Positions 1 through 64,000 of a stretch of 64,000 nt of DNA are shown here, piece after piece. The DNA comes from a virus (taxonomy: Duplodnaviria > Caudoviricetes). The position numbers were made by a program, and so were the translations under genes. Every line of letters begins with the position of its first letter. Positions within the stretch are counted from its first letter, which is position 1. A model generated the notes under the pieces. That model searched no databases. It saw nothing but the letters and a program-made list of their open reading frames with translations, and was not told the DNA's origin. Location of the stretch: positions 192,001 through 256,000 of the IMG/VR virus record IMGVR_UViG_3300028591_000073; one strand, written 5' to 3'.

Positions 1-15
1 GGATATGTATAAGGT

Positions 16-270
16 ATGAAGTATGTGTTATTTGTTGTTGTGTATGTGGTGATAGACATCCTGACATGTTATGGAATTAATTCGTGGATTTCGAAATGGT
101 TGCTGGAACGAGCACATGACAAATGGGGTGCATCTTATTATCATAATATGACAAATAAACAAAAGAATTGGTTTGAAACAAGACAAACAATACATGAATG
201 CACATGGGATATGATTGCAAGTGTCATATTGGTTGTGATACTTCTTAATGTATTCGAATTCGGAAATTAA
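16..270 (+). CDS. small membrane protein (two hydrophobic helices)
   Basis: 84-aa ORF with hydrophobic N- and C-terminal segments; same layout as the next ORF. Confidence 0.6.
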   Translation: MKYVLFVVVYVVIDILTCYGINSWISKWLLERAHDKWGASYYHNMTNKQKNWFETRQTIHECTWDMIASVILVVILLNVFEFGN

Positions 271-286
271 GAAAGGAGGATTATTT

Positions 287-544
287 ATGGATTATTTGAT
301 CAGTCTAGGTATCATCGGTTGGTTTATTTCGTTTATTGTCATGACAATGTTATCATCATTTTTAACAGACATGATTATGTTATTGATTCATATGCTATTC
401 TTGAGAAATGTGGATTTCAATACATTATCAGACAAGAAACGAAAACTTTATGATGGATTTCATGATGTTCTAAGAACATCATTATGGATTGCAGCAATGG
501 CTTGGACAGTGATTATGATTTTCAGTAGCTGCTCTCATCGGTAA
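287..544 (+). CDS. small membrane protein
   Basis: AGGAGG RBS before ATG 287; hydrophobic helices flanking a basic loop. Confidence 0.65.
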   Translation: MDYLISLGIIGWFISFIVMTMLSSFLTDMIMLLIHMLFLRNVDFNTLSDKKRKLYDGFHDVLRTSLWIAAMAWTVIMIFSSCSHR

Positions 545-569
545 CATACAAAATTTGAAAGTGAGGTAG

Positions 570-1526
570 GTGAGTGAGATGGATCATGATGCATTAACAA
601 AATTCAAGGAAGAATTATTGAATACTGGATTATTCAAGCAAACCCCGAGTGATCCAAATCAATATCGGTGTAAAACTTGTCCATTTTGTGGAGATGAAAA
701 ATCTCACATGTATGTGAGAATCACATTAAGTGATGATACACCGGTATTGTATCATTGTTTCAAATGTAATGAAAGTGGAATCATCAACAAAGAATGGTTG
801 GATTATTTTGGATTGGATATTAAAATACCAAAACAAACATATCGTAAGAAATTGGACATTGCTAATGTATCCACAATTGTGAATACCGTCTCTTGTAATG
901 AGAATGATAACTTTGAAATGGTTTATCAATACATCTATGATAGAATTGGAGAACGAGTTACCTTGGAACAATTGCAGATGTTTCAATATATGGGCAATCC
1001 ATTTCAATATGTCAAAGAGTATTTAGAACCTGAGATTCAGAGTGATTATTATTTGAAACAAAGATGCTGGTTTAAATTAACAAACGGGAATATTGTTGGA
1101 AGAGCCTATGATAAGAACGACAAGATGCGATGGTTTCGATATCAAACAAAGAATTGTGTTGGTAGAGGTTTGTATACGATGAAAGAACCAATCGACTTGT
1201 ATAAAACGATTAATGTATGTATCGCCGAAGGTATCATGGATGTGATTGGATTGTATTATCATTACCCGACATCCAATGCATTTCACATTGCTGTATTGGG
1301 AAAAGATTATCAAGTGGGTATCCAGCATATGTTGAACATGGGTGTGTTTGGTGACTCTGTATGTATCAAGATATTCAAAGATGCAGATGTGGATTTAAAC
1401 CGTATCCGTATCGATAAGAACATCCGAAGATTATTCAAGAAGATAGAAATCTACCAGAACACTTTAGACTCTGATTATGGTGTTAAAGAAGACAAAACCG
1501 AAATTGTTAGAGTAACAAAATTATGA
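570..1526 (+). CDS. DNA primase (zinc finger + TOPRIM), jumbo-phage type
   Basis: CPFCGD...HCFKC zinc-binding motif; TOPRIM-like IAEGIMDVIG and DAD acidic motifs. Confidence 0.85.
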   Translation: MSEMDHDALTKFKEELLNTGLFKQTPSDPNQYRCKTCPFCGDEKSHMYVRITLSDDTPVLYHCFKCNESGIINKEWLDYFGLDIKIPKQTYRKKLDIANVSTIVNTVSCNENDNFEMVYQYIYDRIGERVTLEQLQMFQYMGNPFQYVKEYLEPEIQSDYYLKQRCWFKLTNGNIVGRAYDKNDKMRWFRYQTKNCVGRGLYTMKEPIDLYKTINVCIAEGIMDVIGLYYHYPTSNAFHIAVLGKDYQVGIQHMLNMGVFGDSVCIKIFKDADVDLNRIRIDKNIRRLFKKIEIYQNTLDSDYGVKEDKTEIVRVTKL

Positions 1527-1532
1527 GTGATA

Positions 1533-1560
1533 ACGGGGGCATGTGCCCCCGTATATTTTT
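1533..1560. terminator. intrinsic terminator between convergent genes
   Basis: ACGGGGGC-ATGT-GCCCCCGT hairpin followed by a T-rich run. Confidence 0.75.
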
Positions 1561-1566
1561 TTATCA

Positions 1567-1836
1567 TTAACCAATCTCAATTGCTTTATTTTCAAATTTT
1601 TTATATGCATCAAAATAGATGCAATTGTTATCCTTATCATATGTGCATTCATAATACATACCATCTGGCAATGTCGTAGACAATAGTGCTTTCATATTAC
1701 CGAGAATAAAACAATGCCAAACGATATACACTGAGAAATTGACATCTGGATCACTTTTATCCAAATGATCCAACACATATTTTTTCACAATAGATTCTGC
1801 TTTACTTAAGAACTCTGCATCATTCATTTGTATCAT
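1567..1836 (-). CDS. conserved small phage protein (DUF6275-like)
   Basis: VYIVW..ILGNMKALLSTTLPDGMYYECTYD...YFDAYKKFEN pattern typical of this family. Confidence 0.7.
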   Translation of the reverse strand: MIQMNDAEFLSKAESIVKKYVLDHLDKSDPDVNFSVYIVWHCFILGNMKALLSTTLPDGMYYECTYDKDNNCIYFDAYKKFENKAIEIG

Positions 1837-2137
1837 CTCCCGGACAGATTCCGTGTTTTACACGATCTGCAAGTTCAGATCTCTTCGCATTGTTCCAACG
1901 ATCCACACTTGAAGTTAGGTAACCGGTTATGCGCGCTATTTTAATAAATGGAACGTTTGTCTCATCTTTGTTCTTGTATTCATATTTCATAGAAACATCT
2001 TCAGTACTATCCTCATTCTTTTCAATTGTAAGTTCGATATCAGTAAATTCTACATTTGGAAATTTCTCTTTTAAATAATCCACGTAGATCTTCTTTTCTT
2101 CAGGAGACATCGCTCCACCTTTCACTGTAATATTCAT
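1820..2137 (-). CDS. stand-alone NrdD C-terminal (glycyl-radical) domain protein
   Basis: RITGYL...RWNNAKRSELADRVKH matches the extreme C-terminus of class III ribonucleotide reductase; only 105 aa. Confidence 0.75.
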   Translation of the reverse strand: MNITVKGGAMSPEEKKIYVDYLKEKFPNVEFTDIELTIEKNEDSTEDVSMKYEYKNKDETNVPFIKIARITGYLTSSVDRWNNAKRSELADRVKHGICPGDDTNE

Positions 2138-2150
2138 ATTAAAACCTCAT

Positions 2151-2176
2151 TTCATATATATATCATTAATATGATA
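2151..2176 (+). promoter_or_regulatory. putative phage early promoter motif, copy 1
   Basis: TTCATATATATATCATTAATATGATA; near-identical motif precedes 8 accessory islands. Confidence 0.7.
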
Positions 2177-2286
2177 GACATCACGATGGTCATGTCTATC
2201 AACCAACTGAGATCCACACCTCGGTTGGTTAAACAACCGTTTTGATCATCAACAGTCAAAAATATTTTCTTAGGAGGTTTTTAATT

Positions 2287-3174
2287 ATGCTGAAAAATGT
2301 CAGATTCGCTGAAGTTAAACTTAAGGACATTGAAAGTGGTGTTCCATTCAAAGTATACCATTGTCGTGTCGGGAAAGATTATGATATCTTTACAGAAAAG
2401 ATGGGGGTGTTTGAAGGGGTACCAATGAAGATTCAACTGACCATCAATTACACCAAGACATCTTATCATTCAGATGAAGAAGCTAAGATGGAGACGCATT
2501 TTCTCATTCGAGATTTTTATGCCGTATTCAGTATCGGGGAAGAGGAAATAGAAATGAGATGGGATATGGATGATTTCTTATCAGTCCAAGCTCGAAATAA
2601 AATACTCATGAACAGTATATATGGGATATCTGGAATACAGAGTGTGTTATCTGCGAAACATTTGTTGCCACCACAAAGAAGAAATGGTCCGTTGACATTT
2701 GATGGAGAACTTACAATGAACAATATCATGTATTCTTTTTGGAAAATTGCAACTCTCATGCATTTATCACTGATTGGAGACTGCTCTTGGCTTTACAGCA
2801 TTTCAAACCCTGCAGGAATCTTCGCTGCTATTCATTCAGCATTTACAATCTTTCCGATTGCAAAGAAGTGTTATATGAGTATTGTTAAATCTAATGAGAG
2901 AATTGCAATAAATCAATTAACACAAGTCATTGAATATTGTCAAACGAATGATTCATTTAATAACAGACCCATTGAAGCAGTCGTTGCACCAATGGTGAGT
3001 GCTATCCATGAATGTGGTAAACCAGAATTATTCCGAAACATTCCCATGGAAGTTCGAACAATACTGGTACCGCATTTCAATAAAGGAAACCAGCATGAGA
3101 TTGTTTCCGAACTCAATCATTATACAGATGGACGGTATCATGATTTAAATGACATGTCCATGTGGGAACTTTAA
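2287..3174 (+). CDS. paralogous family protein 1 (conserved C-terminal module ending WEL)
   Basis: RBS TAGGAGG; C-terminus ELFRNIPMEVRT...HEIVSELNHY...MWEL shared with neighbours. Confidence 0.8.
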   Translation: MLKNVRFAEVKLKDIESGVPFKVYHCRVGKDYDIFTEKMGVFEGVPMKIQLTINYTKTSYHSDEEAKMETHFLIRDFYAVFSIGEEEIEMRWDMDDFLSVQARNKILMNSIYGISGIQSVLSAKHLLPPQRRNGPLTFDGELTMNNIMYSFWKIATLMHLSLIGDCSWLYSISNPAGIFAAIHSAFTIFPIAKKCYMSIVKSNERIAINQLTQVIEYCQTNDSFNNRPIEAVVAPMVSAIHECGKPELFRNIPMEVRTILVPHFNKGNQHEIVSELNHYTDGRYHDLNDMSMWEL

Positions 3175-3191
3175 TCAAGGAGGAAATTGTT

Positions 3192-4058
3192 ATGAAAATT
3201 ATCAGTGATATGAAAGTGAAAGACTTTCCGTCAGGAGTGTCTTTTAAGGCATACTATCAAGAACCAAGACTGACACATCAGGGTGGTTTGTTATTCGATG
3301 AACCATATACCGGCTCATTGGAACGTAATTCGGTTCCGAAACTGGATGCATCATATGGAACTTGGTTTCCAGTAAGGACAAAAGAGACCTATCATTATCG
3401 TGCGGATGATGTGATGGAATGTGACATCACCATCACGTACCATGAAATTGATGATGACTTGGAAAACCAGCATAAATTGGATGATGATGCAGAAATAGTG
3501 ATTGATAAAATCGATGTCTCGATGATGAGACATGGTATAAAAATCACAAATCATTATTATGGGACGCATGATGATAATGAAGTGTTTAGTCGCCATAGTA
3601 GGATAATCGATTGGTTCTCTTCGAAGGTTAAACTTCAATATTTTCCTTTGATCAGTGTAATTGGTAAATGTTATCATATACTGTGTGGTGAGTTCACAGA
3701 ACTTGTATACACTGAACCAGCATTGAATCAATTGTGTGACTGCGAAATGATTATTAGAGGTATTGCATCATCGGAATCAACACCTTGGTTGGCAGAGACA
3801 CTTCTCAGTCGTTATTGTGAACTAACTGAGAAAAGAAACGATATATCACAAGTGGCATTCTCCCAGACGACATTGTTCATGCTTATATATGAACTCGTGA
3901 ATCAAAACCGGGGAGAGGTATTACGTATAATACCATTGACTCTGAGAACACATCTGATTGCAAGGTTTAATGAAGCTGGGAAACATGCAATTGTCGCAGC
4001 GTTAAACCATTACCACAAAGGGGATTACAGAAATCCCGGAAAGGATTTGGTATTATGA
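3192..4058 (+). CDS. paralogous family protein 2
   Basis: RBS AAGGAGG; C-terminus LRIIPLTLRT...AGKHAIVAALNHYHKGDY. Confidence 0.8.
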   Translation: MKIISDMKVKDFPSGVSFKAYYQEPRLTHQGGLLFDEPYTGSLERNSVPKLDASYGTWFPVRTKETYHYRADDVMECDITITYHEIDDDLENQHKLDDDAEIVIDKIDVSMMRHGIKITNHYYGTHDDNEVFSRHSRIIDWFSSKVKLQYFPLISVIGKCYHILCGEFTELVYTEPALNQLCDCEMIIRGIASSESTPWLAETLLSRYCELTEKRNDISQVAFSQTTLFMLIYELVNQNRGEVLRIIPLTLRTHLIARFNEAGKHAIVAALNHYHKGDYRNPGKDLVL

Positions 4059-4843
4059 AAATAGAAATGAGTATAAATGGTGGTGCTTTCGTGGAATTAA
4101 CATTGGATGATTTCCTGAATGCAAAACTAGAAACAGGCACCCCAGAGATTAGATTTGTTAGAAACGATACACATGTTGGATGTCATAAATATCCAAGTGT
4201 TGCAGTGACCGCAATCATCGATTGTATACCGAGACAACGTCCTATATTCAGTATTTACCATCATCTTCTTGATTACGATGCCGATTACTCAGTATATCAA
4301 CTCACAAGATTTGATTTATCAATCCATCATATCAATAATCCAAAATATGATATAGAGGTTCAGATGGAAAGACAGGCTTTAGCTGATATTGAGATTTTCA
4401 ATGATACCAATTTATTGGATACAATGATTTATCCAATCTTAGATATAGTAAATCAAATCATTAATTTCAATTGGATGGTACTTGAAAACTATCGGCTTGG
4501 TTTCTCTGATATGTTCAACATTTTCAAAGCAATTCTGATTGGAATCGCAAAGAATCCAAATCTAGCCAGTCAGATTGAGAATATGTTGATTGCATTGTCA
4601 TTGGAACCAAAGGAGAAATATTTACAAGAGAAATATGTGCGGTTATGCATTGCCATTTGTGAAACAATTCATACATCGACACAAGAGTATGAGATTTACA
4701 AATGCATCTCAACTTCCATGAGAGCAAAACTCATTGAGCATTTCCTCAATGAAAATAAACCGGATATCGTGGCACAATTGATACACTTCTCTAATCCGGT
4801 TAAAATTGAAGACATTCCCAATGATGACAGATGGAGTTTATAA
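4055..4843 (+). CDS. paralogous family protein 3 (divergent)
   Basis: ATGA overlap with previous gene; C-terminus MRAKLIEHF...IVAQLIHF...RWSL. Confidence 0.75.
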   Translation: MKIEMSINGGAFVELTLDDFLNAKLETGTPEIRFVRNDTHVGCHKYPSVAVTAIIDCIPRQRPIFSIYHHLLDYDADYSVYQLTRFDLSIHHINNPKYDIEVQMERQALADIEIFNDTNLLDTMIYPILDIVNQIINFNWMVLENYRLGFSDMFNIFKAILIGIAKNPNLASQIENMLIALSLEPKEKYLQEKYVRLCIAICETIHTSTQEYEIYKCISTSMRAKLIEHFLNENKPDIVAQLIHFSNPVKIEDIPNDDRWSL

Positions 4844-4868
4844 TTAATTAATTATAGGAGGATTCATT

Positions 4869-5888
4869 ATGGAAAAAATAGAAGATTATTTAGTAGAAAC
4901 GACGATTGGTGACATGAAGGATGGAAGACTGATTCGCATGTATTATCAAGGGAAAGGATATGCGGATGACAAAGAATGGTCTTTAATGACACAACCAGTA
5001 TTTTCCAGACCGATTGATGGAGAGGTAGAAGCACCGGTTGTCAACAACAGCACTTATGGTGCTTATGTGTTTTCACCTACTCCGGTGGTACATCCAACGG
5101 TACCAATTCGTTTTGATAAAAAGGATGCAATAGGATATGACATCTATATCAACATCGATAACTGTGATTTGGATTCTGACAGATTTAATATCAACAAAAT
5201 TGGCTTCGGTATCCACAGTGATGGTATCACATTAAGTGGTTCATTGCATCCTATCGAAGGTCCTGTAGTGTCTGATAATCCTATAGAAAATATGCGTAAT
5301 TTGTGGATATATGGTATTAGTGACCCGCTCACTGATGATTTGTATGGATTATATGGTCATAACTGTCATGTTCGGAGGATACCAATCGTGTTCAAACTGA
5401 TTGAATCAGCATGGAATTTCCTTAAAGGTGATAAACCAATCTGGAAATTCGACAAATCTTTCATGAGCAACGATACAGATGAGCAAGCTTGGAAAATGGT
5501 AGTCACAATGATTTTGAATTCGGAATATACAATGCTTCATCAATCTTTGATGAATGATTATATTGCCGAAGCAGAAAATTACTTTCATAGGATGGAAGAA
5601 AATGAGAAAGATATTAAATCATTGGCCGGTGGCAATACCATTGCCATACCCATGCATAATTACCCGTATTCGTATTTTCAGGATGCATTTGTATTCATGT
5701 CAGATTTCTTTGATATCTTGACCGAATGTAACAAGTTGGAATTATTACGCCAGATTCCATTGGAAACGCGGTCAAAGATGATTCAATTATTTAACAAAGC
5801 TGGAAAACATGAATTAGTGGCTTTATTAAACCACTACCACAAAGGTGACTATAGGTCACTTGATACAATGGAGGGGTGGGAGTTATAA
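4869..5888 (+). CDS. paralogous family protein 4
   Basis: RBS AGGAGG; near-identical N- and C-termini to 6001..6930. Confidence 0.85.
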   Translation: MEKIEDYLVETTIGDMKDGRLIRMYYQGKGYADDKEWSLMTQPVFSRPIDGEVEAPVVNNSTYGAYVFSPTPVVHPTVPIRFDKKDAIGYDIYINIDNCDLDSDRFNINKIGFGIHSDGITLSGSLHPIEGPVVSDNPIENMRNLWIYGISDPLTDDLYGLYGHNCHVRRIPIVFKLIESAWNFLKGDKPIWKFDKSFMSNDTDEQAWKMVVTMILNSEYTMLHQSLMNDYIAEAENYFHRMEENEKDIKSLAGGNTIAIPMHNYPYSYFQDAFVFMSDFFDILTECNKLELLRQIPLETRSKMIQLFNKAGKHELVALLNHYHKGDYRSLDTMEGWEL

Positions 5889-6000
5889 AAGTAGAGCACA
5901 ATGGCCGGGCTAAGCCCGGCCTACATACTCTGTCGTATCTATCAATAAATAATAACAGATAGAGTTTATAATTAATTAATTTATTATAGGAGGATTCATT

Positions 6001-6930
6001 ATGGAAAAAATAGAAGATTATTTAGTAGAAACTACAATTAGTGACATAAAGGATGGGTCACCAGTACGTGTTTATTATCAAGGAAATGGAAATGTAGATG
6101 ACAAAAAAGCGTCTTTAATAACAAACCCAATATTTTCCGAACCAATTGATGGAGAAGTAGAAGCTCTGTGTAACTTCCCCGACAATTACGTCTATTGTGT
6201 TTTTCCATCTCGTTTAGAACATCCAAAGGCGCCGATTCGTTTTGATAAAAAGGATGCATTAGGATGTGACATCTATATCAACATCGATAACTGTGATTTG
6301 GATTCTGACAGCTTTAATATCAACGAATTCAGATTCATCATCTATAGTGATGATATCACATTAAGTTGTTCATTATATCCCGCCACAGTTCCTAAATTCA
6401 TTAATGATTTGGATTGGAAATTATATGGCCCTAACCATCGTGTTCGAAATATACCAATCGTATTAGATTTAATTAAATCAGTATGGAATTTCCTTAAAGG
6501 TGATAAACCAATCTGGGAAGTGGAAGACAAATATTCTATCACCACCGAGACAAATATACAAGTTTGGAATACGGTGATTAAAATGATTCTAAATTCAGAA
6601 TACGCCATCCTTCATCAAAGATTGATGGGTGATTATATTACTGAAGTAGAACATTTGGTTGATAATATGGAAGACTATACTAGAGACTGTATCAATTCCA
6701 TGTTCAAACGTAAACCGTTGGATTATGATTTCAATTATACAGTTACCCTCATTGATATCTTGAAAGAATGTGATAAGTTGGAATTATTACGTCAGATTCC
6801 ATTGGATACACGTTCAAAGATGATTCAATTGTTTAATAAAACTGGAAAACATGAAGTGGTAGCTTTATTAAATCATTACCACAAAGGAGACTATAAGTCT
6901 CTTGATACAATGGAAGGTTGGGAGTTATAA
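6001..6930 (+). CDS. paralogous family protein 5 (recent tandem duplicate of protein 4)
   Basis: Same MEKIEDYLVETTI start and SLDTMEGWEL end; duplicated 5' UTR and 3' hairpin. Confidence 0.85.
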   Translation: MEKIEDYLVETTISDIKDGSPVRVYYQGNGNVDDKKASLITNPIFSEPIDGEVEALCNFPDNYVYCVFPSRLEHPKAPIRFDKKDALGCDIYINIDNCDLDSDSFNINEFRFIIYSDDITLSCSLYPATVPKFINDLDWKLYGPNHRVRNIPIVLDLIKSVWNFLKGDKPIWEVEDKYSITTETNIQVWNTVIKMILNSEYAILHQRLMGDYITEVEHLVDNMEDYTRDCINSMFKRKPLDYDFNYTVTLIDILKECDKLELLRQIPLDTRSKMIQLFNKTGKHEVVALLNHYHKGDYKSLDTMEGWEL

Positions 6931-7179
6931 AGCTTATAAAGTTAGAGTACAACGGCCGGGCTTAGCCCGGCCTACATACTCTGTCGTATCTATCAATAAA
7001 TAATGAAAGGATGTCTTTTTTATATCACCGATGAGGAAAGCGAGGAATAACTCATCGGTGATACTATTTAATGGAGGTCGTACCTATGCCAAGTACGCAA
7101 GTAACAATGCAGTTGGTGAATACATTGTACTCTACCTATATGTTATCCAACACATACAATTATTTCTTTATTCTACACA

Positions 7180-7370
7180 AAGGCTTTTCCATCGCGACTT
7201 TTGTAACTGTTTTCTTTTGTGTACAATATGACTGATACTAATACTACTATATCTATTACTGTAAAATCCCTATTGTATACAATGTATATTATAATATTAT
7301 ATGGCTTCGCCTTATCATTCCGTCAATATGTAGTAACAGTTTTTATTATAAAATATGATAAAAATATTCT
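7180..7370 (+). repeat. non-coding inverted repeat, copy A (partner ~21783-21978)
   Basis: 7180-7216 is the exact reverse complement of 21942-21978 (37 nt); 7271-7293 is the exact reverse complement of 21862-21884 (23 nt). Confidence 0.85.
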
Positions 7371-7383
7371 ATTATTTCAATAT

Positions 7384-7409
7384 TTGAAATATATATAATT
7401 AATATGATA
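7384..7409 (+). promoter_or_regulatory. putative early promoter motif, copy 2
   Basis: TTGAAATATATATAATTAATATGATA with upstream TTCTATTATT. Confidence 0.7.
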
Positions 7410-7660
7410 AAGAAGATAATAATTTATCTACTATATCGAGATGACATAACATCCCAAACTTGGGACTAGCTATATGCTAGTGACCTAACGGGATTCCTGT
7501 GCGTACAGGCCGTCGAAAGATATGGGGATAGATTGTATCTATCATTATCCAGTTATACTCAAGCTCGCCATAGGCAGCTAGTCACTGTTGATCGAGAGGC
7601 GTGAAATACCTCATTGATCAGGCTTGATATAATTGAAATAACTCTAAGGAGGATTTTACT

Positions 7661-8326
7661 ATGGCAAGAAATATTTTTGGCGGAAACCTGATTCTGGATT
7701 CTATCCAGAACGGTCTGTGTGGCGGTTACAACAATACCACTGTGAAGGAACAGGAGGTTGCTCCTATCTCCATTAAAACAGTGCCGACAACCCCCACAAC
7801 TGCTGCACCTGTTCCGGTACAGACTCAGACCCCCGTACCCACACCGCAGGTTCCCCAGGCACAGAGCCATGTACAGGTACAGCCGTCCGCAGAGGCTGCT
7901 ATGTATCTCGGTGCTCACGCATATGTGCAGGCACTGAGAGCTCAGCAGCAGGCACAGGCGAACGCTGCAAACATCGCAGCAAATCAGCACCTTGCTGACG
8001 CCCGCCACAAAGGCCAGGTGGCCTTTAACAAGATGGTGGGTGAAGCCATCGGAGAATGTGCCGAAGGCATTCATCAGAATGCTGAGGCCATTCGTGGCCT
8101 TCAGCACAGAGCAGCCAATGCTGAAGCTCGCGCCAAAGCCCAGCAGGCTGAGCTCGATGCAGCAAAGGCCGAGATGCAGAAGCTGAAAGCTGAACAGGCT
8201 GCCCAAAAGGCTGAGATTGAAAAGCTCAAGGCCCACAACAAAATCCAGGATAAGCGCCTGGATAATGTTGAGGCCAATATGAGAAAGGCCAACGCTTTCA
8301 TGCAGAAATTCGGAAAGAAGAAATGA
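7661..8326 (+). CDS. P/T/Q-rich linker + Ala/Gln/Lys coiled-coil protein
   Basis: RBS AAGGAGG; low-complexity N half, heptad-like C half; visibly more GC-rich than flanks. Confidence 0.8.
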   Translation: MARNIFGGNLILDSIQNGLCGGYNNTTVKEQEVAPISIKTVPTTPTTAAPVPVQTQTPVPTPQVPQAQSHVQVQPSAEAAMYLGAHAYVQALRAQQQAQANAANIAANQHLADARHKGQVAFNKMVGEAIGECAEGIHQNAEAIRGLQHRAANAEARAKAQQAELDAAKAEMQKLKAEQAAQKAEIEKLKAHNKIQDKRLDNVEANMRKANAFMQKFGKKK

Positions 8327-8386
8327 TTTCCATATCTACATGATAATCTGCCTGCCTGAATCCTGCATCTGCCGTCACCACAACAA

Positions 8387-8408
8387 CTCCCCCGCATATG
8401 CGGGGGAG
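8387..8408. terminator. perfect palindrome hairpin (CATATG-centred)
   Basis: CTCCCCCGCATATGCGGGGGAG between convergent genes. Confidence 0.6.
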
Positions 8409-8457
8409 ACACGGTTGCGGGTTCATGCTAACAGCAAAAATGTTTTTTATTGTTTTT

Positions 8458-11400
8458 TCATTTTATCGTATCCCATGTAGATGTTTCAGAATTGAATGCA
8501 TGGAATTTGATTCCCGTATCTGCACGATCTTCCATAATGATTGTACGAGCAGATTCATCATACCCCGTCTCTTCATTGTAGATTCGGTCAATTGTGCTAA
8601 TGCTTGTGGAATGGATCAACTGCATTTGAATGGGGATATGACGTGTATTTGTTTCATCATTCTCAAAGATGAAACCATGTACTCGTGGGAATACACAGGT
8701 CCAGTTGCCAGTTGGTAATACATCGATTTCATCCTTTAATGTACCTCGACTGAGTATCAGTTTGAAGTCTTCATCCAAATATACATGTTCACCAGAAGTG
8801 TCTTCCTCATGATAGATGGAGTTTGTATAGATATCATAATCCAATATCAATTCACCAAGTGTATTTTTTGTAAACAAAGAAGGTGTCTCAGCACGGTTGT
8901 CGGAATAGATGTCGATATCAGCCCAATCATTCTGAATACGTTCGATATAGAAAGATTGTCTTTCTTGGTCGATATGGTACTTCTCATGGAATGTAGATGT
9001 TGGATCGAATACCCACATCATAGGTCCTACATTCGGAACATCCCAAACAATTGTAGTATTGGCATTGGAATTAGTATACTTTTCATACTTTAACGAATTC
9101 TGAGGTAGTAATGACCAATCATCTCCAGCAACTAAATTATTGAATCCACGTGCAATGATCAAGCATTCAAATTCTGTATTTGTCACATTCTTTGGTTCTG
9201 TCCATTTAAATGCCAAATAACAATCAGATTGCAAAACATCATTATCTTTCAATACTTCCCAAACATTATCCGTGATTCTTTCAATTGGCTTTGTTACTTC
9301 TTCTCCATTCATAGTTGTTGTCTCAGTTTCACGTTTTTCAACGTTGTAACGAAGCATACCATTCCCAGCTCCTAATTTACTATGAGAACGGAATTTACAC
9401 AAATCAATCTCATGTAATTTGTTAGTGGTTGATCCAATATCATCCACTTCAATTGGTGTTGATTTTGTATCGATGATATGCACAAATGATGGTGTGGATA
9501 AGGTATCCAACCAAACTGGAAGATTGTGATCTTCATATAAAATACTCATCACAGATATCCGACGAGGAAGCATCATGGATGTGACAGCATCATATGTGGT
9601 CTGATGATATTGATCAGATGTGCCTCCTTGGAATTCGGCAAGCTGTGTATCAGAAACCCATTTCTCTTCATCAGTATCATACAAATATAACCACAAACCA
9701 TCATCCAATTTCACCAATGCAAATAAGTCTGTAAATAAATCGCCATATGTTGGAATATAATCCATCAGATTCTTCAAATGTAATGTACATTTAAATCCAG
9801 TACCATTTCCAATTGCTGGTGAAGTACCATAAGATTTTGTGTATTCACTGATAATCACACCATCACTGTCTGTATGCAAATCGAAGTTGGAAATCGAAAT
9901 GGGATCATATGTCGACTCATCCATAGAACCAACCTTCATTGCAGAAATTGTGAATTCTTTGACTCCTCCACCACTTGTAATGTCTGTTACATTATATTGG
10001 AATGCGAATCCACCAATATAGATATAACCGACATCGCCAAATTGATATCCGGTACCAGCTGCTGTGATTTCACCGGCTTCTACCAAACTTGGATCGATTC
10101 TATTTTCCAAATTCAGTAATTGATGATACATCTTGTCCGATAAATCAAAACTGTTCAATTCAGATAGATTTTCGAATACATATCCTTTACGTGTATATGA
10201 TACGCTTCCAGACTTCTTGGCATCATCATATGCCGTCATCGACATGATTGTGAAATTCTTTTGATAACTTTCGATCGCCTTTTTGAAGTATGTGGCTTTT
10301 GTTTCTTCATCTTCCCATGCTTGGTTGATTTGCAATTCATATTCTTCATCGGATGTATTTTCATCTTGCGGGTTATCTAATTTAAACAAAGCAAATGCTT
10401 TTCTCATTACTTCATCAAATGTCAAAGTTTCTGTAATTGTGGGACGAACCCAATGACTTCCCATTTTGTTATATAAGCGATCTTTATCTTCCGTTGAGAA
10501 ATTCACATCTGTTCTGACATAGTTTGGATCAACAACAGACACTGGTGCAATACCAGAGATGCCAGTTAATTGTACAATCGATGTAGGAATATCACAGATA
10601 CGAGCAACGGTTCTGTCTGGCTTTGGATATTTGGAAGTGCGATTATTTTCATATTCTGCGTCATCATTGCTGAGATAATAGACACGACCAACATCCGATA
10701 TTTCAGATAAAGGATATAAATCAAATTGCAACCCAGTATCAATTGATTCGCCTGGCGTATGTCCAGAACCATAATCCGCATCATAAATTGTTTTGACAAT
10801 ATGCCAATATCCTTGTTCGGGGACATCATTGATTGTCAAATCTTGATATGGTGCAAAATCCAGTAACCTAAAGAATCGAACACGTCCAGATGCATCAATT
10901 CCTTTGTCTTTATAGATACTTGGTGAATAGATACGGCAAATGGTACGGTCTTGGTCATCGATACATGTTAATGGTGAATCTGGATACAGCTCCGGGTCAC
11001 CACTATCTTGAACGATAACACCAAATTTACAATCAATAGAACGGTACATGTTCCCACCATAACCATCATATTCAATCCAATATTCATACGCATATGTCAA
11101 ACGTTTCTTGCATTCATAAACATAAATGTCTTCATCTGTAATGGGGTTGTCAATATCGAATTCTATTGTTGTACCAGTTGTTGGATCGGTATATTCACCA
11201 ACAATATTCATGTTCGCTATCAATTCCGTATTATTCTGATATTTTGCAAATGGATAGGAATATAAGAAGCTATCAATCATTGTTTCACCATATGTTTTTG
11301 GCATATACAATTCACGTTCATCGGTGGTTAATCTCATCCATTCTAATTTCATTCTCGCAATATATGCAGACTTTGTTTCTCCTGATTCTTGTGGATGTGC

Positions 11401-13017
11401 TTCTTTATATGCTTCCAGACCTTTTTCTTGTCTGGTGCTTGCATACGTATTGAAATTTCTTCTGACATATTCTAAAAATACAACGCCCAACGGAATACCC
11501 TGATATTCTGCATCCATAGGCACTTCCATATTGGATATACATTCGGTGTAGAAATCATATTGAATATCGGGATTTTTACCAAGGTCGAATAATAGCGCTG
11601 CTGTTTGACGTGAGCCAGGAACCAGTGGATCGTAATTAGGTGCATTATGCAATGCATAAACTGCCATAAATTCACGAATACGATTTTCATCCATATCATT
11701 TAGCCATTGTGGTAAACCATCCCAAGTGTTCAATAGATATGGATAATATTGATAAGTGTCCGAATAGGGATTTCCAGAACTCATTTGAATACCGGTATAA
11801 CCGATATCTTTTGTGATGTGTACATTCTGCACAGTGTCAGAATAATATTGAATGTCCAATATTGGAATTAATGGATTATTTCCCAAAGCCATGCAGTTTT
11901 GATCGAAAACACTCATTTTGATTCGATATGTTCCCTCATCCACATATTCCCATTCTTCATTTGGATGCATGGTTAATACACTATGTGCGGTAGAAATGAG
12001 ATAGTCATAATCATCGATCTTAACCGTAAAATTCAAAGACTTGGAAAAGTCTGCATTGGTATGATTAAATGTACCAGAGCTAATTGTGACGATGAAATAC
12101 GATTCAGAAGTTGGTCCGTCTTCTGGTGTTGCATCTTGATTACCATCGGCACCAACGTATACTCTTGCGGAATATACATCAGAAGTTCCTTCGTTTCCGA
12201 AACACATTAATTGTGTTCCATTTACACTTCTGAATTTTGCATTAAGAATTCTTGGACCTTGTGAAAGCAATGTGGAATTGGCATCAAACCAGAATAATGG
12301 ATATCCAATAAATTGATTATCCGTCACACCAAGTGTATGATAAGATCCATTTCCTTCATACTCCAATGGAAGTGTTTGTAATGCGGATGCCAATGGATAA
12401 TAGTAATACACATTTCCCGTCGCGATCATGGAAGTTGTGGTTCCATCTTCCATACCAATCTGAATCGATTCAGAATAAGTCTGTGTGTCTTCATTCAATA
12501 ATTCTACATATGCTTTTTTTGTACGGAGCCATTTTGTGGCAAACACATCATCTGTTGAAGTACTACCGGCAAATGGAAGAATAACGGTTTCACAATCTTC
12601 AAATCGAATGCGATAATGTTTCGTTTTCGGTAAATCATCTGTCAAGGTATCATCTTCTGAAAAATCATCGGCATTTATATTTGTCGGATAATTAATAGAT
12701 GTGATACGTACAAAACAAAATCCAGCCACGTCACAACAATATGTGAATGCTGATGGTTCTAATGAAAAAATATATTCCAAATGATTTGTCAAAGAAATGG
12801 AATTCAAATCACCATATACCTTTTCCTGTTTTTCTGATTCCACAATAATGTCGGAACCCTTGTTATCAATTTGACCAATATATTGATCCCGCGTGACGGG
12901 ATCAATTAATGTCTTCTTTTTATCTGTTTTTAATAACCAATGTTTGCGTTCTTGCTCTGTAATTAACGCCAAACTGTTATAACCTAGATACCAATGAATC
13001 TTATGAATCATCTTCAT
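8458..13017 (-). CDS. large virion structural protein (tail/baseplate fibre-like), 1519 aa
   Basis: Acidic, beta-rich; GTGYQFGD-type motif; shares GRVYYLSND...RTVARICDIPT block with the adjacent gene. Confidence 0.6.
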   Translation of the reverse strand: MKMIHKIHWYLGYNSLALITEQERKHWLLKTDKKKTLIDPVTRDQYIGQIDNKGSDIIVESEKQEKVYGDLNSISLTNHLEYIFSLEPSAFTYCCDVAGFCFVRITSINYPTNINADDFSEDDTLTDDLPKTKHYRIRFEDCETVILPFAGSTSTDDVFATKWLRTKKAYVELLNEDTQTYSESIQIGMEDGTTTSMIATGNVYYYYPLASALQTLPLEYEGNGSYHTLGVTDNQFIGYPLFWFDANSTLLSQGPRILNAKFRSVNGTQLMCFGNEGTSDVYSARVYVGADGNQDATPEDGPTSESYFIVTISSGTFNHTNADFSKSLNFTVKIDDYDYLISTAHSVLTMHPNEEWEYVDEGTYRIKMSVFDQNCMALGNNPLIPILDIQYYSDTVQNVHITKDIGYTGIQMSSGNPYSDTYQYYPYLLNTWDGLPQWLNDMDENRIREFMAVYALHNAPNYDPLVPGSRQTAALLFDLGKNPDIQYDFYTECISNMEVPMDAEYQGIPLGVVFLEYVRRNFNTYASTRQEKGLEAYKEAHPQESGETKSAYIARMKLEWMRLTTDERELYMPKTYGETMIDSFLYSYPFAKYQNNTELIANMNIVGEYTDPTTGTTIEFDIDNPITDEDIYVYECKKRLTYAYEYWIEYDGYGGNMYRSIDCKFGVIVQDSGDPELYPDSPLTCIDDQDRTICRIYSPSIYKDKGIDASGRVRFFRLLDFAPYQDLTINDVPEQGYWHIVKTIYDADYGSGHTPGESIDTGLQFDLYPLSEISDVGRVYYLSNDDAEYENNRTSKYPKPDRTVARICDIPTSIVQLTGISGIAPVSVVDPNYVRTDVNFSTEDKDRLYNKMGSHWVRPTITETLTFDEVMRKAFALFKLDNPQDENTSDEEYELQINQAWEDEETKATYFKKAIESYQKNFTIMSMTAYDDAKKSGSVSYTRKGYVFENLSELNSFDLSDKMYHQLLNLENRIDPSLVEAGEITAAGTGYQFGDVGYIYIGGFAFQYNVTDITSGGGVKEFTISAMKVGSMDESTYDPISISNFDLHTDSDGVIISEYTKSYGTSPAIGNGTGFKCTLHLKNLMDYIPTYGDLFTDLFALVKLDDGLWLYLYDTDEEKWVSDTQLAEFQGGTSDQYHQTTYDAVTSMMLPRRISVMSILYEDHNLPVWLDTLSTPSFVHIIDTKSTPIEVDDIGSTTNKLHEIDLCKFRSHSKLGAGNGMLRYNVEKRETETTTMNGEEVTKPIERITDNVWEVLKDNDVLQSDCYLAFKWTEPKNVTNTEFECLIIARGFNNLVAGDDWSLLPQNSLKYEKYTNSNANTTIVWDVPNVGPMMWVFDPTSTFHEKYHIDQERQSFYIERIQNDWADIDIYSDNRAETPSLFTKNTLGELILDYDIYTNSIYHEEDTSGEHVYLDEDFKLILSRGTLKDEIDVLPTGNWTCVFPRVHGFIFENDETNTRHIPIQMQLIHSTSISTIDRIYNEETGYDESARTIIMEDRADTGIKFHAFNSETSTWDTIK

Positions 13018-16000
13018 CAGTCTCCTTTCCTGATACTAATTTCCATCGATCAATGGATTCGTTATAATAATATAGCCTCTTCCGATGTAATAAGATGCAA
13101 TATTTGGAAATATCTTCCATCGTCACATCATCCTTCATATGAAATCCTTGTAAAGTTGCATCATCTGGCAACTTGAAAAAGAATAGTAATTCAGAATCAT
13201 ACACGCCACCTCGACCAGTTCGATATGCTGAAGGATATTGACGAATGGAGATATTGTGCATCGCACCTGTTGGCTGTTCCGTTAATGGTTGATAACGGCG
13301 GTTTTGTGTTCGTAGCACAACATCATCCGCATTACCCAATTTTTGTAATGGTAATTTGTCATCATCTACATTGGGGTGATATGGGTGTTTTGGTTGGTCT
13401 ATCGTGCATTCTTCATAACCAATATACTTCCAAACATCCACATCCAATATCACACTACCGCTAATTTCTGTCCATAACTGTAACCCAGCGGATATTTGTG
13501 GAAAGTCTACATATAATACCTGATAATGATCTGTGGTTTGTGATATATTATATGTCACTTCCATCGTATTCTCATATGTTGTGGACTTTGGATTGAATAC
13601 ATAAACAATCGGTTGCATGTTTTTGTGATTTCGTATTTTACCAGTATTTGCAAATATCAATTGATTGGATAATCCACCTCTACTATGAAGCTTTGCTTTA
13701 TGTGCAACAGGTAATTTGAATTCACGATTGTTATTGATATTGGGATAGATTTGGTAAATGGAAATGTTGCGATGTTCTTCATCACCGACTTCTTTATATG
13801 TGATATAACTTCCTTCATACAAGATGGCATGATGATCGATATATTCCATCACTGCATTTTCATATAATGCTTTTGCTTCACTTGGATAATTGTTCATCAT
13901 CATATCTAATGTTTCATCGATGATTTCGCTTCTTGCAACAGTTGTGATATTAGATACAGCCCATAGATATTGATAAGAAGAACCGAATGTATATTTCGAA
14001 ATGTCCCATTGAAATTTTTGCATCATAATACTGAATAAACCACGATTCTTTCTGGTATCCATATCATCATATGGATTGTCAGTAATCGTATCACCTGTCA
14101 TTTGACAAACCGAAACCCATGATAGTCCTGTCAAGGCCAAATACTTCTCACGCCAATCATCACGGGAATCCCATAAAGATTGGATTCTTGTATCATACGC
14201 TTCATCAGTTTCATCATCATGTTGTCCCAAGTCCAAATCTTCTACCATCAATGCAATGGCTGCTTTTTCATCTTCATGATATTGATATTCGTATAACCAA
14301 ATATTTCCTAACATATCAAATTGAAATGTGAATAGATTCGGAATATGAGAATATCGGATATATTGCTCCATTAATACAGGAGAATCATATGGCCAAACAT
14401 GATCAGCTAAATGGAGATGTAATCGCAAACCTTGACTCTTGGATGCATATTGTGCCTTTTTAATTGTGAAACAATCGATGTAGGAATCTCTGGCATAAAA
14501 ATTCATAACGGGAATTTGTAAATCTGGGGCATCTGGATTATACGCTACAACCTCTGTCACACTGCCTGTTCCATCTACCGTTGCCACAACACCTTTCATG
14601 ATGTGTCCGGCAATATACCCTTGCACGGTATCTCCAACACGATAATCAACACCGCCACTGGCAATCGTCCAATAATAGTCACCATCCAATGCTTCATTCT
14701 TTGCATGAAGCCCATCTGTCATTGTAATCGTCGGATTTAAAATGGATGGTGCAAAATATGTCTCCCGCATGTATTCGTAGGATAATGTATCATCCAATAA
14801 TTCTTCCGCACCAAAGATATATCTGCCATTTTCATCATGAACAATCACACCATTATTGATGATTTGCCATACACGTTCACGATCCAACAAGGTATATGCT
14901 TGCTCGGATCTGGTGTAATATTCATCAATTGTTAAAGTTGGTGCAATACCCTTGATGCTGATGAGCTGTCCCATATCGGTTGGGATATCACAAATACGTG
15001 CAACCGTTCGTTTTGGTTTGCTCGCAATTGCAATTTCATTGTTTTCATAAGAAGCTCCATCATTGCTGAGATAATAAACTCTACCGGTTTCTAATTCTGG
15101 ATCCAATCCCATCACACCTAATGAGAATATACGATTTCCATGATAGATAAATTTCTGACTGTCTTGATATCCCTTCTTGTTGATATCAATAAATGTGTCA
15201 CGGTTGATGTATCCAATATCAGATGCGATATTATTTGCGGTTAGAATCTTATCTTCAATCGTCTTGTATGTTCTCATGTTTGCGTAATCAAAAACAATGG
15301 CTGATTCTGCATCTTCTACAATGTCATTCATTTTGGTTTGTGGAATTGCACTATCGATCAGCATGGCTGCAACATAATTGTTCATCGCAATATTCTGATT
15401 GACATCTGTTCTATCTTTAATGGCGTACATCTCCGTATGAGATCTGGATACGTCCCTCGGTAATTTGTAAGCATAATATGGAGGTAAACCATCGAAGTCT
15501 CCCAAATTAAAAATTGTTCCATTCTTTTTGATGACAGCATGTTGGGAATATTCCGATGAGGTATCTGAATGGATACCAATGGCAACATTATGTCGTGATA
15601 CATCATCATCCGTCAATACATCCATTTGTGGTATTATTTTAAAAATGGGATTCAGCAATGGAGAAGTATTTGTATATCCATATTCCATATATCCATAGAT
15701 GGGATTCTGGTATCTGGTACCATCATAATCCCAGTCACCATCGACAGGTTTCCGGAATTGCCAATGTGAAAATCCCCATATACCATCTTCTACAAATCGA
15801 AGTCTGACATGGTTGTTGTCAAATGTTACTTTCACAACACCACGATGATTATCTACTCCAAATGGATCATCATTTTCATAACCAACAAATTCGATATAAT
15901 CAATCTCTTGTGTTTGATTGGACTCGATATCATTTTTAGTTCCAATATTGAATACATAACGTGGATGTACACGGATTAACCAACGTGTGTTGGTAGATAC

Positions 16001-16855
16001 ACCAGATGCCGGAGTATTGTCTTCTCCATAAGCATATGGAAATAGATAATGTGTTCCATGTCCATCTGTACCAGCTGTCAATATGGGCCAATCTTGATTT
16101 CCGGTATTACCATTGAATCCAATTGTTGGTAACGATCTTAAATTGTCAAACGTCATCCAGATAAACGGCAATTCTTCCATCCATGTTTCAAACGTAACAG
16201 TTTGTAACTCACCTTCAGTTGATATTGTCGAAGTATCTGATGCAATTAACATTTCTTCCAATGTTGCATCTGTGCCAAATGGTGTTGTATTCTCAAACCA
16301 ATATGTGGTGGATGTTGGACTTTCAGATGCAGTATGATATGCAACCAATGGAAAAACGTCATAGTCCTCTGATCCTTCGTATGCTTGTACATGTAAGAAT
16401 GGAGGGGATGTTGTCTTCCATACAACATGTGGATATACTTTATTTTCAGAATCCGACAAGGCTCGTGGTAGTATCACTTTCTTGACATTCGTAAATGTGA
16501 GATACACTTTGCGATTATGAAGAACCCCTTTTTTTAGTATCGCCATGACACAACATTCTTGTTCATAACTGTCTCTGTTGTCCGAATACTTTAATTCAAA
16601 AAATTGTTTAAAAGCATCTTCACTCGTAGAAAGTAACTGAATATCGCCCAGAGGTGGGCGATCTAATTTCAACTTCCTTGTTTCTAATAGTAATTCAGAA
16701 CCCCAGTTTTGTATGTTACTGGAGTATTGTGTTTGATTTGTTGCGGTATATCCAAATGACTTTGGTGTATACCCATTAAACAGTCTCTCATCCATATGTA
16801 ACTTTTGCCTCATGGAGTCTGGAGTAACATTTGGAGTTTGACGAATCACATTCAT
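13001..16855 (-). CDS. large virion structural protein (paralog of 8458..13017), 1284 aa
   Basis: Shared GRVYYLSNDGASYENN...KPKRTVARICDIPT...GIAP block and GGVDYRVGD motif. Confidence 0.6.
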   Translation of the reverse strand: MNVIRQTPNVTPDSMRQKLHMDERLFNGYTPKSFGYTATNQTQYSSNIQNWGSELLLETRKLKLDRPPLGDIQLLSTSEDAFKQFFELKYSDNRDSYEQECCVMAILKKGVLHNRKVYLTFTNVKKVILPRALSDSENKVYPHVVWKTTSPPFLHVQAYEGSEDYDVFPLVAYHTASESPTSTTYWFENTTPFGTDATLEEMLIASDTSTISTEGELQTVTFETWMEELPFIWMTFDNLRSLPTIGFNGNTGNQDWPILTAGTDGHGTHYLFPYAYGEDNTPASGVSTNTRWLIRVHPRYVFNIGTKNDIESNQTQEIDYIEFVGYENDDPFGVDNHRGVVKVTFDNNHVRLRFVEDGIWGFSHWQFRKPVDGDWDYDGTRYQNPIYGYMEYGYTNTSPLLNPIFKIIPQMDVLTDDDVSRHNVAIGIHSDTSSEYSQHAVIKKNGTIFNLGDFDGLPPYYAYKLPRDVSRSHTEMYAIKDRTDVNQNIAMNNYVAAMLIDSAIPQTKMNDIVEDAESAIVFDYANMRTYKTIEDKILTANNIASDIGYINRDTFIDINKKGYQDSQKFIYHGNRIFSLGVMGLDPELETGRVYYLSNDGASYENNEIAIASKPKRTVARICDIPTDMGQLISIKGIAPTLTIDEYYTRSEQAYTLLDRERVWQIINNGVIVHDENGRYIFGAEELLDDTLSYEYMRETYFAPSILNPTITMTDGLHAKNEALDGDYYWTIASGGVDYRVGDTVQGYIAGHIMKGVVATVDGTGSVTEVVAYNPDAPDLQIPVMNFYARDSYIDCFTIKKAQYASKSQGLRLHLHLADHVWPYDSPVLMEQYIRYSHIPNLFTFQFDMLGNIWLYEYQYHEDEKAAIALMVEDLDLGQHDDETDEAYDTRIQSLWDSRDDWREKYLALTGLSWVSVCQMTGDTITDNPYDDMDTRKNRGLFSIMMQKFQWDISKYTFGSSYQYLWAVSNITTVARSEIIDETLDMMMNNYPSEAKALYENAVMEYIDHHAILYEGSYITYKEVGDEEHRNISIYQIYPNINNNREFKLPVAHKAKLHSRGGLSNQLIFANTGKIRNHKNMQPIVYVFNPKSTTYENTMEVTYNISQTTDHYQVLYVDFPQISAGLQLWTEISGSVILDVDVWKYIGYEECTIDQPKHPYHPNVDDDKLPLQKLGNADDVVLRTQNRRYQPLTEQPTGAMHNISIRQYPSAYRTGRGGVYDSELLFFFKLPDDATLQGFHMKDDVTMEDISKYCILLHRKRLYYYNESIDRWKLVSGKETDEDDS

Positions 16856-16958
16856 ACGATCACCTTATTTCTTATTTTGATAAACATATAATTGACATGA
16901 CGATGTACCAGACGATACTTCGTTAATTTATTCTACTATTTATAAGGAGGAAAAAATT

Positions 16959-18590
16959 ATGCTCGATTATTGTATCTCGAACATGGAAAACCCGCTGGAA
17001 CACATCACGGTTGACATGGGTGAAGACAGACCTCTTGTGGACTTTGTTATTAAAGCCATTAGTGGTTTACAAATCATCAATCAACTGCGACTGTATCCAA
17101 TCGAAGGTGCGGATAATGCACCATTCGTTGCAATTGGAAATTGGCATTGGAATCCCCATCCCTTGTCAGGGGATATTCAAACCAAACGTCGTGAAACAGG
17201 AACAAAGCTGAAGACAAAGAATATCTCCGACAACCGTATTGGTGTATTGGATTTTGATGTGTATGTGGAAGCACGTGACAAGAATAAGAATCTTGTATCA
17301 CAAGTCATTCACAACACACTTCACATTCCGATTGCTGATGAAAAAGGTAGATATTATTTGGACAATCTTCGTTATTCCGAATATCAGCTTGTAGACAAAT
17401 TATTGTATCCTGGTGGAAAAAATACCTTCACCATCAAGTCTCTACTGCCGGTTGTCATTCGCTATGAAGATGCAACAGCCGTATCCATGGATGGAATGAT
17501 TGTTACAGCCAAGGTTGGTATGGTGAAAATCTTCACTACGATGGAACCGATTCTGTCTTGTTTCATGCATGTGCCGGCGGTACTGAGTTATTTGGAGGTC
17601 TTCCCAATCTTACAGTTCTGCGACCATGTCTATGAAGATAAAAATGACTTCGAATACTTCAAACCTTTGGAAGATGTCGACATCTATATCAAGGCATACA
17701 AGAAAGGCTTGAATAAGTTCGAATATGTCAGAACCATTTTGGTGATGGCAATCCAGCTCATCCAGTCATATCATCCAAATAATATCGATGAACTGAGAAA
17801 TCCACAATGGTGGGTATATCAGTTAAGTTATTATGATGGAATGGTGGAACATCGTGGTGCTTGTCATCAGATGCATGTGGCAAGAATGTTGGATACTATC
17901 AGTGCTCAGGTATTACCCATTCCTGAGATTGATAAACGTATCATGATTTCATTGTTGAAATATGTACTCCAAACAGAATTTGATGATATGAACTTCTTCT
18001 CATTTGAGAATAAGCGTCTCAGAAGAAATGAGGTTATCAGTACAATTATCACAGCAATGGTATCTGATAAACTGAAACAGATGTTCCGTTATGGTGCATT
18101 GGCGATGATGTCTGATATCGAAGGTTGTTTCAAGTTCTCACCTGATTGCATCTTGAGAAAGATGTATGAACTTGGCACGGTTCATTCCATCGACTTTGCC
18201 AATGATTTAGATTACCCTCACTTGTTATCATATACAAGGAAGGGTCCAAATTCGCTTGGCCGTTTAGATAGGCATAAGATTGGTTTCATCCACAAACAAA
18301 TGAACCCATCCATGATTGGAAAGGTTGACTTCATCGAATCCTCGAAAGATGTTGGTCAGTCTGGTACAATCTCACCATATGCCGATGTATCCGTATTCTC
18401 AGATGTGAACGTTAATAAGTATCCGAATATTAAGTTTGATTTATACAAGTTCATTGAGAAGGAATTCCCCAACAGAGCCCTCAGATTTGATGCAAACAAT
18501 ATTGCGGAATATAACCAGATTCTGGATAAGATGGTGATGTCGGTATATATGGATATGGATTATCATATCAAACCAAAGGAGGCAGTATAA
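16959..18590 (+). CDS. rpoB: phage multisubunit RNA polymerase beta-like subunit, N-terminal part (probably non-virion RNAP)
   Basis: YQLVDK, ENKRLRRNE, KGPNSLG, and MNPSMIGKVD...SSKDVGQSG (beta fork-loop region); split-beta layout as in phiKZ/AR9. Confidence 0.8.
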   Translation: MLDYCISNMENPLEHITVDMGEDRPLVDFVIKAISGLQIINQLRLYPIEGADNAPFVAIGNWHWNPHPLSGDIQTKRRETGTKLKTKNISDNRIGVLDFDVYVEARDKNKNLVSQVIHNTLHIPIADEKGRYYLDNLRYSEYQLVDKLLYPGGKNTFTIKSLLPVVIRYEDATAVSMDGMIVTAKVGMVKIFTTMEPILSCFMHVPAVLSYLEVFPILQFCDHVYEDKNDFEYFKPLEDVDIYIKAYKKGLNKFEYVRTILVMAIQLIQSYHPNNIDELRNPQWWVYQLSYYDGMVEHRGACHQMHVARMLDTISAQVLPIPEIDKRIMISLLKYVLQTEFDDMNFFSFENKRLRRNEVISTIITAMVSDKLKQMFRYGALAMMSDIEGCFKFSPDCILRKMYELGTVHSIDFANDLDYPHLLSYTRKGPNSLGRLDRHKIGFIHKQMNPSMIGKVDFIESSKDVGQSGTISPYADVSVFSDVNVNKYPNIKFDLYKFIEKEFPNRALRFDANNIAEYNQILDKMVMSVYMDMDYHIKPKEAV

Positions 18591-19120
18591 TGGATAAGAT
18601 AACTCACACGATGTATCGTTGTTCTGTCAATAAACAAATCAAAGTGGAGTATCAATTCCAAAAGAAAACCGATGGCAAATTTAGTACCATTCGTGAATTC
18701 AAGAATAACATGTATATTGAACCTTCTTTCTCGTTAACAATTGGGGAGCCATATGGCTCCCCTAATCGTATATTCATTGTTAGCAAAGATTATTGGCAAT
18801 TTGTCATGTTATTGGAAAAGAGTGTCAGATTGATTCAAGAACATGTGTTAGAATTGTTTCCCGATTTGTCATCCAATGAATTTGAGATTGATTCCCGGGT
18901 TTTAGAACGATTCTCAACTGAAAAAGCAATGCATATTAATGGAATGACCATTCTCCCGTGTACATGGTCAAATGATGTAAATGAAACATTTCCGGCTATC
19001 TTAGTGAATACCATACATGGTAGCTGTCGCATTCCATTAGAAGATGCTATGGTTATCTCAAAGATGTTATCCACATTTGACCCGATTACTTTCGGATTGT
19101 TGATGATGAACATGTTTTAA
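18590..19120 (+). CDS. hypothetical protein, translationally coupled to the RNAP subunit
   Basis: TAATG overlap, RBS AGGAGG, 176 aa. Confidence 0.75.
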   Translation: MDKITHTMYRCSVNKQIKVEYQFQKKTDGKFSTIREFKNNMYIEPSFSLTIGEPYGSPNRIFIVSKDYWQFVMLLEKSVRLIQEHVLELFPDLSSNEFEIDSRVLERFSTEKAMHINGMTILPCTWSNDVNETFPAILVNTIHGSCRIPLEDAMVISKMLSTFDPITFGLLMMNMF

Positions 19121-19125
19121 TATGT

Positions 19126-19156
19126 ACGGGGCCATATGGCCCCGTGTTATTTTTTT
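19126..19156 (+). terminator. intrinsic terminator (CATATG palindrome)
   Basis: ACGGGGCCATATGGCCCCGT followed by a T-run. Confidence 0.75.
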
Positions 19157-19161
19157 GATCT

Positions 19162-19187
19162 TATATCTATATATAATTAATATGATA
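19162..19187 (+). promoter_or_regulatory. putative early promoter motif, copy 3
   Basis: TATATCTATATATAATTAATATGATA. Confidence 0.7.
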
Positions 19188-19232
19188 ATATCATATGAAA
19201 AATAAAATAATAATTTGAAAGGAGGATTTCAT

Positions 19233-19757
19233 ATGACAATTTATCAGCTGAAACAATTAGGTTATCATAACCTGAGCTCAAAATCCATGAGCTCGAATAT
19301 GGTAAATGTTTGTAATCAATATGGAATTACCATAATGATTGCAAAACGTAAAGACCTGCGTGCAGCAGGTATCGATGTGCAACACGACCAGAATCACCAG
19401 GTCGCTGCTGCAAACATCGAGGATCGTTTAATCGTCCTTAACCAGGACGGTTTGAACGATCTTGGTCTGCGTCTTCATGAGGCGTGGGCAGTGATATGGC
19501 ATGAGATCGGCCACATCGTTCTTCACACAGAAAATGAACAGGAAGCCGATCTCTATGCCATCAAAAATCTTAAGGCCGAACTCGGAAACGAGGAAGGCAT
19601 CAATGCATACTTTGGTGATATTTGTAAGACGTACATCTATCATATGATGCGGCGTCACAAGGAATCATCTAAATATGCATTTAGATTGAAACATCAGAAA
19701 GCCAATTACAAAAGATTCTTGGACGAAGTTCCAATCCCGAGTAATTGTGATTTCTGA
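19233..19757 (+). CDS. zincin-type metallopeptidase-like protein (ImmA/IrrE-like)
   Basis: WHEIGH (HEXXH) followed by EQEADLYA. Confidence 0.65.
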   Translation: MTIYQLKQLGYHNLSSKSMSSNMVNVCNQYGITIMIAKRKDLRAAGIDVQHDQNHQVAAANIEDRLIVLNQDGLNDLGLRLHEAWAVIWHEIGHIVLHTENEQEADLYAIKNLKAELGNEEGINAYFGDICKTYIYHMMRRHKESSKYAFRLKHQKANYKRFLDEVPIPSNCDF

Positions 19758-19765
19758 AAATAGAG

Positions 19766-19800
19766 AACAACTCCTTCCATTCGGGAGTTGTTTTTCTTGT
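19766..19800 (+). terminator. intrinsic terminator, repeated at 39720-39752 (- strand)
   Basis: AACAACTCC-TTCCATTCG-GGAGTTGTT + TTTCTTGT. Confidence 0.8.
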
Positions 19801-19801
19801 G

Positions 19802-21730
19802 TTATTGTTGTGAAATTCTAGTATGTCGATTGACAATTGTATGGAATGCGTTTGTCATGGATTCACCCATGTTATAGAATATATTTTCATAATAGGATGC
19901 AGCCAATGCCAATCTGGTCACTAAACGAGCTGCAGAATTAGAACGGTATTTATCAACACCTGTACATTGTGCAATGTAATCAAACATGGTTTGGTTATTC
20001 AAGAAATATGCCGGTTTGTTCATTGGTGTTGTTACCATCGTATGACATAAGTCTGTAATTTGCATTGTAACATTAATTGACAAAGGATATCCATTCACAC
20101 TTAATGCATTTCCTTCCGGATTTTTTTGTACACTAACAGATGTGATCATTCCCAATCTCGTTCCCCACACACCTGGGATGCTGCATTGAATGAGTGGCGG
20201 ATATTGATATGCTGCAGCGGAGTGCTCTGACATCTTTGGTAGACACATTCCCAAGATGTGAAACAAGGGAACAAGTACCTCTGTAAGATAAGTATACGGA
20301 TCACCACGTGAAGCACGAAGTTTTACGGAAACGGACATGCCGGATGTAGCCGAAGCTTCGGTGAAAATCTGTGGATAGATGGTATGGTCGCCCAAATAAG
20401 AACGAGCCATACTTGAAAATGCAGAAGCCGTGAATCGACCAACACCAAATGTCAATGCTTGCATGACTCCTTCTGCTGCATTAATTGCAGAACCGGCTAA
20501 TGACACAACTTGGTCATCAATAACATTTGCGGATGAGTTTGTAATAAATGCCAACTCAGCACCAATTGCCGATCCTTGTTTCATGACGCTGGAATAGATC
20601 TGTGATTCACCAACATTGTTTGTGTATGATTCTGATTCTGTTACAGTATCAATCATAAAGGAAACATATTGATTTGTTTCTCCGGCCATATTATCAATAT
20701 TGGTTGCAGTTCCAACACCCTTACCGTCCATATCGGATGTGATATAACGATAATTTGTCCACACATCATCTGCACCAGATTCATATCGAACATGCATGCC
20801 GATTGGATATAATTGGTTGCCGATACGAACACGTGCACTCTGTAATCCAAGCATCACGACAGCTGCATTAATCATCATTTTTACATTATTGATGTACGTC
20901 TGCCAGTCTGCTTCAAAGGTGTAAAATGGTTGATTTACGGATAAAGAATGAATCAATGGAACACCGAGACCAACCAATCGAGAATCGAAGTTTTCCATGA
21001 ATTCATCTGCACCACGGGTAATTTTATCCCATGCAAGTGATTTGATATCCGATGCCAAATCATTTCCATAATCACCATAATCGCCATATCGACTGGATAA
21101 TTCTGCTTGGTCAACATAAGTAATACGATTGGAACCTCCAACACCGTTGTCTTCTTCTGTATTTGTGATGCTTTGTGCTGTGGAAGCCACACCAGCTAAT
21201 GCATCTTGTACAGCACCAACACCTGTTGCGGTGACTTCACCACTATCTGATGTGGTTTCTGTTGCTTCTTCCGTGGTTGTTTCTGAAGTGGTTTCTAATG
21301 GAATCTTTTCAGCAGCCAATGCTTGTTCGATCAAGGTGTCCATTTCTGCAGTGGCTATTTTGGATGGTGCACCTGCTGGAGCAACTGCATCACCTGATGT
21401 GTTAAAAACATCATATCGATCCAATGCCACTTGGTATGTTTTGAATTGACGAATGATATCTGCAATGGAATTATAACCGCCTGTAAATAAAGCTCTACCA
21501 ACAAAGAAATTGGCAACTTGTGCTGGTTTTAATACATTATTTCGATACCAATCTCCGGTAGCTCCTTCATTCTGACCATCCATTGATGAATCAATTCTCA
21601 TATCACATAAATCGGATAATTGTGGAGGTGATCCAAATAAACGTGGAGAATAGTTTGGTTCTATTGGATTATTTTGAACAAATGATTCTTTTGATTTCGC
21701 TTGTCCTAATCCAGGTAAAAAGAATGACAT
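19802..21730 (-). CDS. virion structural protein (baseplate/tail-tube-initiator-like)
   Basis: 642 aa; C-terminal PPLIQCSIPG...GMITSVSV...GYPLSINVTMQITDL resembles myophage tube-initiator/baseplate proteins. Confidence 0.5.
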   Translation of the reverse strand: MSFFLPGLGQAKSKESFVQNNPIEPNYSPRLFGSPPQLSDLCDMRIDSSMDGQNEGATGDWYRNNVLKPAQVANFFVGRALFTGGYNSIADIIRQFKTYQVALDRYDVFNTSGDAVAPAGAPSKIATAEMDTLIEQALAAEKIPLETTSETTTEEATETTSDSGEVTATGVGAVQDALAGVASTAQSITNTEEDNGVGGSNRITYVDQAELSSRYGDYGDYGNDLASDIKSLAWDKITRGADEFMENFDSRLVGLGVPLIHSLSVNQPFYTFEADWQTYINNVKMMINAAVVMLGLQSARVRIGNQLYPIGMHVRYESGADDVWTNYRYITSDMDGKGVGTATNIDNMAGETNQYVSFMIDTVTESESYTNNVGESQIYSSVMKQGSAIGAELAFITNSSANVIDDQVVSLAGSAINAAEGVMQALTFGVGRFTASAFSSMARSYLGDHTIYPQIFTEASATSGMSVSVKLRASRGDPYTYLTEVLVPLFHILGMCLPKMSEHSAAAYQYPPLIQCSIPGVWGTRLGMITSVSVQKNPEGNALSVNGYPLSINVTMQITDLCHTMVTTPMNKPAYFLNNQTMFDYIAQCTGVDKYRSNSAARLVTRLALAASYYENIFYNMGESMTNAFHTIVNRHTRISQQ

Positions 21731-21782
21731 ATCTCATTACTCCTTTCTATACGTATAAGATTATTTAAGCGTCTATATATGG

Positions 21783-21978
21783 ATTTTATCATAATAATAA
21801 TAAAAGTTAGAATATACATACTATTGACGGGATAATAACGACGGAGGAGTTATTATCCTTATATAATATACATTGTATACAATAAGGAATTAATAATAGT
21901 TATAGTTTAGATATACTATATAGAATTCCATTTGTATACAGAAGAAAACAGTTACAAAAGTCGCGATGGAAAAGCCTT
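21783..21978 (-). repeat. non-coding inverted repeat, copy B (partner 7180-7370)
   Basis: Exact 37-nt and 23-nt reverse-complement blocks plus weaker colinear matches. Confidence 0.85.
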
Positions 21979-22022
21979 ATATGATAACCCGCCGAAAGGC
22001 GGGTATTCTATTATTCTCTCTT

Positions 22023-22048
22023 TTCATATAGATATCATTAATATGATA
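22023..22048 (+). promoter_or_regulatory. putative early promoter motif, copy 4
   Basis: TTCATATAGATATCATTAATATGATA preceded by TTCTATTATT. Confidence 0.7.
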
Positions 22049-22092
22049 TAGAAATATATCAAAATAAATTTATTTATAAGGAGGCTTTCAAT

Positions 22093-22905
22093 ATGAAAGT
22101 TAGAACTGGAAATTTCGAATTTGTGACAAACATTAATGACGACATCCGTTATGACACATTGAACAGGTTGTGCAATATCTCCAATGAGAATGTGGAGCTT
22201 GTGTACGGCATCGATTACGAAAAGCATGCCGCACACCATTACAACAAGCTCAGCCATGTTCATAATGGTATGAAATATTGGGTAGACGCTATCATGCCAG
22301 AGCATGCGGATGTCAAAACCGGGTTTGCCATTGATGTTCTTCATAAGGGAAATGATACATGGACAAAATCAAGTATTTCAATTTTCCCGATTGAAGATGG
22401 TGTGAAAAGAGAGAAACCAGTTGTTCAATTTGAGCAAACAAAGGGGTTCGAAAATCTTTTCCATGCAAGAAATGGCATGGTGCTCTCAACATGGGTACAT
22501 GAAACAATCAGATGCCCTGTGGTCCAGTACATTGTTGGTGAGATCAGTTTCTCTGATATCGTTGAGAAGTACATGCTGTACTCAAACATCCCGTGGGATG
22601 GCATGACCACTCTGTTCTCGATGATTACAGAAGAACAGAGAAGACAACTCATCAACGAGCATACGGATACAGATAACAAATGGCATGTGACAGATGTCAT
22701 CTATCAAATTGAACTCCTCGCAAATGCAGAGTTAATGAACAACATGCATGACTATGACGAGTTCAAAAAGAAGTTTAAAAGAGAAGATATCCTTTCCGCA
22801 ATCAGAGATTGCAATCGGAAGGGAAATCACGAACTTCAAATCTTCCTCAATCACTGTGTCCCGCAGGAAACTGAGGAAGATCGGAGAAAGAGATGGGAGC
22901 TGTAA
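22093..22905 (+). CDS. distant member of the C-terminal WEL family
   Basis: RBS AAGGAGG; ends NRKGNHELQIFLNHC...RWEL. Confidence 0.75.
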   Translation: MKVRTGNFEFVTNINDDIRYDTLNRLCNISNENVELVYGIDYEKHAAHHYNKLSHVHNGMKYWVDAIMPEHADVKTGFAIDVLHKGNDTWTKSSISIFPIEDGVKREKPVVQFEQTKGFENLFHARNGMVLSTWVHETIRCPVVQYIVGEISFSDIVEKYMLYSNIPWDGMTTLFSMITEEQRRQLINEHTDTDNKWHVTDVIYQIELLANAELMNNMHDYDEFKKKFKREDILSAIRDCNRKGNHELQIFLNHCVPQETEEDRRKRWEL

Positions 22906-22978
22906 TATGCTCCTGTCTCTATCCCTTCGGGGAATACATGATATCCATCAATATTTTATTTTTCTATTATTTTAATTT

Positions 22979-23004
22979 TTGAAATATATATAATTAATAT
23001 GATA
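22979..23004 (+). promoter_or_regulatory. putative early promoter motif, copy 5
   Basis: TTGAAATATATATAATTAATATGATA preceded by TTCTATTATT. Confidence 0.7.
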
Positions 23005-23217
23005 TCAATGAATATCAAATTCATTTGTTAGTAGATCTAATGCGAAGGGATCGAAAGCAATTGAGGATGATGGAGATATCGGATGAAGCTTACATCCTAA
23101 AAGAAAGCGATCCTTCTCATACCAGCCGAGAAGTAAAATAACGCTGGAGTCACTGGCAACAATACAAAGTGGGACGTCCGAGGATTAGTGAACCTCGCCC
23201 ACAAAGGAGAAATTCTT

Positions 23218-23469
23218 ATGACATTATTCACACTGATTGACAGATTATCCGATAATGACATCTTCGCAATGCCTTTCGATAGCTACACAATCACCCTAGT
23301 CAAGTACAATCACAAAGAAACTGCCGATTACCTCCCAGGCATGGTCTCCATAGGTCAGGTGGAGTACGACCATATCGATGATGCGGTAACCAATCCGCAC
23401 ATCGATATGGACAACGATACCCTCACAGACGCCGACAAGGCTTTGTTGAAGGAGGTGTTCAATCTCTGA
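23218..23469 (+). CDS. small acidic hypothetical protein
   Basis: RBS AAAGGAG before ATG 23218. Confidence 0.65.
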   Translation: MTLFTLIDRLSDNDIFAMPFDSYTITLVKYNHKETADYLPGMVSIGQVEYDHIDDAVTNPHIDMDNDTLTDADKALLKEVFNL

Positions 23470-23474
23470 TCAAT

Positions 23475-23501
23475 CAACCTGAGTAGGTTGTAAAACTACT
23501 C
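23475..23501 (+). ncRNA. H-type pseudoknot motif, single copy
   Basis: CAAC-CT-GAGTA-G-GTTG-TAAAAC-TACTC. Confidence 0.65.
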
Positions 23502-23632
23502 AAAGAAAGGATCACTGTGTAGGTGAACCCTCAGCAATAGTTGAGGCCGCCGATAGCTGATCCGACATCCATACTCGGACTGTCGTGAGACAGCCCTTCC
23601 CGTGTAAATCATCTTAGAAAGGAGGTGATTAC

Positions 23633-23851
23633 ATGAAAAAGAATTTCGTTCTTGGTTCCAGTCTTGATTCAGTTGAAGACGATGTGCTCGGGTTCGCCCG
23701 CAGACACAATCTGACAATTGAAGACAGACGTGAATATGACGAAGAGGGCAGACAGGAATTTGAATGTGACAGATTCATCCCGTCATACCTCAACGTCAAA
23801 TTCATGGATAGAAAGGGAGTCAAAGTCAACGTAACATTTGTTTACGAATGA
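23633..23851 (+). CDS. small hypothetical protein
   Basis: RBS GAAAGGAGGTG; 72 aa. Confidence 0.7.
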   Translation: MKKNFVLGSSLDSVEDDVLGFARRHNLTIEDRREYDEEGRQEFECDRFIPSYLNVKFMDRKGVKVNVTFVYE

Positions 23852-23917
23852 TCTAACTCCAATCTATCTTGGATAAGGACGCCCCGTACGTGGGGGAAGG
23901 ATAATAAATACGCGTAT

Positions 23918-24081
23918 ACAGCCTAGGCATGCTGTTATAAAAACCGCCCACCAAATTGAGGTCCTCGGCATGACCGTCATTAGAAAAGAACTGCCGGTGT
24001 CCTGAGTATGACACCTAGCCAAAAAAGAACTGCTCACAATCCAGGTCCTGAATATGACCTGGATAACAAAAAGAACTATTC
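23918..24081 (+). ncRNA. tandem array of four H-type pseudoknot units
   Basis: Units at 23918, 23960, 23996 and 24039, each S1-CT-S2-N-S1'-A-rich-AAC-S2', with compensatory changes (CGGCA/TGCCG, GAGTA/TGCTC, GAATA/TATTC). Confidence 0.75.
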
Positions 24082-24082
24082 A

Positions 24083-24112
24083 AAAGGAGATCCAAGATCT
24101 CTTTTTTCTTTT
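24083..24112 (+). terminator. intrinsic terminator closing the pseudoknot array
   Basis: AAAGGAGATC-CAA-GATCTCTTT followed by a long T-run. Confidence 0.7.
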
Positions 24113-24280
24113 AACTTTTTTCTTTTTTGGCATGTATATACTTAATTTGACCGAAGGTCAAATTGTAATAATAACATTAATAGAGAATTCATAATATTTT
24201 ATATTTATGGATATATAAAGTTATTATGTACAGACACCTTAGGTCTTGTATAAAATGTCATATGAAAGGAGAAATGCAAT

Positions 24281-25108
24281 ATGCCTATTGCGAGTATCAT
24301 CTCGGGATTAACAGCGCTTGCGGGAAGTGGTATGGCCGTAGCAAAGATGATTCGAGATGATAAACAATCACGATATCCACCGGAATATCTCATGTACAAA
24401 GACATGATGAAAGATGCTCGGAAATATGGATATCCACCGATGGGAATGATGATACAACAACCATTCATTGCTCCCATGGCACAACCACCACAACCAATTA
24501 TGGTGCAACCAGATTTGGTGAATCAGATTCTTCAGGAATATCAGAAACAACAGTTGTCACAAATGATTGCGAATATGGTCACACAAGCCATTCAGAAACG
24601 TTTGAGTCAGCCGCAACAAATGTATGTTCCCAGAAGACCAGATTATGGTTATCAACCTCAACCTGTCCAACCCATCTCGTATGGATATCAACCTCGGGTT
24701 CCACCACCATTACCAAATCTTCAATATTATGCGGAACCGATGTGGGAGACGCCTGCAGATGGAGTCGCTGTCCAAACTCCACCTCCAGCACCATCCCCAT
24801 ATCAACTTGCCTTGGTTCCAAAACCAATTCCCATGCCACAACCACAGCCTCAACCGTATGTCGCTCCGATACCACCACCGCCTCCGAGTGTGAAGTTCTG
24901 CCAGCCTGAACAATTTGTACAACAGCCACAGCCACAGACACCACTTGTGATGCCTGGTAGCGGAAATATGTATCAATCCCAATTATCATGGGAATCGTCG
25001 AATGCTTTTAATGTCGACCAGAATGGTTTGCAGTCATTTATCTCACATTGTGACAATCGACCAAAGGTTCCTGATAATTATGTCGGGAACACATTAGACG
25101 TGTGGTGA
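24281..25108 (+). CDS. Pro/Gln-rich disordered protein with hydrophobic N-terminal segment
   Basis: RBS AAGGAG; PQPQ/PPPP tracts; N-terminal IASIISGLTALAGSGMAVA. Confidence 0.75.
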   Translation: MPIASIISGLTALAGSGMAVAKMIRDDKQSRYPPEYLMYKDMMKDARKYGYPPMGMMIQQPFIAPMAQPPQPIMVQPDLVNQILQEYQKQQLSQMIANMVTQAIQKRLSQPQQMYVPRRPDYGYQPQPVQPISYGYQPRVPPPLPNLQYYAEPMWETPADGVAVQTPPPAPSPYQLALVPKPIPMPQPQPQPYVAPIPPPPPSVKFCQPEQFVQQPQPQTPLVMPGSGNMYQSQLSWESSNAFNVDQNGLQSFISHCDNRPKVPDNYVGNTLDVW

Positions 25109-25205
25109 TAAATATGAAAAACCGATATGACATACGGATACGAAGTCCGACAAAGAATGATGTTCTTTCGAAATCAAAATTATCAATATTAATGGAGGTC
25201 TTATT

Positions 25206-25577
25206 ATGGATATGCACGCATTATCTTCCGACAATGTAAACGCCATCTTTGATGGTATGGTAGCTGGAGCACAGCAGACGCAAGATGCTTATCAGCAAAC
25301 CATGAATACGTTCCAGAGTACTGTTGGTACGCAACAGCCGATGAATGAACCTCGTCGTGCTGATTATTTCCAACAGACATATCAGCCGAGTCCCGGGTAT
25401 CAGAATGGATTCATCAATCCACAACCTGCTATGCAAGCACCCCGTCAGGATTATGGATTTGGATATGACGAAACATCATATGCAACTCCGTATGGCTCGA
25501 TGTTTGGTGGAGCACCACAGCCCATCTCTCAGGACACACAATATTTTGGATTCTATAATCCCGCATATGGAAAGTGA
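25206..25577 (+). CDS. Gln/Tyr/Pro/Gly-rich disordered protein
   Basis: RBS GGAGG; 123 aa low complexity. Confidence 0.75.
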   Translation: MDMHALSSDNVNAIFDGMVAGAQQTQDAYQQTMNTFQSTVGTQQPMNEPRRADYFQQTYQPSPGYQNGFINPQPAMQAPRQDYGFGYDETSYATPYGSMFGGAPQPISQDTQYFGFYNPAYGK

Positions 25578-25586
25578 GGTATCATT

Positions 25587-25949
25587 ATGACATTCCAGGA
25601 ATTTTGTGATAGATTTGCAAATCCTGAACTGATTGAGATTACCTGTACTGATGAGGTTCCACGTGAATTCGTGGAACCCATCCATACTTTGGTGAATCTC
25701 ATCCGTCTCAAGGTGCAGAGAGCAGATACTATCAAAATCTCATTCATTCAGAACAAGTTTGATGACATGAACGAAGTTCGTCGTATCATGGACGAAGTGT
25801 ATCATGGTGAGGTGAACGAATCCATCTCTCAAGCATTATCAAAGAATCTGTATGGATTGGAATTTGGATTATTAACATCATCGGAGATGGCCATTATTAA
25901 AGTTCTGACCATTTACCTTATGATACAAAACGCAACCAATGAATATTAA
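25587..25949 (+). CDS. hypothetical protein
   Basis: RBS GAGGT; 120 aa within an operon. Confidence 0.75.
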   Translation: MTFQEFCDRFANPELIEITCTDEVPREFVEPIHTLVNLIRLKVQRADTIKISFIQNKFDDMNEVRRIMDEVYHGEVNESISQALSKNLYGLEFGLLTSSEMAIIKVLTIYLMIQNATNEY

Positions 25950-25966
25950 TCAAGGAGGAAATTACT

Positions 25967-26632
25967 ATGAGTATCGTAATGCCAAGAGAAAACAACAAAG
26001 CAGGCTGGCAGCCGCTTCCCAACAAATTTTATGAAATCTCCGTTGGAGACATCCAGAAGTATCTGGAAGATGAAATCCTCGGATTCAAGATTGCAACTGC
26101 ATGGAAGAGATGGACTGGCATCTCCGCATACAGCAGCTATCTTCGTATGAGAGTTGTTCTCTCTCCTAAGGATATCGAAGTGTCTGAACATCGTAATGAC
26201 TATGTTGGAAGAGTACTTCGTGAATATTCTGCTGAAAGAAATCTCAACAAGAATGTCATGGATTCTCTCAAGCCATTTATGTATCCGGCTAACATGAAGC
26301 AGATTTATATGGCACAGAACTATGACAAGCTGAAGCATCTGAATGACCTCGGCGTTGTTGGTGATAAGCTGGATGAACTGGTAAACTGGTCTCAGATTAA
26401 CTATGTTCGTGACAACAATACTGGCAAGGATTATTATAGACTCTATCTGGCTCCTGAAAAGATTGTCTTCGATGGATTGACGAATGCAGAAACCGGTAAG
26501 ATTGATGGTACACTGTATATTCGTAGAATCTATGGTACAAAGGAAGAACAGTTCCGTCTGCTGGTAGAACGTGTATTGACAAATAATAGCGTGACCGAAG
26601 ATTTGAGTGTTGACCAGATTTATGCTCTCTGA
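25967..26632 (+). CDS. hypothetical protein
   Basis: RBS AAGGAGG; 221 aa; followed by a hairpin at 26652-26677. Confidence 0.8.
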   Translation: MSIVMPRENNKAGWQPLPNKFYEISVGDIQKYLEDEILGFKIATAWKRWTGISAYSSYLRMRVVLSPKDIEVSEHRNDYVGRVLREYSAERNLNKNVMDSLKPFMYPANMKQIYMAQNYDKLKHLNDLGVVGDKLDELVNWSQINYVRDNNTGKDYYRLYLAPEKIVFDGLTNAETGKIDGTLYIRRIYGTKEEQFRLLVERVLTNNSVTEDLSVDQIYAL

Positions 26633-26718
26633 TAAATAAACCCATGAAAGCAATGGTGGGGCATTTGCCCCACCATTCTGCTTTATTTAACCAATATCAC
26701 ATGAAAGGATGTGATAAC

Positions 26719-27816
26719 ATGAATGTGATTGAATTAAATGAATTGATTGACTTGACAAATCGTTTTTTTGATCATGGAGCATATCCAACGTTGACAATTG
26801 GTGGTATTGTGGGATCACATCCTTTGTCCCATATATTGGATGTTGCAACAGATATGGTTTCTTTTGAAAGCATCCTCATTGTCGAAGGATGTGGGGACTT
26901 TTGTTATATTCCCAAGAAACCAATTCCGAATTACATCCCATATCAACAATTGTTCATCGACATGTTTGTGGAGAATGTAAAGCCATATGATCCATTTGCT
27001 CCTCGTTTATGGGAAGAGAACCAACCGAAAATCAAAGCAGTTGATCAAGAATTCATCCGTCGATTTCAATTGGTCATTATCAACAATGCACATTTAATTG
27101 AACCAGAAATGTTGCGAATGATTGTAGATGTATGTAAATGGAAATCTGTATTGATCGGAGATCCATTTGATGTGGGTGGTGAACCATTTATGGATGCACC
27201 AACGATTGTCAATTGTTTGGAAAAACAATCACCCATTATTGGAATGGCTCGTAAGTTATGGGGTGTGCCAACTTATGCGATTGACAAAAAAGCTCCTGGC
27301 ACGGTAAATAGTGGAAGAGTCACTCGTAAAGGCATTGGTAAATTGGATGGTAGAACGTATATCTCCAATCATCTGGATTTGGTACAAGCAGTACAAGATC
27401 AACAACGAAAACAAGCCTTTCGTAAAGGTCAGAAATTTTTTGTAACAGATGACAGAATTTACAATATCATGGAAGAAAAGAATCATCAATTGCAACATAT
27501 TACCAAGAATGCATTGCTGATTATGGGTCGTACAAATTCTTTATCACAGATACCACAACAATTTCAGATTCACCATTCCAAATATACGATAAGATGTGAT
27601 GTAATCTATGACCATATTGGAACTTATCCAAATGAATGGGATTATCGTATTAAAGTAAAACCGGCGAATATATTATCTGTGGCAGATGCCAAATATCATC
27701 GATATTTCAATACGGTGTTTGTTTGTATTGGAGATGTGTCTAAACGAGAATTATATTCAGTCATGAAGAATTCTGTTAACTTGACACTATGTGGTGTGAA
27801 AGGAGTGAGTGAATGA
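26719..27816 (+). CDS. degenerate SF1B (Dda/RecD-like) helicase-fold protein
   Basis: Motif order of SF1B helicases with eroded catalytic residues: TIGGIVGSHP (I), VIINNAHLI (II), LIGDPFD (III), QSPII (IV), LSVADAK (V), RELYSVMKNS (VI). Confidence 0.5.
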   Translation: MNVIELNELIDLTNRFFDHGAYPTLTIGGIVGSHPLSHILDVATDMVSFESILIVEGCGDFCYIPKKPIPNYIPYQQLFIDMFVENVKPYDPFAPRLWEENQPKIKAVDQEFIRRFQLVIINNAHLIEPEMLRMIVDVCKWKSVLIGDPFDVGGEPFMDAPTIVNCLEKQSPIIGMARKLWGVPTYAIDKKAPGTVNSGRVTRKGIGKLDGRTYISNHLDLVQAVQDQQRKQAFRKGQKFFVTDDRIYNIMEEKNHQLQHITKNALLIMGRTNSLSQIPQQFQIHHSKYTIRCDVIYDHIGTYPNEWDYRIKVKPANILSVADAKYHRYFNTVFVCIGDVSKRELYSVMKNSVNLTLCGVKGVSE

Positions 27817-28439
27817 AACTATTTGGATTCGATATTGTTCGTTGTTCAAAAGCAGACTATCAAGAACTCGACACATATCAGAAAACCACAGTTGAATTAT
27901 ACAATCGACTTGTGGAATATGGTGACTTTACTGCGAGAATCATTGGAAAGCATGATGATAATGAAGAAGTCGTATTACAAATGATTTTTGAACGAACGGA
28001 GACATGTTGCAAATTGATTTTATTATATATGGCAAATCAATATTCTATTCCAATCACATCGTTATCTGTATCGACACGAATGAGTCAACTTCGACAGCAT
28101 GCTTCACAATTACAACAGTATATCTTACAACATCTCACTGTTCAATCCAGAATGGATGAACATAATGAAGATGCTGAATATGAAGAAGAATATGCAGAAA
28201 TCAGAGATGAATATGAAGATGTGAATGTGAAATATTATAAAGCTCGAGATCATTTGGCAAAGGTATTATATTCTGATATCACAGCCATGATATCTGTTGT
28301 ACAATATGATTTCTTCCAAATCATATTCGGAGTAGATATTATCCGAGATAGAAAAAAACGAACGAAAGTTCCTAAAGGTACACCCGCTTTTGAAGTGAGA
28401 ATCTTCAATGAAATTAAATCTGATAACGGAGGTAAATGA
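27813..28439 (+). CDS. hypothetical protein
   Basis: ATGA overlap; 208 aa, predicted helical. Confidence 0.75.
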   Translation: MKLFGFDIVRCSKADYQELDTYQKTTVELYNRLVEYGDFTARIIGKHDDNEEVVLQMIFERTETCCKLILLYMANQYSIPITSLSVSTRMSQLRQHASQLQQYILQHLTVQSRMDEHNEDAEYEEEYAEIRDEYEDVNVKYYKARDHLAKVLYSDITAMISVVQYDFFQIIFGVDIIRDRKKRTKVPKGTPAFEVRIFNEIKSDNGGK

Positions 28440-28442
28440 ATC

Positions 28443-30218
28443 ATGAGTATTACAATTAATGAAGCAGAAATGATGGGTCAAGGTAAAATGGTGTATGATT
28501 ATACTTCCTTTAGTCACGATAACCATGTGAATGTTATTACGGAACAAGCATTCAAAAAGCTCGTGACAGACACATTCAAAACCATTGTGTATGTTCTCAA
28601 AGAAACCTATGGACCATATGGTTCCAGTATCATGATTTCTGAAAACAATGAAACGACTGCAACGAAAGATGGTTATAACATTTATAATGCACTTGGTTTC
28701 TCTCACCAGTACAAGAAGATGGTATATCTCGCCATCAAGAATATCATTGAAAGAGTCAACAATAATGTCGGCGATGGCACAACCTCTTGCATTTTGTTGG
28801 CTGAAAAGATTTTCAATAAGTTGAATGTACTGGTACAGACATCAGAAGATAAAAGAAATATAAAAGACATTCTTGACCTGATTGAAGAAAATCTTTTTTC
28901 TTCTACCAAACTTGCTGTTGACAAGGGTAAAGATGGACCCATCAAACCTCTCACGGAAGGTTCTTTATATGCATTGCTGATGGTGGCTGCAAACTATGAT
29001 GGGGAGCTCGTGGATTATTTGGTAGATGCACTTTGTCCAGTTTGTCAAGATATCAATGACCCTCGTACACCAATTGTTTCCATGAATAATGTCATCGTGG
29101 ATTCTGAAAAGATGTATGAATCATCTTCTACCACATACAAGGTACAAACATTACCTGGCGATTATCGTATCCGCATTAACATGGATGAAACATTCGCATT
29201 GTCTATTGAGAATAAAACCAAGATGAAAGTTGTATTATACGACCACACATTTGGTGAATCTGAATGGACAAATCTGATGGCAGGAATTGGTGAAGGAAAT
29301 GATGAAAACATCATGATTATTGCCCGCACTTTCTCTGCATCCTTCATGAATAATATGTGGGTTCGTTATTGTGGTAAACGTGCAATGGTAAAAGCAAGTG
29401 TTCCGATTTATCTCGTGGAAGTAGACTCTGGATATTTCCAAGATGAAATTCATGACTTGGCTGCTGTGTTGAAAACAAAATCACATACCATTCACGATTT
29501 GCAAATCAAGAAGGATGAACTTTCCGAAGTAGAACTATCCGTTTATAATTACAATTGTCTGGCATTCTATGGAGTAGAATCTCCCGAGGAATATGTGGAT
29601 GTGCTCCAAATTAAATATGCCAATGAAAAGAGTTATGCAAAAAGAACATTGTTGAGTGACCGTATCAAAGCATTGCAGATGAAGTCCAAGGATTCTATTA
29701 TCACAGTACGTGCGGAATCCACACTGGAACAGAAACTGTTATCTGATAAACTGGATGACTGTATCGCCATTGCAAAATCCGCATTGGAATACGGTGTGGT
29801 TCCAAACATGCTTTGGTACGGATATCAGCGTATCATCAGATTGAATGATGAAGAAGACCACAAAATTCCATTGACATATAAGATTCTCGATGCAATTGCT
29901 GGAAGTATTAAAGAACTCGCAGATGATATCTGGTATTCGAAACACAATAAACCAACCGATGTAGAGATGGTAGAATGGAATGCAAAGAGAAATTCTTTTT
30001 ATGAAAAGATGATTGAAGGAGAATCTTCTTATGATATCATCAATGATGAATTTACAGATATGAGAACACTTCCGACATCAGCGCAGTATGACATGGAAAT
30101 TATTGTGGCATCTATTTCCATCGTCAAGTATATCCTTTCTGCTCGTGCACTTATCTTTGATGCACATCTCATGCGTCCTCAGGGTGACGAAGGTCATTTT
30201 CAATTTAACGGCGATTAA
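28443..30218 (+). CDS. groEL: phage-encoded GroEL-like chaperonin
   Basis: TYGPYG, ATKDGY, GDGTTS nucleotide-binding motif, GVVP; 591 aa. Confidence 0.9.
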   Translation: MSITINEAEMMGQGKMVYDYTSFSHDNHVNVITEQAFKKLVTDTFKTIVYVLKETYGPYGSSIMISENNETTATKDGYNIYNALGFSHQYKKMVYLAIKNIIERVNNNVGDGTTSCILLAEKIFNKLNVLVQTSEDKRNIKDILDLIEENLFSSTKLAVDKGKDGPIKPLTEGSLYALLMVAANYDGELVDYLVDALCPVCQDINDPRTPIVSMNNVIVDSEKMYESSSTTYKVQTLPGDYRIRINMDETFALSIENKTKMKVVLYDHTFGESEWTNLMAGIGEGNDENIMIIARTFSASFMNNMWVRYCGKRAMVKASVPIYLVEVDSGYFQDEIHDLAAVLKTKSHTIHDLQIKKDELSEVELSVYNYNCLAFYGVESPEEYVDVLQIKYANEKSYAKRTLLSDRIKALQMKSKDSIITVRAESTLEQKLLSDKLDDCIAIAKSALEYGVVPNMLWYGYQRIIRLNDEEDHKIPLTYKILDAIAGSIKELADDIWYSKHNKPTDVEMVEWNAKRNSFYEKMIEGESSYDIINDEFTDMRTLPTSAQYDMEIIVASISIVKYILSARALIFDAHLMRPQGDEGHFQFNGD

Positions 30219-30318
30219 TATGTATATGATTAATGTGAATGGGCGGGTTATCCCGCCCAACATTAATTCAACTAACTTTTTGACGAAAGTTTAGAATACG
30301 AATTGGAGATGAAAAGCC

Positions 30319-31812
30319 ATGAAGCAATTGAAGTCAAATATTTATAAACACATCTGTTCTATCTTAGCATCTGATAAAGCAGATTTAAAGAGCTCTCAGA
30401 ATCAAGTGTTATTCTCAAGAGTCATTTCGGAATATCCATCAAAGTCAGTGCATTGTTTATCAGCACATCGATTACTATCTTTCTATGAGAGAAATGTGAA
30501 TAGTGTTTCACTTATCTTGGAGATTATGAAAGATGAAGGGGAAGACGAAGAGATTATTGAGAATATTAAATTCTTACGTGAGAATCCCAGTATCAAAGGA
30601 CAATCTGAAGTCACAAGTCTGTGTGTTATTTTAGCTGACTATGTCAAGTATGCAAAGATATTAAAGGTGAAGAATTCTTTCATTCAAGCAATGGATATGT
30701 TGGATGATGATGAAGCACCTATCAAAGAAACGGTTGACACATTGTACAAGATGTCCAATGATATCATGAACGCATACAATATTGCCAATGTGACAGCCAC
30801 ACAACATACGTTTGATACAAATGACAAGGATGCCATGAAAACAGTAATTGCATCCACATTGGATGCACGTTCAGCTGATAAATGTATCATCACATCCATT
30901 CGAGCTTTAAACCAAATCTTATCACCCGGATATTTGTCTGGATGTTTGTATGTGTATGCGGGATTGCCTGGTAACTACAAATCGGGCATTCTGTTACAAT
31001 CTCATGTGGACACGTGTCGATATAATGAACATCTAAAGAATGTCACACATGGAAAGACACCAATCTCCATTTATATCTCAATGGAAAATACCATGGAACA
31101 GACAGTTCGAAGATTGTGGAGTCTGTTGTTTCCTATGGCTGATATGAATAATTTCTCTGTTGATGAAATTTGTGAGATGATTAATAGTACCTTAACGGAA
31201 AAGGGAATCAGAAGTGTCTTGCTGTATTATGGATATCGAGAGAAGTCCACTGCAGATATTGCGAATATCATTCGTTCATTTAATACAGAAAACACGGAAG
31301 TTGTGGCATTGTACTTCGATTATATCAAGCGAATCAGAAGTGCTCGTACAGATGCAGCTGCAACATCATCTGAAAAGAGTGAATTGCATGCGATTATGAA
31401 TGAATTCAAATTGATTGCTGTTCAATTTAATATCCCAATTGTAACAGGACACCAGCTCAATAGAGTCGCTGCACAAGCAGTTGATGATGCGACTTCTCAT
31501 GGAAATTATGATAAGTCAGCAGAAGTGCTTGGACGTTCTCAAGTTGGTACCGCATTTGAAGTACTTGAAGTATGTGACTTCTTGGGTTTAATCAACATTG
31601 AGAATGCTGGTGATAATAAGTATCTGATGATTAAAGCAGGTAAGCAAAGAGACAAGCAAGGTTCTTCATCAGACCAAGAAATCAATGCCATTCGTCATCC
31701 ATTCTTATCGGTAGATTCCTTTGCATTAAAGCCAGATATCATGGAAAACTGCTCTTTGTCCATTCCAATCTTCTTTGGTAGACAAATGCAAAACTTTGTT
31801 ACAAATATCTGA
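30319..31812 (+). CDS. dnaB: DnaB-like replicative helicase
   Basis: Walker A GLPGNYKS, YISMEN, Walker B YFDYI, IPIVTGHQLNR, KQR finger. Confidence 0.85.
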   Translation: MKQLKSNIYKHICSILASDKADLKSSQNQVLFSRVISEYPSKSVHCLSAHRLLSFYERNVNSVSLILEIMKDEGEDEEIIENIKFLRENPSIKGQSEVTSLCVILADYVKYAKILKVKNSFIQAMDMLDDDEAPIKETVDTLYKMSNDIMNAYNIANVTATQHTFDTNDKDAMKTVIASTLDARSADKCIITSIRALNQILSPGYLSGCLYVYAGLPGNYKSGILLQSHVDTCRYNEHLKNVTHGKTPISIYISMENTMEQTVRRLWSLLFPMADMNNFSVDEICEMINSTLTEKGIRSVLLYYGYREKSTADIANIIRSFNTENTEVVALYFDYIKRIRSARTDAAATSSEKSELHAIMNEFKLIAVQFNIPIVTGHQLNRVAAQAVDDATSHGNYDKSAEVLGRSQVGTAFEVLEVCDFLGLINIENAGDNKYLMIKAGKQRDKQGSSSDQEINAIRHPFLSVDSFALKPDIMENCSLSIPIFFGRQMQNFVTNI

Positions 31813-31908
31813 AAATAATTATTTTCGGTATATGTATAATTAAATTGAGAAGAACCCATACCATGGGATACTCTTCTCAAAAATATTATTTTAAGGAGGG
31901 CTCGCTTT

Positions 31909-32577
31909 ATGAGCATCTTACAACTTCAATCACGGGTGTTAGGTCCGGACACCAACGTGGATTATTCCACAATCATCATGCAGTCGTATCCTGCATTTGC
32001 GATTCAGACACAACCGTTTGTTGGGTTCAAAATCAAATGCCGTGATACACAAGCCGGTCGTATGTATGGACAGCAGGAAGCCAGGGTTAGACAGATTGAC
32101 CAGTTCCTGAATCCACCGCCGAATGCGTATGGACAGCAGCTTCCCATGCCTCTTGCAGGTAGCGGTTGTATCTTGAGAGCGACACATTTCCAGATGCCGG
32201 ATGGGATTTGGGTGATTACAATGCCATCACCCGTTCGCTATCTGAAAGATGAATTGGACAGACTGTTCAAGGTATTGCAGTTATTGGAACAGAGACTTGG
32301 TATTGTATTAACAGGAGAAGATTATGAGATTAATGTCTCCGGTATTTGTCCTGTTAACAATGTTGAGACCACACTTTCAAAACTGAATATCGGACCAAGT
32401 TATATGAAGATGTTGGAAACACCTTCCAACACACCGTTTAGATATGGACATCTCATCCGTATCAATGACACGTATGCTTGCTTCCGTACAAGATGGAAGC
32501 CCGGTATGCTTTATCCGACAAACCTGTATGAGCTGTTGATGACATTATCGACACTTATTTCAGCCATTTTTCATTAA
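31909..32577 (+). CDS. hypothetical protein
   Basis: RBS AAGGAGG; 222 aa. Confidence 0.8.
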   Translation: MSILQLQSRVLGPDTNVDYSTIIMQSYPAFAIQTQPFVGFKIKCRDTQAGRMYGQQEARVRQIDQFLNPPPNAYGQQLPMPLAGSGCILRATHFQMPDGIWVITMPSPVRYLKDELDRLFKVLQLLEQRLGIVLTGEDYEINVSGICPVNNVETTLSKLNIGPSYMKMLETPSNTPFRYGHLIRINDTYACFRTRWKPGMLYPTNLYELLMTLSTLISAIFH

Positions 32578-32596
32578 TCATAAGGAGGAACTTATC

Positions 32597-33370
32597 ATGA
32601 GTAACTATGTAAATCCGGATTATCCGACAAACGTTGGAAGTTTTGCAACCCACACATACCAGGGTCAGCAGTCATACGGCACACCCGGTATGTTCTATTA
32701 TGGTGGTATGGGTTATGGTACCACAGATGTACGCAGACCTGACGGTATGAGTCAGCCTCAGCCGAATTATGGCACATTCACAAATCCGTATGGTTATAAC
32801 CAGCCGCAGTCCGCACCTCCGCAGTCTCAGATTCCGACAGGTGTTGGACAGATGCTGAGTGTGCAGGAGCAGGGCGTACAACCCTTCTCTTCCTATCCGC
32901 CGAATAATGGAACACCTGGATTCAATCAGTTTATGTATGATGCCAGAAGAGCTGATGCAAATGCTGCACAGGCAGTTGGCAATAATCCGTGGGCACAGAA
33001 TCAGCAGACAACGACACAGCCTACCGCAATGCCTATGACGGCTCCGATGCAGCAGTATCCGAATTGTGGTTATTATACACCTGGATACAATGATGCATCT
33101 GCCATGTATCAGTATTCTGGTTATGGTCAGAATCCATTTGAAAAGAAGCCCGGCGTGAATATGTGGGATAATATGTACACACAACCACAGCCGTATGTAC
33201 AGTCCGCACCAAATCCAATGCAGTGGACATCTCCTCAGCAGACTCAGCCGCAGCAGAATATCTACAATTTCCCTCAGGCAACGCCTGGATATAATCCGCC
33301 TCCTCAGCAGCAGGGAGCTGGTATGACATGGAGACAGATGGCAGAACACAGTTGGGACGGTAAATATTGA
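32597..33370 (+). CDS. prion-like Q/Y/P/G/N-rich disordered protein
   Basis: RBS AAGGAGG; 257 aa almost free of charged and aliphatic residues, with spaced Tyr/Trp/Phe. Confidence 0.8.
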   Translation: MSNYVNPDYPTNVGSFATHTYQGQQSYGTPGMFYYGGMGYGTTDVRRPDGMSQPQPNYGTFTNPYGYNQPQSAPPQSQIPTGVGQMLSVQEQGVQPFSSYPPNNGTPGFNQFMYDARRADANAAQAVGNNPWAQNQQTTTQPTAMPMTAPMQQYPNCGYYTPGYNDASAMYQYSGYGQNPFEKKPGVNMWDNMYTQPQPYVQSAPNPMQWTSPQQTQPQQNIYNFPQATPGYNPPPQQQGAGMTWRQMAEHSWDGKY

Positions 33371-33376
33371 TGACTC

Positions 33377-33408
33377 AATGCGGGAGCATATGCTCCCGCA
33401 TTTTATTT
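33377..33408 (+). terminator. intrinsic terminator (CATATG palindrome)
   Basis: AATGCGGGAGCATATGCTCCCGCATT + T-run. Confidence 0.75.
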
Positions 33409-33429
33409 GTTTGAAGAAAGGGAGTTATC

Positions 33430-34281
33430 ATGGCAGAACAAGAAATGAGAACGTTCCGTTCCAGACTGAACAGTCTACCGTTGGATTTAAAGATAAAGCT
33501 CGGTGAAGTCTCATTTCAATATGGAATGTTACCAACATCCAGAAGAGACAAAATCATCGACTTGTTTAATGAATACCATATAGACTTTAAGAATGTAGGA
33601 ACTGGAACAAATAGGCATATCGTTAGATATGATGGATATGTGATTAAGATAGCATTAGACATGGAAGGTGTTGCAGATAACAAACAAGAATGGGTTATGG
33701 CTGATAAATTAGCACCGCATGTTGCGATGGCAAATGAAATATCACCAGGCGGACATCTGTTGGTTTCAGACTATTGTCCTGCGTTTACCACCTTCTATGA
33801 AATGTGTCTTTATCGTGATTCTATCAGAAAGATATTGGAAGCTTGGAGTAAACAGTTCTTGATTGGTGATGTGGGAATCATTGATAAGAACTATGCAAAC
33901 TGGGGATTGAATGCACAAGGGAAACCCGTGTGTATCGATTATGCATATCTGTTCCCGGTTGGTATGAACATCTTCTCTTGTATTTGTGGAAACCGTGGTA
34001 TGGTTTTGGATGATTCATTCTCCAAATATAAATGTCGTGTATGTGGTAGAACATATCGTGACACGGATTTGAGAATGGCAATCACACAAGAAGACAGATT
34101 AAAGATGTTCCAAAATGTCCAAGGATTGGAAATGAAAGAAGCGGTTGAAAAGCATCCATGTGGTGTCCAATATCGACAGAAGAATTTGAATCCGGATTAT
34201 CCGGATATCTATGAAGTATCAATGGATGTTGCAGAACATCTGTTGGCAACTGGACAAGTTTCGTCGTATTATGATATATGA
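33430..34281 (+). CDS. protein-kinase-like protein with C-terminal zinc ribbon
   Basis: Gly-loop GTGTNR, VIKIA Lys, NKQE Glu, GDV...N catalytic loop, IDYA (DFG-equivalent); CxC...CxxC. Confidence 0.7.
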   Translation: MAEQEMRTFRSRLNSLPLDLKIKLGEVSFQYGMLPTSRRDKIIDLFNEYHIDFKNVGTGTNRHIVRYDGYVIKIALDMEGVADNKQEWVMADKLAPHVAMANEISPGGHLLVSDYCPAFTTFYEMCLYRDSIRKILEAWSKQFLIGDVGIIDKNYANWGLNAQGKPVCIDYAYLFPVGMNIFSCICGNRGMVLDDSFSKYKCRVCGRTYRDTDLRMAITQEDRLKMFQNVQGLEMKEAVEKHPCGVQYRQKNLNPDYPDIYEVSMDVAEHLLATGQVSSYYDI

Positions 34282-34295
34282 AAGGAGAATGTCAT

Positions 34296-35072
34296 ATGCA
34301 TTATTCAAAGTATTTAAGAGGAATTCCGGAACCGGTGGTTGAGCAACCACCGGTACAAACAACGGTAGCATCCGACTTGCAATCCCTTGTTGCAACAGGA
34401 AACAATGTTCCCGTAACCGGTAGTATCAATATGGAATTCAAGGAAATGAGACCGGAAGACATTGTGCTCGCTTCTGTGGATGAAAATCACCCACTGAGTA
34501 TTCAGGTTAACGAACCCATTCCTCCTACAACAACCACACCTACGATACCAGAGAATCCCATTCTTTCCAAGATTGGTAAGATTCTTTCTGTTAGTGACCC
34601 GATTCGTTCAGCCAAGATTTCCAAAACATTGGATATCATTCTCAATGGTTTTGAATCTAATGTGGAACCAGAAATGGCATTGGATGAAGATGAAGCAATG
34701 GAAGTGTTTATGGAATTAAAGAAGTTCCATGACATATATTTCGCTGACATTCCGATGATAGAATCTCCATCACGGATGTTTATATGGAATATTCCTCGCA
34801 AGGTGTATGAAGATATGAAGAGAGCAAAAGAAGAAGGACTTCCGGATTACTGTAATCCATTGCTTCCATTCTACCTGATGATGTCAGAAGAACCCGGGAA
34901 AACAACCGCATATTTTATCAAACGTCTTGGTGACATTCGTTTTGACGAAAGTCCGACCATCTTCAATAAATATGTGCAAGATTATCTGGAATCATTACCC
35001 GAGGAATATGAAGAGGATGATGAATCCGAAGATATCGATTCTCTTTCCCAGTATGAAGACAACAATGATTAA
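34296..35072 (+). CDS. hypothetical protein with acidic tail
   Basis: RBS AAGGAG; Pro/Thr-rich N half. Confidence 0.75.
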   Translation: MHYSKYLRGIPEPVVEQPPVQTTVASDLQSLVATGNNVPVTGSINMEFKEMRPEDIVLASVDENHPLSIQVNEPIPPTTTTPTIPENPILSKIGKILSVSDPIRSAKISKTLDIILNGFESNVEPEMALDEDEAMEVFMELKKFHDIYFADIPMIESPSRMFIWNIPRKVYEDMKRAKEEGLPDYCNPLLPFYLMMSEEPGKTTAYFIKRLGDIRFDESPTIFNKYVQDYLESLPEEYEEDDESEDIDSLSQYEDNND

Positions 35073-35127
35073 TATATCGATGGGCTGGCATTGCCAGCCC
35101 TACAATTAATTTTAGGAGGAAATTATT

Positions 35128-35808
35128 ATGAATGAGCACGTTTACACATATTCCAAGGAGCAACTGAAAAAAGAACTGGACACTTTGTTGTCTGGAGCAC
35201 CTGTATGGATGTTTCCTGAATTATATGAGGATTTAAAGATGTATGAGATGGAGAATGAAATAATTATGAAAAAACAGAAAGGAGATATCGATGAGGGTGA
35301 ACCACAGGAACAGGAAGAAAGTGGTGACAATTATATCAAGATGGATGGAGAGTATCACGAGTTCGAAGGTGGTGCCATTCGTTATACCAAAACTGGTAAA
35401 GGCAAATTCGATTTGATTCCATGGGAGACTGTAAAGCTTGTTACTGACAAAATTGTGGATGATGATTTATACGAAGCTTACACAACAGAAATGGATGTAT
35501 TAGTGGCATTATCCCAGAGAGATGCAATCGAAGTTATCATTGATATCACAGCTGTGAAATATGGTGAAGGGATGTTCTCTGCAGATGCATTTGCATGGAT
35601 GCTCCGTGACTTGGCTGTCCATTATGAAAAGGGAGCTGAGAAATATGGAGTTGATAACTGGAAGAAGGGTATTCCTGCGTCTTCCTTCTGGGATTCTGGT
35701 TGTCGTCACACTTGTCAGTTTATCAATGGATTGGAAGATGAACCGCATTGGATTTCTGCTATTTGGAACATGCTTGGATACCTGTGGACAATAAATAAGA
35801 AAAATTGA
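35128..35808 (+). CDS. dATP/dGTP diphosphohydrolase domain protein (DUF5664-like)
   Basis: FEGGAIR...GKGKFDLIP...GAEKYGVDNWKKGIP...DSGCRH...EPHWISAIWN. Confidence 0.8.
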   Translation: MNEHVYTYSKEQLKKELDTLLSGAPVWMFPELYEDLKMYEMENEIIMKKQKGDIDEGEPQEQEESGDNYIKMDGEYHEFEGGAIRYTKTGKGKFDLIPWETVKLVTDKIVDDDLYEAYTTEMDVLVALSQRDAIEVIIDITAVKYGEGMFSADAFAWMLRDLAVHYEKGAEKYGVDNWKKGIPASSFWDSGCRHTCQFINGLEDEPHWISAIWNMLGYLWTINKKN

Positions 35809-35843
35809 TAAATATATCATTCACGAGAAGGAGAGTGATATTT

Positions 35844-36731
35844 ATGTTTGTCACAAGTAAAAGATGCTTTGTCAATTGTTTGGCACAATTCATGGATTAC
35901 GAACAATTGACAAATGCAAATTATTATGTCATTGATGTATCGGCCGGTGGAAACAGAGTGCAATTCAATAAAGAGGTGGTATATAACAGTGATGGTTCCT
36001 CCTATATCAAAGAGAAACCCGTCATCAATATGCCAAGCATTACCAAATTTCATGTTGTGCTGTCGGAGGGGTGGCTGGACCCCTCCGTCGCCATCATTAA
36101 TACGATTGACAATAACCAGCGAATTAGTCAGTTAAGCAACATGGATAATCTGAAGATATTTCAAGAATATCTGAAGAGACCAGATGTCATTGGAAATGTA
36201 TACGACTGGTTCTATGGTAATAGTCAGAATGCTCCACGTGGGAATGGATTGATGATTGTGGTTATTAACACAGAAGAACATGTTCGTGTATTTGGTCATA
36301 CCATATGTGAATTCTTATCGCAATATCTTGGTGAGGATATTGAATTCGTAGATGCACAAATGCGTCCAGAATGGGTTCCTGGATATCCTCGTTACAAAGG
36401 AAACAAAGAGTTCGCCGAACGGATATTACGTGACCAACGAGATTATCAATTGTTGAAAGAATTCGAAGCAGGAATCTCATTTCGTAATATGGAGAATATC
36501 ACGACTATGGTGAATTTTATGAGTCCACAGAAATTGATGCATCTGTATGAATTGTTGTTTCCCGACCAGCCGTTACCTCCGGGTAACTACACGACAGACC
36601 ATATCAAGAAAATTATCATTGGGAAAACAATGGATATGATGCCGGAACAATCCAAGATTCCCAATATGCATACTTCAAATGCTTATCTTGAATCTTTAGA
36701 TGCGGAGATAAATCGCTTGAATGGTTATTGA
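35844..36731 (+). CDS. hypothetical protein
   Basis: RBS GAAGGAG; about 295 aa. Confidence 0.75.
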   Translation: MFVTSKRCFVNCLAQFMDYEQLTNANYYVIDVSAGGNRVQFNKEVVYNSDGSSYIKEKPVINMPSITKFHVVLSEGWLDPSVAIINTIDNNQRISQLSNMDNLKIFQEYLKRPDVIGNVYDWFYGNSQNAPRGNGLMIVVINTEEHVRVFGHTICEFLSQYLGEDIEFVDAQMRPEWVPGYPRYKGNKEFAERILRDQRDYQLLKEFEAGISFRNMENITTMVNFMSPQKLMHLYELLFPDQPLPPGNYTTDHIKKIIIGKTMDMMPEQSKIPNMHTSNAYLESLDAEINRLNGY

Positions 36732-36790
36732 TGTTGCATGTAGTGGGGGCATATGCCCCCACAATATTTTTTTATTTTGGAAGTGATATC

Positions 36791-39712
36791 ATGTCTAGAT
36801 TGGAACAGAGTTCAAAGAATCCAATGTCGGAATATCTATTGAAATTACAATTGATCATTACCAACACGGAATTCATGAACAAAGAAGAAGCTCGCAAATA
36901 TGAAACGATGGAAACAAAAGTAAATGGATCCAAGTATGTAAATGCAGTTCTGGAAAAGGATGCTTTCGAATCTTATGATTGGAATTCCTATGTTTTGAAA
37001 AATGCATTGGCTGATTTAGGATACGATTATAAAGAGATCATTAAGTATCTGGATCATCCTGAATTCATCCCGTATCCAGCAAAACAATTGTTGTTGAAAC
37101 GTGCACGTGTTTCCCGTATTCGAGCATATCAAGAGCCAAACAAATATTATTTGAACTTGACAGGAAAACCATTGGTGAATGTGGATCCCATCATTCAAGT
37201 TCCGGACGACTTTGTCAAAACATATGATCAAGATGCATCATTATCGAAAGGACAAGCAATTCATGATATGCCAAAAAAATATCAAGAACTGTTTATGAAT
37301 TCAAAATACTATCAGGATTTGTTGGAGCAATATCCGAATGTAGAATATTTAAGACATATTGGAAGCAATGCAGTTCCATTGGAAGTTTCTCGTGTTGCAA
37401 AAGACGGAGATATTCTGTTGATCAACACATCCAAATTACAAACATACCATGAGACATACGGTAATGTTACTGTATCAGCAGATATTGTACATGAATTTGT
37501 AACGATATACAAGAAGGTGTGTCGTTATGTTTATGGAACACTGCGGGGTGACTTCCAACAGATTTATCCGAATTATAATTCTTTTATTCGGTTATTGGTT
37601 ATTTATATGACAATCGGACAATGTATGAATGCCTTTATGAAGAAATCCACGAAATTAATTTATATGACAAATGAGATTGCCAATGATTATTTCACATTAT
37701 ATGGATTGCCGAGTGTATTGATGGAGATGAGTTCTTTAGTTAAGTTCTTAAAGAAATTTCGTATGTTATTAATGGACAAAGGGACAAATACAGTTTATCG
37801 TGTAAAAGACTTAATCGGATATGAGAACACAGATATCTATACACTTGTGATGGTAAAGCAACAAGCATTCAAAGATGGCTATCCATTATATACAAAAGAT
37901 CCAGAGACAGGTAAATTGATTCCCCAACAAAATATTGTATTCCGTAGAATGGGTACAACGGATGATAATGTTTCTTATTTTCAGTTTAAGAATTCTATCA
38001 AGGAATATCCATGGCAAGAGATTGCATCTGGAGATCCACGTTGGTGGGATACCGCAGAAGTGAGAAAGATGATACAAGAAATGAATTACACCTTATCCAA
38101 TTCCAAATATATTCAGTTATCCACCACAATGGATATGGATGATATCTGGTGGCAGTGTTGTATTCTATTACGAGGCTTATTGGATCATCGGAAAGAAACT
38201 ATGTATACACAATTGGCGATTTCTCAATCGTTAGGTGGACAATCCAGCATTAGTTTGTTTGAAGCCGTATTATTGTTGATTATCATGATGAATTGGAATC
38301 ATACGGATTTTCGTGGTCGATATATGAGTGGTGGATTATATTTGCCAAATGGTACAATCAATGGTGTTGCTGCATGTCTGGATTTGTTATTCAATGGATT
38401 GCAAGCAGATGGTACACCAAATCCATTGAAATTGGGTGGACCATATCAGTTGTCATCCTTCAACTTTGATTTGAAGACACAAGAGTCGGATAAATATAAT
38501 GCTTTATCGAAATATGAATATCTGGAACCTGATCGACTCATGCCGATATTAGACCGAATCATGGATCGAGAAGACACAAATATCGCCGAAGTATTAATGT
38601 CAAATGTGAAGAATGTATTTGTTTATTTAGAAACCAAATTAAGAACAGCTTCTACGATTCATGAATTCCGTCAAGTAACAGACGCATATAATTGGTTATT
38701 CTTGGTTGATCCCATTCGTAACTGGAGTGATTCTACCTCTTATGATACAGATGAATTGTTGGTACAATCTTATGGAATTACATTGGCTGAATTAAATGTA
38801 TTGAAGTATTTCTTCTATGGTGACGAAACCGATGCATCCAAAATCACATTTACATTTCAAGATACCATATACCAGATCCCAGTGTATGATATATTAAATC
38901 AGAATGTATTGTCATTGCCATATCCATTCGACAATCAAGAATTTGTGAAAGTATGTAATCTTACAGTTTCTAAATGGAAGAATAGAACACTTGATAATGC
39001 TGAGATTACCAATGATACCATTCGTTTAAATTATCAAGATATTATCCAAGATAAGATATTGTTAGATGTCTCTGGATCACAATATGGACCAACTTCATTT
39101 GAAGCACTATTGTATCGAGAGAATCCAAAGATTTATCGTGCATTACAACAAATGAAAGGTGATGGAGATCAGTTATTGATTCTGATGAGAAGTATCATTC
39201 GTGCATTGGAAATACAAACAAATTCTTCATTATCTGCATTGGAGTTTGAAGCAACTGGTGAAAAAGAATACATTCGTATCTTAAAAGAAGTCATTACCTA
39301 TTTCAAATCCTATATGGTAGAATTTACCAAAGAGGAATTCCAATATATCTTCGGTGGATTATTCGATCATGGTGGCAATCCCAACATGCTGGCATTGTTC
39401 GATGAAATCAATCATGTCACACTTAGAATCTTACCAAAAGATGCATTACACTTGTATGATGTTTCTTATGCAGATGCACGTGTCATTATCAAAGACGATG
39501 TATCCAAGTTCTTTTATGATGATGCGATCTTCCGAATTAAAACCACATACAAAAAATTGAAAGAGTTTGGATATCCGATATGGTTTGATAACGGATACTG
39601 GATTGACCAAACACCATTTGATGGATTAACTGATAATACAAAATTGATTGCCGAATTTCTTTCAGATTCTTCGGGAACATACAAAATCATCATCAATCAA
39701 GAGCATTCGTGA
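36791..39712 (+). CDS. large virion structural protein (baseplate-wedge-like)
   Basis: About 973 aa; EPNKYY..L.G.P, DKGT and FKSY segments reminiscent of AR9/phiKZ-type virion proteins. Confidence 0.5.
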   Translation: MSRLEQSSKNPMSEYLLKLQLIITNTEFMNKEEARKYETMETKVNGSKYVNAVLEKDAFESYDWNSYVLKNALADLGYDYKEIIKYLDHPEFIPYPAKQLLLKRARVSRIRAYQEPNKYYLNLTGKPLVNVDPIIQVPDDFVKTYDQDASLSKGQAIHDMPKKYQELFMNSKYYQDLLEQYPNVEYLRHIGSNAVPLEVSRVAKDGDILLINTSKLQTYHETYGNVTVSADIVHEFVTIYKKVCRYVYGTLRGDFQQIYPNYNSFIRLLVIYMTIGQCMNAFMKKSTKLIYMTNEIANDYFTLYGLPSVLMEMSSLVKFLKKFRMLLMDKGTNTVYRVKDLIGYENTDIYTLVMVKQQAFKDGYPLYTKDPETGKLIPQQNIVFRRMGTTDDNVSYFQFKNSIKEYPWQEIASGDPRWWDTAEVRKMIQEMNYTLSNSKYIQLSTTMDMDDIWWQCCILLRGLLDHRKETMYTQLAISQSLGGQSSISLFEAVLLLIIMMNWNHTDFRGRYMSGGLYLPNGTINGVAACLDLLFNGLQADGTPNPLKLGGPYQLSSFNFDLKTQESDKYNALSKYEYLEPDRLMPILDRIMDREDTNIAEVLMSNVKNVFVYLETKLRTASTIHEFRQVTDAYNWLFLVDPIRNWSDSTSYDTDELLVQSYGITLAELNVLKYFFYGDETDASKITFTFQDTIYQIPVYDILNQNVLSLPYPFDNQEFVKVCNLTVSKWKNRTLDNAEITNDTIRLNYQDIIQDKILLDVSGSQYGPTSFEALLYRENPKIYRALQQMKGDGDQLLILMRSIIRALEIQTNSSLSALEFEATGEKEYIRILKEVITYFKSYMVEFTKEEFQYIFGGLFDHGGNPNMLALFDEINHVTLRILPKDALHLYDVSYADARVIIKDDVSKFFYDDAIFRIKTTYKKLKEFGYPIWFDNGYWIDQTPFDGLTDNTKLIAEFLSDSSGTYKIIINQEHS

Positions 39713-39719
39713 TGGCAAT

Positions 39720-39752
39720 ACAAGAAAAACAACTCCCGAATGGAAGGAGTTG
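39720..39752 (-). terminator. intrinsic terminator, 33-nt identical copy of 19768-19800
   Basis: Reverse complement reads CAACTCCTTCCATTCGGGAGTTGTTTTTCTTGT. Confidence 0.8.
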
Positions 39753-39803
39753 CTTGCACAATATAATAGAGACGCGAATGGAACGTCTCATTACTTCACA
39801 TCA

Positions 39804-39995
39804 TTAGTGCAATGGGATTGGTGTGAAGTTTTTAGACTCCGGATGAGTCCAATCAACAAACCAAACATTTCCGTATCCGGAATACTTTGGTTCGAGCGGA
39901 CTTATCACAGAATTGGTAGCAGTTGATGTTGTCACATTTTTGAGTTCCTGCGACTTCTTTTCAACTGCTGCCTTTGCATAAGCAACCATGTCCAT
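39804..39995 (-). CDS. 63-aa early-cassette protein
   Basis: RBS AAGGAGGTG before ATG 39995; flanked by promoter copy 6 and the repeated terminator. Confidence 0.7.
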   Translation of the reverse strand: MDMVAYAKAAVEKKSQELKNVTTSTATNSVISPLEPKYSGYGNVWFVDWTHPESKNFTPIPLH

Positions 39996-40075
39996 ATTAT
40001 TCACCTCCTTTTCATATATTTTGATGAATGCAATCATGGACATCAAACCTTTCAAATGTATTTGATATATTTCTA

Positions 40076-40101
40076 TATCAAATAAATCATATCTATATGA
40101 A
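40076..40101 (-). promoter_or_regulatory. putative early promoter motif, copy 6
   Basis: Minus strand reads TTCATATAGATATGATTTATTTGATA with upstream TTCTATTATT. Confidence 0.6.
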
Positions 40102-40146
40102 AAGAAAGAATAATAGAACGGGGCCATATGGCCCCGTTTATCTTTA

Positions 40147-42675
40147 TTATTTTGAAATATCGATTGTGTGAACAATGTGTGAATATTGACCCGGTTGAAT
40201 GCTGTGGGATATCATGAACATTTGTTCACAATTTAATGTGGACATCATCTCGTTTAACATCAACACAAACATGTCACGAGTATTTGCATCGATATACGCA
40301 TCTAACTCATCCACCAAAGCAACAAAGTGATTTGGAATCAGTGTGTGAGCCAATGCCAATGATAATGCCAATGATAATAATGTGGATTCTGATTGAGAGC
40401 CGGTTCTGATATCGTCAGACTTGTTTGTTCCACATCGGAATGGTAATGTGAATGTGGTTTCATCAATGATGGGTTTCAACAGTTCAATTTCACCATCATA
40501 AATGACATTCAACAATCGATTGGCAATCACCAATGCTTCATGGATTTTATCACGAATGGCAATGACAGGTTTACCCTTAGTGGAGGAGGTGGCTTCTGCA
40601 ATAATCTTATACCGTTCATCCATCAATAAATGATTCTCAATTTCATCAACAGTTCTGGTATATTGTTTATCTGCGTTTTCCAAATTCTCCAATTGTTTTG
40701 CAACCATTTGTACTTGAGATTGGATTTGCAAATATTGTGTGTTAAGATTCTCATATTCCAATTCTGCATTTGTCAATTGAGATTGTTGTTTGAACAATTT
40801 GTCATACCGAGATTGTACATCCTGAATGTCGATATTCTTAATAGAAGATAATAGCATCTTCTTGTGGTCTATCTCAGATAACAATTGTTTGTATTCAGAA
40901 ACTTGTTTATTACAATCTTCAATCTGTTGTTGTAATGATAGAATTTGATTGTTTAATACATCCACGGGAATCTCATCTTTCATTTCAGAACTCATTAGAT
41001 ATTGAATATCTTTGATACGGGTTTCCACATCATGCAATTGTTTTACCAATTGAAGATAATGCTCCTGTTGTACTGCAAGTTCTGTCCAATGTTTAATCTC
41101 TTCCACATCGATACCTGTTAAGCCATTCTTTAATCGAGTGATGATAGCTTCATAATGAAACAAAGCTTTTACTTCTGGAGCGATTTCAATCCGAATTAAC
41201 CGACACATCGTTTGATAATTCTTTAATGCATGTTCGAAATTCTCCAAATCATACTGGGTAAATTTACCGTCGTTAACAGACTCATATGAGCGGAAGTACT
41301 GCTGTAACTTATCAAACACATTCCGATACATGCAGTTTTCATATCGACAATCTTCTTTGGAAACATAGTCTCCCTCAATCGTACTTAACATGTGACGAAT
41401 TCTGGATATCGTACTTCTCTCCTTTTCAGAATCCATTAATACACTACCTTCCTGAATCAAGAATGCAGAGATGTCAATTCCTTGGAGAATCATATCACAA
41501 AACATTGTTAAATGTGTCCCGTTCAAACATAATGTGATTTCTTTGCAAGTATCATTCACACCATTTGCAATGTGTAACATCTGTGACAAAATAGCACTTG
41601 ATGATTGAATTTGTACATCACTCAGTTCCAATCCTTTGATTTCAGATGTCAGCTTTTCTTGTAAATCCACCATGTTTTGATAATCATTCACAATTCGTTT
41701 ACGGGATTGCTGTTCTGTTTCGATGTTGTGTTTTCTTTCATATACGATATCCAAATCTTTCATGAGTAACATGCTTTGACTATTGGCTTTGTTCATTGCT
41801 TCTGTAATTCGCAATTGTTCCTCCATCAAACTTTCATACAGATTGACATCATACTGACCGATTTCTGTCACGACATTTTTGTATGTTACCAGCTTATTTT
41901 GCAAATCCATCAATTCCCCAGATAAGTTTTGTTGACGTAATGACGAAATCATTCCAGTTAATCTATCTAATCTGGTTTTCATATCATTCATAGAATCCAC
42001 CAATCCAGAATGTTGTGAACGTGTTTGTTCTAATGCAGTGCTCAATGTTTCATAAGAACCGTAATTAGATAACAGGAATTCTTTTGTTCTTGTTAATGAA
42101 GTAATCAGTTTGCTTGTATAACGATAATCTTCCGTGGCAAGTTTGTGTATCTTGTCATAGATATCAATCCCCATTGCCTTGTTCATTAATGTCTTTCTTT
42201 GTGTGGAATTCATGTTGGCAAATGATGTTAATTGCGTTCCATTAATCACAAACTGGAATGTGTATCGATTAATTCCAAACAACCTTTCAATCAAAGCATT
42301 GCATGTATTCACACCACCATTTGCATTTAATTCTTCTCCATCTTTCATAATCGACGAAACAACAGTGTGTCCATTCTTGTTTGGATTGTACGTATGTGTG
42401 ATGTTGTATACAGTACCATCCATTTCATATACAATGTTCTTGACTCCCACTTCACCTTTGAGGATTTGTGGTGTGTCACTTCTTTCATCCCCAGTCAGAT
42501 TGATGGAAGAGAAGGGATGCAGCTTCTGAATCAATACGGTTTTCCCGCAACGGTTTCTACCATATATCTGGATAATGGGTTTGTCAATTTTGTCAAAACA
42601 AAATTCAATTTCGTGTTTACCGGATGCGGCATACACATCTGCAAAGTTTACCAATTTAATATACATAATTTTCAT
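40147..42675 (-). CDS. sbcC: SbcC/Rad50/SMC-like ATPase
   Basis: Walker A GRNRCGKT, long coiled coil with central CxxxxC, signature GSQSE, Walker B LVDELD, ISH switch. Confidence 0.85.
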   Translation of the reverse strand: MKIMYIKLVNFADVYAASGKHEIEFCFDKIDKPIIQIYGRNRCGKTVLIQKLHPFSSINLTGDERSDTPQILKGEVGVKNIVYEMDGTVYNITHTYNPNKNGHTVVSSIMKDGEELNANGGVNTCNALIERLFGINRYTFQFVINGTQLTSFANMNSTQRKTLMNKAMGIDIYDKIHKLATEDYRYTSKLITSLTRTKEFLLSNYGSYETLSTALEQTRSQHSGLVDSMNDMKTRLDRLTGMISSLRQQNLSGELMDLQNKLVTYKNVVTEIGQYDVNLYESLMEEQLRITEAMNKANSQSMLLMKDLDIVYERKHNIETEQQSRKRIVNDYQNMVDLQEKLTSEIKGLELSDVQIQSSSAILSQMLHIANGVNDTCKEITLCLNGTHLTMFCDMILQGIDISAFLIQEGSVLMDSEKERSTISRIRHMLSTIEGDYVSKEDCRYENCMYRNVFDKLQQYFRSYESVNDGKFTQYDLENFEHALKNYQTMCRLIRIEIAPEVKALFHYEAIITRLKNGLTGIDVEEIKHWTELAVQQEHYLQLVKQLHDVETRIKDIQYLMSSEMKDEIPVDVLNNQILSLQQQIEDCNKQVSEYKQLLSEIDHKKMLLSSIKNIDIQDVQSRYDKLFKQQSQLTNAELEYENLNTQYLQIQSQVQMVAKQLENLENADKQYTRTVDEIENHLLMDERYKIIAEATSSTKGKPVIAIRDKIHEALVIANRLLNVIYDGEIELLKPIIDETTFTLPFRCGTNKSDDIRTGSQSESTLLSLALSLALAHTLIPNHFVALVDELDAYIDANTRDMFVLMLNEMMSTLNCEQMFMISHSIQPGQYSHIVHTIDISK

Positions 42676-42837
42676 AATTTTTCCTCCTTGGCATATATAT
42701 GATTTTTCTGAATACACTCTAACAATGTATATTCAATAAAAATATTTTTGGATATACATATATTTATCATGTAGACGACGGGTACTCATCCGTTGTTATA
42801 TATTAAATAATCTATATCAGAAAGGAAAGATGCTATC

Positions 42838-43548
42838 ATGATGAATGATAACAAAGCAGCAACACCCGAACAGAGACAGGAGCAGTATGCGATGCTGAGA
42901 GAGAATCAGCTTCGTCAGTGGTGTGCTCTTGGCAATCCCGTATTGGAGAAACAGATTCCTGAGATTGCGTCACAGCTTCTCTGGAAAGAATTCAAACTCC
43001 AGTATTACAGAGCGACTGACCTTATTATCGTATTCGGATTGGGATGGAGACATGTCATCGACTTTGTCGCATCCCAGAAAGTTCCGGAATTCTCAGTCGA
43101 TGTGTGTGGGGTATCTGTCGAGTATACGACCGAATATTCTGAGACAGAAAAGAATTCTAATATCGTACCACAGTTGATTCATAAGCGGTTACCATTATTC
43201 CGTGACCGTCAGCATGTGGAGACAGTTGGTTCCTCCTACAAACAAGAACTGAATAAGAAGTATGATGCATGGAGAACCGAGAATTTGACAGAGACAATTT
43301 CCAAACTGGAAAATGAGGTATTTGCAGAACTGCAGGAAACCTATGGTATTGATGTTGTCGTGCCTCCGACTGTATTTGCAACGATGGCTGCGATGTATGT
43401 TGCAGGTGTACAGATTGCAATGGATACACATGAGCCGGTTAATATGTACAACATCTTCACCATCCGTGTGGCAAATGGTGATATCATCACACTTCAGCCG
43501 TCTGCAAAAGTAAAACAGGATATGAAAGGAGATGCGAAGAAATTATGA
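42838..43548 (+). CDS. hypothetical protein, possibly HU/IHF-like DNA-binding fold
   Basis: 236 aa; C-terminal VNMYNIFTI...LQPSAKVKQDMK loosely resembles HU; fold call is weak. Confidence 0.45.
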   Translation: MMNDNKAATPEQRQEQYAMLRENQLRQWCALGNPVLEKQIPEIASQLLWKEFKLQYYRATDLIIVFGLGWRHVIDFVASQKVPEFSVDVCGVSVEYTTEYSETEKNSNIVPQLIHKRLPLFRDRQHVETVGSSYKQELNKKYDAWRTENLTETISKLENEVFAELQETYGIDVVVPPTVFATMAAMYVAGVQIAMDTHEPVNMYNIFTIRVANGDIITLQPSAKVKQDMKGDAKKL

Positions 43549-43826
43549 TTGAACAGACTGTAGATAACAAGAACAAGAACATCAGCGTATCGATTGAACT
43601 TGTGGTTCCAAAGCATCAGTTCAATACGATGGAATTCGCAGAGAAATTCCACAACCAGTTTGTCGGAAATCCCGATTATATCAAATCCAACATCGTAGTC
43701 CATGATGATGGAAATCAGCATACTGGTGCAGCAATCATTATCAATGACCTCGAAGATTATGACAGAATGAAGAAGGAATTGATGAAGGCAATCCAGGATG
43801 TATTCCAGAAAATTGAAAATAAATAA
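43545..43826 (+). CDS. hypothetical protein
   Basis: ATGA overlap; 93 aa; followed by a TTCG hairpin at 43836-43853. Confidence 0.7.
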   Translation: MIEQTVDNKNKNISVSIELVVPKHQFNTMEFAEKFHNQFVGNPDYIKSNIVVHDDGNQHTGAAIIINDLEDYDRMKKELMKAIQDVFQKIENK

Positions 43827-43958
43827 TAAAGGTATGTGGGGCTTCGGCCCCACGACCGTTTTGTACGTGAAAGGAGTGATGTCATATGATTGTGATGTAA
43901 TCTATTTCAATCGCATATCAACAATTTTAAGTAATTTAATTAAAAGGAGAAATTTATC

Positions 43959-45107
43959 ATGAGTAACGAAGTTATGAACAACACACAGGAAAACACATTT
44001 GCAGCAAGCCTTGGTAACCACATTTGCGTAGGCCTTGGTAATACCGGGACCAACATTGTGACTGAGATTGCATCCAGACAGTCCTTGACGGATGTTGATT
44101 TGTATTCCGTCGATTCTGTTGTATCTGCAACAGCGATGAAGAACATCAATCGCATCAAGACAATTCCGATTATTACAGATGCAAAACAGGGTTCTGGTCG
44201 TAACAGAGAACGTGGTGCTTGGATGTTTGAAGAGCATCTCGAGAATCATGCATTTGACAAATTGTTTGAAAAGTGTATGAATGCCAAAACTCCCATTGTT
44301 GTTGTCACATCTGCAGCAGGTGGTACAGGTTCTGGTTCCACACCGGTGTTCTGTAAAGGACTTGCAAAATATGCAATGGAACATGAAATGGTACCTCCGC
44401 AGGTAATTCCGATTATCGTTTGCCCCAGCATGGAAGACCCGACAGCATATCATCTCAATAGCAATGACTTGTTTATGGAATTGGCAGAGGCAGATATCAA
44501 GACATATGCCGTATTCCGCAATGTTGCTGGTGATTCCAATTATGCACCCATCAACAAAGAGATTGTTGATTTAATCGAAATCATCTTTGGCAAGAAATAT
44601 GGAATGACCAATCTCGACAGTATCGATGATTCTGACCTTGATACTATCCTCTGGACACCTGGTAGATTCGTGGCTGTATCTGCAAAGGCAAATGATATTA
44701 CAAATCTGACACGTCAGATTACACGTAAGATGTTCACCGGTTTCCAGCCTTCATGGACAGATGAGGAAGCGAGACAGTACACCTTCATGTCCGCTTATAG
44801 TCTGAAATCCATGTTTGCAGGTGAAGACTTCAAACAGGTGTTTGATGAAGTCAGAAGCAGAATTCATTCTGTATTTGATGAATATCGTCATATCGAACAG
44901 GTGGACAACGGTGGTGAAGTAGAAGCCACTGTGATTATCGCAGGACTCCCCAGACCAGAACTCAAAATGATTCAGACCGAATTCAATGGTGCTGAAGGCA
45001 TTGGTGATGGTATGAAGAGAGCAGCTCGTCCGAAGTTCTTGACACAGAGAAAGCCGGTTACGACAAAGAGTAAAGACGGTAAGACAACCGTTAATTGGAG
45101 CAAGTAA
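43959..45107 (+). CDS. phuZ: tubulin/FtsZ-family GTPase (PhuZ/TubZ-like)
   Basis: GLGNTG, GSGRNRERG, signature AGGTGSG, T7-like SIDDSDL; basic C-terminal tail. Confidence 0.88.
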   Translation: MSNEVMNNTQENTFAASLGNHICVGLGNTGTNIVTEIASRQSLTDVDLYSVDSVVSATAMKNINRIKTIPIITDAKQGSGRNRERGAWMFEEHLENHAFDKLFEKCMNAKTPIVVVTSAAGGTGSGSTPVFCKGLAKYAMEHEMVPPQVIPIIVCPSMEDPTAYHLNSNDLFMELAEADIKTYAVFRNVAGDSNYAPINKEIVDLIEIIFGKKYGMTNLDSIDDSDLDTILWTPGRFVAVSAKANDITNLTRQITRKMFTGFQPSWTDEEARQYTFMSAYSLKSMFAGEDFKQVFDEVRSRIHSVFDEYRHIEQVDNGGEVEATVIIAGLPRPELKMIQTEFNGAEGIGDGMKRAARPKFLTQRKPVTTKSKDGKTTVNWSK

Positions 45108-45196
45108 TTCCGAATATAATTGTATGGTAGCATGGGTATATTTCCTATGCTACCATCACTTATAGATACAAAATCAAAACAAGGAGGACATTCATT

Positions 45197-46243
45197 ATGT
45201 ATATGAATTCACAGCCGTACGCAATGCCTCAAGCAAATATGCCCATGCCTGTACCGGCATATCAGCAGGCGTACAACACCACATCCCCAACCGAATTCTA
45301 TCAGGTAAGAGATGATGATAAAGTCATTCTCTTAAGTCTCGATGAGTATCTGGCAAGACAGGGTTATACACCGAACAATGTCAGACCGGAAGAATGGGTA
45401 CACATCATCGATGCAGCTGGTGATGTATTCTATTCTGATATCGCACAGAGACTGACAAGAGTTGCAAGTTATATCAACTTTGCACCAGAAGATGATGATA
45501 AAGCGAGAGGTCTTATGCACAGTCTCGCACATCATGTTCGCAATCCTCGTTTCATTGCAATTATGATGAAGCAGCTGCATCAGGAGAACAATCCAGAAGC
45601 AAATGGATTCATTGGTGCAATTCTGATTACTGCGGCAGAAATGTATGTGCAGGAAATGAGAAAACTGGACGAGGCTGACAAGCCGGAAGTTGAGAAGACA
45701 AAGAAAGATAAGGAGAAAGCACCAGAACCTCCGAAGAAAACACATCTTGATGAGAATATTGTCGCATCTATGTATGATGCAGCATTACAGCTGCTGTCTG
45801 CAAAGTATGAATATGTCAAGAATCAAGTGATTGGTATTGGTAAAGGTGATGCTTTAGCAATCGCTGCTTATCTGGCTATGAATAATGAACTCACCGTGAA
45901 AGACATCATCAAGACAGACTTACCGTTGACTGCTGACTTGTTTGAAAATGATGCCAGAATTCATTCCAATCCTGGTAATGTGATTGCTGCATTGTTACAC
46001 TTACAGAAAGCAGAATATGCAAAGCTGAGTGTAAACCAGACAAAGTTCTTGGATACTCTGACAAAATGGGTATATGCGAGACTGGATGCATTACCGCCAA
46101 CAGCTTGTCTGAATTATCTCGTACAAGTATATCACACATCTGCACCGGCTGACGTTGTAAAGACGAATCTGATTCAGCTCAAGGATTGTGGACCACAGTA
46201 TCCACAGCTGTATCAGGTTGTCAGAGCACTTAAATTGAACTAA
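45197..46243 (+). CDS. hypothetical protein with Q/P/Y/M-rich N-terminus
   Basis: RBS AAGGAGG; 348 aa, predicted helical. Confidence 0.8.
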   Translation: MYMNSQPYAMPQANMPMPVPAYQQAYNTTSPTEFYQVRDDDKVILLSLDEYLARQGYTPNNVRPEEWVHIIDAAGDVFYSDIAQRLTRVASYINFAPEDDDKARGLMHSLAHHVRNPRFIAIMMKQLHQENNPEANGFIGAILITAAEMYVQEMRKLDEADKPEVEKTKKDKEKAPEPPKKTHLDENIVASMYDAALQLLSAKYEYVKNQVIGIGKGDALAIAAYLAMNNELTVKDIIKTDLPLTADLFENDARIHSNPGNVIAALLHLQKAEYAKLSVNQTKFLDTLTKWVYARLDALPPTACLNYLVQVYHTSAPADVVKTNLIQLKDCGPQYPQLYQVVRALKLN

Positions 46244-46262
46244 TTAAGAGGAGGAATTTATC

Positions 46263-46793
46263 ATGAGTATGTTTGGAAATAAAGTATCCCCCGAAGTTGA
46301 TAGACTGATTAAGCCTATCATTATGGATATGACTCAGATTGATATCGCACAGCAGCAGAATCCGATTATCACAACACAGAATGAACCTCAGGATATCAAA
46401 CGTCGTAAGAGACGTTGTGTTCATATCACATTTAATGGTAATGACTTTGTCATTCGTGCAAAGACACTGGATGACGGTAGACTTATCTGCCCAGTGTGTG
46501 GTCAGGAAATTGGTCAGGACTTTGGAGAAGAAGCAGTGGAAGATTACTTCAGATGCTTAAAGAGAGTAAACCAGCTTCTGTTCTTTGGTATGTTGAAAGG
46601 TATGCTGGCTGGTCCCATTCAGGGTTGCATTGCACTGAAGGAATTGCTTCCGGATGCTGCGAAGCTCCACAAGGAACTCAATCAGTTTGTCAGCAAGGAA
46701 GATAAGTCCAATAACTCTCTCGAGAATATCGGCTCAGAATATGCAACAAGCAATCTGCACAAGAACCTTACAGGGTTCCATGGTGGTTATTAA
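46263..46793 (+). CDS. hypothetical protein with CPVC motif
   Basis: RBS GAGGAGG; CVH...CPVC possible zinc site. Confidence 0.75.
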   Translation: MSMFGNKVSPEVDRLIKPIIMDMTQIDIAQQQNPIITTQNEPQDIKRRKRRCVHITFNGNDFVIRAKTLDDGRLICPVCGQEIGQDFGEEAVEDYFRCLKRVNQLLFFGMLKGMLAGPIQGCIALKELLPDAAKLHKELNQFVSKEDKSNNSLENIGSEYATSNLHKNLTGFHGGY

Positions 46794-46805
46794 TGATATG
46801 GACAA

Positions 46806-46833
46806 CGGGGGCTTCGGCCCCCGCTTTTCTTGT
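46806..46833. terminator. intrinsic terminator between convergent genes
   Basis: CGGGGGC-TTCG-GCCCCCG + CTTTTCTT. Confidence 0.8.
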
Positions 46834-48069
46834 TTAGTTTTTACACAATTGCATGGTAGATTGTGCAACATATAAATCATCACCTTGATTGGTTAATACA
46901 TGATTCACAAACCTTGCTCGATATAATCCACCAATATTTGCACCACGGATTGTTGTATCAAACATCAGATTATATCTGGTATTAATGTGCATATCACCAA
47001 TATCTGCACCAATGATTGACATATCTACTTTGGTTATTTTTTCTTTGATTCTTGCCGCATTGGATGTTGCAATGAAAGGATTCATGTGTTTGTGTAAGAC
47101 GTTTGGGATATTTTCATTACCATAAATCTCGTTTGTTTTATATTGATATAACTCTTTTAATGAAGCAGATTGAATTTCGTTTGTATTTACATTTACAGCA
47201 CCGATATTCTCAGCTTGCATCAAACGTTCAATATCGGATTCTGATAAGATTGAAATATTGTTGAATAGGATCGTCATCCAATATTCATTATTGGAATATT
47301 TTTTTAATCCAGCCATATCAGAATCACTGAGGGAACTGAGTACGCGGATTGGAACGATGTTTTGATATAAATTAGAATCCGTATTCGTCAGATATAATTG
47401 ATCAATATCACCATAGATCTGTGCGCCTTTCTCATATAATCCATAATAAGTATCGAAATATGCGAGTGTTTGTAATAGATTTAGATTTGGAATCAATACT
47501 TGATCGAAGCATGCTTGTTGATTTAACGGGTCTTTATGATAACACATCACATTTCCTCGTTGGAATAAATCATTAATAATAGACTCCAATCCCATATTTT
47601 TATAAACGGATTGTGTTTGTCTTCTCATATAGTAAACTAATGATTGATGATACCCGTATAATTCAATTGGTACTTTTGGTGTTTGATTCAGATCTGATGT
47701 AATTTTAACACCATCGCGATATTGATCCATTGTGGATGTTGGCATATTCTTATTTTCAATATATACTTTCATGTTGAATTGGATATTGTGTGCTCCATTC
47801 ACAATCGTTGGTTTTGTTTGGTCATCTTCCAATAAGTAGATATTCCCATATAAGTTGCCAACCATTTCAATCTCATCAGGATATTCTGTGATATTTTGCA
47901 ACAATTCCAAATCAGACTGTAATCGAATTCGAATAATGGGAAAAATGTGTGTATCATAATTATGCATAAAGGAAATCGATACAATTTCAGATTGGTTGAT
48001 TTGATAATTAGTTCCATGTACGGATAATACAAGATTGACTGTATATAATGTTTGATATGTTTTTTCCAT
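46834..48069 (-). CDS. baseplate hub-like virion protein
   Basis: RBS AGGAGG; C-terminal GLYRARFVNHVL...AQSTMQL typical of gp27/gpD-like hubs. Confidence 0.5.
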   Translation of the reverse strand: MEKTYQTLYTVNLVLSVHGTNYQINQSEIVSISFMHNYDTHIFPIIRIRLQSDLELLQNITEYPDEIEMVGNLYGNIYLLEDDQTKPTIVNGAHNIQFNMKVYIENKNMPTSTMDQYRDGVKITSDLNQTPKVPIELYGYHQSLVYYMRRQTQSVYKNMGLESIINDLFQRGNVMCYHKDPLNQQACFDQVLIPNLNLLQTLAYFDTYYGLYEKGAQIYGDIDQLYLTNTDSNLYQNIVPIRVLSSLSDSDMAGLKKYSNNEYWMTILFNNISILSESDIERLMQAENIGAVNVNTNEIQSASLKELYQYKTNEIYGNENIPNVLHKHMNPFIATSNAARIKEKITKVDMSIIGADIGDMHINTRYNLMFDTTIRGANIGGLYRARFVNHVLTNQGDDLYVAQSTMQLCKN

Positions 48070-48150
48070 TGAAATACCTCCTAAATTAACCCCCGACATT
48101 TTTGTAATCTATCGGCTGATATAGCCAAATTCAAATAAGGAGTTGTTATT

Positions 48151-49092
48151 ATGATTCAATTTGTACAAGAAGCTGCGTTACCTAAATTGTCGCAGTCTTC
48201 ATTATATGCGAAATATGATCAAACATCCAATATCACGCAAGCATTACGAGAAGAATTAGCAGGTGCTTCCGAGTTTGTGCAAACACCAGATGATTTAAAA
48301 GAACTTGTTGCTTTGATGAGATTGAATGGTGATGCAATTGTAAAAAAAGCAATTGATGCATGGGAACGTGGAGAAATCATTGTGATTTATAATCATGAGG
48401 AATCCAAAATTCCACCCGTACTTCCATACATTGTCATTGGTAAAGAAGGAAACCAAAAATGTTATATCTTTGCCAATCAAGTAGTGACACGTTTGAATTC
48501 CACGAACGAGTATATCAATTTAATGGCTACGTTGGAAGCAGGATATTTGGCATTACAGATTAACAAGAAACCAGATCAATTTATTTCTAATCGTAATGTC
48601 ATGTTGATTCTGGCTGATATTTTCCAATTCATGGTCCTTTGTCCATTGGAATTGAGAATGTATATGAAAGGTGAAAACTTAACAAAAGCCATGATGTATG
48701 CAATTGCATTCTTTTATAAGATTATTGATGGAGAAGCAATGTCTTATGAATCCATCAACTTCAAACGTTTGTTAAAAGATACTGTTAATCCAGATCTTGC
48801 CAGACAAGTTGTATCCGAAGTACAAGCTTTGGATGGTCCAAACTTTATGGAATTATTGGAATTGATCAAACGTATCAATCCCGTTAGATATGGGAATTTG
48901 GATGCGGTATATGTACAACACTTTGTGCAATGTTGTGGTGTTTATATCGTATTTGCATTGGAGAATCCGGCATATCTTTTCTTGTTAATATCATCTTCTT
49001 CATACAAAACAAAGCTGACCTCATTTAACATGAATAAATTGGTTGGTACAATTTCAAGGAAATGTATCACACAACTTGTATCCATGGTATAA
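48151..49092 (+). CDS. hypothetical protein, probably virion-associated
   Basis: 313 aa; leads the operon containing the tube-like and portal genes. Confidence 0.6.
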   Translation: MIQFVQEAALPKLSQSSLYAKYDQTSNITQALREELAGASEFVQTPDDLKELVALMRLNGDAIVKKAIDAWERGEIIVIYNHEESKIPPVLPYIVIGKEGNQKCYIFANQVVTRLNSTNEYINLMATLEAGYLALQINKKPDQFISNRNVMLILADIFQFMVLCPLELRMYMKGENLTKAMMYAIAFFYKIIDGEAMSYESINFKRLLKDTVNPDLARQVVSEVQALDGPNFMELLELIKRINPVRYGNLDAVYVQHFVQCCGVYIVFALENPAYLFLLISSSSYKTKLTSFNMNKLVGTISRKCITQLVSMV

Positions 49093-49122
49093 CATATTTC
49101 ATATTCGAAAGGAAGTGATAAT

Positions 49123-51435
49123 ATGTCAAAAATTATTGATGAATTTACACATTTGGCAGATGATGTGACTGGCGGTAAAATGTCAGATGCATTGGAAATT
49201 GCACATAGTGTTGGTGAAACTGCAGAGAGAGCCGTCGATCTTGCAAAAGATTCTTTCGTTGGACGATCTCTTAGTCTGTCTGTTGATACTGCCAGTAACG
49301 TTTTGGGAAAAGTTGCAAATAATGTCGTACAGTTAGCAGATACTGTCACTGGAGGATTGGCTGGAGATGTGATTGATACTGCGATAGATACAGCAAATGA
49401 CATTGTCACATATGTGTCCAATGCAGGTGAAATCATTGCAACAGCAGTGGATGAAAGTGTTGGTTCATTAATCCATTTGGCAGATGAAGCATATAATGAT
49501 CAATTTGGAGCACCCATTCAGGAGTGGGTTCCTGAATATACAAAAGCTGTATTTGATATCTATAATCCACGATTATTGACCATGGATAGACCTGAGGAAC
49601 CAGCACCAATCGCATACAATAATGTCACATTTTCACAATCTGACGTTAGTGTTGATTCTTCTAAATTGGATCCACATCTCTCTACATTTTCTGATGAAGC
49701 AGATTTCATGATTGAACAACAGAGTGTGGATACTCGTAATATCGTATCTTATTTGCAAGAAGGTCGTTTGCGAGAAACGGTACTGAGACCAACACCTGTT
49801 CCATCTGATTATGAATATAATAAGACATTGACTCCAAAAGATCATTATCTAACAAAACATGATCCAACAACAGGATTGGAAGTTCGTGGAGAACATGGTG
49901 AAGCATTACCGAATACACCAACAATTGGAATTAAAAATCCAACTGCATTTGAAAGAAATTATAAAACGAATGCAAAAACAAGAGAAGATCATCGGCATTA
50001 TGACCCGATGACGCCGGGTGATAATACACATGCGTCATTCGGTTATCAATCAACCAGTGGTCCCGTGAATGGTTATCGGCGTTTCCAAGGTTCTACCACA
50101 CCAGCTTATACGGAAGCGGAACCTTTACGAAAACAAATCCAAACAGTGGAAGATGGGTTGTATAAGTATGAGAAGTCTTTTAATGAAGACGGAACTGCTC
50201 GTTCATTATCTCCAATCGATCCATTTATTCGATTGGAACAACCATGGATTGCACAATACGCCAATGTGTTTTCTTATAATCGAACCAAAACACCAGTTGC
50301 AGATTTGGAATGGCGTAAAGGATTTCGACATATCTTTATTACACGTCCCGAGTGTTATATTCTAGCACGTGATGGTGCTTTGAGTGAGCAATGTAATAAT
50401 GATGAAGTCTTTTATACCTCATGGACTCGTATTCCACATATCTTGTATCTACTATCGCCGTCCTATGTCACTTGTGGAGACGCACACAAAGATTCTCCAC
50501 GTTACAAGGATAATTTCAATTATTTATTGTCCAATCGTATCATGGGTATGTCGGCATTAGGTACAGAAATTGATCAGATTCAATCTATGGTAAAAGCAAC
50601 GAACCAAGCAACTGTCACTCCTGGTGGTGCGGTTTCCAATGATTATGGTAATTCATTATCATTAAATTTCCGAGATACAAAGAATCTGGAAGTATATGAA
50701 TGCATGCGATTATGGATGCGATATATTCATAACATTTATCTTGGGAATTTTGCTTCATCTTATAATGATTATGCAACTAATAACACATATAATTTCACAT
50801 CTTATTCGGATGATAACGGATATATTATCGATTCTGGTAATGGTAAAATTCCAATATTGAAACAACGTCATTTGCATCCATATGATCGTGCATTGGATTA
50901 TTGTTGCACGATATTTGATATCGTCACAAATGAAACAGGTACAAAGATTCTGTATTGGTGTAAATACATTGGTTGCTATCCGGTAAGTGCACAGCCATCT
51001 TTGAATACACAGAACATGAATGAAGCAATTTCTGGTGAACAAACATGTGCTACCAGATTCTATTATCAAGGTAAAGAAGAATTGACAAACCGTGCATTGA
51101 TTGAATTTAACTTCAATGCTGGTGTTGTGGATGAAATGGGAAATCCGGGAAGTACCACGATTAAAGAATCTTTACCATGGTTATTACGTGAAAATTATGC
51201 AGTGTCATCAGGTGCACAACATCGCAGTACAGCATATATTGGAGCAGCTGGCATGTTTACTGGAAGACCTTATATTGTATTGGGTAAACAAGCTGACCAT
51301 GTTACCAAGAAAGCAGCAGTATATTCACCATATCTGAGATTTATGCAATTACAAGATATCGATGCTTCCAGAATGAATGCAGATATTACAAATGATACAA
51401 CAACAACTGGAAGATTAGTTGCAGTTTATAATTAA
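49123..51435 (+). CDS. virion structural protein with tail-tube-like C-terminal domain
   Basis: IFITRP...LSLNFRDT...MRLW..YI...YWCKYIGCYP pattern of gp19/gp54-like tube folds; repetitive amphipathic N-terminus. Confidence 0.5.
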   Translation: MSKIIDEFTHLADDVTGGKMSDALEIAHSVGETAERAVDLAKDSFVGRSLSLSVDTASNVLGKVANNVVQLADTVTGGLAGDVIDTAIDTANDIVTYVSNAGEIIATAVDESVGSLIHLADEAYNDQFGAPIQEWVPEYTKAVFDIYNPRLLTMDRPEEPAPIAYNNVTFSQSDVSVDSSKLDPHLSTFSDEADFMIEQQSVDTRNIVSYLQEGRLRETVLRPTPVPSDYEYNKTLTPKDHYLTKHDPTTGLEVRGEHGEALPNTPTIGIKNPTAFERNYKTNAKTREDHRHYDPMTPGDNTHASFGYQSTSGPVNGYRRFQGSTTPAYTEAEPLRKQIQTVEDGLYKYEKSFNEDGTARSLSPIDPFIRLEQPWIAQYANVFSYNRTKTPVADLEWRKGFRHIFITRPECYILARDGALSEQCNNDEVFYTSWTRIPHILYLLSPSYVTCGDAHKDSPRYKDNFNYLLSNRIMGMSALGTEIDQIQSMVKATNQATVTPGGAVSNDYGNSLSLNFRDTKNLEVYECMRLWMRYIHNIYLGNFASSYNDYATNNTYNFTSYSDDNGYIIDSGNGKIPILKQRHLHPYDRALDYCCTIFDIVTNETGTKILYWCKYIGCYPVSAQPSLNTQNMNEAISGEQTCATRFYYQGKEELTNRALIEFNFNAGVVDEMGNPGSTTIKESLPWLLRENYAVSSGAQHRSTAYIGAAGMFTGRPYIVLGKQADHVTKKAAVYSPYLRFMQLQDIDASRMNADITNDTTTTGRLVAVYN

Positions 51436-51443
51436 CGAAAGGA

Positions 51444-53834
51444 GTGATGAGAATGCCAGAAGTCAATCAAGATTTATTGATCGGATTGGTCAATGATGTA
51501 TTGGGTAAAGATGAAATCGAAGCTCGTAAAGATGAAATCGAAGATACCATTACTGGAATATTGAAATCTTATAATTTGTCAACAGATTTGTCATTTGTGG
51601 AAAAGATGGCAAAATTGAAGTTCCATACAAACAAGGGAGAAGAAGTTGATATTGAAGAACTTCCGTCAGAATTGAAAGATGCTGCATTCTTACCGGTAAA
51701 TACAATTGCGGATATTGCATTACGTCAAGATCTGGATATGATCATATCACAACTGCCAGAATGGTATAACGCCATTCAAGTTACCAGAGATGCAGTATGT
51801 GAAGCAGATACCGTTGATGGTAAATTATCACGTGTGATTCAATTTGATCGTGTGGCATTAAATGATCAACAGAAAGCTTCTAATATTGCAAAAATAGAAG
51901 AAGTAGAAGATCGAATGGAATTAAATCATATTATCAAAAATCATATTGTGTTTAACACATTGCTGTATGGGGAGTCCTATGTATACACAATTCCGTATGC
52001 AAAAGTATTCTCTGACTTATATCAATTCCGTTTAAATGATGAAAATAAACGTAAATCATCATCCGTATCTAACATGTTTGAAATATCATCTACCATGAAA
52101 GGATATGGATATGGAGAACAAACCATTGAGGTTTCTTTGAGTGATACCATCATCCAGGAATCCAACAAGTATAAAAATAAGAACAATACTGTCTTCACAG
52201 AACAAGAAATCATGGATATCAATCCTATGTATCATGGTCATACATTTCATGAAGATGGAACAGAGGATAAGAAATCACAAAAGGAATATGATGAACAATA
52301 TGAAGCACAATTAAAAGAAATTGCAGATAATATTTCTTATATTGAACAAGATATTGCATTACCTGTGATTGAACAATCTGCTCATGATTTAAAAGCGGTG
52401 TATGAAGCAAAATATCGTGAAACAAAGAATGACACCGATGTGAAAGCATTCTTTGAAGAAGTGGTAGAAGATGGGATGAAATCAGAACCAACCACATTTG
52501 ACAAACATTTTTCCCGTATCAAAGGATGTTACATTCGTATCTTACCAGCAACGAAATTGATTCCAATTCGTATTGATAGAACTGTGATCGGATATTACTA
52601 TGTGTCTGACCAGACTCGTACGGAAAAGAGTGGTGAAAGACGTAATTCTGGATTGAGTGGTTATACATTAAGAACACCATCGATTGGCTATGATACATTC
52701 TCTCCGGACCAGATGTTCTGTGAGAAATTGGCAACTAAAATCATCAATAACTTTGATTTGAAATTCATGCGTGATAATACGGCATTACATGAACAAATCG
52801 TTGCGATTCTGCAATCTCACAAATTTAATGAAGCGATGTTACGTTTCATTTATATTCCAGCAGAACATGTTTCACAGTTTACCATTAACAAAGATGGTAT
52901 GGGATGTGGACATTCCATGATGGAACCTGGATTGATTGCGGCAAGAATGTACATGTTCTTGAAACTGTACACTGTGCTGTATCAGATTAACAATTCACAG
53001 ATTCGTGTTTATAATTTGAGAATGAGTGGTATCGATAAGAATTATCGTCAATTAGTACAAGAAACCATTCGTAAGTTTGCCGCTCGTAGAATCACAGCCA
53101 ATGATATTTTCAATTATCGTTCTTCCATGACAAAGGTAAGTGGTGGTTCAGAATTGATTATGCCAATGGGTGCATCGGGTGAAGCACCAATCCAAGTATC
53201 ATCTATCGATGCTGCAGACTCACCCATTTCATCCGACTTAATGGAACAATTGAAAGCAGAAGCTATTAACTCCACTCCAGTACCAGCTTTGTTATTGACA
53301 AATGGTGCTGTATCGGAGATTGAATTTGCAAAGGAAACAGAATTGGCAAATACCAAATTCAATTCTTTTGTCTCAGGTGTTAAGATTGAATTGAATCATG
53401 ATACTACAAAATTCTATCGTAAGATACTGAAATGGGAAACTGATATTGAACCAGAGTTATTAAAAGATATGACATTCTCCTTCCATATGTCAACATCCAA
53501 AACATTGAATGTGACATCGGAAAAGATTTCCACATTTGATGCTGTATGGCAACTTGTCATGAAAACCTTTTTAACAAAGGAAGAAAGACAAGAAGGAGAT
53601 GGAGAAGAAGGAGACACACCAGTTGCACGTGCTTTAAAGAAGAAAATGATTCAAAAGTATCTTCCAGAAATTGATGTGGAAGACTTTGAGAATATGGCAA
53701 AAGAAGCACGTGATGAAGCAAACCAGAATAAATTAAACGAAGTGGATCCAAATAAGAATCTCTTGGATAGTTCTGTTCCCGATGCAGGAGATGCCGGCGG
53801 TGGAGTAGATGATATGAATGGAGGTATGTTCTAA
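51444..53834 (+). CDS. portal protein (jumbo-phage type)
   Basis: 796 aa; TLLYGESYV, LIPIRI...IGYYY, INSTPVP...EFAK segments; acidic Gly-rich tail. Confidence 0.7.
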   Translation: MMRMPEVNQDLLIGLVNDVLGKDEIEARKDEIEDTITGILKSYNLSTDLSFVEKMAKLKFHTNKGEEVDIEELPSELKDAAFLPVNTIADIALRQDLDMIISQLPEWYNAIQVTRDAVCEADTVDGKLSRVIQFDRVALNDQQKASNIAKIEEVEDRMELNHIIKNHIVFNTLLYGESYVYTIPYAKVFSDLYQFRLNDENKRKSSSVSNMFEISSTMKGYGYGEQTIEVSLSDTIIQESNKYKNKNNTVFTEQEIMDINPMYHGHTFHEDGTEDKKSQKEYDEQYEAQLKEIADNISYIEQDIALPVIEQSAHDLKAVYEAKYRETKNDTDVKAFFEEVVEDGMKSEPTTFDKHFSRIKGCYIRILPATKLIPIRIDRTVIGYYYVSDQTRTEKSGERRNSGLSGYTLRTPSIGYDTFSPDQMFCEKLATKIINNFDLKFMRDNTALHEQIVAILQSHKFNEAMLRFIYIPAEHVSQFTINKDGMGCGHSMMEPGLIAARMYMFLKLYTVLYQINNSQIRVYNLRMSGIDKNYRQLVQETIRKFAARRITANDIFNYRSSMTKVSGGSELIMPMGASGEAPIQVSSIDAADSPISSDLMEQLKAEAINSTPVPALLLTNGAVSEIEFAKETELANTKFNSFVSGVKIELNHDTTKFYRKILKWETDIEPELLKDMTFSFHMSTSKTLNVTSEKISTFDAVWQLVMKTFLTKEERQEGDGEEGDTPVARALKKKMIQKYLPEIDVEDFENMAKEARDEANQNKLNEVDPNKNLLDSSVPDAGDAGGGVDDMNGGMF

Positions 53835-55585
53835 TGGCTAAGGATAACATGATTGTTGAAAAGACAGCAACTGGAGCAATTATCCATCAACCCACTCTGG
53901 AAGTGAAACGTAAAGCATTACAATACTTCTCCCTTCCAGATCCACAACGTGAATATTTCATTTATTCTGGATCAGACATCAATCGTCGACCAATCTTTGG
54001 AAATGAACATGATGTATTATATATTTCATCTGGATTCTTAAAAATCAAAGATCCGGTAATTGATAAATTAAGATTACAAGCGACCAGAGTGGCATCACGT
54101 GATGGTGCTCCTATTCAAATTACAATGAATCGAAAACCTCGTTCTCAATTACAAGTTGACTGTATCCAAATGATGGTAGAAACCGGATATTCCAAAATGA
54201 CATGTGAAGTGAAGCCCGGTGTTGGCTTTCTGGCACCCGTATCGAGTAATCGGTATGTTAAATTACCCTTTGAATTGCTGGGACGCTCTAATGCTCATTG
54301 TACTACAACATGATTCCGAACAGGAATGAGTGTGAATGTGACGAAAGTAAAAAGAAACAATGAGATGGTGTATGGTTAAATCCTAAACATTATTAAGAAT
54401 GAGCAATCAGCAGCGAAGCTCCGAATAGGAGAACGTTCAACGACTATCTCGAAAGAGAGTAGGGAAACCGAAGCGGAGGGCATCCTATGTGAGGATGATG
54501 ATATAGTCTGAAGCGGAAAGACATTCATGGCATTATCCGTTATCAGTCAGCTTGGAAAGAAACCATTGATTATTGCTCCCACGGCATTATTGAAGAATCA
54601 ATGGATTGAGAATTTTACAGATTTGGGTGTTGATGTAAATGATATTGCAACACGTATTTATGATGGACCGAACAAGAAAGTATGTGTTGTCACCATATCA
54701 GCAATTGAAAATGAATTACGTAAAGATTGGCAAGGTCTCATGAATGTATTGAAACAAGCGAACTATGGTATTCGTATTACAGACGAAGCACATCTACATT
54801 TGAAGGGTGTGTTGAAATTTGATGCTATTGCCAATATCAAACGTAATTATTATCTGTCCGCAACACTTGGTAGATCAGATGAACAAGAGGATGATGTTCT
54901 CAATCGAGCATTATTAGATGCAGATCGATTCGTCGGTGATAAACGATATGAGGAATATCAAGATGAATACATCAATGTGTATCTTCAAGATATTTACTAC
55001 AATGCTTCTCGTGAAATATGTGAGGAACATTTTCGATATGGGAAAAAGGGACTAATCAGTGCAACATATTATCGTATGTTAATGGATTATCAACATGGCA
55101 TTCCCTTTTATCGGAATGCATGTCATATGGTGAAAGTTGCAGAGAAATTGAAAGTACAGGGTAAAGTATTATTGTTATTACCATTACTCGATGCAATTGA
55201 TCGTATTAAAGAAGAAATGATGAAAGATCCATACTTCCGTCAATTTAAGATTGCATCTGTCGATGGTAGTATGAAATTATCCGAAAGACAACAAGCGTTT
55301 GATCAAGATATCATCTTAGCAACAACAATGAGTTGTGGCACGGGTGTGGATATTTCTAACTTAGGAGCGGTTGTTAACTTTGATCAAAAGTCTTCTTTGA
55401 TTATCTTAGAGCAGATAGTTGGTCGTTTGCGTAATCGTGGATTCCAAACATTCTATATTGATATTTGTGATCATGTAAAATATGCAAGGGCATTTGAAAA
55501 CTGGGGAATGAAGCGTCGACAATACATGCCTTACTTTCCTGGCACCTCTCCGAAGATGCACATGCTACCAAAGATTATGTGTTAA
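53834..55585 (+). CDS. SF2 (UvsW-like) DEAH helicase; exons 53834-54222 and 54514-55585 (486 aa spliced)
   Basis: Splicing restores Walker A KPGVGKT; IIAPT, DEAH, LSAT, GTGVDI and QIVGRLR motifs. Confidence 0.85.
54223..54513 (+). ncRNA. group I self-splicing intron (IA-like, ORF-less, 291 nt)
   Basis: P AATTGCTGGGA, Q AATCAGCAG, R GTTCAACGACTA, S GATATAGTC; P1 GGTGT/GCACC with U-G at the 5' splice site; P10 CTTTCTG/CGGAAAG; terminal G54513. Confidence 0.9.
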
Positions 55586-55590
55586 TGAAT

Positions 55591-55610
55591 GAGGGCCCAT
55601 ATGGGCCCTC
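55591..55610. terminator. CATATG-centred palindrome terminator
   Basis: GAGGGCCCATATGGGCCCTC + T-rich tail. Confidence 0.7.
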
Positions 55611-55627
55611 TTCTATTATTTCAACTT

Positions 55628-55653
55628 TCTATCTATATATAATTAATATGATA
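55628..55653 (+). promoter_or_regulatory. putative early promoter motif, copy 7
   Basis: TCTATCTATATATAATTAATATGATA with upstream TTCTATTATT. Confidence 0.7.
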
Positions 55654-55723
55654 TCAGAAATAAATCTGATTATTGGTAAGCTCACACCAAGTTGAGCATT
55701 ATATTCTTGAAAGGAGAATATGT

Positions 55724-56290
55724 ATGTGTATGAATTTTGTAAAAATATATCAATTAAATGATTATCTCAATTATCAAATTTCGGGATATAAAATCCATAC
55801 ATCAGTTGGCACGCCGACTGTCAAGAACGGTTACACCGAAAAGGTTGTAACCACAACGCGTGTAGTTGAACACTGCACGTGTGAGAAATGCCCAAAACGG
55901 GCAACAGACCCCCTCACAGGTGAAACATACTGTTCCCATGATACCAACGCAGGTTGGGACGAATGGGAAGAAACCTTTGTTCGTAGTGAAGACTACGAAC
56001 ACTTCTGTCCCAACGGCAATTACGCCGAATGGGAGGAAGAAGAAACATACGAAAAAATTGAGAGTGTCATTAATGACACAATCAATAAAAATTCAGTTGC
56101 AACATTTTCCATACATTATGGAAATTGTAGCAGAAATGAATTTTTGATTCACATCAAATCTCAATTTGACGTGAATGGAGATGAAATATTCTCCGTAGAG
56201 AAGAACAGAAAAGAAATATTTACATCATCCTCTGATGAAGAAATCGTGGCATTTGTCACAAAGCTCATCAAAGATGATTGCAGAATCTAA
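55724..56290 (+). CDS. hypothetical Cys-containing protein
   Basis: RBS AAAGGAG; CTCEKCP...C...CP possible metal site. Confidence 0.7.
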   Translation: MCMNFVKIYQLNDYLNYQISGYKIHTSVGTPTVKNGYTEKVVTTTRVVEHCTCEKCPKRATDPLTGETYCSHDTNAGWDEWEETFVRSEDYEHFCPNGNYAEWEEEETYEKIESVINDTINKNSVATFSIHYGNCSRNEFLIHIKSQFDVNGDEIFSVEKNRKEIFTSSSDEEIVAFVTKLIKDDCRI

Positions 56291-56297
56291 AAGAAAC

Positions 56298-56332
56298 AAC
56301 ACACCCCGAATGGAAGGGTGTGTTTTTCTTGT
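56298..56332 (+). terminator. intrinsic terminator related to 19768/39720
   Basis: AACACACCC-CGAATGGAA-GGGTGTGTT + TTTCTTGT. Confidence 0.75.
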
Positions 56333-56350
56333 ATTTTTGATGTAAATTTT

Positions 56351-56410
56351 TTATGCTACTGAGATACTAGTGTGTAATCTATTCAAACTGGCTTTCACTT
56401 TCTTTGCCAT
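56351..56410 (-). CDS. putative 19-aa peptide MAKKVKASLNRLHTSISVA
   Basis: AGGAGG 11 nt upstream of ATG 56410; TAA at 56351. Confidence 0.35.
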   Translation of the reverse strand: MAKKVKASLNRLHTSISVA

Positions 56411-56544
56411 AAGAGATGAGTCCTCCTGACTAAATATATTGAGTACCACGCGGGCATTGGTACTCTCGCTTTTTTGGATAGATATGGAACATTACAATTG
56501 TGGGGCCATATGGCCCCACATTATATTTTCTATTATTTTATTTT

Positions 56545-56570
56545 TTCATATAGATATCATTAATATGATA
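56545..56570 (+). promoter_or_regulatory. putative early promoter motif, copy 8
   Basis: TTCATATAGATATCATTAATATGATA, identical to copy 4. Confidence 0.7.
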
Positions 56571-56627
56571 TAGAGAAATCTATATTATGCATCCGGCAAG
56601 ATGTCATCAGTAATCTTTTGAAAGGAG

Positions 56628-56906
56628 GTGAATGGTATGACACAAGACTGGAATTGTCATCTCACCGTCATCGATAACGATGACCTCAGTGACATTGAGG
56701 TTACCATCGTTGCTGATGGTGAGAATGTTGATTCCGTACTGAAAGCAGCTGCGAAAGCAGTTGCTGATGTATGGGATTGTGCAGATTGCGATATTGTGGG
56801 AACACATATCGTACTGCACACCGGTAACCTGTGTGGTGATGTTGAGTACAAACTCAACAGCATCACCCCCAGAACCGGTGGTCCTTGTGTGATTAAGTTC
56901 GCATAA
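56628..56906 (+). CDS. small acidic hypothetical protein
   Basis: RBS AAAGGAGGTG (true start may be ATG 56637). Confidence 0.7.
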   Translation: MNGMTQDWNCHLTVIDNDDLSDIEVTIVADGENVDSVLKAAAKAVADVWDCADCDIVGTHIVLHTGNLCGDVEYKLNSITPRTGGPCVIKFA

Positions 56907-56913
56907 GGACCGG

Positions 56914-56944
56914 ACAGCCTGAGCATGCTGTATAAAAACTGCTC
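56914..56944 (+). ncRNA. H-type pseudoknot motif, single copy
   Basis: ACAGC-CT-GAGCA-T-GCTGT-ATAAAAAC-TGCTC. Confidence 0.7.
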
Positions 56945-57028
56945 ATTTCTTTTATAAAAAATCTGACATATCATGTCATAAGAACCCAATAGGTCGATAT
57001 GTTCAGATTCTAAAAAGGAGGTAATCTT

Positions 57029-57562
57029 ATGACACATGAACAATATGAATTTATTCAAGGACTTCAACAGGATATTCTGAAACGGGTTGCTTATGCAAAC
57101 CCGGCATGCGTCCTCAGTCAGTCTGAACTTGCCATTCTGTATCACGGCGGCGAGTTCGATGAAATTCATCAAGCCGAAATCGGATTTTCCAATGATGATG
57201 AAACTGGAATAAAAACCATTATCATCAACAGATATGTGAATGACAAACTGGTTTTTCACCAGTTCATTGTCATTGAGAATCCAAATCCAGATGAGGAAAC
57301 ACCATATGGCGTCACAACAGTGAACACCGATTTCAACGGTGATGCTGACTGTGATATCATAGCTGTTCTGTACAGTCACATCCCAGGTATGTCCTGGCGA
57401 AGAGTGGAAGACAGAACTGTCACCTTGTGCGACAAACTGGACAATGTTATTCGTCAGGCGCAACAGCCCAGCTTCGAGGAGTTTATCCACAGAATCATTG
57501 ATGAGAGACTCGCGGAAGGTCCTGGGAATTGGGACGATGATGGCGAAGACAAGGATGCATAA
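57029..57562 (+). CDS. acidic hypothetical protein
   Basis: RBS AAGGAGG; 177 aa. Confidence 0.75.
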   Translation: MTHEQYEFIQGLQQDILKRVAYANPACVLSQSELAILYHGGEFDEIHQAEIGFSNDDETGIKTIIINRYVNDKLVFHQFIVIENPNPDEETPYGVTTVNTDFNGDADCDIIAVLYSHIPGMSWRRVEDRTVTLCDKLDNVIRQAQQPSFEEFIHRIIDERLAEGPGNWDDDGEDKDA

Positions 57563-57582
57563 TCTAATTCTGAGTCATCAAT

Positions 57583-57610
57583 ATGACCTGAGTAAGTCAT
57601 TAAACTGCTC
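57583..57610 (+). ncRNA. H-type pseudoknot motif, single copy
   Basis: ATGAC-CT-GAGTA-A-GTCAT-TAAAC-TGCTC. Confidence 0.7.
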
Positions 57611-57675
57611 ATCGTTATATAAGACCAGCTCATGTCTTAAGAAACCGAGCGTACATTCCAAAGGAGGAACTATTT

Positions 57676-58218
57676 ATGGCAAAAATAATCAATGAAGACA
57701 ACCTCAGTGCAGGTGTAACACAGTACGATGGCAACCGTGTTGATGTTATGGCAGAAGTTGCCAAACAGCAGTATCGCACTGCTTCTGATGAATTGCATAA
57801 AGCAATTTATGCAATGGAGATGTTCAACATCTTCATGGAGCAGCAGATGCATGCCGGCCTCGATGTATTTGATGGCGGAAGCCATTGTACATTAAAAGGT
57901 GGGTATGATGGTCCCTGGTACTTCGACCCCACCAGACCAGAGACAGTACGTCTCTCCACACAGGGTGGTGAAGGACCGGATGTGACAATATCCGAACTCA
58001 AGTGCTTTTCCGCACACTGGGCTTACAAAACGAGCGGAGGGGAAGCAATCATCTGGCTTACGGCATATCCAGATGAGGATTTCCCGGACCACATCATCTT
58101 CGAAATCGAAGAGGAATTCGAAGATGAATATGGTGAACCGAATCACTTCGGAACCAGTGACTCTGATATGTTCCATAACGGAACATTTGACCCGTCGAAG
58201 GTCTCCGGCATCATCTGA
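57676..58218 (+). CDS. acidic hypothetical protein
   Basis: RBS AAGGAGG; 180 aa. Confidence 0.75.
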   Translation: MAKIINEDNLSAGVTQYDGNRVDVMAEVAKQQYRTASDELHKAIYAMEMFNIFMEQQMHAGLDVFDGGSHCTLKGGYDGPWYFDPTRPETVRLSTQGGEGPDVTISELKCFSAHWAYKTSGGEAIIWLTAYPDEDFPDHIIFEIEEEFEDEYGEPNHFGTSDSDMFHNGTFDPSKVSGII

Positions 58219-58295
58219 TAGACTTTCTCCGCTGAAAGGCGGAGGAGATGAGTATATGAATTATCGTATATTGATCTCCTCCGCTTTTTTCTTGT

Positions 58296-60461
58296 TTAAT
58301 AAAATTGATTGATGCTTTGGAAGAATGACATATCTGCAAAACTTAAATGATCTTCTTCAGGTTGTTGTTGTGCTCGTAATCGAGCATTATATTGATCCAT
58401 GCGATAGCCATATGGATCGACACCGCCAGGTTTTTCAATTCCCATACGTTTATCTTGCACATTCTTATCAACTAAATCACGTAACAATTGATTCTCATAT
58501 GCATCTGGATTTTCATAATAGACAACATTATTGACGACATCTTCTTGGACAGCTTTTTCATATTCTTGTGTAATCTGATATGCTTTCTCAAATGTTTGAT
58601 ACTCTTTATAGATACCGAATCTACTTAAATCATAGCCGTATGTCAACACATATAAGACATGACAGTATGCCATCACAACGTCATCATGTTCACCCTTGTC
58701 TGCTTGAATCTTACCACCTAAGATTGTCAAGTTGGTAATATCTCGAACTAAGAACTTGCAATAGATCATGTGTCGATAATCATGTACAAATCGTTTTAAC
58801 AAAGCCATCATATCATTACGCACTTTTTGTGTCACGTTTGTACCAATATATTTTTTGATCTGCGCTTTTTGTTTCATTCTAATTTCATTATCTACTGTCT
58901 TTACTAATGCATTCTTTGTCATATCTAATTGAGGATCGTGATAGAATCGATATTCCAATTCCGATTCCGCAACCCATTCAATCAATGCTTTACCAACAGA
59001 ATTGGTTTCTGGACAAAAAATAGCTCTTGGTAACATTTTTGCCAATGTTGCAACAACTCGGATTAAATCCAAATTACATCCCAAATACGGGGAGCATACA
59101 ATTCCTGCAATCTCCAAAGTATATGGATGAACAATCAACAATACCGTATTATCACCACCCGTACCAGCTGCAACGTCGATTCCCACTAAGTATGGGACAT
59201 CCACATCGAAGTATTGATATTCAGATTTGATATCTACTTTCTGTACAGTGTGATTGTAAACATACAAAACATATTTGTTTAATAACATGATTTCATGATC
59301 TGGATTTCGTACATTTGCAATGAGATAATCAATGTCTTCTTGTAAGAAAATACTCGTGTCAGAACCACGATATCTTTCTAACAAGATACCACGACGATAC
59401 TCGGAAATATCATTTGCAATCATCGCTGCTTGGTATTGTTCCGCTACCCATGCTTCTGTTTTACGTAATTGCTTCCAATCATATTCAATATAAACTTTTG
59501 TGATTGGTGTTTTTGTACCATCGGTTTCTGTTAAATCCATTCCCGTAAACATCTCTTTGATTTCCTGTTCGGATAAATCATACATCTTTTCGGAAAACCG
59601 TGGTGTTGCTTCAATAATCTTCATGGCTTCTCTACCAGTCGTTGTTTCCAAGTTGCCAGGTGTCGATGCGTACATCATACAACAACGAATACCCATCTTT
59701 CTTGCATTTTCACGGGCAGAGATCATAGCTGGTGCACCACCAGAAACAACAGCTCCGACATATGGAAGATATTCCCATTCGTCTACAAACCCTCCAAACA
59801 ATGTATATCCTCTCAGTTTGTCTCGCGCTTTGTCTTCTGAATCCGCAACAGATACAATGGCGATACTGGTTCCATGTTCCTCGTATTTCAATGACTTTGT
59901 GCCAGGTGGATGCTTTCTACCATACCATGGATTGAGATATGGTGGTAATGCTTCAATATAATCACGTAAGATACCAGCGTTATCAGTACAACGTGTTTCT
60001 GTCAAGTGTAAGTATGGAATGTCACAATTCTGATATTCGAATAAAAACATATAAGATACGATAGAGGTTACCCACGTTGTTTTTCGATTTTGTCGAGGAA
60101 CACATACTTCGAAATCAATAGAATGGTCGAAGCACCATACCATGGCCGCAGCCATTCTGGATAAATCCGTTGGCATTTTACCAACACCACGAACGGGAAT
60201 TTTTTGTACTTCTCGAAAAAAGAACCATGGATTTGCTTTACATTCCAATGTGATCTTTCCGATTTCTTCTGGAGTGATGTCTTTTTTATACGGATCGATA
60301 TCTTGCACACCCAATTGAGGATATACAACACGTAATGGAAAATACCAATTCTTGACACCAACAGCTCTTAATTCTTGACACGTTTGCAAAAAAGAAGCAT
60401 TCTTTGTGCCAAGGTCATAATAGCCATTGCCGATACGAATGACGTTAGACATATTGATCAA
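58296..60461 (-). CDS. terL: terminase large subunit
   Basis: NPWFFFRE, Walker A PRQNRKT, Walker B FVDEWE, ASTPG, RNase H-like GIDVAAG...DNT, HDDVVMA. Confidence 0.88.
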   Translation of the reverse strand: MINMSNVIRIGNGYYDLGTKNASFLQTCQELRAVGVKNWYFPLRVVYPQLGVQDIDPYKKDITPEEIGKITLECKANPWFFFREVQKIPVRGVGKMPTDLSRMAAAMVWCFDHSIDFEVCVPRQNRKTTWVTSIVSYMFLFEYQNCDIPYLHLTETRCTDNAGILRDYIEALPPYLNPWYGRKHPPGTKSLKYEEHGTSIAIVSVADSEDKARDKLRGYTLFGGFVDEWEYLPYVGAVVSGGAPAMISARENARKMGIRCCMMYASTPGNLETTTGREAMKIIEATPRFSEKMYDLSEQEIKEMFTGMDLTETDGTKTPITKVYIEYDWKQLRKTEAWVAEQYQAAMIANDISEYRRGILLERYRGSDTSIFLQEDIDYLIANVRNPDHEIMLLNKYVLYVYNHTVQKVDIKSEYQYFDVDVPYLVGIDVAAGTGGDNTVLLIVHPYTLEIAGIVCSPYLGCNLDLIRVVATLAKMLPRAIFCPETNSVGKALIEWVAESELEYRFYHDPQLDMTKNALVKTVDNEIRMKQKAQIKKYIGTNVTQKVRNDMMALLKRFVHDYRHMIYCKFLVRDITNLTILGGKIQADKGEHDDVVMAYCHVLYVLTYGYDLSRFGIYKEYQTFEKAYQITQEYEKAVQEDVVNNVVYYENPDAYENQLLRDLVDKNVQDKRMGIEKPGGVDPYGYRMDQYNARLRAQQQPEEDHLSFADMSFFQSINQFY

Positions 60462-60476
60462 GTCCTTTCATAATGT

Positions 60477-60500
60477 TATCGGGGGCATATGCCCCCGATA
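60477..60500. terminator. CATATG-centred palindrome
   Basis: TATCGGGGGCATATGCCCCCGATA between the RNAP and terminase genes. Confidence 0.6.
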
Positions 60501-60531
60501 CATCACATGTTCAGTTAATTACTGATATATT

Positions 60532-62802
60532 TTAGCAATATATTTTGATTTGGTTGAGTATGGGAATCAGTTCAATGAACTTTCGATAGACGTGGTCCAC
60601 ATAGTCCATAGGGTAATGTTCAAACAATTTGGTTCCAAGGATAAATTGGAAGAATTCGTTCAAATCGATTACTCCTCTGCGTTCTTCCTGATACTGAAGA
60701 TAGTAGGAATTCAATATCAGTACATGACGTAAATCTGGAATGGAAATATCCACTGGAATATTTGCCATCATGACAGAGAAGATTTCATCGAATCTTCCGG
60801 CTGTATTGTATGAGAACATTTCCGGAGCCATTTTAATACCCATGAACTTCAGGACATTCTTCAAGTTATCCAATTGTGGGAACTGATTATACTTGCTTGT
60901 GTCGATTGCCATGTCGTTTAAATGAGACATGAGAATGGAATTCTCTTCATACTGAGAACCACGGAAGTATGTGGTAATCTTGGAGAATGCTTGAATACCA
61001 ACACCTGCAAGGAAATTGTAAGTGTCATATTCACCAAACTTAATCGGATTGTCAGAATAATGTCTCATAGATTTCTTACCAAACAGATGAGACTTTACAG
61101 GCTGGTCATACCATGTTGTCTTGGAAGTCGCAACTGCACTCATTGCTTTGGAAGGTTCCTGTTTCAATACCCAGGTATATTGATATCCGATTGCATACTC
61201 TCCAGGAAGTTCAATCCAGCGATGACGAAGCTTTGTATACAACTTGTGTTTCTTCATGATATCCGGCCATTTCTTATAACAAGTAACCAAAGCATCACGA
61301 ACACAAACATCATTCAATGGCATAATCTGAATATAGATACCATTCTTGATGATATCATTGTATACTTCCACTGGATGCTCGCGATACAAACGAATCAGTT
61401 CATCACCATTTGCCGGTTCAAACGTACCAACAAATTCAGCCACCAACATCACAATGTCTTGGGGTTCCACACCCTTCGCATGGAGTTTCAATATATGCTC
61501 CCACATACGTTCTTGCATAAATGTCATTGTTGCTTCATATGTGGCAAATGCAATGATTCTATTAGGCACAGCCAAACCATTTGCCAACATCTCAATGTGT
61601 TTCCCATCTTCCGTACGAGGCATGCATTCATCATCAACAATCTTTGTGATAACAGATTTGTTACCAAAACGACCAACGACCTTTTGTCCAACATGAATCG
61701 GAACATGCTTTAATACTTTGAAACGAATCTGGGTGTCAACAATATATTCCTTTGTAATCCAAGCAGCATCTGCCAAATACTTTTCTGCTTTATGATACAT
61801 ATCAATCAGTGAGATATCATCCTGATACGGGTCGGTTACAATTGTGGAGATAAATGCATAGATTTCTTGATAGAAATCCTGACACTGTTTCAGATAATAA
61901 TTCATCTGGTCATTCTCCAATTCGACATTGGAGAAGATATCAATATCGACAATCTGTCCACGGGAATAATAGTTCTTATCGTTGATATGAGGTATCAGTG
62001 CTTCTGCGGAAGAAGACAGATAAGAGTTTTCACGAATCGAACAAATGATATCGTTCTTGATAAACTCACCGATATTCGGGAATGGTTTGTACAGTTGTAA
62101 GGAACCATAGTTGTTGATAAGATAAGAGTCCTTCTTCAGATTTACGGTTACGATATCCACCATGTCATATTCCAATGCTTTTGCAGCACTCTTGGAAATG
62201 ATGAGAGCATCCTCTGTTAACTCTGGCAATACGGTATATGCAATTCTCAGATTACGTCCAGAGCAATAATGTCCATTGATATATGAGGATGACTGTGAGA
62301 TGGGTGTGCCTTTTGGTAAGGTATCACCAATGTCGTAATTACCAACGACACGGTCATACGTGCGAAATCCATACTTCTCAATCAGATTCTCCGCAAGATT
62401 TACCTGTTCACATTTGTATTTCCCAGTGACCTTATCACGGAAAACATACACAACAGGTGAGATTGGTTCGTTCTTGAATTTCACGAACTTGCGGACAAGT
62501 TCATAGTCATTCTTACAAACCACATTCCACGAAGAACGCATACCAAAAGGGTCTTCTGCACCAGTATACACCCTGGGGAATTCGGGATGTGTTGGTACAA
62601 CGTATTGGGAAGTGTGGCGTGCAGCCATATTAGAACGAACAGTTGAGATTTTGTCGGGGAATGTCATGGCGGAGATACCAACTGTCGACAGTTTGTTCAA
62701 ACCGTCTACACGATTCTTGATATCCGACATGGTATTCATCATAATCTTCTTTTTCTTTTTCGGCTGTTCCATGGGTGTTGTTTCGGGCTTTTTCTTACTC
62801 AT
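60532..62802 (-). CDS. rpoB: phage multisubunit RNA polymerase beta-like subunit, C-terminal part
   Basis: RSNM, GRNLRIAY..LTEDALIIS, VGQKVVGRFGNKSVI, NGLAVPNR, KFGEYD: beta C-terminal conserved regions. Confidence 0.88.
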   Translation of the reverse strand: MSKKKPETTPMEQPKKKKKIMMNTMSDIKNRVDGLNKLSTVGISAMTFPDKISTVRSNMAARHTSQYVVPTHPEFPRVYTGAEDPFGMRSSWNVVCKNDYELVRKFVKFKNEPISPVVYVFRDKVTGKYKCEQVNLAENLIEKYGFRTYDRVVGNYDIGDTLPKGTPISQSSSYINGHYCSGRNLRIAYTVLPELTEDALIISKSAAKALEYDMVDIVTVNLKKDSYLINNYGSLQLYKPFPNIGEFIKNDIICSIRENSYLSSSAEALIPHINDKNYYSRGQIVDIDIFSNVELENDQMNYYLKQCQDFYQEIYAFISTIVTDPYQDDISLIDMYHKAEKYLADAAWITKEYIVDTQIRFKVLKHVPIHVGQKVVGRFGNKSVITKIVDDECMPRTEDGKHIEMLANGLAVPNRIIAFATYEATMTFMQERMWEHILKLHAKGVEPQDIVMLVAEFVGTFEPANGDELIRLYREHPVEVYNDIIKNGIYIQIMPLNDVCVRDALVTCYKKWPDIMKKHKLYTKLRHRWIELPGEYAIGYQYTWVLKQEPSKAMSAVATSKTTWYDQPVKSHLFGKKSMRHYSDNPIKFGEYDTYNFLAGVGIQAFSKITTYFRGSQYEENSILMSHLNDMAIDTSKYNQFPQLDNLKNVLKFMGIKMAPEMFSYNTAGRFDEIFSVMMANIPVDISIPDLRHVLILNSYYLQYQEERRGVIDLNEFFQFILGTKLFEHYPMDYVDHVYRKFIELIPILNQIKIYC

Positions 62803-62827
62803 AAAACTTTCCTCCTGATAAATGAAT

Positions 62828-63685
62828 TTAATTAATTGGGATTTGTGATATCACATCTCTGACGTAAGTTGCACATGGCGAACCTTCAAAGTTCCCCTCC
62901 ATGATATCCGCCATAGAAAACGACAGGATGAGGTATACCGCGATAATGATGTATATGTCAGAATTGAAAACTATATTGGTGCATAATTTACGTAACAATT
63001 CATCGACATTAATCACAATTGCTTTATTGTCCACACTTTCAGATGCATAAAATGCACAAGTGTGTTCATAATCTGGACCAAAGAAATTATCTTCCATCCA
63101 TTTTGCAATCTTCTTTTCATTGACACGTCGAGATGCCATGTATTCTTTCCACTGGTCCAGTGTAATATGTTCAACAGTATATTCGATGACTGGCTTCATG
63201 ACACTGACTTCTTTCAAATGAATCATTTCAATCATATGCATGAATTTAAACACACACCAGTAGATCATGATGTCATCTACAACAATATCCAATTTCCCAG
63301 GATTCTTTTTCATTTCAATATGAACGGGATCCGTTGCCGGAATAGTAGCATACAAATCATCCAAGTTGATACGCTTTTTGATTCGCTCATATTCCGGTGT
63401 GTTATGACTTACCGTAACAATTTGTGGCACATGTCCATCTTGATTTTCCAGTTCTTCATCCATATTGTCATTAGGAATGAATAAATCAATTGGATGAGAT
63501 GTTAGTTCGATATCATCCAAGATGTCTTTATAATATTCCACAAACCCAAATCGGTCAAGCAGTTTGTGTTTATTGTTTACGAGTTTAATCGTATTAAAGT
63601 AGATATTACAGGAATTCACAAGATACTGATGTTGTTTGTAAATGTTTGTCCACTGTCTATCTAACCCCATGGGTATAAGCATCAT
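62828..63685 (-). CDS. hypothetical protein
   Basis: RBS GAGGAGG; 285 aa. Confidence 0.75.
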   Translation of the reverse strand: MMLIPMGLDRQWTNIYKQHQYLVNSCNIYFNTIKLVNNKHKLLDRFGFVEYYKDILDDIELTSHPIDLFIPNDNMDEELENQDGHVPQIVTVSHNTPEYERIKKRINLDDLYATIPATDPVHIEMKKNPGKLDIVVDDIMIYWCVFKFMHMIEMIHLKEVSVMKPVIEYTVEHITLDQWKEYMASRRVNEKKIAKWMEDNFFGPDYEHTCAFYASESVDNKAIVINVDELLRKLCTNIVFNSDIYIIIAVYLILSFSMADIMEGNFEGSPCATYVRDVISQIPIN

Positions 63686-63713
63686 AATAATCTTCCTCCT
63701 CTATATAGATTAT

Positions 63714-63857
63714 CTAAGAACCGTTGGATTCTTCTTTTCGTATATAATAATCTTCACGTATCTCGGAATAATTCTCAACAACAAAAGTGATGCCACTTTG
63801 TTGAATTAACACCAATACGACAGTATCCAACGTAGTTTGTTGTGGGTATGTTTCCAT
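63714..63857 (-). CDS. possible 47-aa protein (METYPQQ...)
   Basis: ATG 63857 to TAG 63714 fills the gap in a minus-strand operon; weak RBS. Confidence 0.35.
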   Translation of the reverse strand: METYPQQTTLDTVVLVLIQQSGITFVVENYSEIREDYYIRKEESNGS

Positions 63858-63890
63858 TTGGAATTCACCGTCCTTGGTTGGTTGATCGGG

Positions 63891-64000
63891 TTATGTCAAT
63901 TCTTCAACAAGTTCTTCCAACGCGTCCGAACTCAACCCACCAATTGGAGCGGTGGGTTGTAATGCATTCGGAGCAGTTACTTGCTGTTGACTTAACCGCT
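63891..64000 (-). CDS. 3' end of a gene running off the window (acidic C-terminal tail)
   Basis: Open frame ...QQQVTAPNALQPTAPIGGLSSDALEELVEELT-stop. Confidence 0.55.
   Translation of the reverse strand, partial: RLSQQQVTAPNALQPTAPIGGLSSDALEELVEELT

Follow-up and report, generated by a model that had tools for sequence, protein, structure and literature searches.

Why should five tandem genes of a jumbo phage, and a sixth gene some distance away, encode proteins that end in a common C-terminal unit? This question was raised by one part of the window, which is the whole 64,000-nucleotide stretch of DNA analysed (positions 192,001 to 256,000 of IMG/VR record IMGVR_UViG_3300028591_000073). All six ORFs on the plus strand, called here genes A to F, were present where a sequence-only reading had placed them, with exactly the terminal residues it had listed, and the N-terminal D-x3-G-x3-[KR]-x-Y motif that it had seen in four ORFs was found in A, B, D and E. 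The start of gene C overlaps the stop codon of B, and gene F adjoins virion structural genes, e.g. 19802-21730 (phrog_20401). The features are collected in Table 1.

Table 1. Genes A to F and associated elements in the window (positions are those of the window)
Feature	Position	Strand	Length (aa)	Tail	Details
Promoter-like element upstream of A	2116..2190	+			core TATCATTAATATGATA at 2161-2176
Gene A	2287..3174	+	295	MWEL	orthologue tails RWEL; C-terminal module about 3004-3171
Gene B	3192..4058	+	288	DLVL	ATG behind AAGGAGG; orthologue tails DL[VLI]L; module about 3888-4055
Gene C	4055..4843	+	262	RWSL	orthologue tails RW[SRT]L
Gene D	4869..5888	+	339	GWEL	module about 5718-5885
GC hairpin	5903..5921	+			GGCCGGGCTAAGCCCGGCC, 3' of D
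Gene E	6001..6930	+	309	GWEL
Terminator-like hairpin, then promoter-like element upstream of F	21987..22062	+			hairpin 21987-22004; core 22033-22048
Gene F	22093..22905	+	270	RWEL	module about 22735-22902

The membership of the family was evaluated by profile and pairwise comparisons. An HMM built from the last 60 aa of A to E recovered all five proteins among 3066 genome ORFs with E values from 3e-28 to 1.5e-34, which bore out the proposal of a C-terminal module common to A-E, and the first match beyond them came only at E 0.4. HMM scoring of the module against these ORFs likewise gave A-E at E 1e-22 to 1e-31. The module in A, B, D and E was related far beyond chance (pairwise BLASTP E 1e-8 to 1e-15), and the profile of these four proteins aligned with C over 106 columns at an hhalign Prob of 94.7, so that C, as judged from its sequence, was a weaker but genuine member. 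The sequence-only reading had also counted F in the family. The A-E HMM missed it (E=53) and its direct similarity to D was weak (BLASTP E 0.05, hhalign Prob 14-25); what linked it was indirect, through protein H and a profile without tails. F and H matched each other at hhalign Prob 81 (P 1e-5), and when the last 5 residues were cut from both the profiles and the database, the top five non-self matches of the F+H profile were G (1e-5), D (9e-4), J (1e-3), E (5e-3) and I (0.017). The RWEL tail of F was invariant in 9 orthologues with identity down to 47%. These indirect links supported F as a real distant member, one that connects the array with G, H and I-J-K.

In this way, the six proteins noted earlier became 11 in the 294.5-kb genome of one uncultured gut jumbo phage. 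The additional ones are all encoded outside the window, G at 105.8 kb of the genome, H at 124.2 kb and I, J and K in tandem at 275-277.7 kb. Scores between the more distant members were low (hhalign Prob 39 for H-IJK, 37 for G-H, 24 for ABDE-H, 14 for ABDE-F and 0.1 for ABDE-IJK), and the links from the A-E clade to the F-K clade were weak throughout (Prob 14-25; E 1e-3 to 0.02). The bodies could not be aligned across the 11-protein set, those of F-K among them. All 11 members were acidic (pI 4.4-6.0), and no hydrophobic N-terminal stretch was seen by eye in any of them. The family is a lineage-restricted superfamily of acidic, soluble proteins.

The C-terminal unit began with a short helical platform (...F/C-N-x-x-G-x-[HY]-E-x-x-L-hydrophobic...), continued in a linker rich in Pro and acidic residues and closed with a free tail, and in every member the protein ended 22-27 residues beyond [HY]-E. 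Many conserved positions of the module were polar or charged (R, N, K, G, H, E; Y-H-K-G-D-Y). A metal-site or catalytic reading of H-E...N-H-Y-H was ruled out, since these residues were absent from C and from the F-K clade. The free C-terminus was [KRG]-W-[ES]-L in ten members, A itself having MWEL, while B ended in D-L-V-L without the tryptophan; by type, nine tails were WEL, one was WSL (C) and one LVL (B). Across the genome, nine ORFs ended in W-E-L compared with 0.02 expected, an enrichment of about 400-fold, and all nine carried the module; of the 452 ORFs with 100 aa or more, 11 ended in W-x-L, with 0.4 expected. The tails were unchanged across the orthologues of A, C, D/E and F, and also of H and K. 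The codons of W-E-L varied, Glu being encoded by both of its codons and Leu by four different ones, which indicated that the terminal tripeptide is kept at the protein level and ruled out a nucleotide-level cause for the conserved sequence next to the stop.

Selection on the unit was determined along the D/E pair. In the module, dN/dS was 0.06 at a dS of 0.68, revealing strong purifying selection, and the same dS ruled out gene conversion as the source of the identity between the two modules. Two middle segments of the pair gave dN/dS of about 1.0 and evolve near-neutrally or under diversification. The suggestion of a constant module fused to variable specificity domains was right about the constant unit and needed revision for the bodies: A, B, D and E show full-length homology (A~B Prob 98.4; B~D/E Prob 99.6), so that these genes are diverged duplicates rather than unrelated bodies fused to a tag. 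Gene C had the helical half in common with A/B/D/E and not the N-terminus; hhalign gave no support for homology between the N-terminus of C or F and those of A/B/D/E (P 0.017-0.12).

The genes of the family were also connected by their upstream regions. The identical 16-mer TATCATTAATATGATA was found at 2161, upstream of A, and at 22033, upstream of F, as part of a ~60-bp element of which the genome has about 19 good copies. A, F, G and H each had this promoter-like element 44-110 nt in front of them, and a weaker copy preceded the I-J-K trio at a distance of 2.7 kb. The remaining units behind the element were small ORFans, not structural genes. As to the view that both loci follow an early promoter, the same putative element did precede both, whereas a sigma-70 scan showed no enrichment, its matches being no commoner than in shuffled sequence, and a sigma-70 type call was ruled out. 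The family may be expressed early.

Database searches placed the family in one narrow lineage. For all 11 members, nothing exceeded the cut-offs in Pfam-A, PHROGs v4 and NCBIfam (best E 0.005 or worse), and blastn and tblastn against 50,697 GenBank phage records returned no match. IMG/VR scans found nothing with D, and their sole find was one 148-kb fragment with orthologues of H and K; a metagenome scan gave four short contigs only. Against 1.84 billion protein representatives, the C-terminal profile collected only about 10 true clusters, all from one lineage, and the other 5 matches were repeat proteins judged spurious by inspection.

Structure prediction gave A, B, D and E a two-domain form, with an N-terminal beta domain and a helical-repeat domain (residues 1-125 and 150-275 in the model of B). 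In the AF2 model the module was the end of one helical-repeat domain, and the tail had low pLDDT after the confidently modelled helical domain; a model of D for which only D/E orthologues were used came out poor (pLDDT 49). The helical half of B and D superposed on VHS/ENTH/CID/MIF4G-type domains over 100-118 residues with Z 5-6.7 and identity of 5-14%, and this likeness is one of fold type rather than family membership because the Z scores are in the background range, the identity is low and sequence support is absent. With the D and B models, Foldseek matched nothing at E<=0.001, VIA-align returned generic helical repeats only, at background level (Z 5-8.5), the best E of a PDB profile search was 0.2, and ESM Atlas provided no usable match. 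No partner, receptor domain or known fold for the family was found in the phage genome or in the structure and family searches.

Taken as a whole, the unit has the look of a common docking or address tag for which no earlier description is known. Our tentative proposal, which we hold at somewhat below an even chance, is that it serves as a common docking handle on a co-expressed, diversifying panel of accessory proteins. The hydrophobic-x-Leu C-terminus would be held out on a flexible linker from the conserved helical platform, the unit would link the fast-diversifying panel to a single common partner, from either the phage or the host, and each paralogue would have a target of its own through its variable body. 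The 11 tagged proteins with unalignable bodies fit the idea of a common handle. Docking, one single partner and a role in host takeover or counter-defence are what we infer. A bolder form of the proposal, which we consider rather doubtful, is that the [KR]-W-E-L end and the helical platform make up a phage protein-addressing code not known until now and read by a single receptor that recognises all 11; this receptor might be a phage-built compartment, the phage AAA ATPase or a host machine, and the proteins, or the targets bound by their bodies, would be delivered to one place or fate.

The module ends a larger helical domain and A, B, D and E are full-length homologues, so its conservation could be that of a folding or oligomerisation core instead of a docking site. 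The C-terminal helices and tail would then be the structurally constrained or oligomerising part of a set of quickly evolving paralogues, with the tail bound to the helical-repeat domain of its own or another subunit and no external common partner. The module does run on from the larger domain through the 106 columns shared by the ABDE profile and C, and the helical half resembles peptide-binding alpha-solenoids, at background Z only. Against self-association stand the many polar or charged positions among the conserved residues and the place of the tail after a low-pLDDT linker, and the retention of the unit by F-K on unalignable bodies would be unexpected for the core of one fold. We regard this explanation as unlikely.

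C-terminal degrons control several phage early proteins (e.g. MuA, ssrA-like tags), and the exposed hydrophobic C-terminus could likewise be a turnover tag for a host AAA+ protease or for the phage's single AAA ATPase, by which the members are cleared together at a set time of infection. The hydrophobic-x-Leu-COOH end on a flexible linker, the one common element in front of the members and the presence of one classical AAA ATPase in the genome are consistent with turnover. However, by inspection W-E-L is unlike the ClpX C-motifs that are known (LAA-like, MuA-like), a degron leaves the roughly 45 conserved structured residues before the tail unexplained, and genes for a ClpP, Lon or S41 protease are absent from the phage; this role appears improbable.

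Tags for loading into particles were also considered. The coat-binding helix-loop-helix of P22 scaffolding protein is C-terminal; encapsulin cargo-loading peptides are likewise C-terminal, following a flexible linker, Gly/Ser/Leu-rich and encoded beside the shell gene; the T4 capsid targeting sequence is N-terminal and cleaved off at a prohead-protease site. The unit could similarly dock proteins to the capsid interior, portal or scaffold for packaging and ejection with the DNA, and the architecture (diverse proteins, flexible linker, short conserved C-terminal motif) and the position of F next to virion structural genes fit this. As with the T4 and encapsulin tags, one short terminal tag occurs on otherwise dissimilar proteins, and the low-pLDDT linker before the tail recalls the encapsulin peptides in architecture only, the motif being different. 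Unlike the T4 sequence, the unit is C-terminal, and the N-termini of the family carry the beta-strand D-x3-G-x3-[KR]-x-Y motif or are mutually unrelated. Unlike both, it has a helical platform, about 45 aa long, as one of its parts. None of the family's loci had an identified shell gene next to it, and the genes share their promoter-like element with accessory ORFans rather than with structural or head genes. We consider virion loading very unlikely. It is scarcely credible that A-E and F-K are two unrelated families with a convergent or chance W-E-L end and helix pattern, as the weak direct inter-clade scores might suggest, given that the top non-self matches were always other WEL proteins even without tails, and that the spacing to the terminus, the upstream element and the W-E-L enrichment are common to both clades.

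Other known systems were compared with the proposed docking handle. In poxviruses, the ankyrin-repeat/PRANC (F-box-like) family (PF09372) docks its paralogues to the host SCF ligase through a C-terminal helical module, and it resembles the present family as a viral tandem multigene family with fast-diverging bodies and a short conserved helical C-terminal module. The two families are related neither in sequence nor in fold, however, and here the extreme C-terminal tripeptide is itself conserved; no Pfam match to a PRANC or F-box profile was found at the C-terminus at E<=1, and to our knowledge bacteria have no ubiquitin system. Similar to class II PDZ ligands, all 11 tails are hydrophobic-x-Leu-COOH after a flexible stretch that is acidic or rich in Pro. 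Most bacterial PDZ proteins lie outside the cytoplasm, whereas the WEL proteins have no signal peptide by eye, and a search with PF13180 gave no match in the phage genome, while the controls were positive. The tails do not match the SSB-Ct consensus (DDDIPF), and they differ from the beta-clamp motif (QL[SD]LF, QLxLxL) in having no Gln and in the Trp at position -3, only DLVL of B being loosely similar.

If the unit is a docking tag, 11 co-regulated proteins, about 3-4% of the genes of the jumbo phage, would act through one partner, and identification of that single partner would open a whole block of ORFans. It would also be a C-terminal counterpart to the N-terminal head-loading tags of T4-like phages, and a portable tag of this kind could serve to recruit proteins in infected cells.

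The array itself is a set of unevenly diverged duplicates and was conserved on at least 9 related contigs. Gene E is a recent duplicate of D, the two proteins being 57% identical over the full length, and the GC hairpin after D was duplicated along with the gene, giving the near-identical copy 3' of E (6954-6972), which differs in a loop base. Chimeric D/E forms were found among relatives, showing recombination between paralogues. With its uneven divergence and these chimeras, the array is a candidate for an arms-race locus of phages from the rumen and gut.

The sequence-only reading had described five tandem ORFs at 2287-6930 and a distant sixth, and five consecutive genes on the plus strand (A to E) and the separate gene F were located there, with tails (the last residues, from A to F) of MWEL, DLVL, RWSL, GWEL, GWEL and RWEL as it had listed. 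The N-terminal D-x3-G-x3-[KR]-x-Y motif, which had been attributed to four proteins, was found in A, B, D and E. By BLASTP, the last 45-80 residues were the sole part common to A, B, D and E (E 1e-8 to 1e-15), while C was marginal (A-C E 6e-4) and F fell below significance (D-F E 0.05); D and E were 57% identical over the full length. An HMM of the C-terminal module, built on the last 60 residues of A-E and searched against every one of the genome's 3066 stop-to-stop ORFs, recovered exactly A-E (E 3e-28 to 1.5e-34). F was placed at E=53 by the same HMM.

Positions of the family members and the promoter-like element (window positions for A-F and the element, genome positions for G-K)
Feature	Position	Strand	Remark
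A	2287-3174	+	
B	3192-4058	+	ATG behind AAGGAGG; stop overlaps ATG of C
C	4055-4843	+	
D	4869-5888	+	
E	6001-6930	+	
F	22093-22905		
G	105,847-106,500		WEL end (locus L011)
H	124,187-124,918		WEL end (locus L012)
I	275,065-275,826		WEL end; tandem trio with J, K (locus L013)
J	275,840-276,913		WEL end; tandem trio with I, K (locus L013)
K	276,904-277,746		WEL end; tandem trio with I, J (locus L013)
Promoter-like element	2161, 7394, 19172, 22033, 22989, 55638, 56555	+	copies in the window

The bodies upstream of the module, described before as variable, are not unrelated, at least within the array. Orthologues were gathered for the D/E type (n=21), A type (n=11), C type (n=25), B type (n=4) and F type (n=9), and hhalign aligned A with B (residues 7-286 / 4-281, Prob 98.4) and B with D/E (1-280 / 1-329, Prob 99.6). 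C had 106 columns of the helical half in common with ABDE (Prob 94.7), and in the profile-profile comparison its N-terminus was not common with theirs. The AF2 model of B (37-sequence alignment, pLDDT 78.9, pTM 0.77) contained an N-terminal beta domain (1-125) and a helical domain (150-275), followed by a less confident tail. Based on these alignments and the model, the genes of the array are duplicates that have diverged and are conserved mainly at their two ends.

The proposed dN/dS check along the D/E pair revealed uneven values. In the module (D residues 292-331) dN/dS was 0.06 with dS 0.68, compared to about 1.0 in segments 102-180 and 221-268, and the low ratio together with this dS shows purifying selection on the protein and not recent gene conversion. 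The last ~55 residues were almost invariant among D/E orthologues. Among relatives, protein P0004 was a D/E chimera: in its N-terminal half, identity was 87% with D against 59% with E, and in columns 200-310 of alignment A2 it was 55% with D against 89% with E. In one relative (locus L009:1-1470), a D-type gene was directly followed by a C-like gene. These arrangements are evidence that the arrays recombine and rearrange. A GC hairpin at 5903-5921 (after D) and 6954-6972 (after E) was duplicated nearly unchanged together with about 45 nt beyond, so the D/E duplication unit included the 3' flank; a canonical intrinsic terminator was ruled out here, as no T-run followed the hairpin.

When C-termini were counted genome-wide, nine ORFs ended in W-E-L (A, D, E, F and the five outside the window, G to K) against 0.02 expected from amino-acid frequencies, and of the 452 ORFs with 100 aa or more, 11 ended in W-x-L against 0.4 expected. 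The C-termini of G-K resembled that of F (...FNEAGK[HY]E.QLF..., final residues [DK][RK]WEL), with 22-27 residues from [HY]-E to the protein end. In genome HMM searches the first non-self match was always another WEL protein (IJK to H, 1e-3; GHIJK to F, 4e-3; FGHIJK to D, 0.012). As a control for circularity, the last five residues were cut from profiles and database alike; the top five non-self matches of the F+H profile were then G (1.3e-5), D (8.9e-4), J (1e-3), E (4.9e-3) and I (0.017), the FGHIJK profile found D and E first, and the ABCDE profile found H first. The hhalign probabilities were 81 for F-H (P 1e-5), 39 for H-IJK, 37 for G-H, 24 for ABDE-H and 14 for ABDE-F, every match falling at the equivalent C-terminal position; the links between A-E and F-K stayed weak because almost no orthologues of G-K were available.

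The tails were invariant among orthologues of A (RWEL), C (RW[SRT]L), D/E (GWEL), H (RWEL) and K (KWEL), RWEL was kept by F orthologues down to 47% identity, and D-L-[VLI]-L by those of B. In the W-E-L tripeptide, Glu is encoded by either of its two codons and Leu by four different ones, so the constraint acts on the protein. Taken with the profile matches, the tail-less control and hhalign, this invariance leads us to conclude that F truly belongs to the family, as a distant member, and that the superfamily comprises 11 genes at five loci in two clades (A-E and F-K). At the DNA level, F and H had their flanks alone in common (window 22888-22963 against genome 124904-124980): 88 nt upstream, holding a terminator plus the promoter element, and 78 nt that run across the stop codon and continue for about 60 nt past it (86% identity). 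Their coding bodies could not be aligned, which looks like an exchange of bodies within a cassette whose ends are conserved.

Both loci in the window had been said to follow an early promoter. The same promoter-like element did lie upstream of A and F. A generic sigma-70 scan revealed no enrichment, and expression of the family may be early. The 16-mer TATCATTAATATGATA, at 2161 and 22033, was part of an element of ~60 bp with the order GC hairpin, TTCTATTATTT, about 20 nt, TAT[AC]ATTAATATGATA and TAGAAATATATCA. With up to 2 mismatches the core 16-mer had 26 sites in the genome, about 19 of them in full context. Copies of the element precede A, F, G and H by 44-110 nt, and a 2-mismatch copy precedes I-J-K by 2.7 kb, an interval that contains four small ORFs. 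Most other genes behind the element are small ORFans, joined by a gene for a coiled-coil protein and two with weak similarity to M78/ImmA-like metalloproteases. This common element indicated that the family and the accessory genes are probably regulated together. An inverted repeat (TATCAT..ATGATA) lies in the core, and the element could also be an operator. The metalloprotease-like small genes were at window 19233-19757 and genome 113268-113795 (phrog_87, E 1e-4 and 8e-4), the former with a weak match to Peptidase_M78 (ImmA/IrrE-like, E 0.008).

No match to Pfam, PHROGs or NCBIfam was obtained for any of the 11 members, including the bodies of G-K, and no relative of the family was found among GenBank phages. 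Against 1.84 billion representatives, the module profile retrieved about 10 genuine clusters, all of the same lineage and including the new body types P0025, P0027 and P0029. The best E in a profile search of PDB sequences was 0.2. Fold searches with the whole B and D models returned generic helical repeats only (such as NOT1, VHS, ENTH and TOG; Z 5-8.5), rated as background for helical proteins by the tool itself, and Foldseek gave no match at E<=0.001. All members were acidic (pI 4.4-6.0), and no hydrophobic N-terminal stretch was seen by eye in any. PDZ, S41 and ClpP proteins are not encoded in the phage genome. Its sole classical AAA ATPase (genome 286,084-287,346, L023:285-1547; PF00004, 1e-16) has a 228-aa N-terminal domain of unrecognised type; by pure speculation, this ATPase could be the machine that the tagged proteins have in common.

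As the best-supported reading, adopted tentatively, the module and tail may be a shared docking handle on a co-regulated, diversifying panel of accessory proteins, in which a conserved helical platform and flexible linker would present the hydrophobic-x-Leu carboxy-terminus, presumably to a single partner. The data establish the homology, the tail enrichment, the selection and the location beside one upstream element, whereas docking, a single partner and the timing are inferred. In architecture, the nearest counterparts are the ANK/PRANC families of poxviruses, together with terminal cargo tags such as the T4 CTS and the encapsulin peptides; membership of the WEL proteins in either was not supported. 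That the module instead serves self-association or forms a fold core seems less likely. A degron is a still less probable explanation. We regard a virion-loading tag as very improbable. Two convergent families would be the least probable reading, given the matches kept between the clades after removal of the tail.

The 294,548-bp record (GC 37.6%, CheckV completeness 100%), of which the window covers bases 192,001-256,000, is a jumbo phage encoding a primase, a DnaB-like helicase, a GroEL-like chaperonin, an SbcC-like protein and virion proteins. Directly downstream of I-J-K was a RibD_C-like reductase gene (L013:6180-6971; PF01872, 5e-18), followed by a calcineurin-like phosphoesterase gene (L013:7107-7805; PF00149, 1.6e-5).

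What the first reader, a model, noticed from the sequence alone, without database searches (positions are those of the whole stretch)
23918..24112. Tandem array of covarying RNA pseudoknots with terminator: candidate phage RNA decoy or orphan type III-antitoxin-like system
Seen: four consecutive non-identical units of about 30-43 nt share the grammar S1(ending C)-CT-S2(5 nt)-N-(G)S1'-A-rich loop-AAC-S2'. The units are ACAGC|CT|AGGCA|T|GCTGT..AAC|CGCCC (weak S2), GGTC|CT|CGGCA|T|GACC..AAC|TGCCG, GGTGTC|CT|GAGTA|T|GACACC..AAC|TGCTC and ATCCAGGTC|CT|GAATA|T|GACCTGGAT..AAC|TATTC. Both stems change sequence but keep pairing, while CT and AAC are invariant. The array is non-coding, lies at the end of an early-promoter island and is followed by a terminator. 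Known: type III toxin-antitoxin antitoxins (ToxI, AntiQ, CptI, TenpI) are tandem H-type pseudoknot arrays ending at a terminator, and phage phiTE escapes ToxIN with pseudo-ToxI repeats. Inference: no toxin gene is adjacent, so this may be an early-expressed panel of diversified RNA decoys against a host defence RNase, or a new structured-RNA class.
Basis: partly seen in the sequence, partly recalled or inferred. Interest (0 to 1): 0.9.

Follow-up and report, generated by a model that had tools for sequence, protein, structure and literature searches.

The report
Tandem coremin-like pseudoknots ending phage operon
Four small RNA knots sit in a row at the end of a rumen jumbo-phage operon; they belong to a phage-wide element resembling the plant-virus 'coremin' RNA that stalls RNA-degrading enzymes, so they most likely leave a stable non-coding RNA, and they match bacterial antitoxin RNAs only in overall shape.

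Summary
The four pseudoknots and terminator are real. They are not unique: the 295-kb rumen jumbo phage has 13 copies (none in shuffles), and 445 distinct copies were recovered from other phages and some RNA viruses; 44% start 4-12 nt after a stop codon. Both stems covary in scans that left them free. The core (8-nt loop C-N5-A-N, then AAC-U) closely resembles the Xrn1-blocking coremin motif but fails its loop-G rule. Special here: units 2-4 have lengthened stems and 16-17-nt linkers (family mode 6), seen only in this array and one orthologue. That geometry resembles TenpI antitoxins (Rfam '6A' proves to be TenpI), but the units score at background against TenpI/CptI profiles and lack the toxin-binding linkers. 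Best reading (~0.45): tandem 5'-to-3' nuclease roadblocks leaving stable sfRNA-like RNAs; antitoxin decoy ~0.15. Function and expression are untested. The scan already noted this family on other DNA; the long-linker array was not among the notes I saw.

The parts
23918..23950 (+). Unit 1: coremin-like H-type pseudoknot, short-linker type; S2 has one A-C mismatch here, perfect in the orthologue L410
   Evidence: 23.5 bits; 36.3 in L410
23960..23997 (+). Unit 2: long-linker type (16 nt from the 4-bp S1 core to S2')
   Evidence: 29.5 bits
23996..24036 (+). Unit 3: long-linker type, 6-bp S1; overlaps unit 2 by 2 nt, no linker between them
   Evidence: 35.3 bits
24039..24082 (+). Unit 4: long-linker type, up to 9-bp S1; best but sub-threshold match to Rfam 6A/TenpI
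   Evidence: 19.2 bits, cut-off 41.2; 28.2 bits
24082..24129 (+). Intrinsic-terminator-like hairpin and U-run; stem kept, loop changed in L410
23882..23917 (+). Probable fifth, more divergent pseudoknot (7-nt loop, long A-rich linker); second copy near genome 176.06 kb with compensatory changes, directly before a terminator
   Evidence: two copies only
23633..23851 (+). 72-aa ORF, last gene of the island; its cassette is absent in the orthologue L410
   Evidence: (no PHROG or Pfam hit)
23475..23502 (+). Canonical short-linker family copy 5 nt after the stop of ORF 23188-23469
   Evidence: 34.9 bits
23507..23561 (+). Unrelated structured element X; lies directly before the array in L410
   Evidence: (z -4.6)
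22962..23026 (+). Repeated promoter-like motif heading the island; presumed promoter of the transcript that carries the array
   Evidence: family D1; 16 matches genome-wide
56914..56945 (+). Family copy, same subtype as unit 1, 7 nt after a stop codon
57583..57651 (+). Pair of family copies between two genes; the second ends about 24 nt before a start codon

Best explanation
The array is a tandem, lineage-specific elaboration of a compact H-type pseudoknot that many phages place at gene boundaries and that works like the coremin (xrRNA-C) element: a roadblock to 5'-to-3' decay. The early-type operon is read from the promoter motif near 22990 through two small genes, the array and the terminator (inferred). 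Host 5'-to-3' exonuclease (RNase J in a presumed Bacillota host, inferred) degrades the message from upstream and stalls at each knot; the next knot or the terminator supplies the downstream hairpin that coremin needs. No gene lies between the array and the terminator, so the protected product is the array itself: nested stable RNAs of about 190, 150, 115 and 70 nt, like the sfRNAs left by tandem xrRNAs in flaviviruses. Their most likely job is to occupy the nuclease or another host RNA-binding factor. Shown: fold, covariation, family membership, placement, lengthened subtype. Inferred: transcription of the array, nuclease stalling, any trans role.
For: With S1 left free, its first three pairs form in 79 of 79. 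(2) Loop first Y, penultimate A, last D and the spacer C-U are positions that coremin mutagenesis found essential, and natural loops of 7-8 nt resist Xrn1 (PMC10520033); a Watson-Crick pseudoknot form is described (PMC10321173). (3) The same motif stands after stop codons in small contigs, in tandem in some; L014 encodes an RdRP and has tandem copies in its 3' region, the position of viral xrRNAs. (4) Of 445 copies, 5 lie in long ORFs, 44% start 4-12 nt after a stop (2.6% for random intergenic sites), 34 lie within 15 nt before a tRNA and 2 after one. In this genome two sites head a transcript leader with no gene just upstream, and four copies end 22-29 nt before a start codon, which fits 5' protection. 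(5) Other xrRNA classes block bacterial RNase J1 and occur in tandem (PMC8374639). (6) The array is kept, with mostly structure-neutral changes, in a related phage whose upstream genes differ.
Against: No nuclease assay exists for this 8-nt-loop form, and the papers read give none for coremin with RNase J. Loop position 2 is U, whereas coremin needs G. Units 2-4 have linkers far longer than coremin's 8-10-nt spacer. Frameshift pseudoknots of similar size do not stall Xrn1, so the fold alone is not enough. The strong post-stop placement fits a ribosome roadblock or a 3' protector equally well. The host is not identified. No RNA evidence covers the array itself.
Confidence: 0.45

Rival explanations
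1. Cis boundary elements of a modular gene-cassette system. The knots stop post-termination ribosomes or shield 3' ends after processing, and the array is an accumulation of such boundaries left as genes were gained and lost in the variable island, with no function in trans.
For: The sharp 5-6-nt peak after stop codons, with almost nothing closer, is where a terminating ribosome's entry channel lies (own knowledge). Coremin stalls scanning ribosomes. The island is modular: a whole gene cassette with its own 3' knot sits between element X and unit 1 in the window but not in L410, and a relative 69% identical in a neighbouring core protein lacks the island. Unit 1 is the same subtype as the post-stop copy at 56914.
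Against: Units 2-4 share a derived long linker not seen in any boundary copy, so they arose by duplication of one unit and then diverged while keeping both stems, which points to selection on the array. The array starts 66 nt after the last stop and has no gene downstream. A terminator already protects the 3' end.
Confidence: 0.25
2. Decoy for a host type III toxin. The phage stretched its own pseudoknot to the shape of a TenpI antitoxin, and the array titrates TenpN as pseudo-ToxI does ToxN in phage phiTE.
For: Rfam 6A is a TenpI: true hits are tandem repeats before a terminator and an NF047358 TenpN gene. Unit 4 is the best 6A hit in 295 kb (19.2 bits, E 0.083). The core-to-S2' distance is 16-17 nt in units 2-4, 15-19 in TenpI-a, but 6 in 387 of 446 family copies. 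The linkers end in the same A-rich motif as many TenpI repeats. TenpI repeats can be non-identical (PMC13682666, PMC12283969). TenpN occurs in 17 of 401 sampled genomes of one clostridial family and 11 of 399 of its class.
Against: Against three TenpI profiles the units total 3-15 bits, within the genome background (top 15-22), while held-out real repeats score 26-66; against CptI 0-2 bits versus a median near 29. No TenpI repeat reaches 10 bits on the coremin-like profile, whereas the units reach 23-35. The GA(A/U)GA linker seen in nearly all TenpI repeats examined is absent and units 2 and 3 overlap, yet TenpN binds mainly the single-stranded ends. Pseudo-ToxI keeps most ToxI positions and the sequence around the cleavage site (PMC3475682). 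A longer A-rich linker is also what a longer S1 requires.
Confidence: 0.15
3. Binding sites for a phage or host protein or a small ligand: the single copies are regulatory leaders and the array is a sponge that tunes them.
For: Invariant unpaired bases (L1 C, AAC); four identical-core copies lie 22-29 nt before start codons; tandem copies would titrate a factor.
Against: The motif spans DNA phages and RNA viruses with no shared downstream gene; the invariant bases are those expected for pseudoknot tertiary contacts; there is no sign of an expression platform.
Confidence: 0.1

Closest known systems
Coremin motif (xrRNA-C) of beny-, cucumo- and other RNA viruses and its Watson-Crick form xrRNA-WCC (Dilweg et al.; PMC10520033, PMC10321173)
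   Same: Short hairpin closed by C-G; loop starting with Y and ending A-D; A-rich spacer followed by C-U; loop-spacer pseudoknot; a downstream hairpin; tandem repeats; placement after stop codons and between genes.
   Different: 8-nt loop with U rather than the required G at position 2; a full 5-6-bp Watson-Crick S2; linkers of 16-17 nt in units 2-4; DNA phage of bacteria, where the papers read report none; nuclease resistance untested.
TenpI antitoxin of TenpIN type III systems, which is Rfam 6A RNA, RF02925 (PMC12283969, PMC13682666)
   Same: H-type pseudoknot with long S1 and a long A-rich linker of like length; non-identical tandem units; terminator at the end.
   Different: No TenpN gene; different loop grammar and an extra A-U pair after AAC; no conserved single-stranded cleavage linker; periods of 41, 38 and 46 nt against 45-52; scores at background.
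CptI and ToxI antitoxins; phiTE pseudo-ToxI (PMC3475682)
   Same: Tandem pseudoknots before a terminator; in phiTE, a phage array without toxin.
   Different: No sequence match (CptI profile 0-2 bits; no ToxI hit in Rfam at E 10); pseudo-ToxI is a near copy of its target and expands as near-identical repeats.
Tandem xrRNAs and sfRNAs of flaviviruses (PMC8374639)
   Same: Several roadblocks in series in a 3' non-coding region, able to leave nested stable RNAs.
   Different: Different fold (three-way-junction ring, own knowledge); analogy of layout only.

Membership tests
Coremin / xrRNA-C | Short hairpin whose loop begins with Y and ends with A-D | tested here: met
   All four loops are C-N5-A-U; unit 3 of the orthologue ends in C
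Coremin / xrRNA-C | G at loop position 2 | tested here: not met
   U in all four units; U in 256 of 280 family members, G in 1; requirement
Coremin / xrRNA-C | A-rich spacer ending in C-U that pairs back to the loop (pseudoknot) | tested here: met
   AAC-U in units 2-4 (AAC-C in unit 1); S2 covariation
Coremin / xrRNA-C | Spacer of 8-10 nt | tested here: not met
   Units 2-4 have 16-17 nt from the 4-bp S1 core to S2'
Coremin / xrRNA-C | Second hairpin directly downstream | tested here: inconclusive
   The next unit or the terminator follows within 0-9 nt and could serve; many single copies have no obvious hairpin
Coremin / xrRNA-C | Stalls a 5'-to-3' exoribonuclease | not testable with these tools
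   Needs an in vitro degradation assay
TenpI (Rfam 6A) type III antitoxin | Cognate toxin gene after the terminator | tested here: not met
   No TenpN or ToxN family match in the genome at E 1; the next gene is a conserved Pro-rich ORF
TenpI (Rfam 6A) type III antitoxin | H-type pseudoknot with long S1 and long A-rich linker, in tandem before a terminator | tested here: met
   Units 2-4
TenpI (Rfam 6A) type III antitoxin | Single-stranded 5' and 3' arms with the conserved linker that binds and is cut by the toxin | tested here: not met
   No GA(A/U)GA in the array; units 2 and 3 overlap; tail scores mostly negative
TenpI (Rfam 6A) type III antitoxin | Score at family level | tested here: not met
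   RF02925 19.2 bits against cut-off 41.2 and 59-68 for true hits; own profiles 3-15 against 26-66
TenpI (Rfam 6A) type III antitoxin | Neutralises TenpN | not testable with these tools
   Needs a rescue or binding assay
CptI type III antitoxin | Sequence and structure profile of clostridial CptI repeats | tested here: not met
   0-2 bits against a held-out median near 29; a CptN search of the phage's own genome was not run
ToxI / pseudo-ToxI | Match to the ToxI model; near-identical repeats | tested here: not met
   No ToxI hit at E 10 in 22900-24300; units differ in length and sequence

The most novel reading that the evidence does not exclude
A DNA phage makes sfRNA-like stable RNAs from tandem coremin-type roadblocks and has reshaped three of them to the geometry of the host's TenpI antitoxin, so that one RNA both survives RNase J and titrates a defence ribonuclease. 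This would also tie viral xrRNA-C and type III antitoxins into one structural lineage.
Probability: 0.12. Interest if true: 0.88.

Novelty: new variant of a known kind. Interest (0 to 1): 0.57.

Why it matters
Exoribonuclease-resistant RNAs are described from eukaryotic RNA viruses; the papers I could search report none in phages. A family with hundreds of natural covarying copies gives a Watson-Crick model for the coremin fold, which those papers call unsolved, and a directly testable 29-nt RNA stabiliser for bacteria. This array is the case where the element protects no gene, so it is the best place to ask whether phages make sfRNA-like RNAs and what they do. The side result that Rfam 6A is TenpI gives a function to an orphan family.

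Tried and rejected
Rfam at gathering level: only a group I intron in the window; at E 10 nothing credible except the weak 6A hit. Supplement of the paper describing 6A not held; no paper found naming 6A RNA. Searches for the long-linker subtype elsewhere gave chance matches only: 2 in viral contigs, 3 of 117 and 4 of 70 with a weak S1, and one true hit, the orthologue L410, among 61 metagenome stretches. Four other fetched viral records, partial and of varying kinship, lack the array. The BLAST hit to a Cutibacterium phage has no S1 and is chance. RNA reads: summed depth of 174 and 92 over 23999-24240 in a sheep-gut RNA run is not used as evidence; the three exact-match contigs lie elsewhere, the deep record is under 95% alike and unlisted, and the 2:1 split fits the T-rich terminator tail. 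Absence of an exact RNA contig over the array proves nothing. The MAFFT alignment of TenpI subfamilies was out of register, so hand-anchored profiles were used; they rest on 6-21 repeats each and are rough. The covariance model R1, trained on short-linker copies, finds units 2-4 only as hairpins. Pair counts lean on descriptor-selected rows; the unbiased figures are those. preQ1, guanidine-III, SAM-II and pistol were considered from memory and dropped: no Rfam match and different grammar. The host could not be identified.

Full report
Setting. The window is bases 192001-256000 of a 294,548-base phage record. GroEL, DnaB, an SbcC-like subunit and PhuZ tubulin mark it as a jumbo phage; the runs that hold the stretch are sheep and bovine gut. 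Strong Shine-Dalgarno sites suggest a Bacillota host (inference). The array lies 66 nt after the stop of a 72-aa ORF, at the end of a small variable island headed by a promoter-like motif found 16 times in the genome. No sigma-70-like promoter lies directly before the array, so it is probably the 3' tail of the island's transcript.

Observation. The four units and the terminator are as described. The correct grammar is S1 ending in C, one unpaired C, a 5-6-bp S2 strand ending in an invariant A, one unpaired base, S1', an A-rich linker ending in AAC, then U (or C) and S2'. A descriptor found 11 copies in the genome against 1.2 in shuffles. A profile trained on 280 unrelated viral copies found 13, scoring 23.5-41.4 bits, and none at 17 bits in 8 shuffles. 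The nine copies outside the array are single or paired: three lie 5-20 nt after a stop, four end 22-29 nt before a start codon, and two sites head a leader with no gene just upstream.

The family. Two scans fixed S1 and the linker and left S2 free: the four inner S2 pairs formed in 67% and 59% of distinct combinations, against 27% and 19% after shuffling partners. One scan fixed S2 and left S1 free: the first three pairs formed in 79 of 79, four pairs in 81% against 11%. A 71-row alignment has changes on both sides in 9 of 10 pairs (rows were descriptor-selected). Among 445 distinct copies only 5 lie in long ORFs; 44% begin 4-12 nt after a stop codon (2.6% for random intergenic sites), peaking at 5-6 nt; 34 lie just before a tRNA and 2 just after. 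The motif also occurs after stops in small contigs, in tandem in L014, L025 and L036; L014 encodes an RdRP, and L028 has a near-threshold mitovirus polymerase match. In clostridial genomes it is rare (3 of 101 sampled).

Relation to coremin. The coremin 20-mer has the same flanks as one common form of the family, and scanning with those flanks and an 8-nt loop recovers the family. Mutagenesis defines the loop as Y-G-(N)n-A-D, needs the spacer C-U and a downstream hairpin, and finds natural 7- and 8-nt loops resistant; a Watson-Crick pseudoknot variant exists (PMC10520033, PMC10321173). The phage units meet the Y, A, D and C-U positions and form the pseudoknot, but have U at position 2. They are therefore not filed as coremin, though coremin is what they most plausibly work like. 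Other xrRNA classes stop bacterial RNase J1 (PMC8374639); for coremin I found no such test, and similar-sized frameshift pseudoknots do not stall Xrn1.

What is special about the array. Unit 1 is an ordinary copy. Units 2-4 have longer S1 stems and 16-17 nt between the S1 core and S2', ending in a shared A-rich octamer; the family mode is 6 (387 of 446) and the longest credible other case is 12 (most seeds favoured short linkers). One orthologous array was found (L410): the flanking core genes are nearly identical, the upstream genes differ, and the changes in the array fall in loops or outer pairs, or turn a pair into a wobble; unit 1 has a perfect S2 there. A bovine-gut contig covers 23958-24107 with five substitutions and one gap. 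A relative 69% identical in a neighbouring core protein lacks the island.

Test of the antitoxin-decoy idea. The best Rfam hit was 6A RNA on unit 4 (19.2 bits; cut-off 41.2; best in the genome, E 0.083). True 6A hits turned out to be tandem repeats before a terminator and a TenpN gene, and 30 TenpI and 21 CptI repeats were collected from clostridial loci. Units 2-4 share TenpI's linker length and A-rich end. But their totals against TenpI profiles are 3-15 bits, inside the genome background, while held-out repeats score 26-66; against CptI they score 0-2. Conversely no TenpI repeat reaches 10 bits on the family profile. The conserved linker between TenpI repeats is absent and units 2 and 3 overlap, whereas the cryo-EM structure shows TenpN binding mainly the single-stranded ends (PMC13682666). 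The phage has no TenpN or ToxN gene. The decoy reading is not excluded, since a competitive mimic need not be perfect (PMC3475682), but the likeness can be explained by what a longer S1 requires.

Mechanism. Shown: fold, family, placement, lengthened subtype. Inferred: transcription through the array, stalling of a host 5'-to-3' nuclease at each knot, and accumulation of nested RNAs ending at the terminator. Because nothing coding lies downstream, the array would protect only itself, like tandem flaviviral xrRNAs; a role in occupying the nuclease or another factor is a further inference. I put this at 0.45, cassette-boundary remnants or ribosome stops at 0.25, type III decoy at 0.15, protein or ligand sponge at 0.10. 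The RNA data do not decide: an exact 590-nt contig from a sheep-gut RNA run covers 23017-23606, upstream in the same island (DNA carry-over not excluded), and the deep signal over the array's end is uninterpretable.

Prior notes. I reached the coremin reading before the first look-up; five earlier notes report the same family on other genomes and several report 6A as TenpI. They are not independent evidence. The long-linker tandem array was not among the notes returned.

Verdict. Real; a new variant of a known kind (coremin-like), with an unusual tandem, gene-free arrangement; function untested. Interest 0.57.

Noticed in passing
window 23507-23561 (+); second copy near genome 86.9 kb (-); L410 about 3335-3395: Element X: a long stem with internal loops (z -4.6), two genomic copies with a compensatory change in the apical stem, no Rfam match. 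It follows a family pseudoknot in the window and directly precedes the array in L410.
   Followed up: partly
window 23882-23917; G000 176049-176087 (-): A second kind of pseudoknot (7-nt loop, long A-rich linker) at the 3' end of small-gene cassettes; two copies with compensatory S2 changes; the other copy is followed at once by a terminator.
   Followed up: partly
window 23577-23632 and L751 about 1820-1770 (-): Small-gene cassettes share a 5' module (hairpin with a GNRA-type loop, then Shine-Dalgarno), suggesting modular exchange of early genes. From memory, the hairpin resembles a piece of 23S rRNA helix 93 and part of element X resembles small-subunit rRNA helix 45; neither was checked.
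   Followed up: no
L374/L439-L446, L453, L464, L465: Rfam 6A RNA (RF02925) is the TenpI antitoxin of clostridial tenpIN loci; at least two further TenpI subfamilies (L448-L452, L458-L468) have a different loop grammar.
   Followed up: yes
L748 upstream of cptN: A CptI array of three non-identical pseudoknots that abut with almost no linker, showing that natural antitoxin arrays can lack long linkers.
   Followed up: no
L057, L072, L102, L111, L126, L133, L136, L138, L141, L150: Family copies placed a few bases before phage tRNA genes, often also just after a stop codon.
   Followed up: partly
window 54233-54530: Group I intron (RF00028, 70 bits) between two ORFs.
   Followed up: no
window 56956-56990 and 57562-57582: Further hairpins next to family copies, possibly degenerate units or downstream hairpins.
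   Followed up: no

Follow-up and report, generated by a model that had tools for sequence, protein, structure and literature searches.

Three low-complexity protein families of a rumen jumbo phage share a conserved twin-arginine motif

The genes and their surroundings

The DNA discussed here, 'the window', is a stretch of 64,000 nucleotides from the 294,548-bp (~295 kb) genome of an uncultured rumen jumbo phage of the AR9/PBS1-like kind; CheckV puts the completeness of this genome at 100%. Three of its open reading frames (ORFs), beginning at positions 24281, 25206 and 32597, are present as the original prediction described them, and we refer to them, and to the families to which they belong, as A, B and C. 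A is the first gene of the unit behind one terminator, and C is the last gene of a unit closed by another. The features that concern us are the following, numbered as in the window.

24082-24106, terminator preceding the unit that begins with A
24281-25108, + strand, gene A, 275 aa; N-terminal hydrophobic anchor, then a P/Q/Y-rich, low-complexity remainder
24287-24352, + strand, membrane-type helix of A, residues ~3-24
24632-24643, + strand, twin-arginine motif of A, V-P-R-R-P-D (RRPD, residues 118-121)
25206-25577, + strand, gene B, 123 aa; about 40 conserved N-terminal residues, then a Q/Y/G/P-rich region
25353-25364, + strand, twin-arginine motif of B, E-P-R-R-A-D (RRAD, residues 50-53)
25587-26632, + strand, two more genes of the A-B unit, 120 aa and 221 aa, with no assigned function
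26652-26677, terminator ending the A-B unit
32597-33370, + strand, gene C, 257 aa; predicted disordered, with conserved short islands
32612-32626, + strand, N-P-D-Y-P motif of C, residues 6-10
32732-32743, + strand, first twin-arginine motif of C, D-V-R-R-P-D (RRPD, residues 46-49)
32945-32956, + strand, second twin-arginine motif of C, D-A-R-R-A-D (RRAD, residues 117-120)
33377-33402, + strand, strong intrinsic terminator (11-bp stem with 7 G-C pairs, T-run) closing the unit of C
33430-34281, + strand, kinase-like gene, 283 aa; predicted minimal protein-kinase-like fold with a zinc-ribbon insert
34189-34203, + strand, N-P-D-Y-P motif of the kinase-like protein, in a tail loop predicted to be disordered

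AR9/PBS1-like jumbo phages carry tubulin and RNA polymerases of their own. A tubulin gene is present in this genome, and the units of A, B and C lie among the genes for tubulin, a chaperonin and DnaB. The last two, named as neighbours from the outset, are confirmed by Pfam/PHROG annotation, and a neighbouring kinase, named with them, by its predicted fold. No early-promoter element of the AR9 type precedes A, nor does a clear consensus for the late element, AACA-N6-T[AG]. A conserved block does occur upstream of A; it differs from both kinds of element.

All three families are without annotation in every library searched. They have no Pfam or PHROG match, no match by megablast or tblastn among 50,697 phage records, and no usable match in the ESM Atlas. 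A profile of family C found no homologue in AR9, BpSp or PALS_2; a search for C-like proteins in longer, fused forms brought up none, though as evidence this is weak; and a scan of viral contigs for the context of P0054, a remote homologue of C, gave no match. The 'tryptophan repeat' protein gp045 of BpSp, encoded beside DnaB, was considered as a relative and rejected as an unrelated helical repeat.

Composition and predicted disorder

A, B and C had been picked out as unusually rich in Q, P, Y and G and low in charge, and so they are: of the 685 ORFs genome-wide that start with ATG and reach 60 aa, they occupy ranks 1-3 for summed Q, P, Y, G and N (a fraction of 0.45-0.56). In each of them 7-13% of the residues are charged and 9-15% aromatic, and Q+N account for 17-23%; Pro (9-18%) and Met (~6%) exceed the levels typical of prion-like domains. 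A is 17.8% P and 13.5% Q, with 8 Arg in 275 aa. B is 14.6% Q and 8.9% Y, with 3 Arg in 123 aa, and its Q/Y/G/P-rich region includes a YGYGY-type block and ends in GF-x-NP-x-YGK. C is 14.4% Q, 13.2% P, 10.1% G and 9.3% Y, with 5 Arg in 257 aa.

The aromatic residues, described at first as spaced, are not spaced regularly. The coefficient of variation of the gaps lies where shuffled sequences place it (z = -1.1, 0.1 and 0.0 for A, B and C), as do the family means (+0.5, +0.1 and -0.6, in the same order). A further ORF, at 45197, was thought to have a similar N-terminal tail; about 35 residues of its N-terminus are indeed rich in Q, P, Y and M, but the twin-arginine motif is absent from it.

AlphaFold modelling covered C and the kinase-like protein. 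C is predicted to be disordered: with an alignment of 64 sequences, AlphaFold2 gave a mean pLDDT of 50.1, a pTM of 0.16 and just three short helices. One of these, at residues 110-119 and of low confidence, holds the second twin-arginine motif and follows a conserved GFNxΦΦ stretch. Judged by composition, A and B are probably disordered as well.

A differs in having an N-terminal membrane-type helix, which recurs in every full-length homologue with basic residues on its C-terminal side. Over 19 residues its Kyte-Doolittle maximum reaches 1.68; L001, the closest relative, scores 1.24, and the remaining full-length homologues 1.7-2.4. No Lys or Arg precedes the helix and four follow within 15 residues, so by the positive-inside rule the disordered part of A would face the cytoplasm.

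The twin-arginine motif

The sequence RR[P/A]D had been noticed in A, B and C, each otherwise poor in arginine, and it does occur in them, at one, one and two sites, respectively. These four occurrences are the only ones in the genome's ORFs (the set of 685 above), and broader forms of the motif are likewise confined to the three proteins among the 307 ORFs that reach 100 aa (~100,050 aa, with 170 RR dipeptides). From their own compositions, A, B and C would be expected to contain 0.002, 0.0008 and 0.0006 copies of RR[PA]D, and for RR alone the three per-protein shuffle probabilities multiply to ~2e-5, figures that are upper bounds on significance because the motif was defined after it had been seen. 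Conservation among homologues is the stronger argument.

Family C comprises 141 unique full-length proteins, which form 114 or more clusters at 50% identity. One or more RR is found in 136 of the 141 and two or more in 117; 64% of all arginines in the family fall in RR, and the remotest members keep YSRRN, DSRRS or PSRRQD. The alignment of C, with a mean column identity of 28%, has few columns that hardly vary, and R46, R47, R117 and R118 belong to these. Exactly one RR, always at the same alignment position, occurs in 19 of the 26 members of family B; the B of this phage has a second site, RQDY, at residue 80. When the profiles of B and C are compared with hhalign, only nine residues around the motif align; the two families are otherwise unrelated. 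Family A is less constant. Its homologues, syntenic in related contigs, have 0-4 copies (e.g. ESRRFM, QSRRYT and DSRRFS), and only some have any; several, the close relative L001 among them, have none, and in some phages A may therefore have no share in whatever the motif does.

The consensus of the motif is [DE]-[SAP]-R-R-[NAP]-[DMI]. Of the motif as first written the twin arginine stands, but the fixed aspartate does not: it occupies only about one-third to one-half of sites, and is the rule at +3 only in the clade of the window's phage. Ser or Thr rarely follows R-R-x. The RR sites are encoded by 11 different codon pairs, a diversity that points to selection at the protein level; an explanation of the motif at the nucleotide level was rejected on the same ground. 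The evidence supports a conserved, protein-level short linear motif, common to three families that are otherwise unrelated. This wider consensus, the N-terminal anchor of A and the NPDxP link between C and the kinase (below) are additions to the original prediction.

Co-variation among related phages

Some 25 related contigs from rumen and gut phages hold A, B and C, all in the same positions, and the three families are core genes of one jumbo-phage clade. The most distant syntenic relatives, whose DnaB proteins are 44-52% identical, still read DSRRNP, MSRRDL, ESRRYT and QSRRNM. The 'flavour' of the motif shifts in step from family to family. In the window's clade, P, A or V stands at -1 and D at +3 in A, in B and at both sites of C, with one exception (ARRAG in L020); in other lineages S-R-R-N appears in B and C alike, and L003, L018 and L022 have SRRNM in both. 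L017 and L026, two lineages that do not pair as sisters in the DnaB tree, have lost RR from B and C together; that tree might misrepresent the history of the three families if recombination occurred. With ~13 lineages carrying both genes, two independent losses per family would coincide by chance about once in 78. The shift of flavour, however, happened just once in evolution, and the joint losses amount to no more than two events.

A docking motif common to several proteins should co-vary in this way, and since the motif shifts in step in all three families, they most likely dock on one partner. That part of the docking proposal gains support; the partner itself was not found among the 11 syntenic families scanned, in which positions that are invariant with RR and changed in both RR-less lineages do not exceed expectation.

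The adjacent kinase and a second motif

The gene downstream of C is predicted to encode a minimal protein-kinase-like fold, of about the size of RIO and Bud32 kinases. The model (mean pLDDT 76.6) is bilobal, and among the Foldseek matches listed from the PDB all are protein kinases or kinase-containing complexes (RIO2, PRPK, JAK2, Aurora A and others). Invariant in 17 homologues are the Gly-loop GTGTNR (G57-R62), Lys73, Glu87, Asp147, Asn154 and Asp170, which together cover the Gly-loop, the Lys-Glu pair, the catalytic Asp/Asn and the metal-binding Asp. By sequence alone the protein is hard to recognize: profile searches of PDB and Pfam were uninformative, and within the genome its profile matches itself alone, with no detectable kin among the other proteins.

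C and the kinase have a short sequence in common. NPDYP occurs twice in the six-frame translation (frames of at least 60 codons), once near the start of C and once in the adjacent kinase, where it lies within residues 247-259, the sole run of three or more residues with a pLDDT below 50. In the form [ND]-P-D-x-P it is conserved in both families, and [NDHS]P[DE]xP is found in the first 30 residues of 122 of the 141 C-family members. In one clade (L003, L004, L018 and L024) the first residue has changed from N to D in C and the kinase together. The kinase-fold gene lies directly 3' of C in the relatives from which the region was recovered, and L017 and L026 retain both it and NPDxP although RR is gone.

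Interpretation

We judge it a little better than an even bet (a probability of about 0.55) that A, B and C are co-inherited, disordered ligands of one common 'reader', and that they form a membrane-tethered, multivalent assembly coupled to the kinase. The twin-arginine motif on each would be the docking site for this reader, a phage or a host protein. The N-terminal helix of A would hold it in the cytoplasmic membrane and leave the disordered remainder on the cytoplasmic side, and B and C would be soluble. The reader, possibly helped by Tyr/Arg contacts among the three proteins, could then gather them into an assembly at the membrane, and the [ND]-P-D-x-P of C, common to the tail loop of the kinase, might tie the kinase to it as a competitor, a co-client or a regulator. 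From these patterns we infer that such a reader exists, how A lies in the membrane, and any part that the proteins may have in organizing replication.

Several other accounts have to be weighed against this one. We consider it unlikely that, as originally proposed, the three proteins serve as sticker-and-spacer scaffolds whose phase separation yields a condensate organizing the replication factory; in this phage, which has tubulin but lacks a chimallin shell, A would fasten the condensate to the membrane. The analogy with phiKZ that accompanied the original proposal does not apply, as no chimallin was found: neither Pfam PF25677 nor phiKZ gp54 has a match in the 100%-complete genome at E-values up to 10, and the PBS1 lineage is reported to be without it (PMC10299810). 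The lack of chimallin itself suits a shell-less condensate, as do the prion-like, low-complexity composition (aromatics, Q+N, low charge), the predicted disorder of C, the several motif copies spread over three proteins of which one has a membrane tether, the neighbouring chaperonin, DnaB and tubulin genes, and the precedent of ChmC, reported as a condensate-forming phage protein of chimalliviruses (10.1101/2023.09.22.559000). But the aromatics are spaced no more uniformly than in shuffles, proline is high, an RNA- or DNA-binding domain is absent, and in jumbo phages the genes around a gene say little about what it does. The families consist, moreover, of sharply conserved short islands, which fit specific binding better than generic stickiness. 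Less probable again is that A, B and C act in host takeover or at the envelope rather than in replication, the motif binding a host membrane protein such as a component of the division, secretion or proteolysis machinery. The anchor of A and the want of a reader among neighbouring phage proteins favour this, and the confinement of the families to one phage clade fits adaptation to one host group; no match was found, however, between the motif and any described host-binding peptide, and the resemblance to a Tat signal (S-R-R-x-F) fails. Tat signals were rejected because the motifs are internal and are followed by no hydrophobic stretch, the Kyte-Doolittle maximum of B and C being at most 1.11.

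The kinase suggests a different use of the motif. Classical basophilic kinases recognize R-R-x-S/T, and the pseudosubstrate of the inhibitor PKI reads R-R-N-A; R-R-x-[D/A/M] could then be where a basophilic kinase docks, or its pseudosubstrate, the adjacent phage kinase being the first candidate, and A, B and C its clients or regulators. The kinase-fold gene directly after C, the NPDxP that both proteins contain, the rarity of Ser and Thr after R-R-x and the likeness to the basophilic consensus and PKI, which serves as a lead, all speak for this. We nonetheless consider it improbable: the likeness to a PKA motif extends over just 3-4 residues, no substitutions in the kinase set the RR-less lineages apart, and L017 and L026 keep kinase and NPDxP without RR. 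Very improbable is that A, B and C are internal or ejection proteins of the virion and the motif a site for a head-maturation or other protease. Such phage proteins are often of low complexity, some with membrane segments, and several unrelated proteins with one common short motif would be in keeping with that. Against it, among the 307 ORFs of 100 aa or more none besides A, B and C has the motif, and hence no capsid, portal or scaffold-type protein does, which makes the cleavage motif originally suggested unlikely; it is internal rather than at the end of an N-terminal leader, and the described prohead proteases of T4 and phiKZ cut after Glu. A, B and C also lie in replication-type units, not head modules, and the kinase beside C has no detectable relative in the genome.

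The common-reader assembly may be extended to a role that we regard as a long shot: the triad as the compartment-builder of AR9/PBS1-like phages, in which a membrane-tethered, kinase-regulated condensate, held together by the motif, concentrates the replication machinery as a shell-less alternative to the phage nucleus.

Short linear motifs in disordered proteins are a principal means by which eukaryotic viruses plug into the cell, and they are barely charted in phages. A, B and C offer a clean and testable phage case, with a co-evolving motif, a putative membrane tether, and a neighbouring kinase that carries a second motif. The reader, once found, would show what the clade needs this module for, and would bear too on how infection is organized in jumbo phages without a chimallin nucleus.

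Comparison with known systems

Like the prion-like domains of FUS and hnRNPA1, the three proteins have little charge and 9-15% aromatics spread among Q/N/G/P/S/T spacers, and C is predicted to be disordered; they are unlike those domains in being high in Pro and Met, in lacking a nucleic-acid-binding domain, in having sharply conserved short motifs, and in an aromatic spacing no more even than chance. ChmC, a nucleus-associated, RNA-binding protein of the Chimalliviridae, is the one condensate-related jumbo-phage protein that the literature search turned up, and is proposed to organize phage macromolecules by condensation, a likeness of proposed function; ChmC binds RNA and comes from chimallin-encoding phages, whereas the present genome is without chimallin (10.1101/2023.09.22.559000).

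The internal proteins of T4 and the inner-body proteins of phiKZ are, like A, B and C, several small, unrelated proteins with one short motif, but in A, B and C the motif is internal and not Glu-based, and the genes are outside the head module. S-R-R-x-F/M, found in many members of the families, recalls the Tat signal S-R-R-x-F-L-K; here the motifs stand at residues ~45-121 with no h-region after them. The basophilic kinase consensus and PKI are matched in the twin arginine, in the mostly non-phosphorylatable residue two positions on, and in the adjacency of a kinase gene. For A itself the nearest parallel is with p16.7 and p1 of the Bacillus phage phi29, membrane-anchored organizers of replication. 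A is of low complexity and has no sequence similarity to p16.7, which has a folded, DNA-binding dimer domain, but in common with these proteins it has an N-terminal anchor, a remainder predicted to be cytoplasmic and a gene near those for replication, in a phage of Gram-positive-type hosts.

Composition and motif

Three open reading frames (ORFs) of the window, here designated A, B and C, lie where the original prediction placed them:

24281-25108, A
25206-25577, B
32597-33370, C

None has a Pfam or PHROG match. All three are low-complexity proteins sharing RR[P/A]D, as predicted: their Q+P+Y+G+N fractions (0.45–0.56) are the top three among the 685 ATG-started ORFs of the genome, and the four occurrences of RR[PA]D in those ORFs all fall within them. 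The occurrences expected from their own compositions are 0.002, 0.0008 and 0.0006, versus 1, 1 and 2 observed in A, B and C. The patterns [DEQ][SA]RR, [SAPV]RR[NAPQ][DM] and [DE]xRRxD are likewise limited to A, B and C when the 307 ORFs that reach 100 aa are compared. Other parts of the description fared less well. The aromatic residues, described as spaced, are no more evenly spaced than in shuffled sequences, and ORF 45197, credited with a similar N-terminal tail, has a look-alike N-terminus of ~35 residues but no RR motif. A Q/P-rich ORF of 205 aa, outside the window at genome 96107-96724 (about 95.3–95.9 kb before the window start), also lacks the RR motif; it has a hydrophobic anchor at its C-terminus, and could be another low-complexity protein tethered to the membrane.

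The phage and its relatives

The window covers positions 192,001-256,000 of a single contig of 294,548 bp (completeness 100% by CheckV), and has no megablast match among 50,697 phage records. Its DnaB and chaperonin proteins are nearest, at 21–33% identity, to those of Bacillus phages AR9, PBS1 and BpSp and of Staphylococcus jumbo phages. The genome encodes a tubulin, and neither Pfam PF25677 nor phiKZ gp54 finds a recognizable chimallin in it. This absence is consistent with the published pattern of PBS1-type phages, which have multisubunit RNA polymerases and no chimallin (PMC10299810). A 226-aa ORF at window 35128-35808 matches PF18909 (dATP/dGTP diphosphohydrolase, N-terminal domain; E 5e-12) and phrog_801, and could function in the nucleotide pool or in base modification.

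With DnaB as anchor, 34 related loci were taken from viral and metagenome contigs, their DnaB identities ranging from 99% down to 44%. Iterated profile searches found C homologs in 23 of these loci and B homologs in 17; a gene of A-type layout lies directly 5' of B in every B-bearing locus, and all three types are present in the most distant loci, too. Large protein collections contain 54 clusters of the C family at 90% identity and, at 50%, 114 representatives, all unnamed, metagenomic and 200–270 aa long, from contigs of up to 290 kb; a search for longer C-like proteins found no fused form. The B family gained 13 additional members. No member of either family turned up in AR9, BpSp or PALS_2. 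A, B and C are thus core genes of a single uncultured phage clade.

Protein architecture and gene expression

The AlphaFold2 model of C, from a 64-sequence alignment, has a mean pLDDT of 50.1 and a pTM of 0.16, and contains just three short helices, one of which (110–119) bears the second RR site. Every full-length A homolog opens with a hydrophobic segment (Kyte-Doolittle maximum 1.24 in locus L001, 1.68 in the window, 1.7–2.4 in the others), mostly preceded by no Lys or Arg and followed by 2–4; by the positive-inside rule, the disordered chain of A would face the cytoplasm. B and C have no segment of this type, which excludes a Tat signal as the meaning of the RR motif.

The genes lie in two units framed by terminators:

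24082-24106, terminator bounding the A–B unit
26652-26677, terminator bounding the A–B unit
33377-33402, terminator bounding the C unit

The first unit holds A, B and two genes for unknown proteins of 120 and 221 aa; the second, which is longer, ends with a 222-aa ORF and then C. All these genes have strong, GGAGG-type ribosome-binding sites. The most strongly over-represented intergenic 9-mers are GGCATATGCC-type hairpin tops (22 copies genome-wide, e.g. 33377-33402), evidence of a single, stereotyped family of terminators. About 20 genome copies of an element resembling the AR9 early promoter (AAATATATATTAT-N6-G; PMC5312081) consist of TTCTATTATT, a spacer, then ATATAGATATCAT-TAATAT-G. Those in the window are:

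near 2160, 7393, 19171, 22032, 22988, 55637 and 56554, rightward
near 40076, leftward

None of the ~20 copies is upstream of A. A conserved block stands there instead (24140-24260, with equivalents in L001, L002, L005, L013 and L026), comprising a hairpin-like TTGACC...GGTCAA element followed by an ATATATA block, which lies ~45 nt upstream of a conserved AAAGGAG ribosome-binding site. This region is unique within the genome and could act as a promoter or a regulatory site.

Conservation and co-variation of the motif

Loss of the motif among homologs was to count against the original prediction, and most C and B homologs keep it. At least one RR is present in 136 of 141 unique full-length C proteins, and at least two in 117; these dipeptides hold 64% of all Arg in the 141. 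The C alignment, whose columns average 28% identity, has few positions that hardly vary, and R46, R47, R117 and R118 belong to these; the family logo is [VTPA]-[DE]-[SA]-R-R-[NA]-[DMI]-[GPA]. Even the remotest members retain RR (e.g. YSRRN, DSRRS and PSRRQD). Exactly one RR occurs, at the same alignment position, in 19 of 26 B proteins. In the A family the motif is optional (0–4 copies; none in the close relative L001). Eleven different codon pairs write RR, which indicates selection at the protein level. Profile–profile comparison aligns B and C over just nine residues around the motif; they have it in common, therefore, without detectable common ancestry. Other short motifs may exist: a small conserved one, (M/A)F-x-(V/L)D-x-x-G-x-(P/L), lies near the C-terminus of A (L002, L022 and L030; window 25040-25108), and many A and B homologs terminate in G-x-W.

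The flavor of the motif varies by lineage. In the window's clade (the window itself, L010, L001, L012/13, L014 and L020), position −1 is P, A or V and position +3 is Asp at the A, B and two C sites alike, the single exception being ARRAG (L020). The remaining lineages have S-R-R-N, and B often matches C in flavor within a given phage: both proteins of L003, L018 and L022, for example, have SRRNM. RR is missing from B and C alike in L017 and L026; the contigs of these two lineages are Ga0326511_10000001 and OCTX012281243.1. A maximum-likelihood tree of DnaB joins L017 to the window's clade as its sister (support 91/91) and places L026 elsewhere, so two independent joint losses took place; across the ~13 lineages for which B and C are both available, they would coincide by chance with a probability of ~1 in 78. 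Such co-variation is what we would expect if all RR sites served one 'reader' protein; the independent events behind it are few. Among the neighboring proteins, 11 syntenic families scanned for changes in both RR-less lineages yielded no candidate reader.

The adjacent kinase-like protein

In six-frame translation, N-P-D-Y-P occurs just twice in reading frames 60 or more codons long:

residues 6–10 of C
close to the C-terminal end of the protein encoded by the following ORF, 33430-34281

The form [ND]-P-D-x-P is conserved across both families, and its first residue is Asp in C and the kinase of one clade (L003, L004, L018 and L024). ORF 33430 escapes sequence profiles. Its model (mean pLDDT 76.6) has structural matches that, among those listed, are all protein kinases or kinase-containing complexes (RIO2, PRPK, JAK2, Aurora A and others), and the Gly-loop, Lys73, Glu87, Asp147, Asn154 and Asp170 are invariant in its family. 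A CxCG...CxxC zinc-ribbon follows the kinase core, and NPDYPD falls within 247–259, the one segment of the model where three or more consecutive residues score below pLDDT 50. A conserved [ST]-S-R-[RK], located around residue 36 where the model is helical, probably has no connection with the RR motif of the disordered proteins.

Interpretation

The observation of three proteins with one motif is confirmed and extended, and its original interpretation is partly supported. We favor, at a probability of roughly 0.55, a module wired by short motifs: A, B and C would be disordered ligands displaying RR to one common reader, A would be anchored in the membrane, and the kinase would be tied in through NPDxP. 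The original prediction made them a phase-separating condensate scaffold, with RRxD for docking or cleavage. Composition and the lack of a chimallin shell are compatible with a condensate, but the sharply conserved islands point to specific binding rather than generic stickiness; we consider the scaffold rather doubtful, and the full version, a shell-less compartment, more doubtful still.

A role of the motif as a protease cleavage site is unlikely: among ORFs 100 aa or longer it is confined to A, B and C, its sites are internal, and the genes lie among replication-type genes. R-R-x before a residue other than Ser/Thr resembles a kinase pseudosubstrate; docking of this kind is a lead only, drawn by analogy. 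The motif proteins could possibly bind a host target at the membrane. The families of A, B and C are undescribed, and their arrangement, on the motif-wired reading that we prefer, is a variant of a known theme, in which disordered proteins of viruses work by way of short linear motifs.

Follow-up and report, generated by a model that had tools for sequence, protein, structure and literature searches.

A group I intron without a P9 domain in the Walker A motif of a rumen jumbo phage helicase gene

Results and Discussion

A helicase gene split by an intron that ends close to P7

The helicase gene of a rumen jumbo phage is split within its Walker A motif by an ORF-less, IA2-like group I intron of 291 nt (54223..54513, plus strand) that has neither P9 nor P9.0. 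It is a well-supported structural variant whose splicing is predicted from sequence, and the reading that we favor, to which we assign a probability of roughly 70%, is that of a working ORF-less IA2-type phage intron which has lost the whole P9 domain and would splice by the ordinary two steps, with a short tether and P10 replacing P9.0. Three further phages carry P9-less introns at the same site, and such a natural, cis-continuous clade under apparent selection would mean that P9 is dispensable in nature. Positions refer to the window, the whole 64,000-nt stretch of DNA that was analyzed, and the exon and intron features described in it lie on its plus strand.

The phage record comprises 294,548 nt and is phiKZ/AR9-like; the genes flanking the helicase have matches among the structural, terminase and RNA polymerase beta families of jumbo phages, and a second group I intron was not found in the 294,548-nt genome. 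The top-matching sequencing run is a sheep gut metagenome, with many bovine gut runs matching in part. The split gene encodes an SF2 helicase (ResIII/DEAD and Helicase_C domains; PHROG 16) with its closest cultured relatives, at 21-27% identity, in Staphylococcus jumbo phages, AR9/PBS1 and RisingSun-like phages. Its 5' exon (53834..54222) stops two bases into the Val codon of KPGV, and its 3' exon (54514..55585), which holds the ResIII/DEAD and Helicase_C domains, completes a protein of 486 aa when spliced. The helicase start overlaps the stop of a portal-like gene upstream (53832-53836), and a terminator-like hairpin (55591-55610) directly follows the helicase stop.

A search for intron-less relatives, which the sequence-only reading had proposed, recovered empty alleles that read KPGVGKTF and fix the junction at KPGV|GKT in Walker A. 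When all G's from 54509 to 54620 were tried as acceptor, only G54513 restored KPGVGKTF with an in-register P10, which is 7 bp long for G54513 vs. 0-2 bp for every other G in that range. Empty alleles and acceptor enumeration thus confirm the junction first proposed, U54222/G54513, and the spliced 486-aa protein aligns with the intron-less alleles without gaps at 83% and 73% identity. A guide made of a 7-bp P10, a G and a 4-bp P1 arose in 13 of 200,000 shuffles, and the P1 U-G pair at the 5' site and the terminal G at the 3' site are found in all 16 alleles described below. The same-frame arrangement of the exons noted earlier does hold for this allele but is a coincidence, as 13 of the 16 introns have lengths that are not multiples of 3.

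Secondary structure and class

The intron belongs to group I by its catalytic and splice-site features. The core is present with its P3-P7 pseudoknot, P4, P5, P6, P8 and P/Q/R/S elements, and an Infernal comparison made with RF00028 (Rfam) only gave 70.1 bits, above the cut-off of 50. P1 (54218..54237; strands 54218-22/54233-37), invariant in 11 of 11 aligned alleles, places U54222-G54233 at the 5' splice site, and the P10 guide (54226..54232) pairs with exon positions 54514-54520 through 7 bp including one G-U. P2 (54238..54257) has 8 bp, five of them with covariation, and a GNRA loop (GUAA, 54246-49) that probably docks on P8. The 5' strands of P3 (54266..54272), P4 (54276-81, within 54276..54288) and P5 (54285-88, tandem CU:AG) pair with 54474-54480, 54407-12 and 54401-04, respectively. 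Between the P5 strands lies an extension of ~110 nt (54289..54400) with P5a (54294-301/54357-64; covariation in seven of eight pairs), P5b and two further hairpins, one of two pairs with an invariant GAAA loop (54343-46) and one (54371-75/54382-87) that is 11-nt-receptor-like, by resemblance to the GAAA/11-nt motif; the GAAA loop may dock with it. P6 and P6a lie at 54413..54436. The 5' strand of P7 (54440..54446, comprising A54440, the bulged C54441 and 54442-46) pairs with 54504-54509, and its G-binding pair G54442-C54508, beside the bulged base, is invariant while the adjacent pairs covary. Between P7 and P3 stand P7.1 (54447-58) and P7.2 (54462-69), the latter shortened here to two pairs plus GAAA but more extensive elsewhere among the alleles; P8 (54481..54497; 6 bp) lies downstream. 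Covariation is seen in P3, P5, P6 and P7, and minimum free energy folding, which cannot represent the pseudoknot, gave z = -2.0.

The sequence-only reading had P1, P10, P3, P7.1, P8 and the intron coordinates right, and its helices stand, but it overlooked P2, the two-pair P7.2 and the 110-nt P5 extension. Its description of the intron as minimal or streamlined does not fit an element of 291 nt that retains P2, P5a-d, P6a, P7.1, P7.2 and that extension. Its statement that there is no homing endonuclease ORF holds, and extends to all 16 alleles of 291-346 nt.

P7.1 and P7.2, the IA2 hallmark between P7 and P3, are both present, but the extended domain 9 of IA2 (P9.0, P9.1, P9.2) is absent here and present in relatives at other sites, and we therefore class the intron as IA2-like and not IA2. 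With the IA2 introns of phages and Firmicutes, such as those of T4 td, nrdB and sunY and the IStron ribozymes (PMC4227781), it shares P7.1, P7.2, P/Q/R/S, the U-G site and the terminal G, and like them it is inserted in a conserved catalytic motif. IA2 is described with the extended domain 9 of P9.0/P9.1/P9.2 (PMC4227781), whereas the window intron has none of it and no endonuclease ORF. Partial DNA matches, covering at most 79% of the query, were to Bacillus, Enterocloster and Staphylococcus phage introns.

What is left of the P9 region is the linker GAA with the terminal G54513 (54510..54513). A54440-U54509 forms a sixth P7 pair in the standard register (U-A in the sister clade), so the linker, first given as five nucleotides, is in fact three nucleotides long. 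With three nucleotides between P7 and the terminal G, neither a P9 hairpin nor P9.0 can form. Assembly error as the cause of the loss was rejected, because a separate assembly of the probable source sample is identical to 54432-55619 and P9 is likewise missing from the introns that three other phages have here.

A graded series of P9 states at one insertion site

Alleles of the helicase site were gathered via short N-terminal helicase fragments, their contigs and pattern scans, which yielded 16 complete ORF-less introns of 291-346 nt, all between bases two and three of the Val codon; the incomplete L207, L218, L225 and L529 were excluded from the set. Four of the 16 (the window, L206, L208 and L007) have no P9, and the remaining twelve have a mini-P9 of 3-4 bp. 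The linkers of the window, L206 and L208 are exactly 3 nt long and each different in sequence, that of L007 is 13 nt, A-rich and unpaired, and the mini-P9 alleles have tails of 16-17 nt in which the hairpin mostly lacks a strict GNRA loop. In an alignment of 11 alleles, 93.6% of cells pair and compensatory change is seen at 29 of 74 pairs, compared with 34-39% of cells and 0-6 pairs in slid controls; these are not counts of independent events, since the alleles fall into two main clades and relatedness inflates them.

In a core tree built without the tails and rooted by midpoint, the four P9-less alleles form one clade (98/97) and the twelve mini-P9 alleles its sister clade (96/92), and all 16 group together (95/90), separate from the full-P9 introns, with the two-clade grouping weakened after two long-branch introns were added. 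We infer from this a stepwise loss from full P9 through mini-P9 to none, loss being the simplest reading. One insertion site with mini and zero P9, together with full-P9 relatives, allows 3' splice-site choice and folding to be compared, and the P9 series bears on ribozyme design for circular RNA.

The mini-P9 clade (L211-L224, L359, L361, L405, L527, L530) has a variant P7, GGCUA/UAGCC, which in L361 and L530 is GGUCA/UGACC. The members scanned with RF00028 scored 21-31 bits, below the cut-off, and such introns are therefore missed by standard annotation. The contigs L529 and L530, which carry the phage intron and helicase, are found in genome bins labelled Clostridia and Bacteroidales, where phage DNA may have been mis-binned. 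A further sequence, L210 (411-800), joins the 5' half of the helicase intron to the full-P9 3' half of another intron and has no helicase exon; it was excluded as probably a chimeric contig, or possibly a product of recombination.

P9 in introns at other sites

A sample of 49 ORF-less introns from other sites, picked by core similarity and not as a census (L112, which is the L007 allele, and L191 were excluded), keeps P9 throughout: 43 have a strict GNRA-capped P9 right after P7, and the other six have a hairpin by inspection. The phage that carries L007 also holds an ordinary full-P9 intron, and P9 loss therefore tracks intron lineages and not whole phages. When other GKT or DGD motifs were scanned by pattern for introns with short tails, chance matches were the only result, and a metagenome scan was saturated with such matches. 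The Goslar record has an HNH ORF and a post-P7 sequence able to form a hairpin.

Outside this sample, L191 (8586 onward, equivalent to L538), from a related jumbo phage, carries an HNH-like ORF within P6a and ends in an unfolded tail of 14 nt; it splits a conserved 500-aa jumbo-phage gene at QV|VEIAYEY with a junction length that matches the homologues, and is probably a second P9-less intron. The same phage has a gyrB-like gene whose DADP|DG motif is interrupted by an intron (L533, ~1500-1812); this intron lacks a stable P9, and its tail is 15 nt long. L168 (~2830-3655) has two tandem group I introns before FDGD in an RNA polymerase beta-prime-like gene, the second with a single P9 hairpin that lacks a GNRA loop and with P9.1 and P9.2 absent.

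Predicted splicing without P9

Although P9 is depicted within the catalytic domain of group I introns and has been called essential (PMC3873408; PMC11835236), no new mechanism needs to be invoked, since engineered ribozymes already tolerate its loss. An engineered Tetrahymena ribozyme reduced to P1-P8 and half of P9.0 completed both steps, bringing the ends together partly rescued the loss of P9.0 (28.4% vs. 3.9%), and P9.0 or P10 alone was reported to be sufficient, the two being described as redundant (PMC11417360). Engineered Tetrahymena and Pneumocystis cores that end at P9.0 carry out both steps without a P9 hairpin, as the window intron would, and in them the proximity of the terminal G outweighs the sequence of P9.0 (PMC11417360); unlike the window intron, they are artificial, belong to another subgroup, work at high Mg2+ and mostly keep P9.0 or homology arms.

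In the two-step reading that we favor, a guanosine bound in P7 would attack after U54222, and the 5' exon would then attack after G54513. The role of P9.0 in holding the terminal G beside the G site would be taken over by proximity, which should suffice because a tether of 3 nt ties that G to the end of P7, and P10 would fix the register of the 3' exon. In A-form geometry three nucleotides should be near the minimum that spans the width of the missing P9.0 pair, and such a minimum would fit the three alleles that share linker length but not sequence. P10 is present in all 16 alleles, at 4-7 bp in both P9 groups, and follows synonymous exon changes; the earlier suggestion that the intron relies on a strong P10 is thus borne out as to its presence but not its strength, which in P9-less alleles falls to 5 bp (L007) and 4 bp (L208) and in mini-P9 alleles reaches 7 bp.

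The stability otherwise given by L9-P5 would come from L2 docked on P8 and from the large P5 extension, which carries the GAAA loop and the receptor-like motif, with ribosomes or RNA chaperones perhaps giving generic help. The P2 loop tends to track P8, being GUAA or GCAA with CC:GG in the no-P9 group and mostly GUGA with CU:AG in the mini-P9 group, and in all 16 alleles the P5 extension has the GAAA loop, which is invariant, and the receptor-like motif. Full-P9 relatives have the extension too, which makes it a precondition: its presence may have allowed P9 to be lost, but it did not arise as a compensation.

A protein, whether a host or phage RNA chaperone or a helicase, might instead be needed for splicing in vivo at these same sites in place of the L9-P5 contact, a possibility that deserves weight though we think it unlikely. 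The only published natural P9-less intron that we found was proposed to require accessory factors (PMC3873408), StpA, S12, IF1 and ribosomes aid T4 introns (PMC3984707), and another rumen jumbo phage holds the two further P9-reduced introns L191/L538 and L533. However, the core and the peripheral helices are intact and covarying, a full-P9 intron shares a genome with the P9-less L007, and a maturase ORF occurs in none of the 16 alleles. The protein cofactor suggested earlier accordingly finds no support in the L007 phage, with its full-P9 intron, or in an intron without an ORF, and homologues of three related endonucleases were not found in the window phage genome; a generic host chaperone may be involved.

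Quite improbable, in our judgment, is a distinct architecture in which the L9-P5 contact has given way to a novel tertiary interaction, or to a phage protein dedicated to this task, at the P5 CU:AG. The tandem CU:AG, which is of receptor type and may be either a relic or a working docking site, is kept in all four P9-less alleles, so that a replacement contact at P5 could be formed, and helicase splicing could then be conditional. The P5 tandem gives no independent proof of lost L9 docking: a Fisher test of P5 CC:GG against P9 state was discarded because the register shifts between introns, the alleles cannot count as independent and CU:AG is likewise found alongside a GNGA-looped P9 (L126, L138).

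A P9 equivalent built from 3' exon bases, or a real acceptor further downstream, is very hard to reconcile with the data. Four weak pairs can form between 54509-12 and 54525-28, and the Rfam alignment draws a P9 over 54512-54528 from exon bases; the pairs are, however, not retained in L206, L208 or L007, and the P9 drawn by Rfam is a model artefact. With any G downstream, up to 54620, residues of Walker A would be lost or the frame would shift, and P10 reaches at most 2 bp, which speaks strongly against the junction at a later G with room for a P9 that the earlier reading had named as its alternative. Since covariance models in this way impose a spurious P9 on the exon bases here, P9-less introns are probably mis-bounded in databases.

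Evidence bearing on splicing

Every allele contains in-frame stops, 13 of the 16 introns shift the frame and the 3' exons examined are all open. Among the P9-less alleles the introns differ by 6.5-12% and the four-fold exon sites by 51-60%. This conservation relative to synonymous sites, together with the frame disruption in 13 of 16 alleles, strongly implies splicing; it may reflect either long purifying selection after the loss of P9 or a recent spread of the P9-less allele, both of which would require that splicing works. Neither unspliced product would contain a P-loop, the G-K-T codons lying upstream of the ATG at 54527, and metatranscriptome X23 holds short contigs that match the 3' exon exactly and none that spans the junction. 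We give hardly any credence to a non-splicing relic with a helicase that is dead or produced as two pieces, for which the X23 contigs without a spliced junction and the ATG at 54527 in the 3' part could be cited, given that neither piece has a P-loop, that the intron is much more conserved than synonymous sites, that the P9-less state occurs in four diverged phages with open exons and that the helicase is common to AR9, PBS1 and Staphylococcus jumbo phages.

Natural precedents

Pr.rnl.1 (IB4) of Prasinoderma coloniale mitochondria, which has too few 3' bases for P9 and was called very unusual by its authors (PMC3873408), was the one natural P9-less intron found in the searchable literature, most subscription papers lying outside the search. 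It is trans-spliced and a single case in which a missing third piece was not excluded (PMC3873408), whereas the window intron runs unbroken from P7 to its terminal G, is IA2-like and occurs in four phages, alongside a graded set of relatives at this insertion site. Jug gut jumbo phages have small ORF-less introns in essential genes, with a mean of ~206 nt (vs. 291 nt for the window intron) and RNA support for splicing of 37 of 76 (PMC12880540); P9 is not analyzed in the passages on the Jug introns, and the main text never uses the word 'helicase' (PMC12880540).

Inteins and mobility at the site

Of 25 close IMG/VR helicase loci, nine carry an intein, three the intron and the other 13 are empty, and these states interleave on the host tree. 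The inteins separate Lys from Thr and lie 7 nt downstream of the site that the intron uses. Both elements together occurred in none of the 16 intron alleles and none of the eight assessable intein alleles. LAGLIDADG domains were found in both inteins scanned, and HNH genes adjoin some intron alleles. As far as sequence can tell, the pattern fits an intron that blocks intein homing, or collaborative homing (PMC2814812; PMC3984707), and repeated loss would produce a similar pattern. Endonuclease-bearing inteins 7 nt away thus contest the intron site, and a shielding effect can be tested.

The GK|T inteins comprise 341-359 aa and start with Glu in L005 (1969-3000), Cys in L349 (1924-3000) and Ala in L355 (1978-3000). 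The C-termini that were seen share a common Cys-containing block before the terminal His-Asn, which suggests class 3 inteins. Free-standing HNH_3-type genes lie directly 3' of the intron-bearing helicase in L216 (4822-5913, minus strand) and L212 (4958-6091, a weak match) and are candidates for collaborative homing.

Follow-up and report, generated by a model that had tools for sequence, protein, structure and literature searches.

The window analysed here is a stretch of 64,000 nucleotides from the 294,548-bp genome of a jumbo phage. The genes for its multisubunit RNA polymerase are split, and the beta subunit is only ~29% identical to that of Bacillus phage AR9. Two gene islands of the window concern us, each headed by an early-type promoter motif, and in both of them a small RNA pseudoknot lies shortly after the stop codon of an open reading frame (ORF). 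The first island holds ORF 23218-23469 and ends in a tandem array of further elements. The second holds ORFs 56637-56906 and 57029-57562, followed by ORF 57676-58218, with a pseudoknot and a further RNA structure in each of the two intercistronic gaps (Table 1). For eight neighbouring island proteins, PADLOC returned nothing and neither Pfam nor PHROG gave a significant match, and megablast and blastn searches of the islands against phage records returned no match.

Table 1 Positions of the RNA elements and associated signals in the window.
Feature	Position	Strand	Basis and remarks
Early-type promoter motif core, first island	22993..23005	+	Genome motif scan; sequence
Pseudoknot copy 1	23475..23502	+	Canonical 28-29-nt form; sequence, strict descriptor match and family alignment (A1, row 1)
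Tandem array of four family members, then an intrinsic-terminator-like hairpin	23919..24106	+	Sequence, descriptor and terminator scan
Terminator-like palindrome ahead of the second-island promoter	56499-56520		
Early-type promoter motif core, second island	56559..56571	+	Genome motif scan
Pseudoknot copy 2	56914..56945	+	Loop 3 exceeds the canonical form by 3 nt; sequence and descriptor; kept in the orthologous contig L241
A/U-rich linker, probably single-stranded	56946..56960	+	Sequence; identical in L241; candidate endonuclease site (cleavage predicted only)
12-bp hairpin with one bulge (56961-56972 with 56996-57008)	56961..57008	+	Minimum-energy fold
Pseudoknot copy 3	57583..57611	+	Canonical 29-nt form; sequence and descriptor; family alignment (A1, row 2)
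SD-proximal pseudoknot	57620..57651	+	Same template: 6-bp stem 1, loop 1 = C, four central stem-2 pairs

The three stop-side copies, which we denote by their first positions 23475, 56914 and 57583, share a single layout. Read from 5' to 3', a stem 1 of 4-5 bp is followed by a loop 1 made of a single C, the 6-nt 5' strand of stem 2, one junction nucleotide, the 3' strand of stem 1, an A-rich loop 3 with a terminal AAC and finally the 6-nt 3' strand of stem 2. This last strand pairs with the hairpin loop and so completes a classic H-type pseudoknot, with stem 2 paired at 6/6 positions in each copy. Together, the 3' strand of stem 1 and loop 3 measure 10 nt in copies 23475 and 57583, 13 nt in copy 56914 and 12 nt in the related element at 57620. 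The initial annotation had described these three copies as lying 5-20 nt past stop codons and always in sense orientation. We verified the coordinates and the strand (sense in 3/3) and measured, with stem 1 taken at full length throughout, gaps of 5 nt to the stop codon of ORF 23218-23469, 7 nt to that of ORF 56637-56906 and 20 nt to that of ORF 57029-57562.

The genome was scanned with a strict descriptor that demanded a C as loop 1, a hairpin loop of 8 nt, four or more base pairs in stem 1, AAC at the end of loop 3 and all six stem-2 pairs. Across the whole genome there were six matches, all on the plus strand and all within the two islands of this window, whereas 40 Markov shuffles averaged 0.55 matches and never gave more than 3. 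Three of the six belong to the tandem array, whose four elements (23919-24082) close the operon that carries copy 23475; the fourth of them has a degenerate stem 2 and is not matched by the strict descriptor. Our first IUPAC pattern for the element was too narrow, and loose structural descriptors were noisy (89 matches versus ~57 in shuffles), so that they were used solely with added constraints. Nested folding is unable to score pseudoknots, and the weak z-scores of single copies are uninformative either way; the nested-fold energies of single copies were modest, at about -5 to -8 kcal/mol per helix.

Both intercistronic gaps of the second island are built in the same order: the stop codon is followed by the knot, then by a short A/U-rich linker, a second stable structure and the ribosome-binding site. 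For these second structures, the initial annotation had proposed a second pseudoknot type, of which only part could be upheld. The pseudoknot at 57620-57651, which ends 6 nt upstream of the Shine-Dalgarno (SD) sequence of ORF 57676-58218, is real, but it is the same fold with another stem 2 and not a distinct type. The pairs put forward for a pseudoknot at 56964-57000 are likewise present, but the minimum-energy fold places the same bases into the 12-bp hairpin that includes them, so that the two are alternative folds. The 3' end of this hairpin lies ~6 nt upstream of the SD of ORF 57029-57562. Its 5' half resembles the element at 57620-57651 and, judging from this resemblance, the hairpin may be a derived copy of a 57620-type element.

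In the whole genome the SD-proximal form is present in four near-identical copies, at genome positions 4783, 53125 (minus strand) and 103484 and at 57620 of the window, and in 4/4 an SD follows the end of the element at a distance of 5-14 nt. An early promoter lies ~20 nt ahead of the copy at 53125, which has no upstream ORF. From this copy and the 5-14 nt spacing we conclude that the SD-proximal form is tied to the next ribosome-binding site and not to a stop codon. The copy at 4783 is one of a pair (genome 4745/4783) that also includes a stop-type copy and lies in a 5' leader without an upstream ORF. No canonical early promoter was found within about 2 kb of the copy at 103484. The earlier statement that the elements occur only in islands headed by the early promoter motif therefore holds within the window, but genome-wide this SD-proximal copy departs from it.

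Orthologous loci gave a first view of how the elements are maintained. Searches for the 177-aa protein encoded by ORF 57029-57562 found no relative in IMG/VR and one in metagenomes, on contig L241, at 75% amino-acid identity. The gap ahead of this ORF (56907-57028, linker included) is identical at 118/122 nt in L241 (96.7%), whereas the flanking ORF DNA is only 79.3% identical, a difference that further supports a cis-acting role. Three of the four changes in the gap fall in the apical region of the hairpin and leave both of its stem strands unchanged; the fourth removes the outermost stem-1 pair of copy 56914. In the next gap, the element at 57620-57651 has undergone a compensatory change from A-U to U-A in stem 1, and stem 1 of copy 57583 still pairs in L241, via G-U. 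The IMG/VR contig L001 carries the same pair of elements ahead of another gene.

Beyond this phage, the three copies belong to a widespread phage RNA family of 27-32-nt H-type pseudoknots, which is carried by hundreds of unrelated phages just past stop codons. A pattern that fixed only the stem-2 strands and the AAC gave at least 139 matches in viral contigs. Among the matches listed, 76 have the minimal 25-nt spacing, where chance would give an even spread over gap lengths, 96 have a paired stem 1 of varied sequence, and 16/139 are longer forms with two additional nucleotides. An 18-base pattern was found in at least 119 contigs of species-representative genomes compared with about 17 expected by chance (an estimate), and stem 1 was paired in 109/122 of those species-representative matches listed.

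The fold was further examined by covariation over 146 aligned copies. Pairing was seen in 94.4% of cells, versus 82.0% in shuffled alignments and 23-36% when the partners were slid, and the covariation score was 0.318 versus 0.098 after shuffling (0/500 shuffles reached the observed value) and 0.03-0.10 with slid partners. The inner two variable pairs of stem 1 were represented by four to six standard pair types. Because stem 2 was fixed by the search pattern, its covariation was checked in the same contigs with a stem-2-free descriptor, which recovered eight convincing variants in which changes on one strand are matched on the other; in shuffles there were 0-3 matches of any kind. A variant stem 2 with matching changes is also present in the array of this window. 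Both helices are thus supported, stem 1 by covariation in the alignment and stem 2 by the eight variants. The alignment also contains G-U pairs on the sense strand, which points to an element that acts as RNA rather than DNA. Loop 1 is invariably C.

Many bacterial contigs carry the family, and its phage carriers include small siphoviruses, podoviruses and crAss-like phages. Among cultured phages we found it in Staphylococcus phage StB12, Lactobacillus phages KC5a, Lj771 and phig1e, the Bacillus megaterium Page group, the Arthrobacter Amigo group, roseophage SIO1, a Cylindrospermopsis phage and crAss-like phages. It was unannotated in all cultured phage records inspected, which marks a gap in genome annotation. 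The titles of the species-representative records with matches name Saccharibacteria, Anaerolineae, Actinomycetes, Firmicutes, Bacteroidota, Cyanobacteria and several proteobacterial classes. A match in a Vibrio phage lay antisense within a coding sequence and was set aside as probably due to chance. No match was found in 5,426 E. coli genomes, a database of a size at which only copies with a near-identical stem 1 are detectable. Rfam 15 holds no model for the family, and the published literature that we searched gave no description of the motif in phages or bacteria, although absence there is not proof.

This distribution bears on the put/nut-like role raised in the initial annotation, in which the RNA would modify the phage RNA polymerase. 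On this reading the multisubunit enzyme of the phage would be enabled to pass terminators. The polymerase subunits are indeed phage-encoded, and the operons with copies are headed by the phage early promoter motif. However, small phages and bacterial contigs without such a polymerase commonly carry the same element; it follows stop codons and not promoters, and no terminator lies between the copies and the next gene. We therefore regard a put/nut-like role as extremely improbable.

Is the element instead a small-molecule aptamer? The preQ1-I riboswitch is an H-type pseudoknot of roughly 34 nt with an A-rich tail, and so resembles the phage element, with its A-rich loop 3, in size and architecture. 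At gathering cut-offs, Rfam searches returned a group I intron only, and at E-values up to 10 the two islands gave noise only, with no covariance-model match to preQ1-I (RF00522) or to any other family. Loops 1 and 2 are one nucleotide each and leave no room for a binding pocket, the SD lies outside the element and hence outside stem 2, and the gene contexts point to no single pathway. An aptamer thus seems scarcely credible. Pistol-ribozyme and riboswitch readings, like those of stop-codon read-through and frameshifting, were ruled out on sequence.

The position of the family relative to genes is distinctive. Among the matches listed, 0/96 copies lie within sense ORFs, compared with 17/43 of chance pattern matches. 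The number of nucleotides between the stop codon and loop 1 has an abrupt onset at 9, with 26 copies at 9, 20 at 10, 11 at 11 and 9 at 12, and only 5/182 copies are closer than 9. An antisense control for the stop-codon distance was flat and had no peak. The distance to the next start codon is far looser than that to the upstream stop codon. Copies are always sense and outside ORFs, and their distance from the upstream stop codon is sharply limited, here as in some 190 copies of other origin. A cis-acting role, which the initial annotation had thought as plausible as a decoy acting in trans, is thus well supported.

For the trans decoy we found no support, and no toxin-like or defence-like gene adjoins the elements. 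In its broader form, this explanation holds that the knot is a protein-binding module. It could serve as operator to some conserved RNA-binding protein, or act as a decoy such as a type III antitoxin directed against a ToxN-like host nuclease. The sequence of stem 2 and loop 1 is strongly conserved across unrelated phages, and four copies are arrayed within the same operon. According to textbook knowledge, type III antitoxin RNAs (ToxI and relatives) are likewise small pseudoknots, of about 34-36 nt, with A-rich single strands, and may stand in tandem ahead of a terminator. Their repeats are near-identical, however, and are cut and bound by an adjacent toxin endoribonuclease, whereas the phage copies are dispersed and differ in both stems, and no ToxN-like gene was present among the eight neighbouring proteins (PADLOC, Pfam, PHROG); the type III antitoxin was accordingly rejected as a candidate. 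Anchoring to a stop codon would be purposeless in a decoy, and no protein family is common to all contexts. A protein-binding module is, in our estimate, very unlikely.

From the minimum of 9 nt to loop 1 it follows that stem 1, with its 3-bp core, starts at least 6 nt past the stop codon. A spacer of 6 nt is the spacing at which frameshift pseudoknots sit at the mRNA entrance of the ribosome. Taken with the ribosome footprint, the limit means that, with the stop codon in the A site, the mRNA entrance is where the knot lies. By analogy with frameshift pseudoknots, the knot would stay folded beside the terminating ribosome, as close to it as is possible without being unwound, and the sharp 6-nt limit past stop codons would then be a natural read-out of the ribosome mRNA entrance. 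Tight spacing could reflect only genome compaction together with avoidance of unwinding by the ribosome, which would fit any folded-RNA function and speaks to this extent against the capping of cistron ends considered below.

These data invite comparison with the frameshift pseudoknots of luteoviruses (BWYV, PLRV). The fold is similarly compact and H-type, the loop-1 C could form a base triple in the stem-2 groove, loop 3, which is A-rich and has AAAC at its end, could lie along the minor groove of stem 1, and the spacing from the A-site codon is 5-8 nt. In contrast to BWYV and PLRV, the A-site codon is a stop codon and not part of a slippery heptamer, no extended frame follows, and stem 2 is longer. 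With a stop codon at the slippery site and no X XXY YYZ motif, a -1 frameshift stimulator was discarded as a candidate.

The ribosome itself could nevertheless be the target. A knot at the mRNA entrance of a ribosome halted at the stop codon might block post-termination sliding and re-initiation, and so uncouple the cistrons, or it might tune termination. This is consistent with the hard 6-nt minimum between stop codon and stem-1 core, which has its mode at the limit and matches the spacing of frameshift pseudoknots, and the spread of the family over many phyla fits a universal target. The coremin motif of RNA viruses, moreover, blocks scanning ribosomes and stimulates frameshifting. Not all copies comply: those in leaders have no upstream ORF, and the four-copy array is far from any stop codon. 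No slippery heptamer precedes any of the three copies, and in-frame read-through would append only 7-16 codons. TAA, the tightest stop codon, predominates among the stop codons of the viral set, a further point against the ribosome as target. Overall, we consider the ribosome quite unlikely to be the main target.

The closest published analogue is the coremin motif (xrRNA-C), known from BNYVV, cucumoviruses and other RNA viruses, together with its Watson-Crick form xrRNA-WCC, both described by Dilweg, Gultyaev and Olsthoorn (PMC6546385, PMC10520033, PMC10321173). Coremin motifs stall the exoribonuclease Xrn1 as well as scanning ribosomes (PMC10520033, PMC10321173). In common with coremin, the phage element is very small, has a first stem of 3-4 bp and a pyrimidine (C) as first loop base, forms its H-type pseudoknot through a loop-to-spacer interaction and, in its canonical form, places 10 nt between the start of the stem-1 3' strand and stem 2. 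Of the conserved 10-nt coremin spacer, which ends in CUAC, the phage element has the AAAC-U-purine-C part, exactly so in copy 23475, and differs in the remainder. The Xrn1-resistant coremin heptaloop CGAGUAA and the loop at 57588-57595 are one inserted U apart, and one natural Watson-Crick coremin example lies 8 nt past an ORF.

There are also differences. The phage loop has 8 nt (C, a six-nt strand that pairs downstream and one further nucleotide) and forms six Watson-Crick pairs, and it does not follow the YGAD/YGNNAD rule of coremin. Compared with xrRNA-WCC, a Watson-Crick stem 2 is present, but loop 1 is always C where WCC needs G. Coremin needs a downstream hairpin for Xrn1 resistance, whereas such a hairpin is not enriched in the phage family: one starts within 15 nt downstream in 97/172 copies versus 109/172 shuffles. 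In the window, the next stems downstream of the copies begin at 6, 15 and 8 nt. The hosts of the phage element, DNA phages and bacteria, are also without Xrn1. Thus the element possibly works like coremin but is not a member of it, and common descent of the two cannot be shown, as the RNA is too short.

The coremin likeness raises the possibility of a purely 5'-to-3' barrier, the prokaryotic counterpart of coremin and other exoribonuclease-resistant RNAs (xrRNAs). Such a barrier would stop RNase J1, or else RNase E or Y in their 5'-end-dependent scanning, so that only the downstream RNA survives, be it the next cistron or, at operon ends, a stable non-coding RNA. Besides the short stem 1, the loop-1 C, the loop 3 ending in AAAC and the 10-nt distance, this explanation can draw on copies in 5' leaders directly ahead of ribosome-binding sites, on copies upstream of scaffold and capsid genes and on the ability of a flavivirus xrRNA to stop bacterial RNase J1 in vitro (PMC5760640). 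Placement is a difficulty for it. The anchor is the upstream stop codon and not the next start, some copies precede tRNA genes and up to a quarter precede convergent genes, and the second hairpin that is obligatory for coremin shows no enrichment. Furthermore, no RNase J ortholog above the curated cut-off was present in 3/5 bacterial carriers of good copies (Polynucleobacter, Segatella copri, Cellvibrionaceae), with one in the other 2/5; the carriers are mostly metagenome bins, in which host assignment is uncertain. RNase J1 is therefore unlikely to be the only target of the family, and we judge a purely 5'-to-3' barrier unlikely.

A barrier or processing role, as envisaged in the initial annotation, is plausible. 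We favour, tentatively and with somewhat less than an even chance of being right, a reading in which the elements act in cis as barriers on polycistronic messages, where they would cap the ends of cistrons and leave transcription to continue. The data establish the fold, its covariation, strand, placement and conservation, whereas a block to nucleases or ribosomes and cleavage between the two structures are inferred. The stop-anchored copies 23475, 56914 and 57583 would guard the 3' side of the translated upstream cistron, with the stop-side knot halting 3'-to-5' exonucleases and other RNA-tracking machinery. The second structures (the pseudoknot at 57620-57651 and the hairpin at 56961-57008) would guard the 5' side of the next cistron by halting 5'-to-3' decay, and may also insulate its ribosome-binding site from upstream pairing. 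The A/U-rich linker between both structures would be the likely point of cleavage. Such a two-cap arrangement, with cleavage in the linker, is suggested by the two anchors found in this genome, the stop codon for one form and the SD for the other. The closer tie is to the stop codon upstream and not to the following start, which suits a guarding of the upstream cistron no less than of the downstream cistron. A stem 1 of 3-4 bp would be too weak for an intrinsic terminator, whereas the finished knot can be mechanically strong, a combination that would suit a site within an operon.

Coremin and the flavivirus xrRNA are precedents for such barriers. Nuclease resistance cannot be assumed for every compact knot, since Xrn1 is not stalled by ordinary frameshift pseudoknots of about this size (PMC10321173). 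The modest nested-fold energies weigh against capping of cistron ends, as does the stop-type copy of the leader pair at genome 4745/4783, where there is no upstream ORF. About a quarter of the copies elsewhere may precede a convergent gene (by crude ORF calls), and a role for the downstream side is unexplained at those sites.

Structured RNAs at cistron boundaries have long been known as stabilisers, among them the RNase III sites of T7 early mRNA, the REP hairpins after malE and the 5' stabilisers of Bacillus (ermC, aprE, SP82). As in these textbook cases, the phage elements would set the stability of individual message segments from the cistron boundary. Unlike the phage family, those stabilisers are plain hairpins, have no fixed spacing from the stop codon and are specific to their lineages.

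A bolder and more doubtful extension of the capping of cistron ends is that the family represents the first prokaryotic class of nuclease- and ribosome-resistant RNA, a universal 27-nt cistron-end cap whose position is gauged by the terminating ribosome through its footprint. With such a cap, phages of many phyla, as well as some bacteria, would give each segment of an mRNA its own stability while transcription runs on, a convergent or shared solution with coremin xrRNA. If this is true, exonuclease-resistant RNAs would extend from eukaryotic RNA viruses to DNA phages and bacteria, and the 27-nt element could serve as a portable insulator or stabiliser in synthetic operons.

Finally, the genes around the copies were compared. 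By crude ORF calls for 176 copies, the next feature was a same-strand ORF within 300 nt in 111 cases and a convergent ORF in 43, with neither in the remaining 22; tRNA genes lie downstream of some copies. The upstream genes are heterogeneous, and head scaffolding proteins account for 11/75 of the downstream genes. In StB12, KC5a and Bacillus phage Page, the element has the portal or minor-head gene on one side and the genes for scaffold and major capsid protein on the other. This junction from portal to scaffold and capsid is a boundary between low and high expression, and a knot that blocks RNases or ribosomes would account for the very different outputs that phages obtain from neighbouring genes such as these on a single transcript.

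Between the first stop-codon pseudoknot in the window (copy 1) and the next open reading frame (ORF) lies a strongly structured RNA that contains a long nested hairpin. The folded segment covering it gave z = -4.09, with equal stability reached in 0 of 200 shuffles. At the end of the same operon, the first unit of the four-member tandem array has its stem 1 and loop 3 in common with the copy at window position 56914, and its stem 2 has 3-4 pairs only. The same stem-2 variant is present in contig L236, but fully paired there. Array unit 1 looks like a decaying copy.

Coordinates of the structured RNA, array unit, palindromes and leader elements
Feature	Location	Strand
Structured RNA after copy 1	window 23509-23600	
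Folded segment	window 23470-23615	
ORF after structured RNA	window 23633-23851	
Array unit 1	window 23919-23953	
Near-identical CATATG palindromes	window 55591-55610; window 56499-56520	
Further CATATG palindrome	genome 127065	
Further CATATG palindromes	genome, near 53190; genome, near 211145	minus
Leader pseudoknot region, this phage	genome 4713-4775	
Leader pseudoknot region, L001	L001:270-400	minus
Leader terminator-like hairpin, this phage	genome 4722-4742 (outside window)	
Leader terminator-like hairpin, L001	L001:372-392	

The leader pseudoknot at genome 4745 has a homologue in the related IMG/VR contig L001, interrupted after the start of its loop 3. The inserted DNA, a possible small mobile cassette, contains a palindrome and a short ORF of ~46 codons with its ribosome-binding site; upstream of the pseudoknot copy at genome 103484 there is a homolog of that ORF as well. 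In both phages a terminator-like hairpin with a U-run is found 5 nt upstream of the leader pseudoknot. Its pairing is kept though the stem sequence differs between the two, and it could act as a leader attenuator.

The near-identical G+C-rich palindromes centred on CATATG, each with a T-rich run after it, lie just upstream of early promoters. Together these look like a dispersed terminator-plus-promoter cassette.

The pseudoknot was also seen in other gene contexts. In one phage lineage (IMG/VR contigs L035, L036, L063 and L064) it lies 3' of a DUF932 gene, with a tRNA gene ~10-20 nt or less downstream; excision of the tRNA would give the upstream message a new 3' end, with the pseudoknot located there. 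Three unrelated cultured phages (Staphylococcus phage StB12, Lactobacillus phage KC5a and Bacillus phage Page) carry the element without annotation, flanked by a portal or minor-head gene on one side and by scaffold and major-capsid genes on the other.
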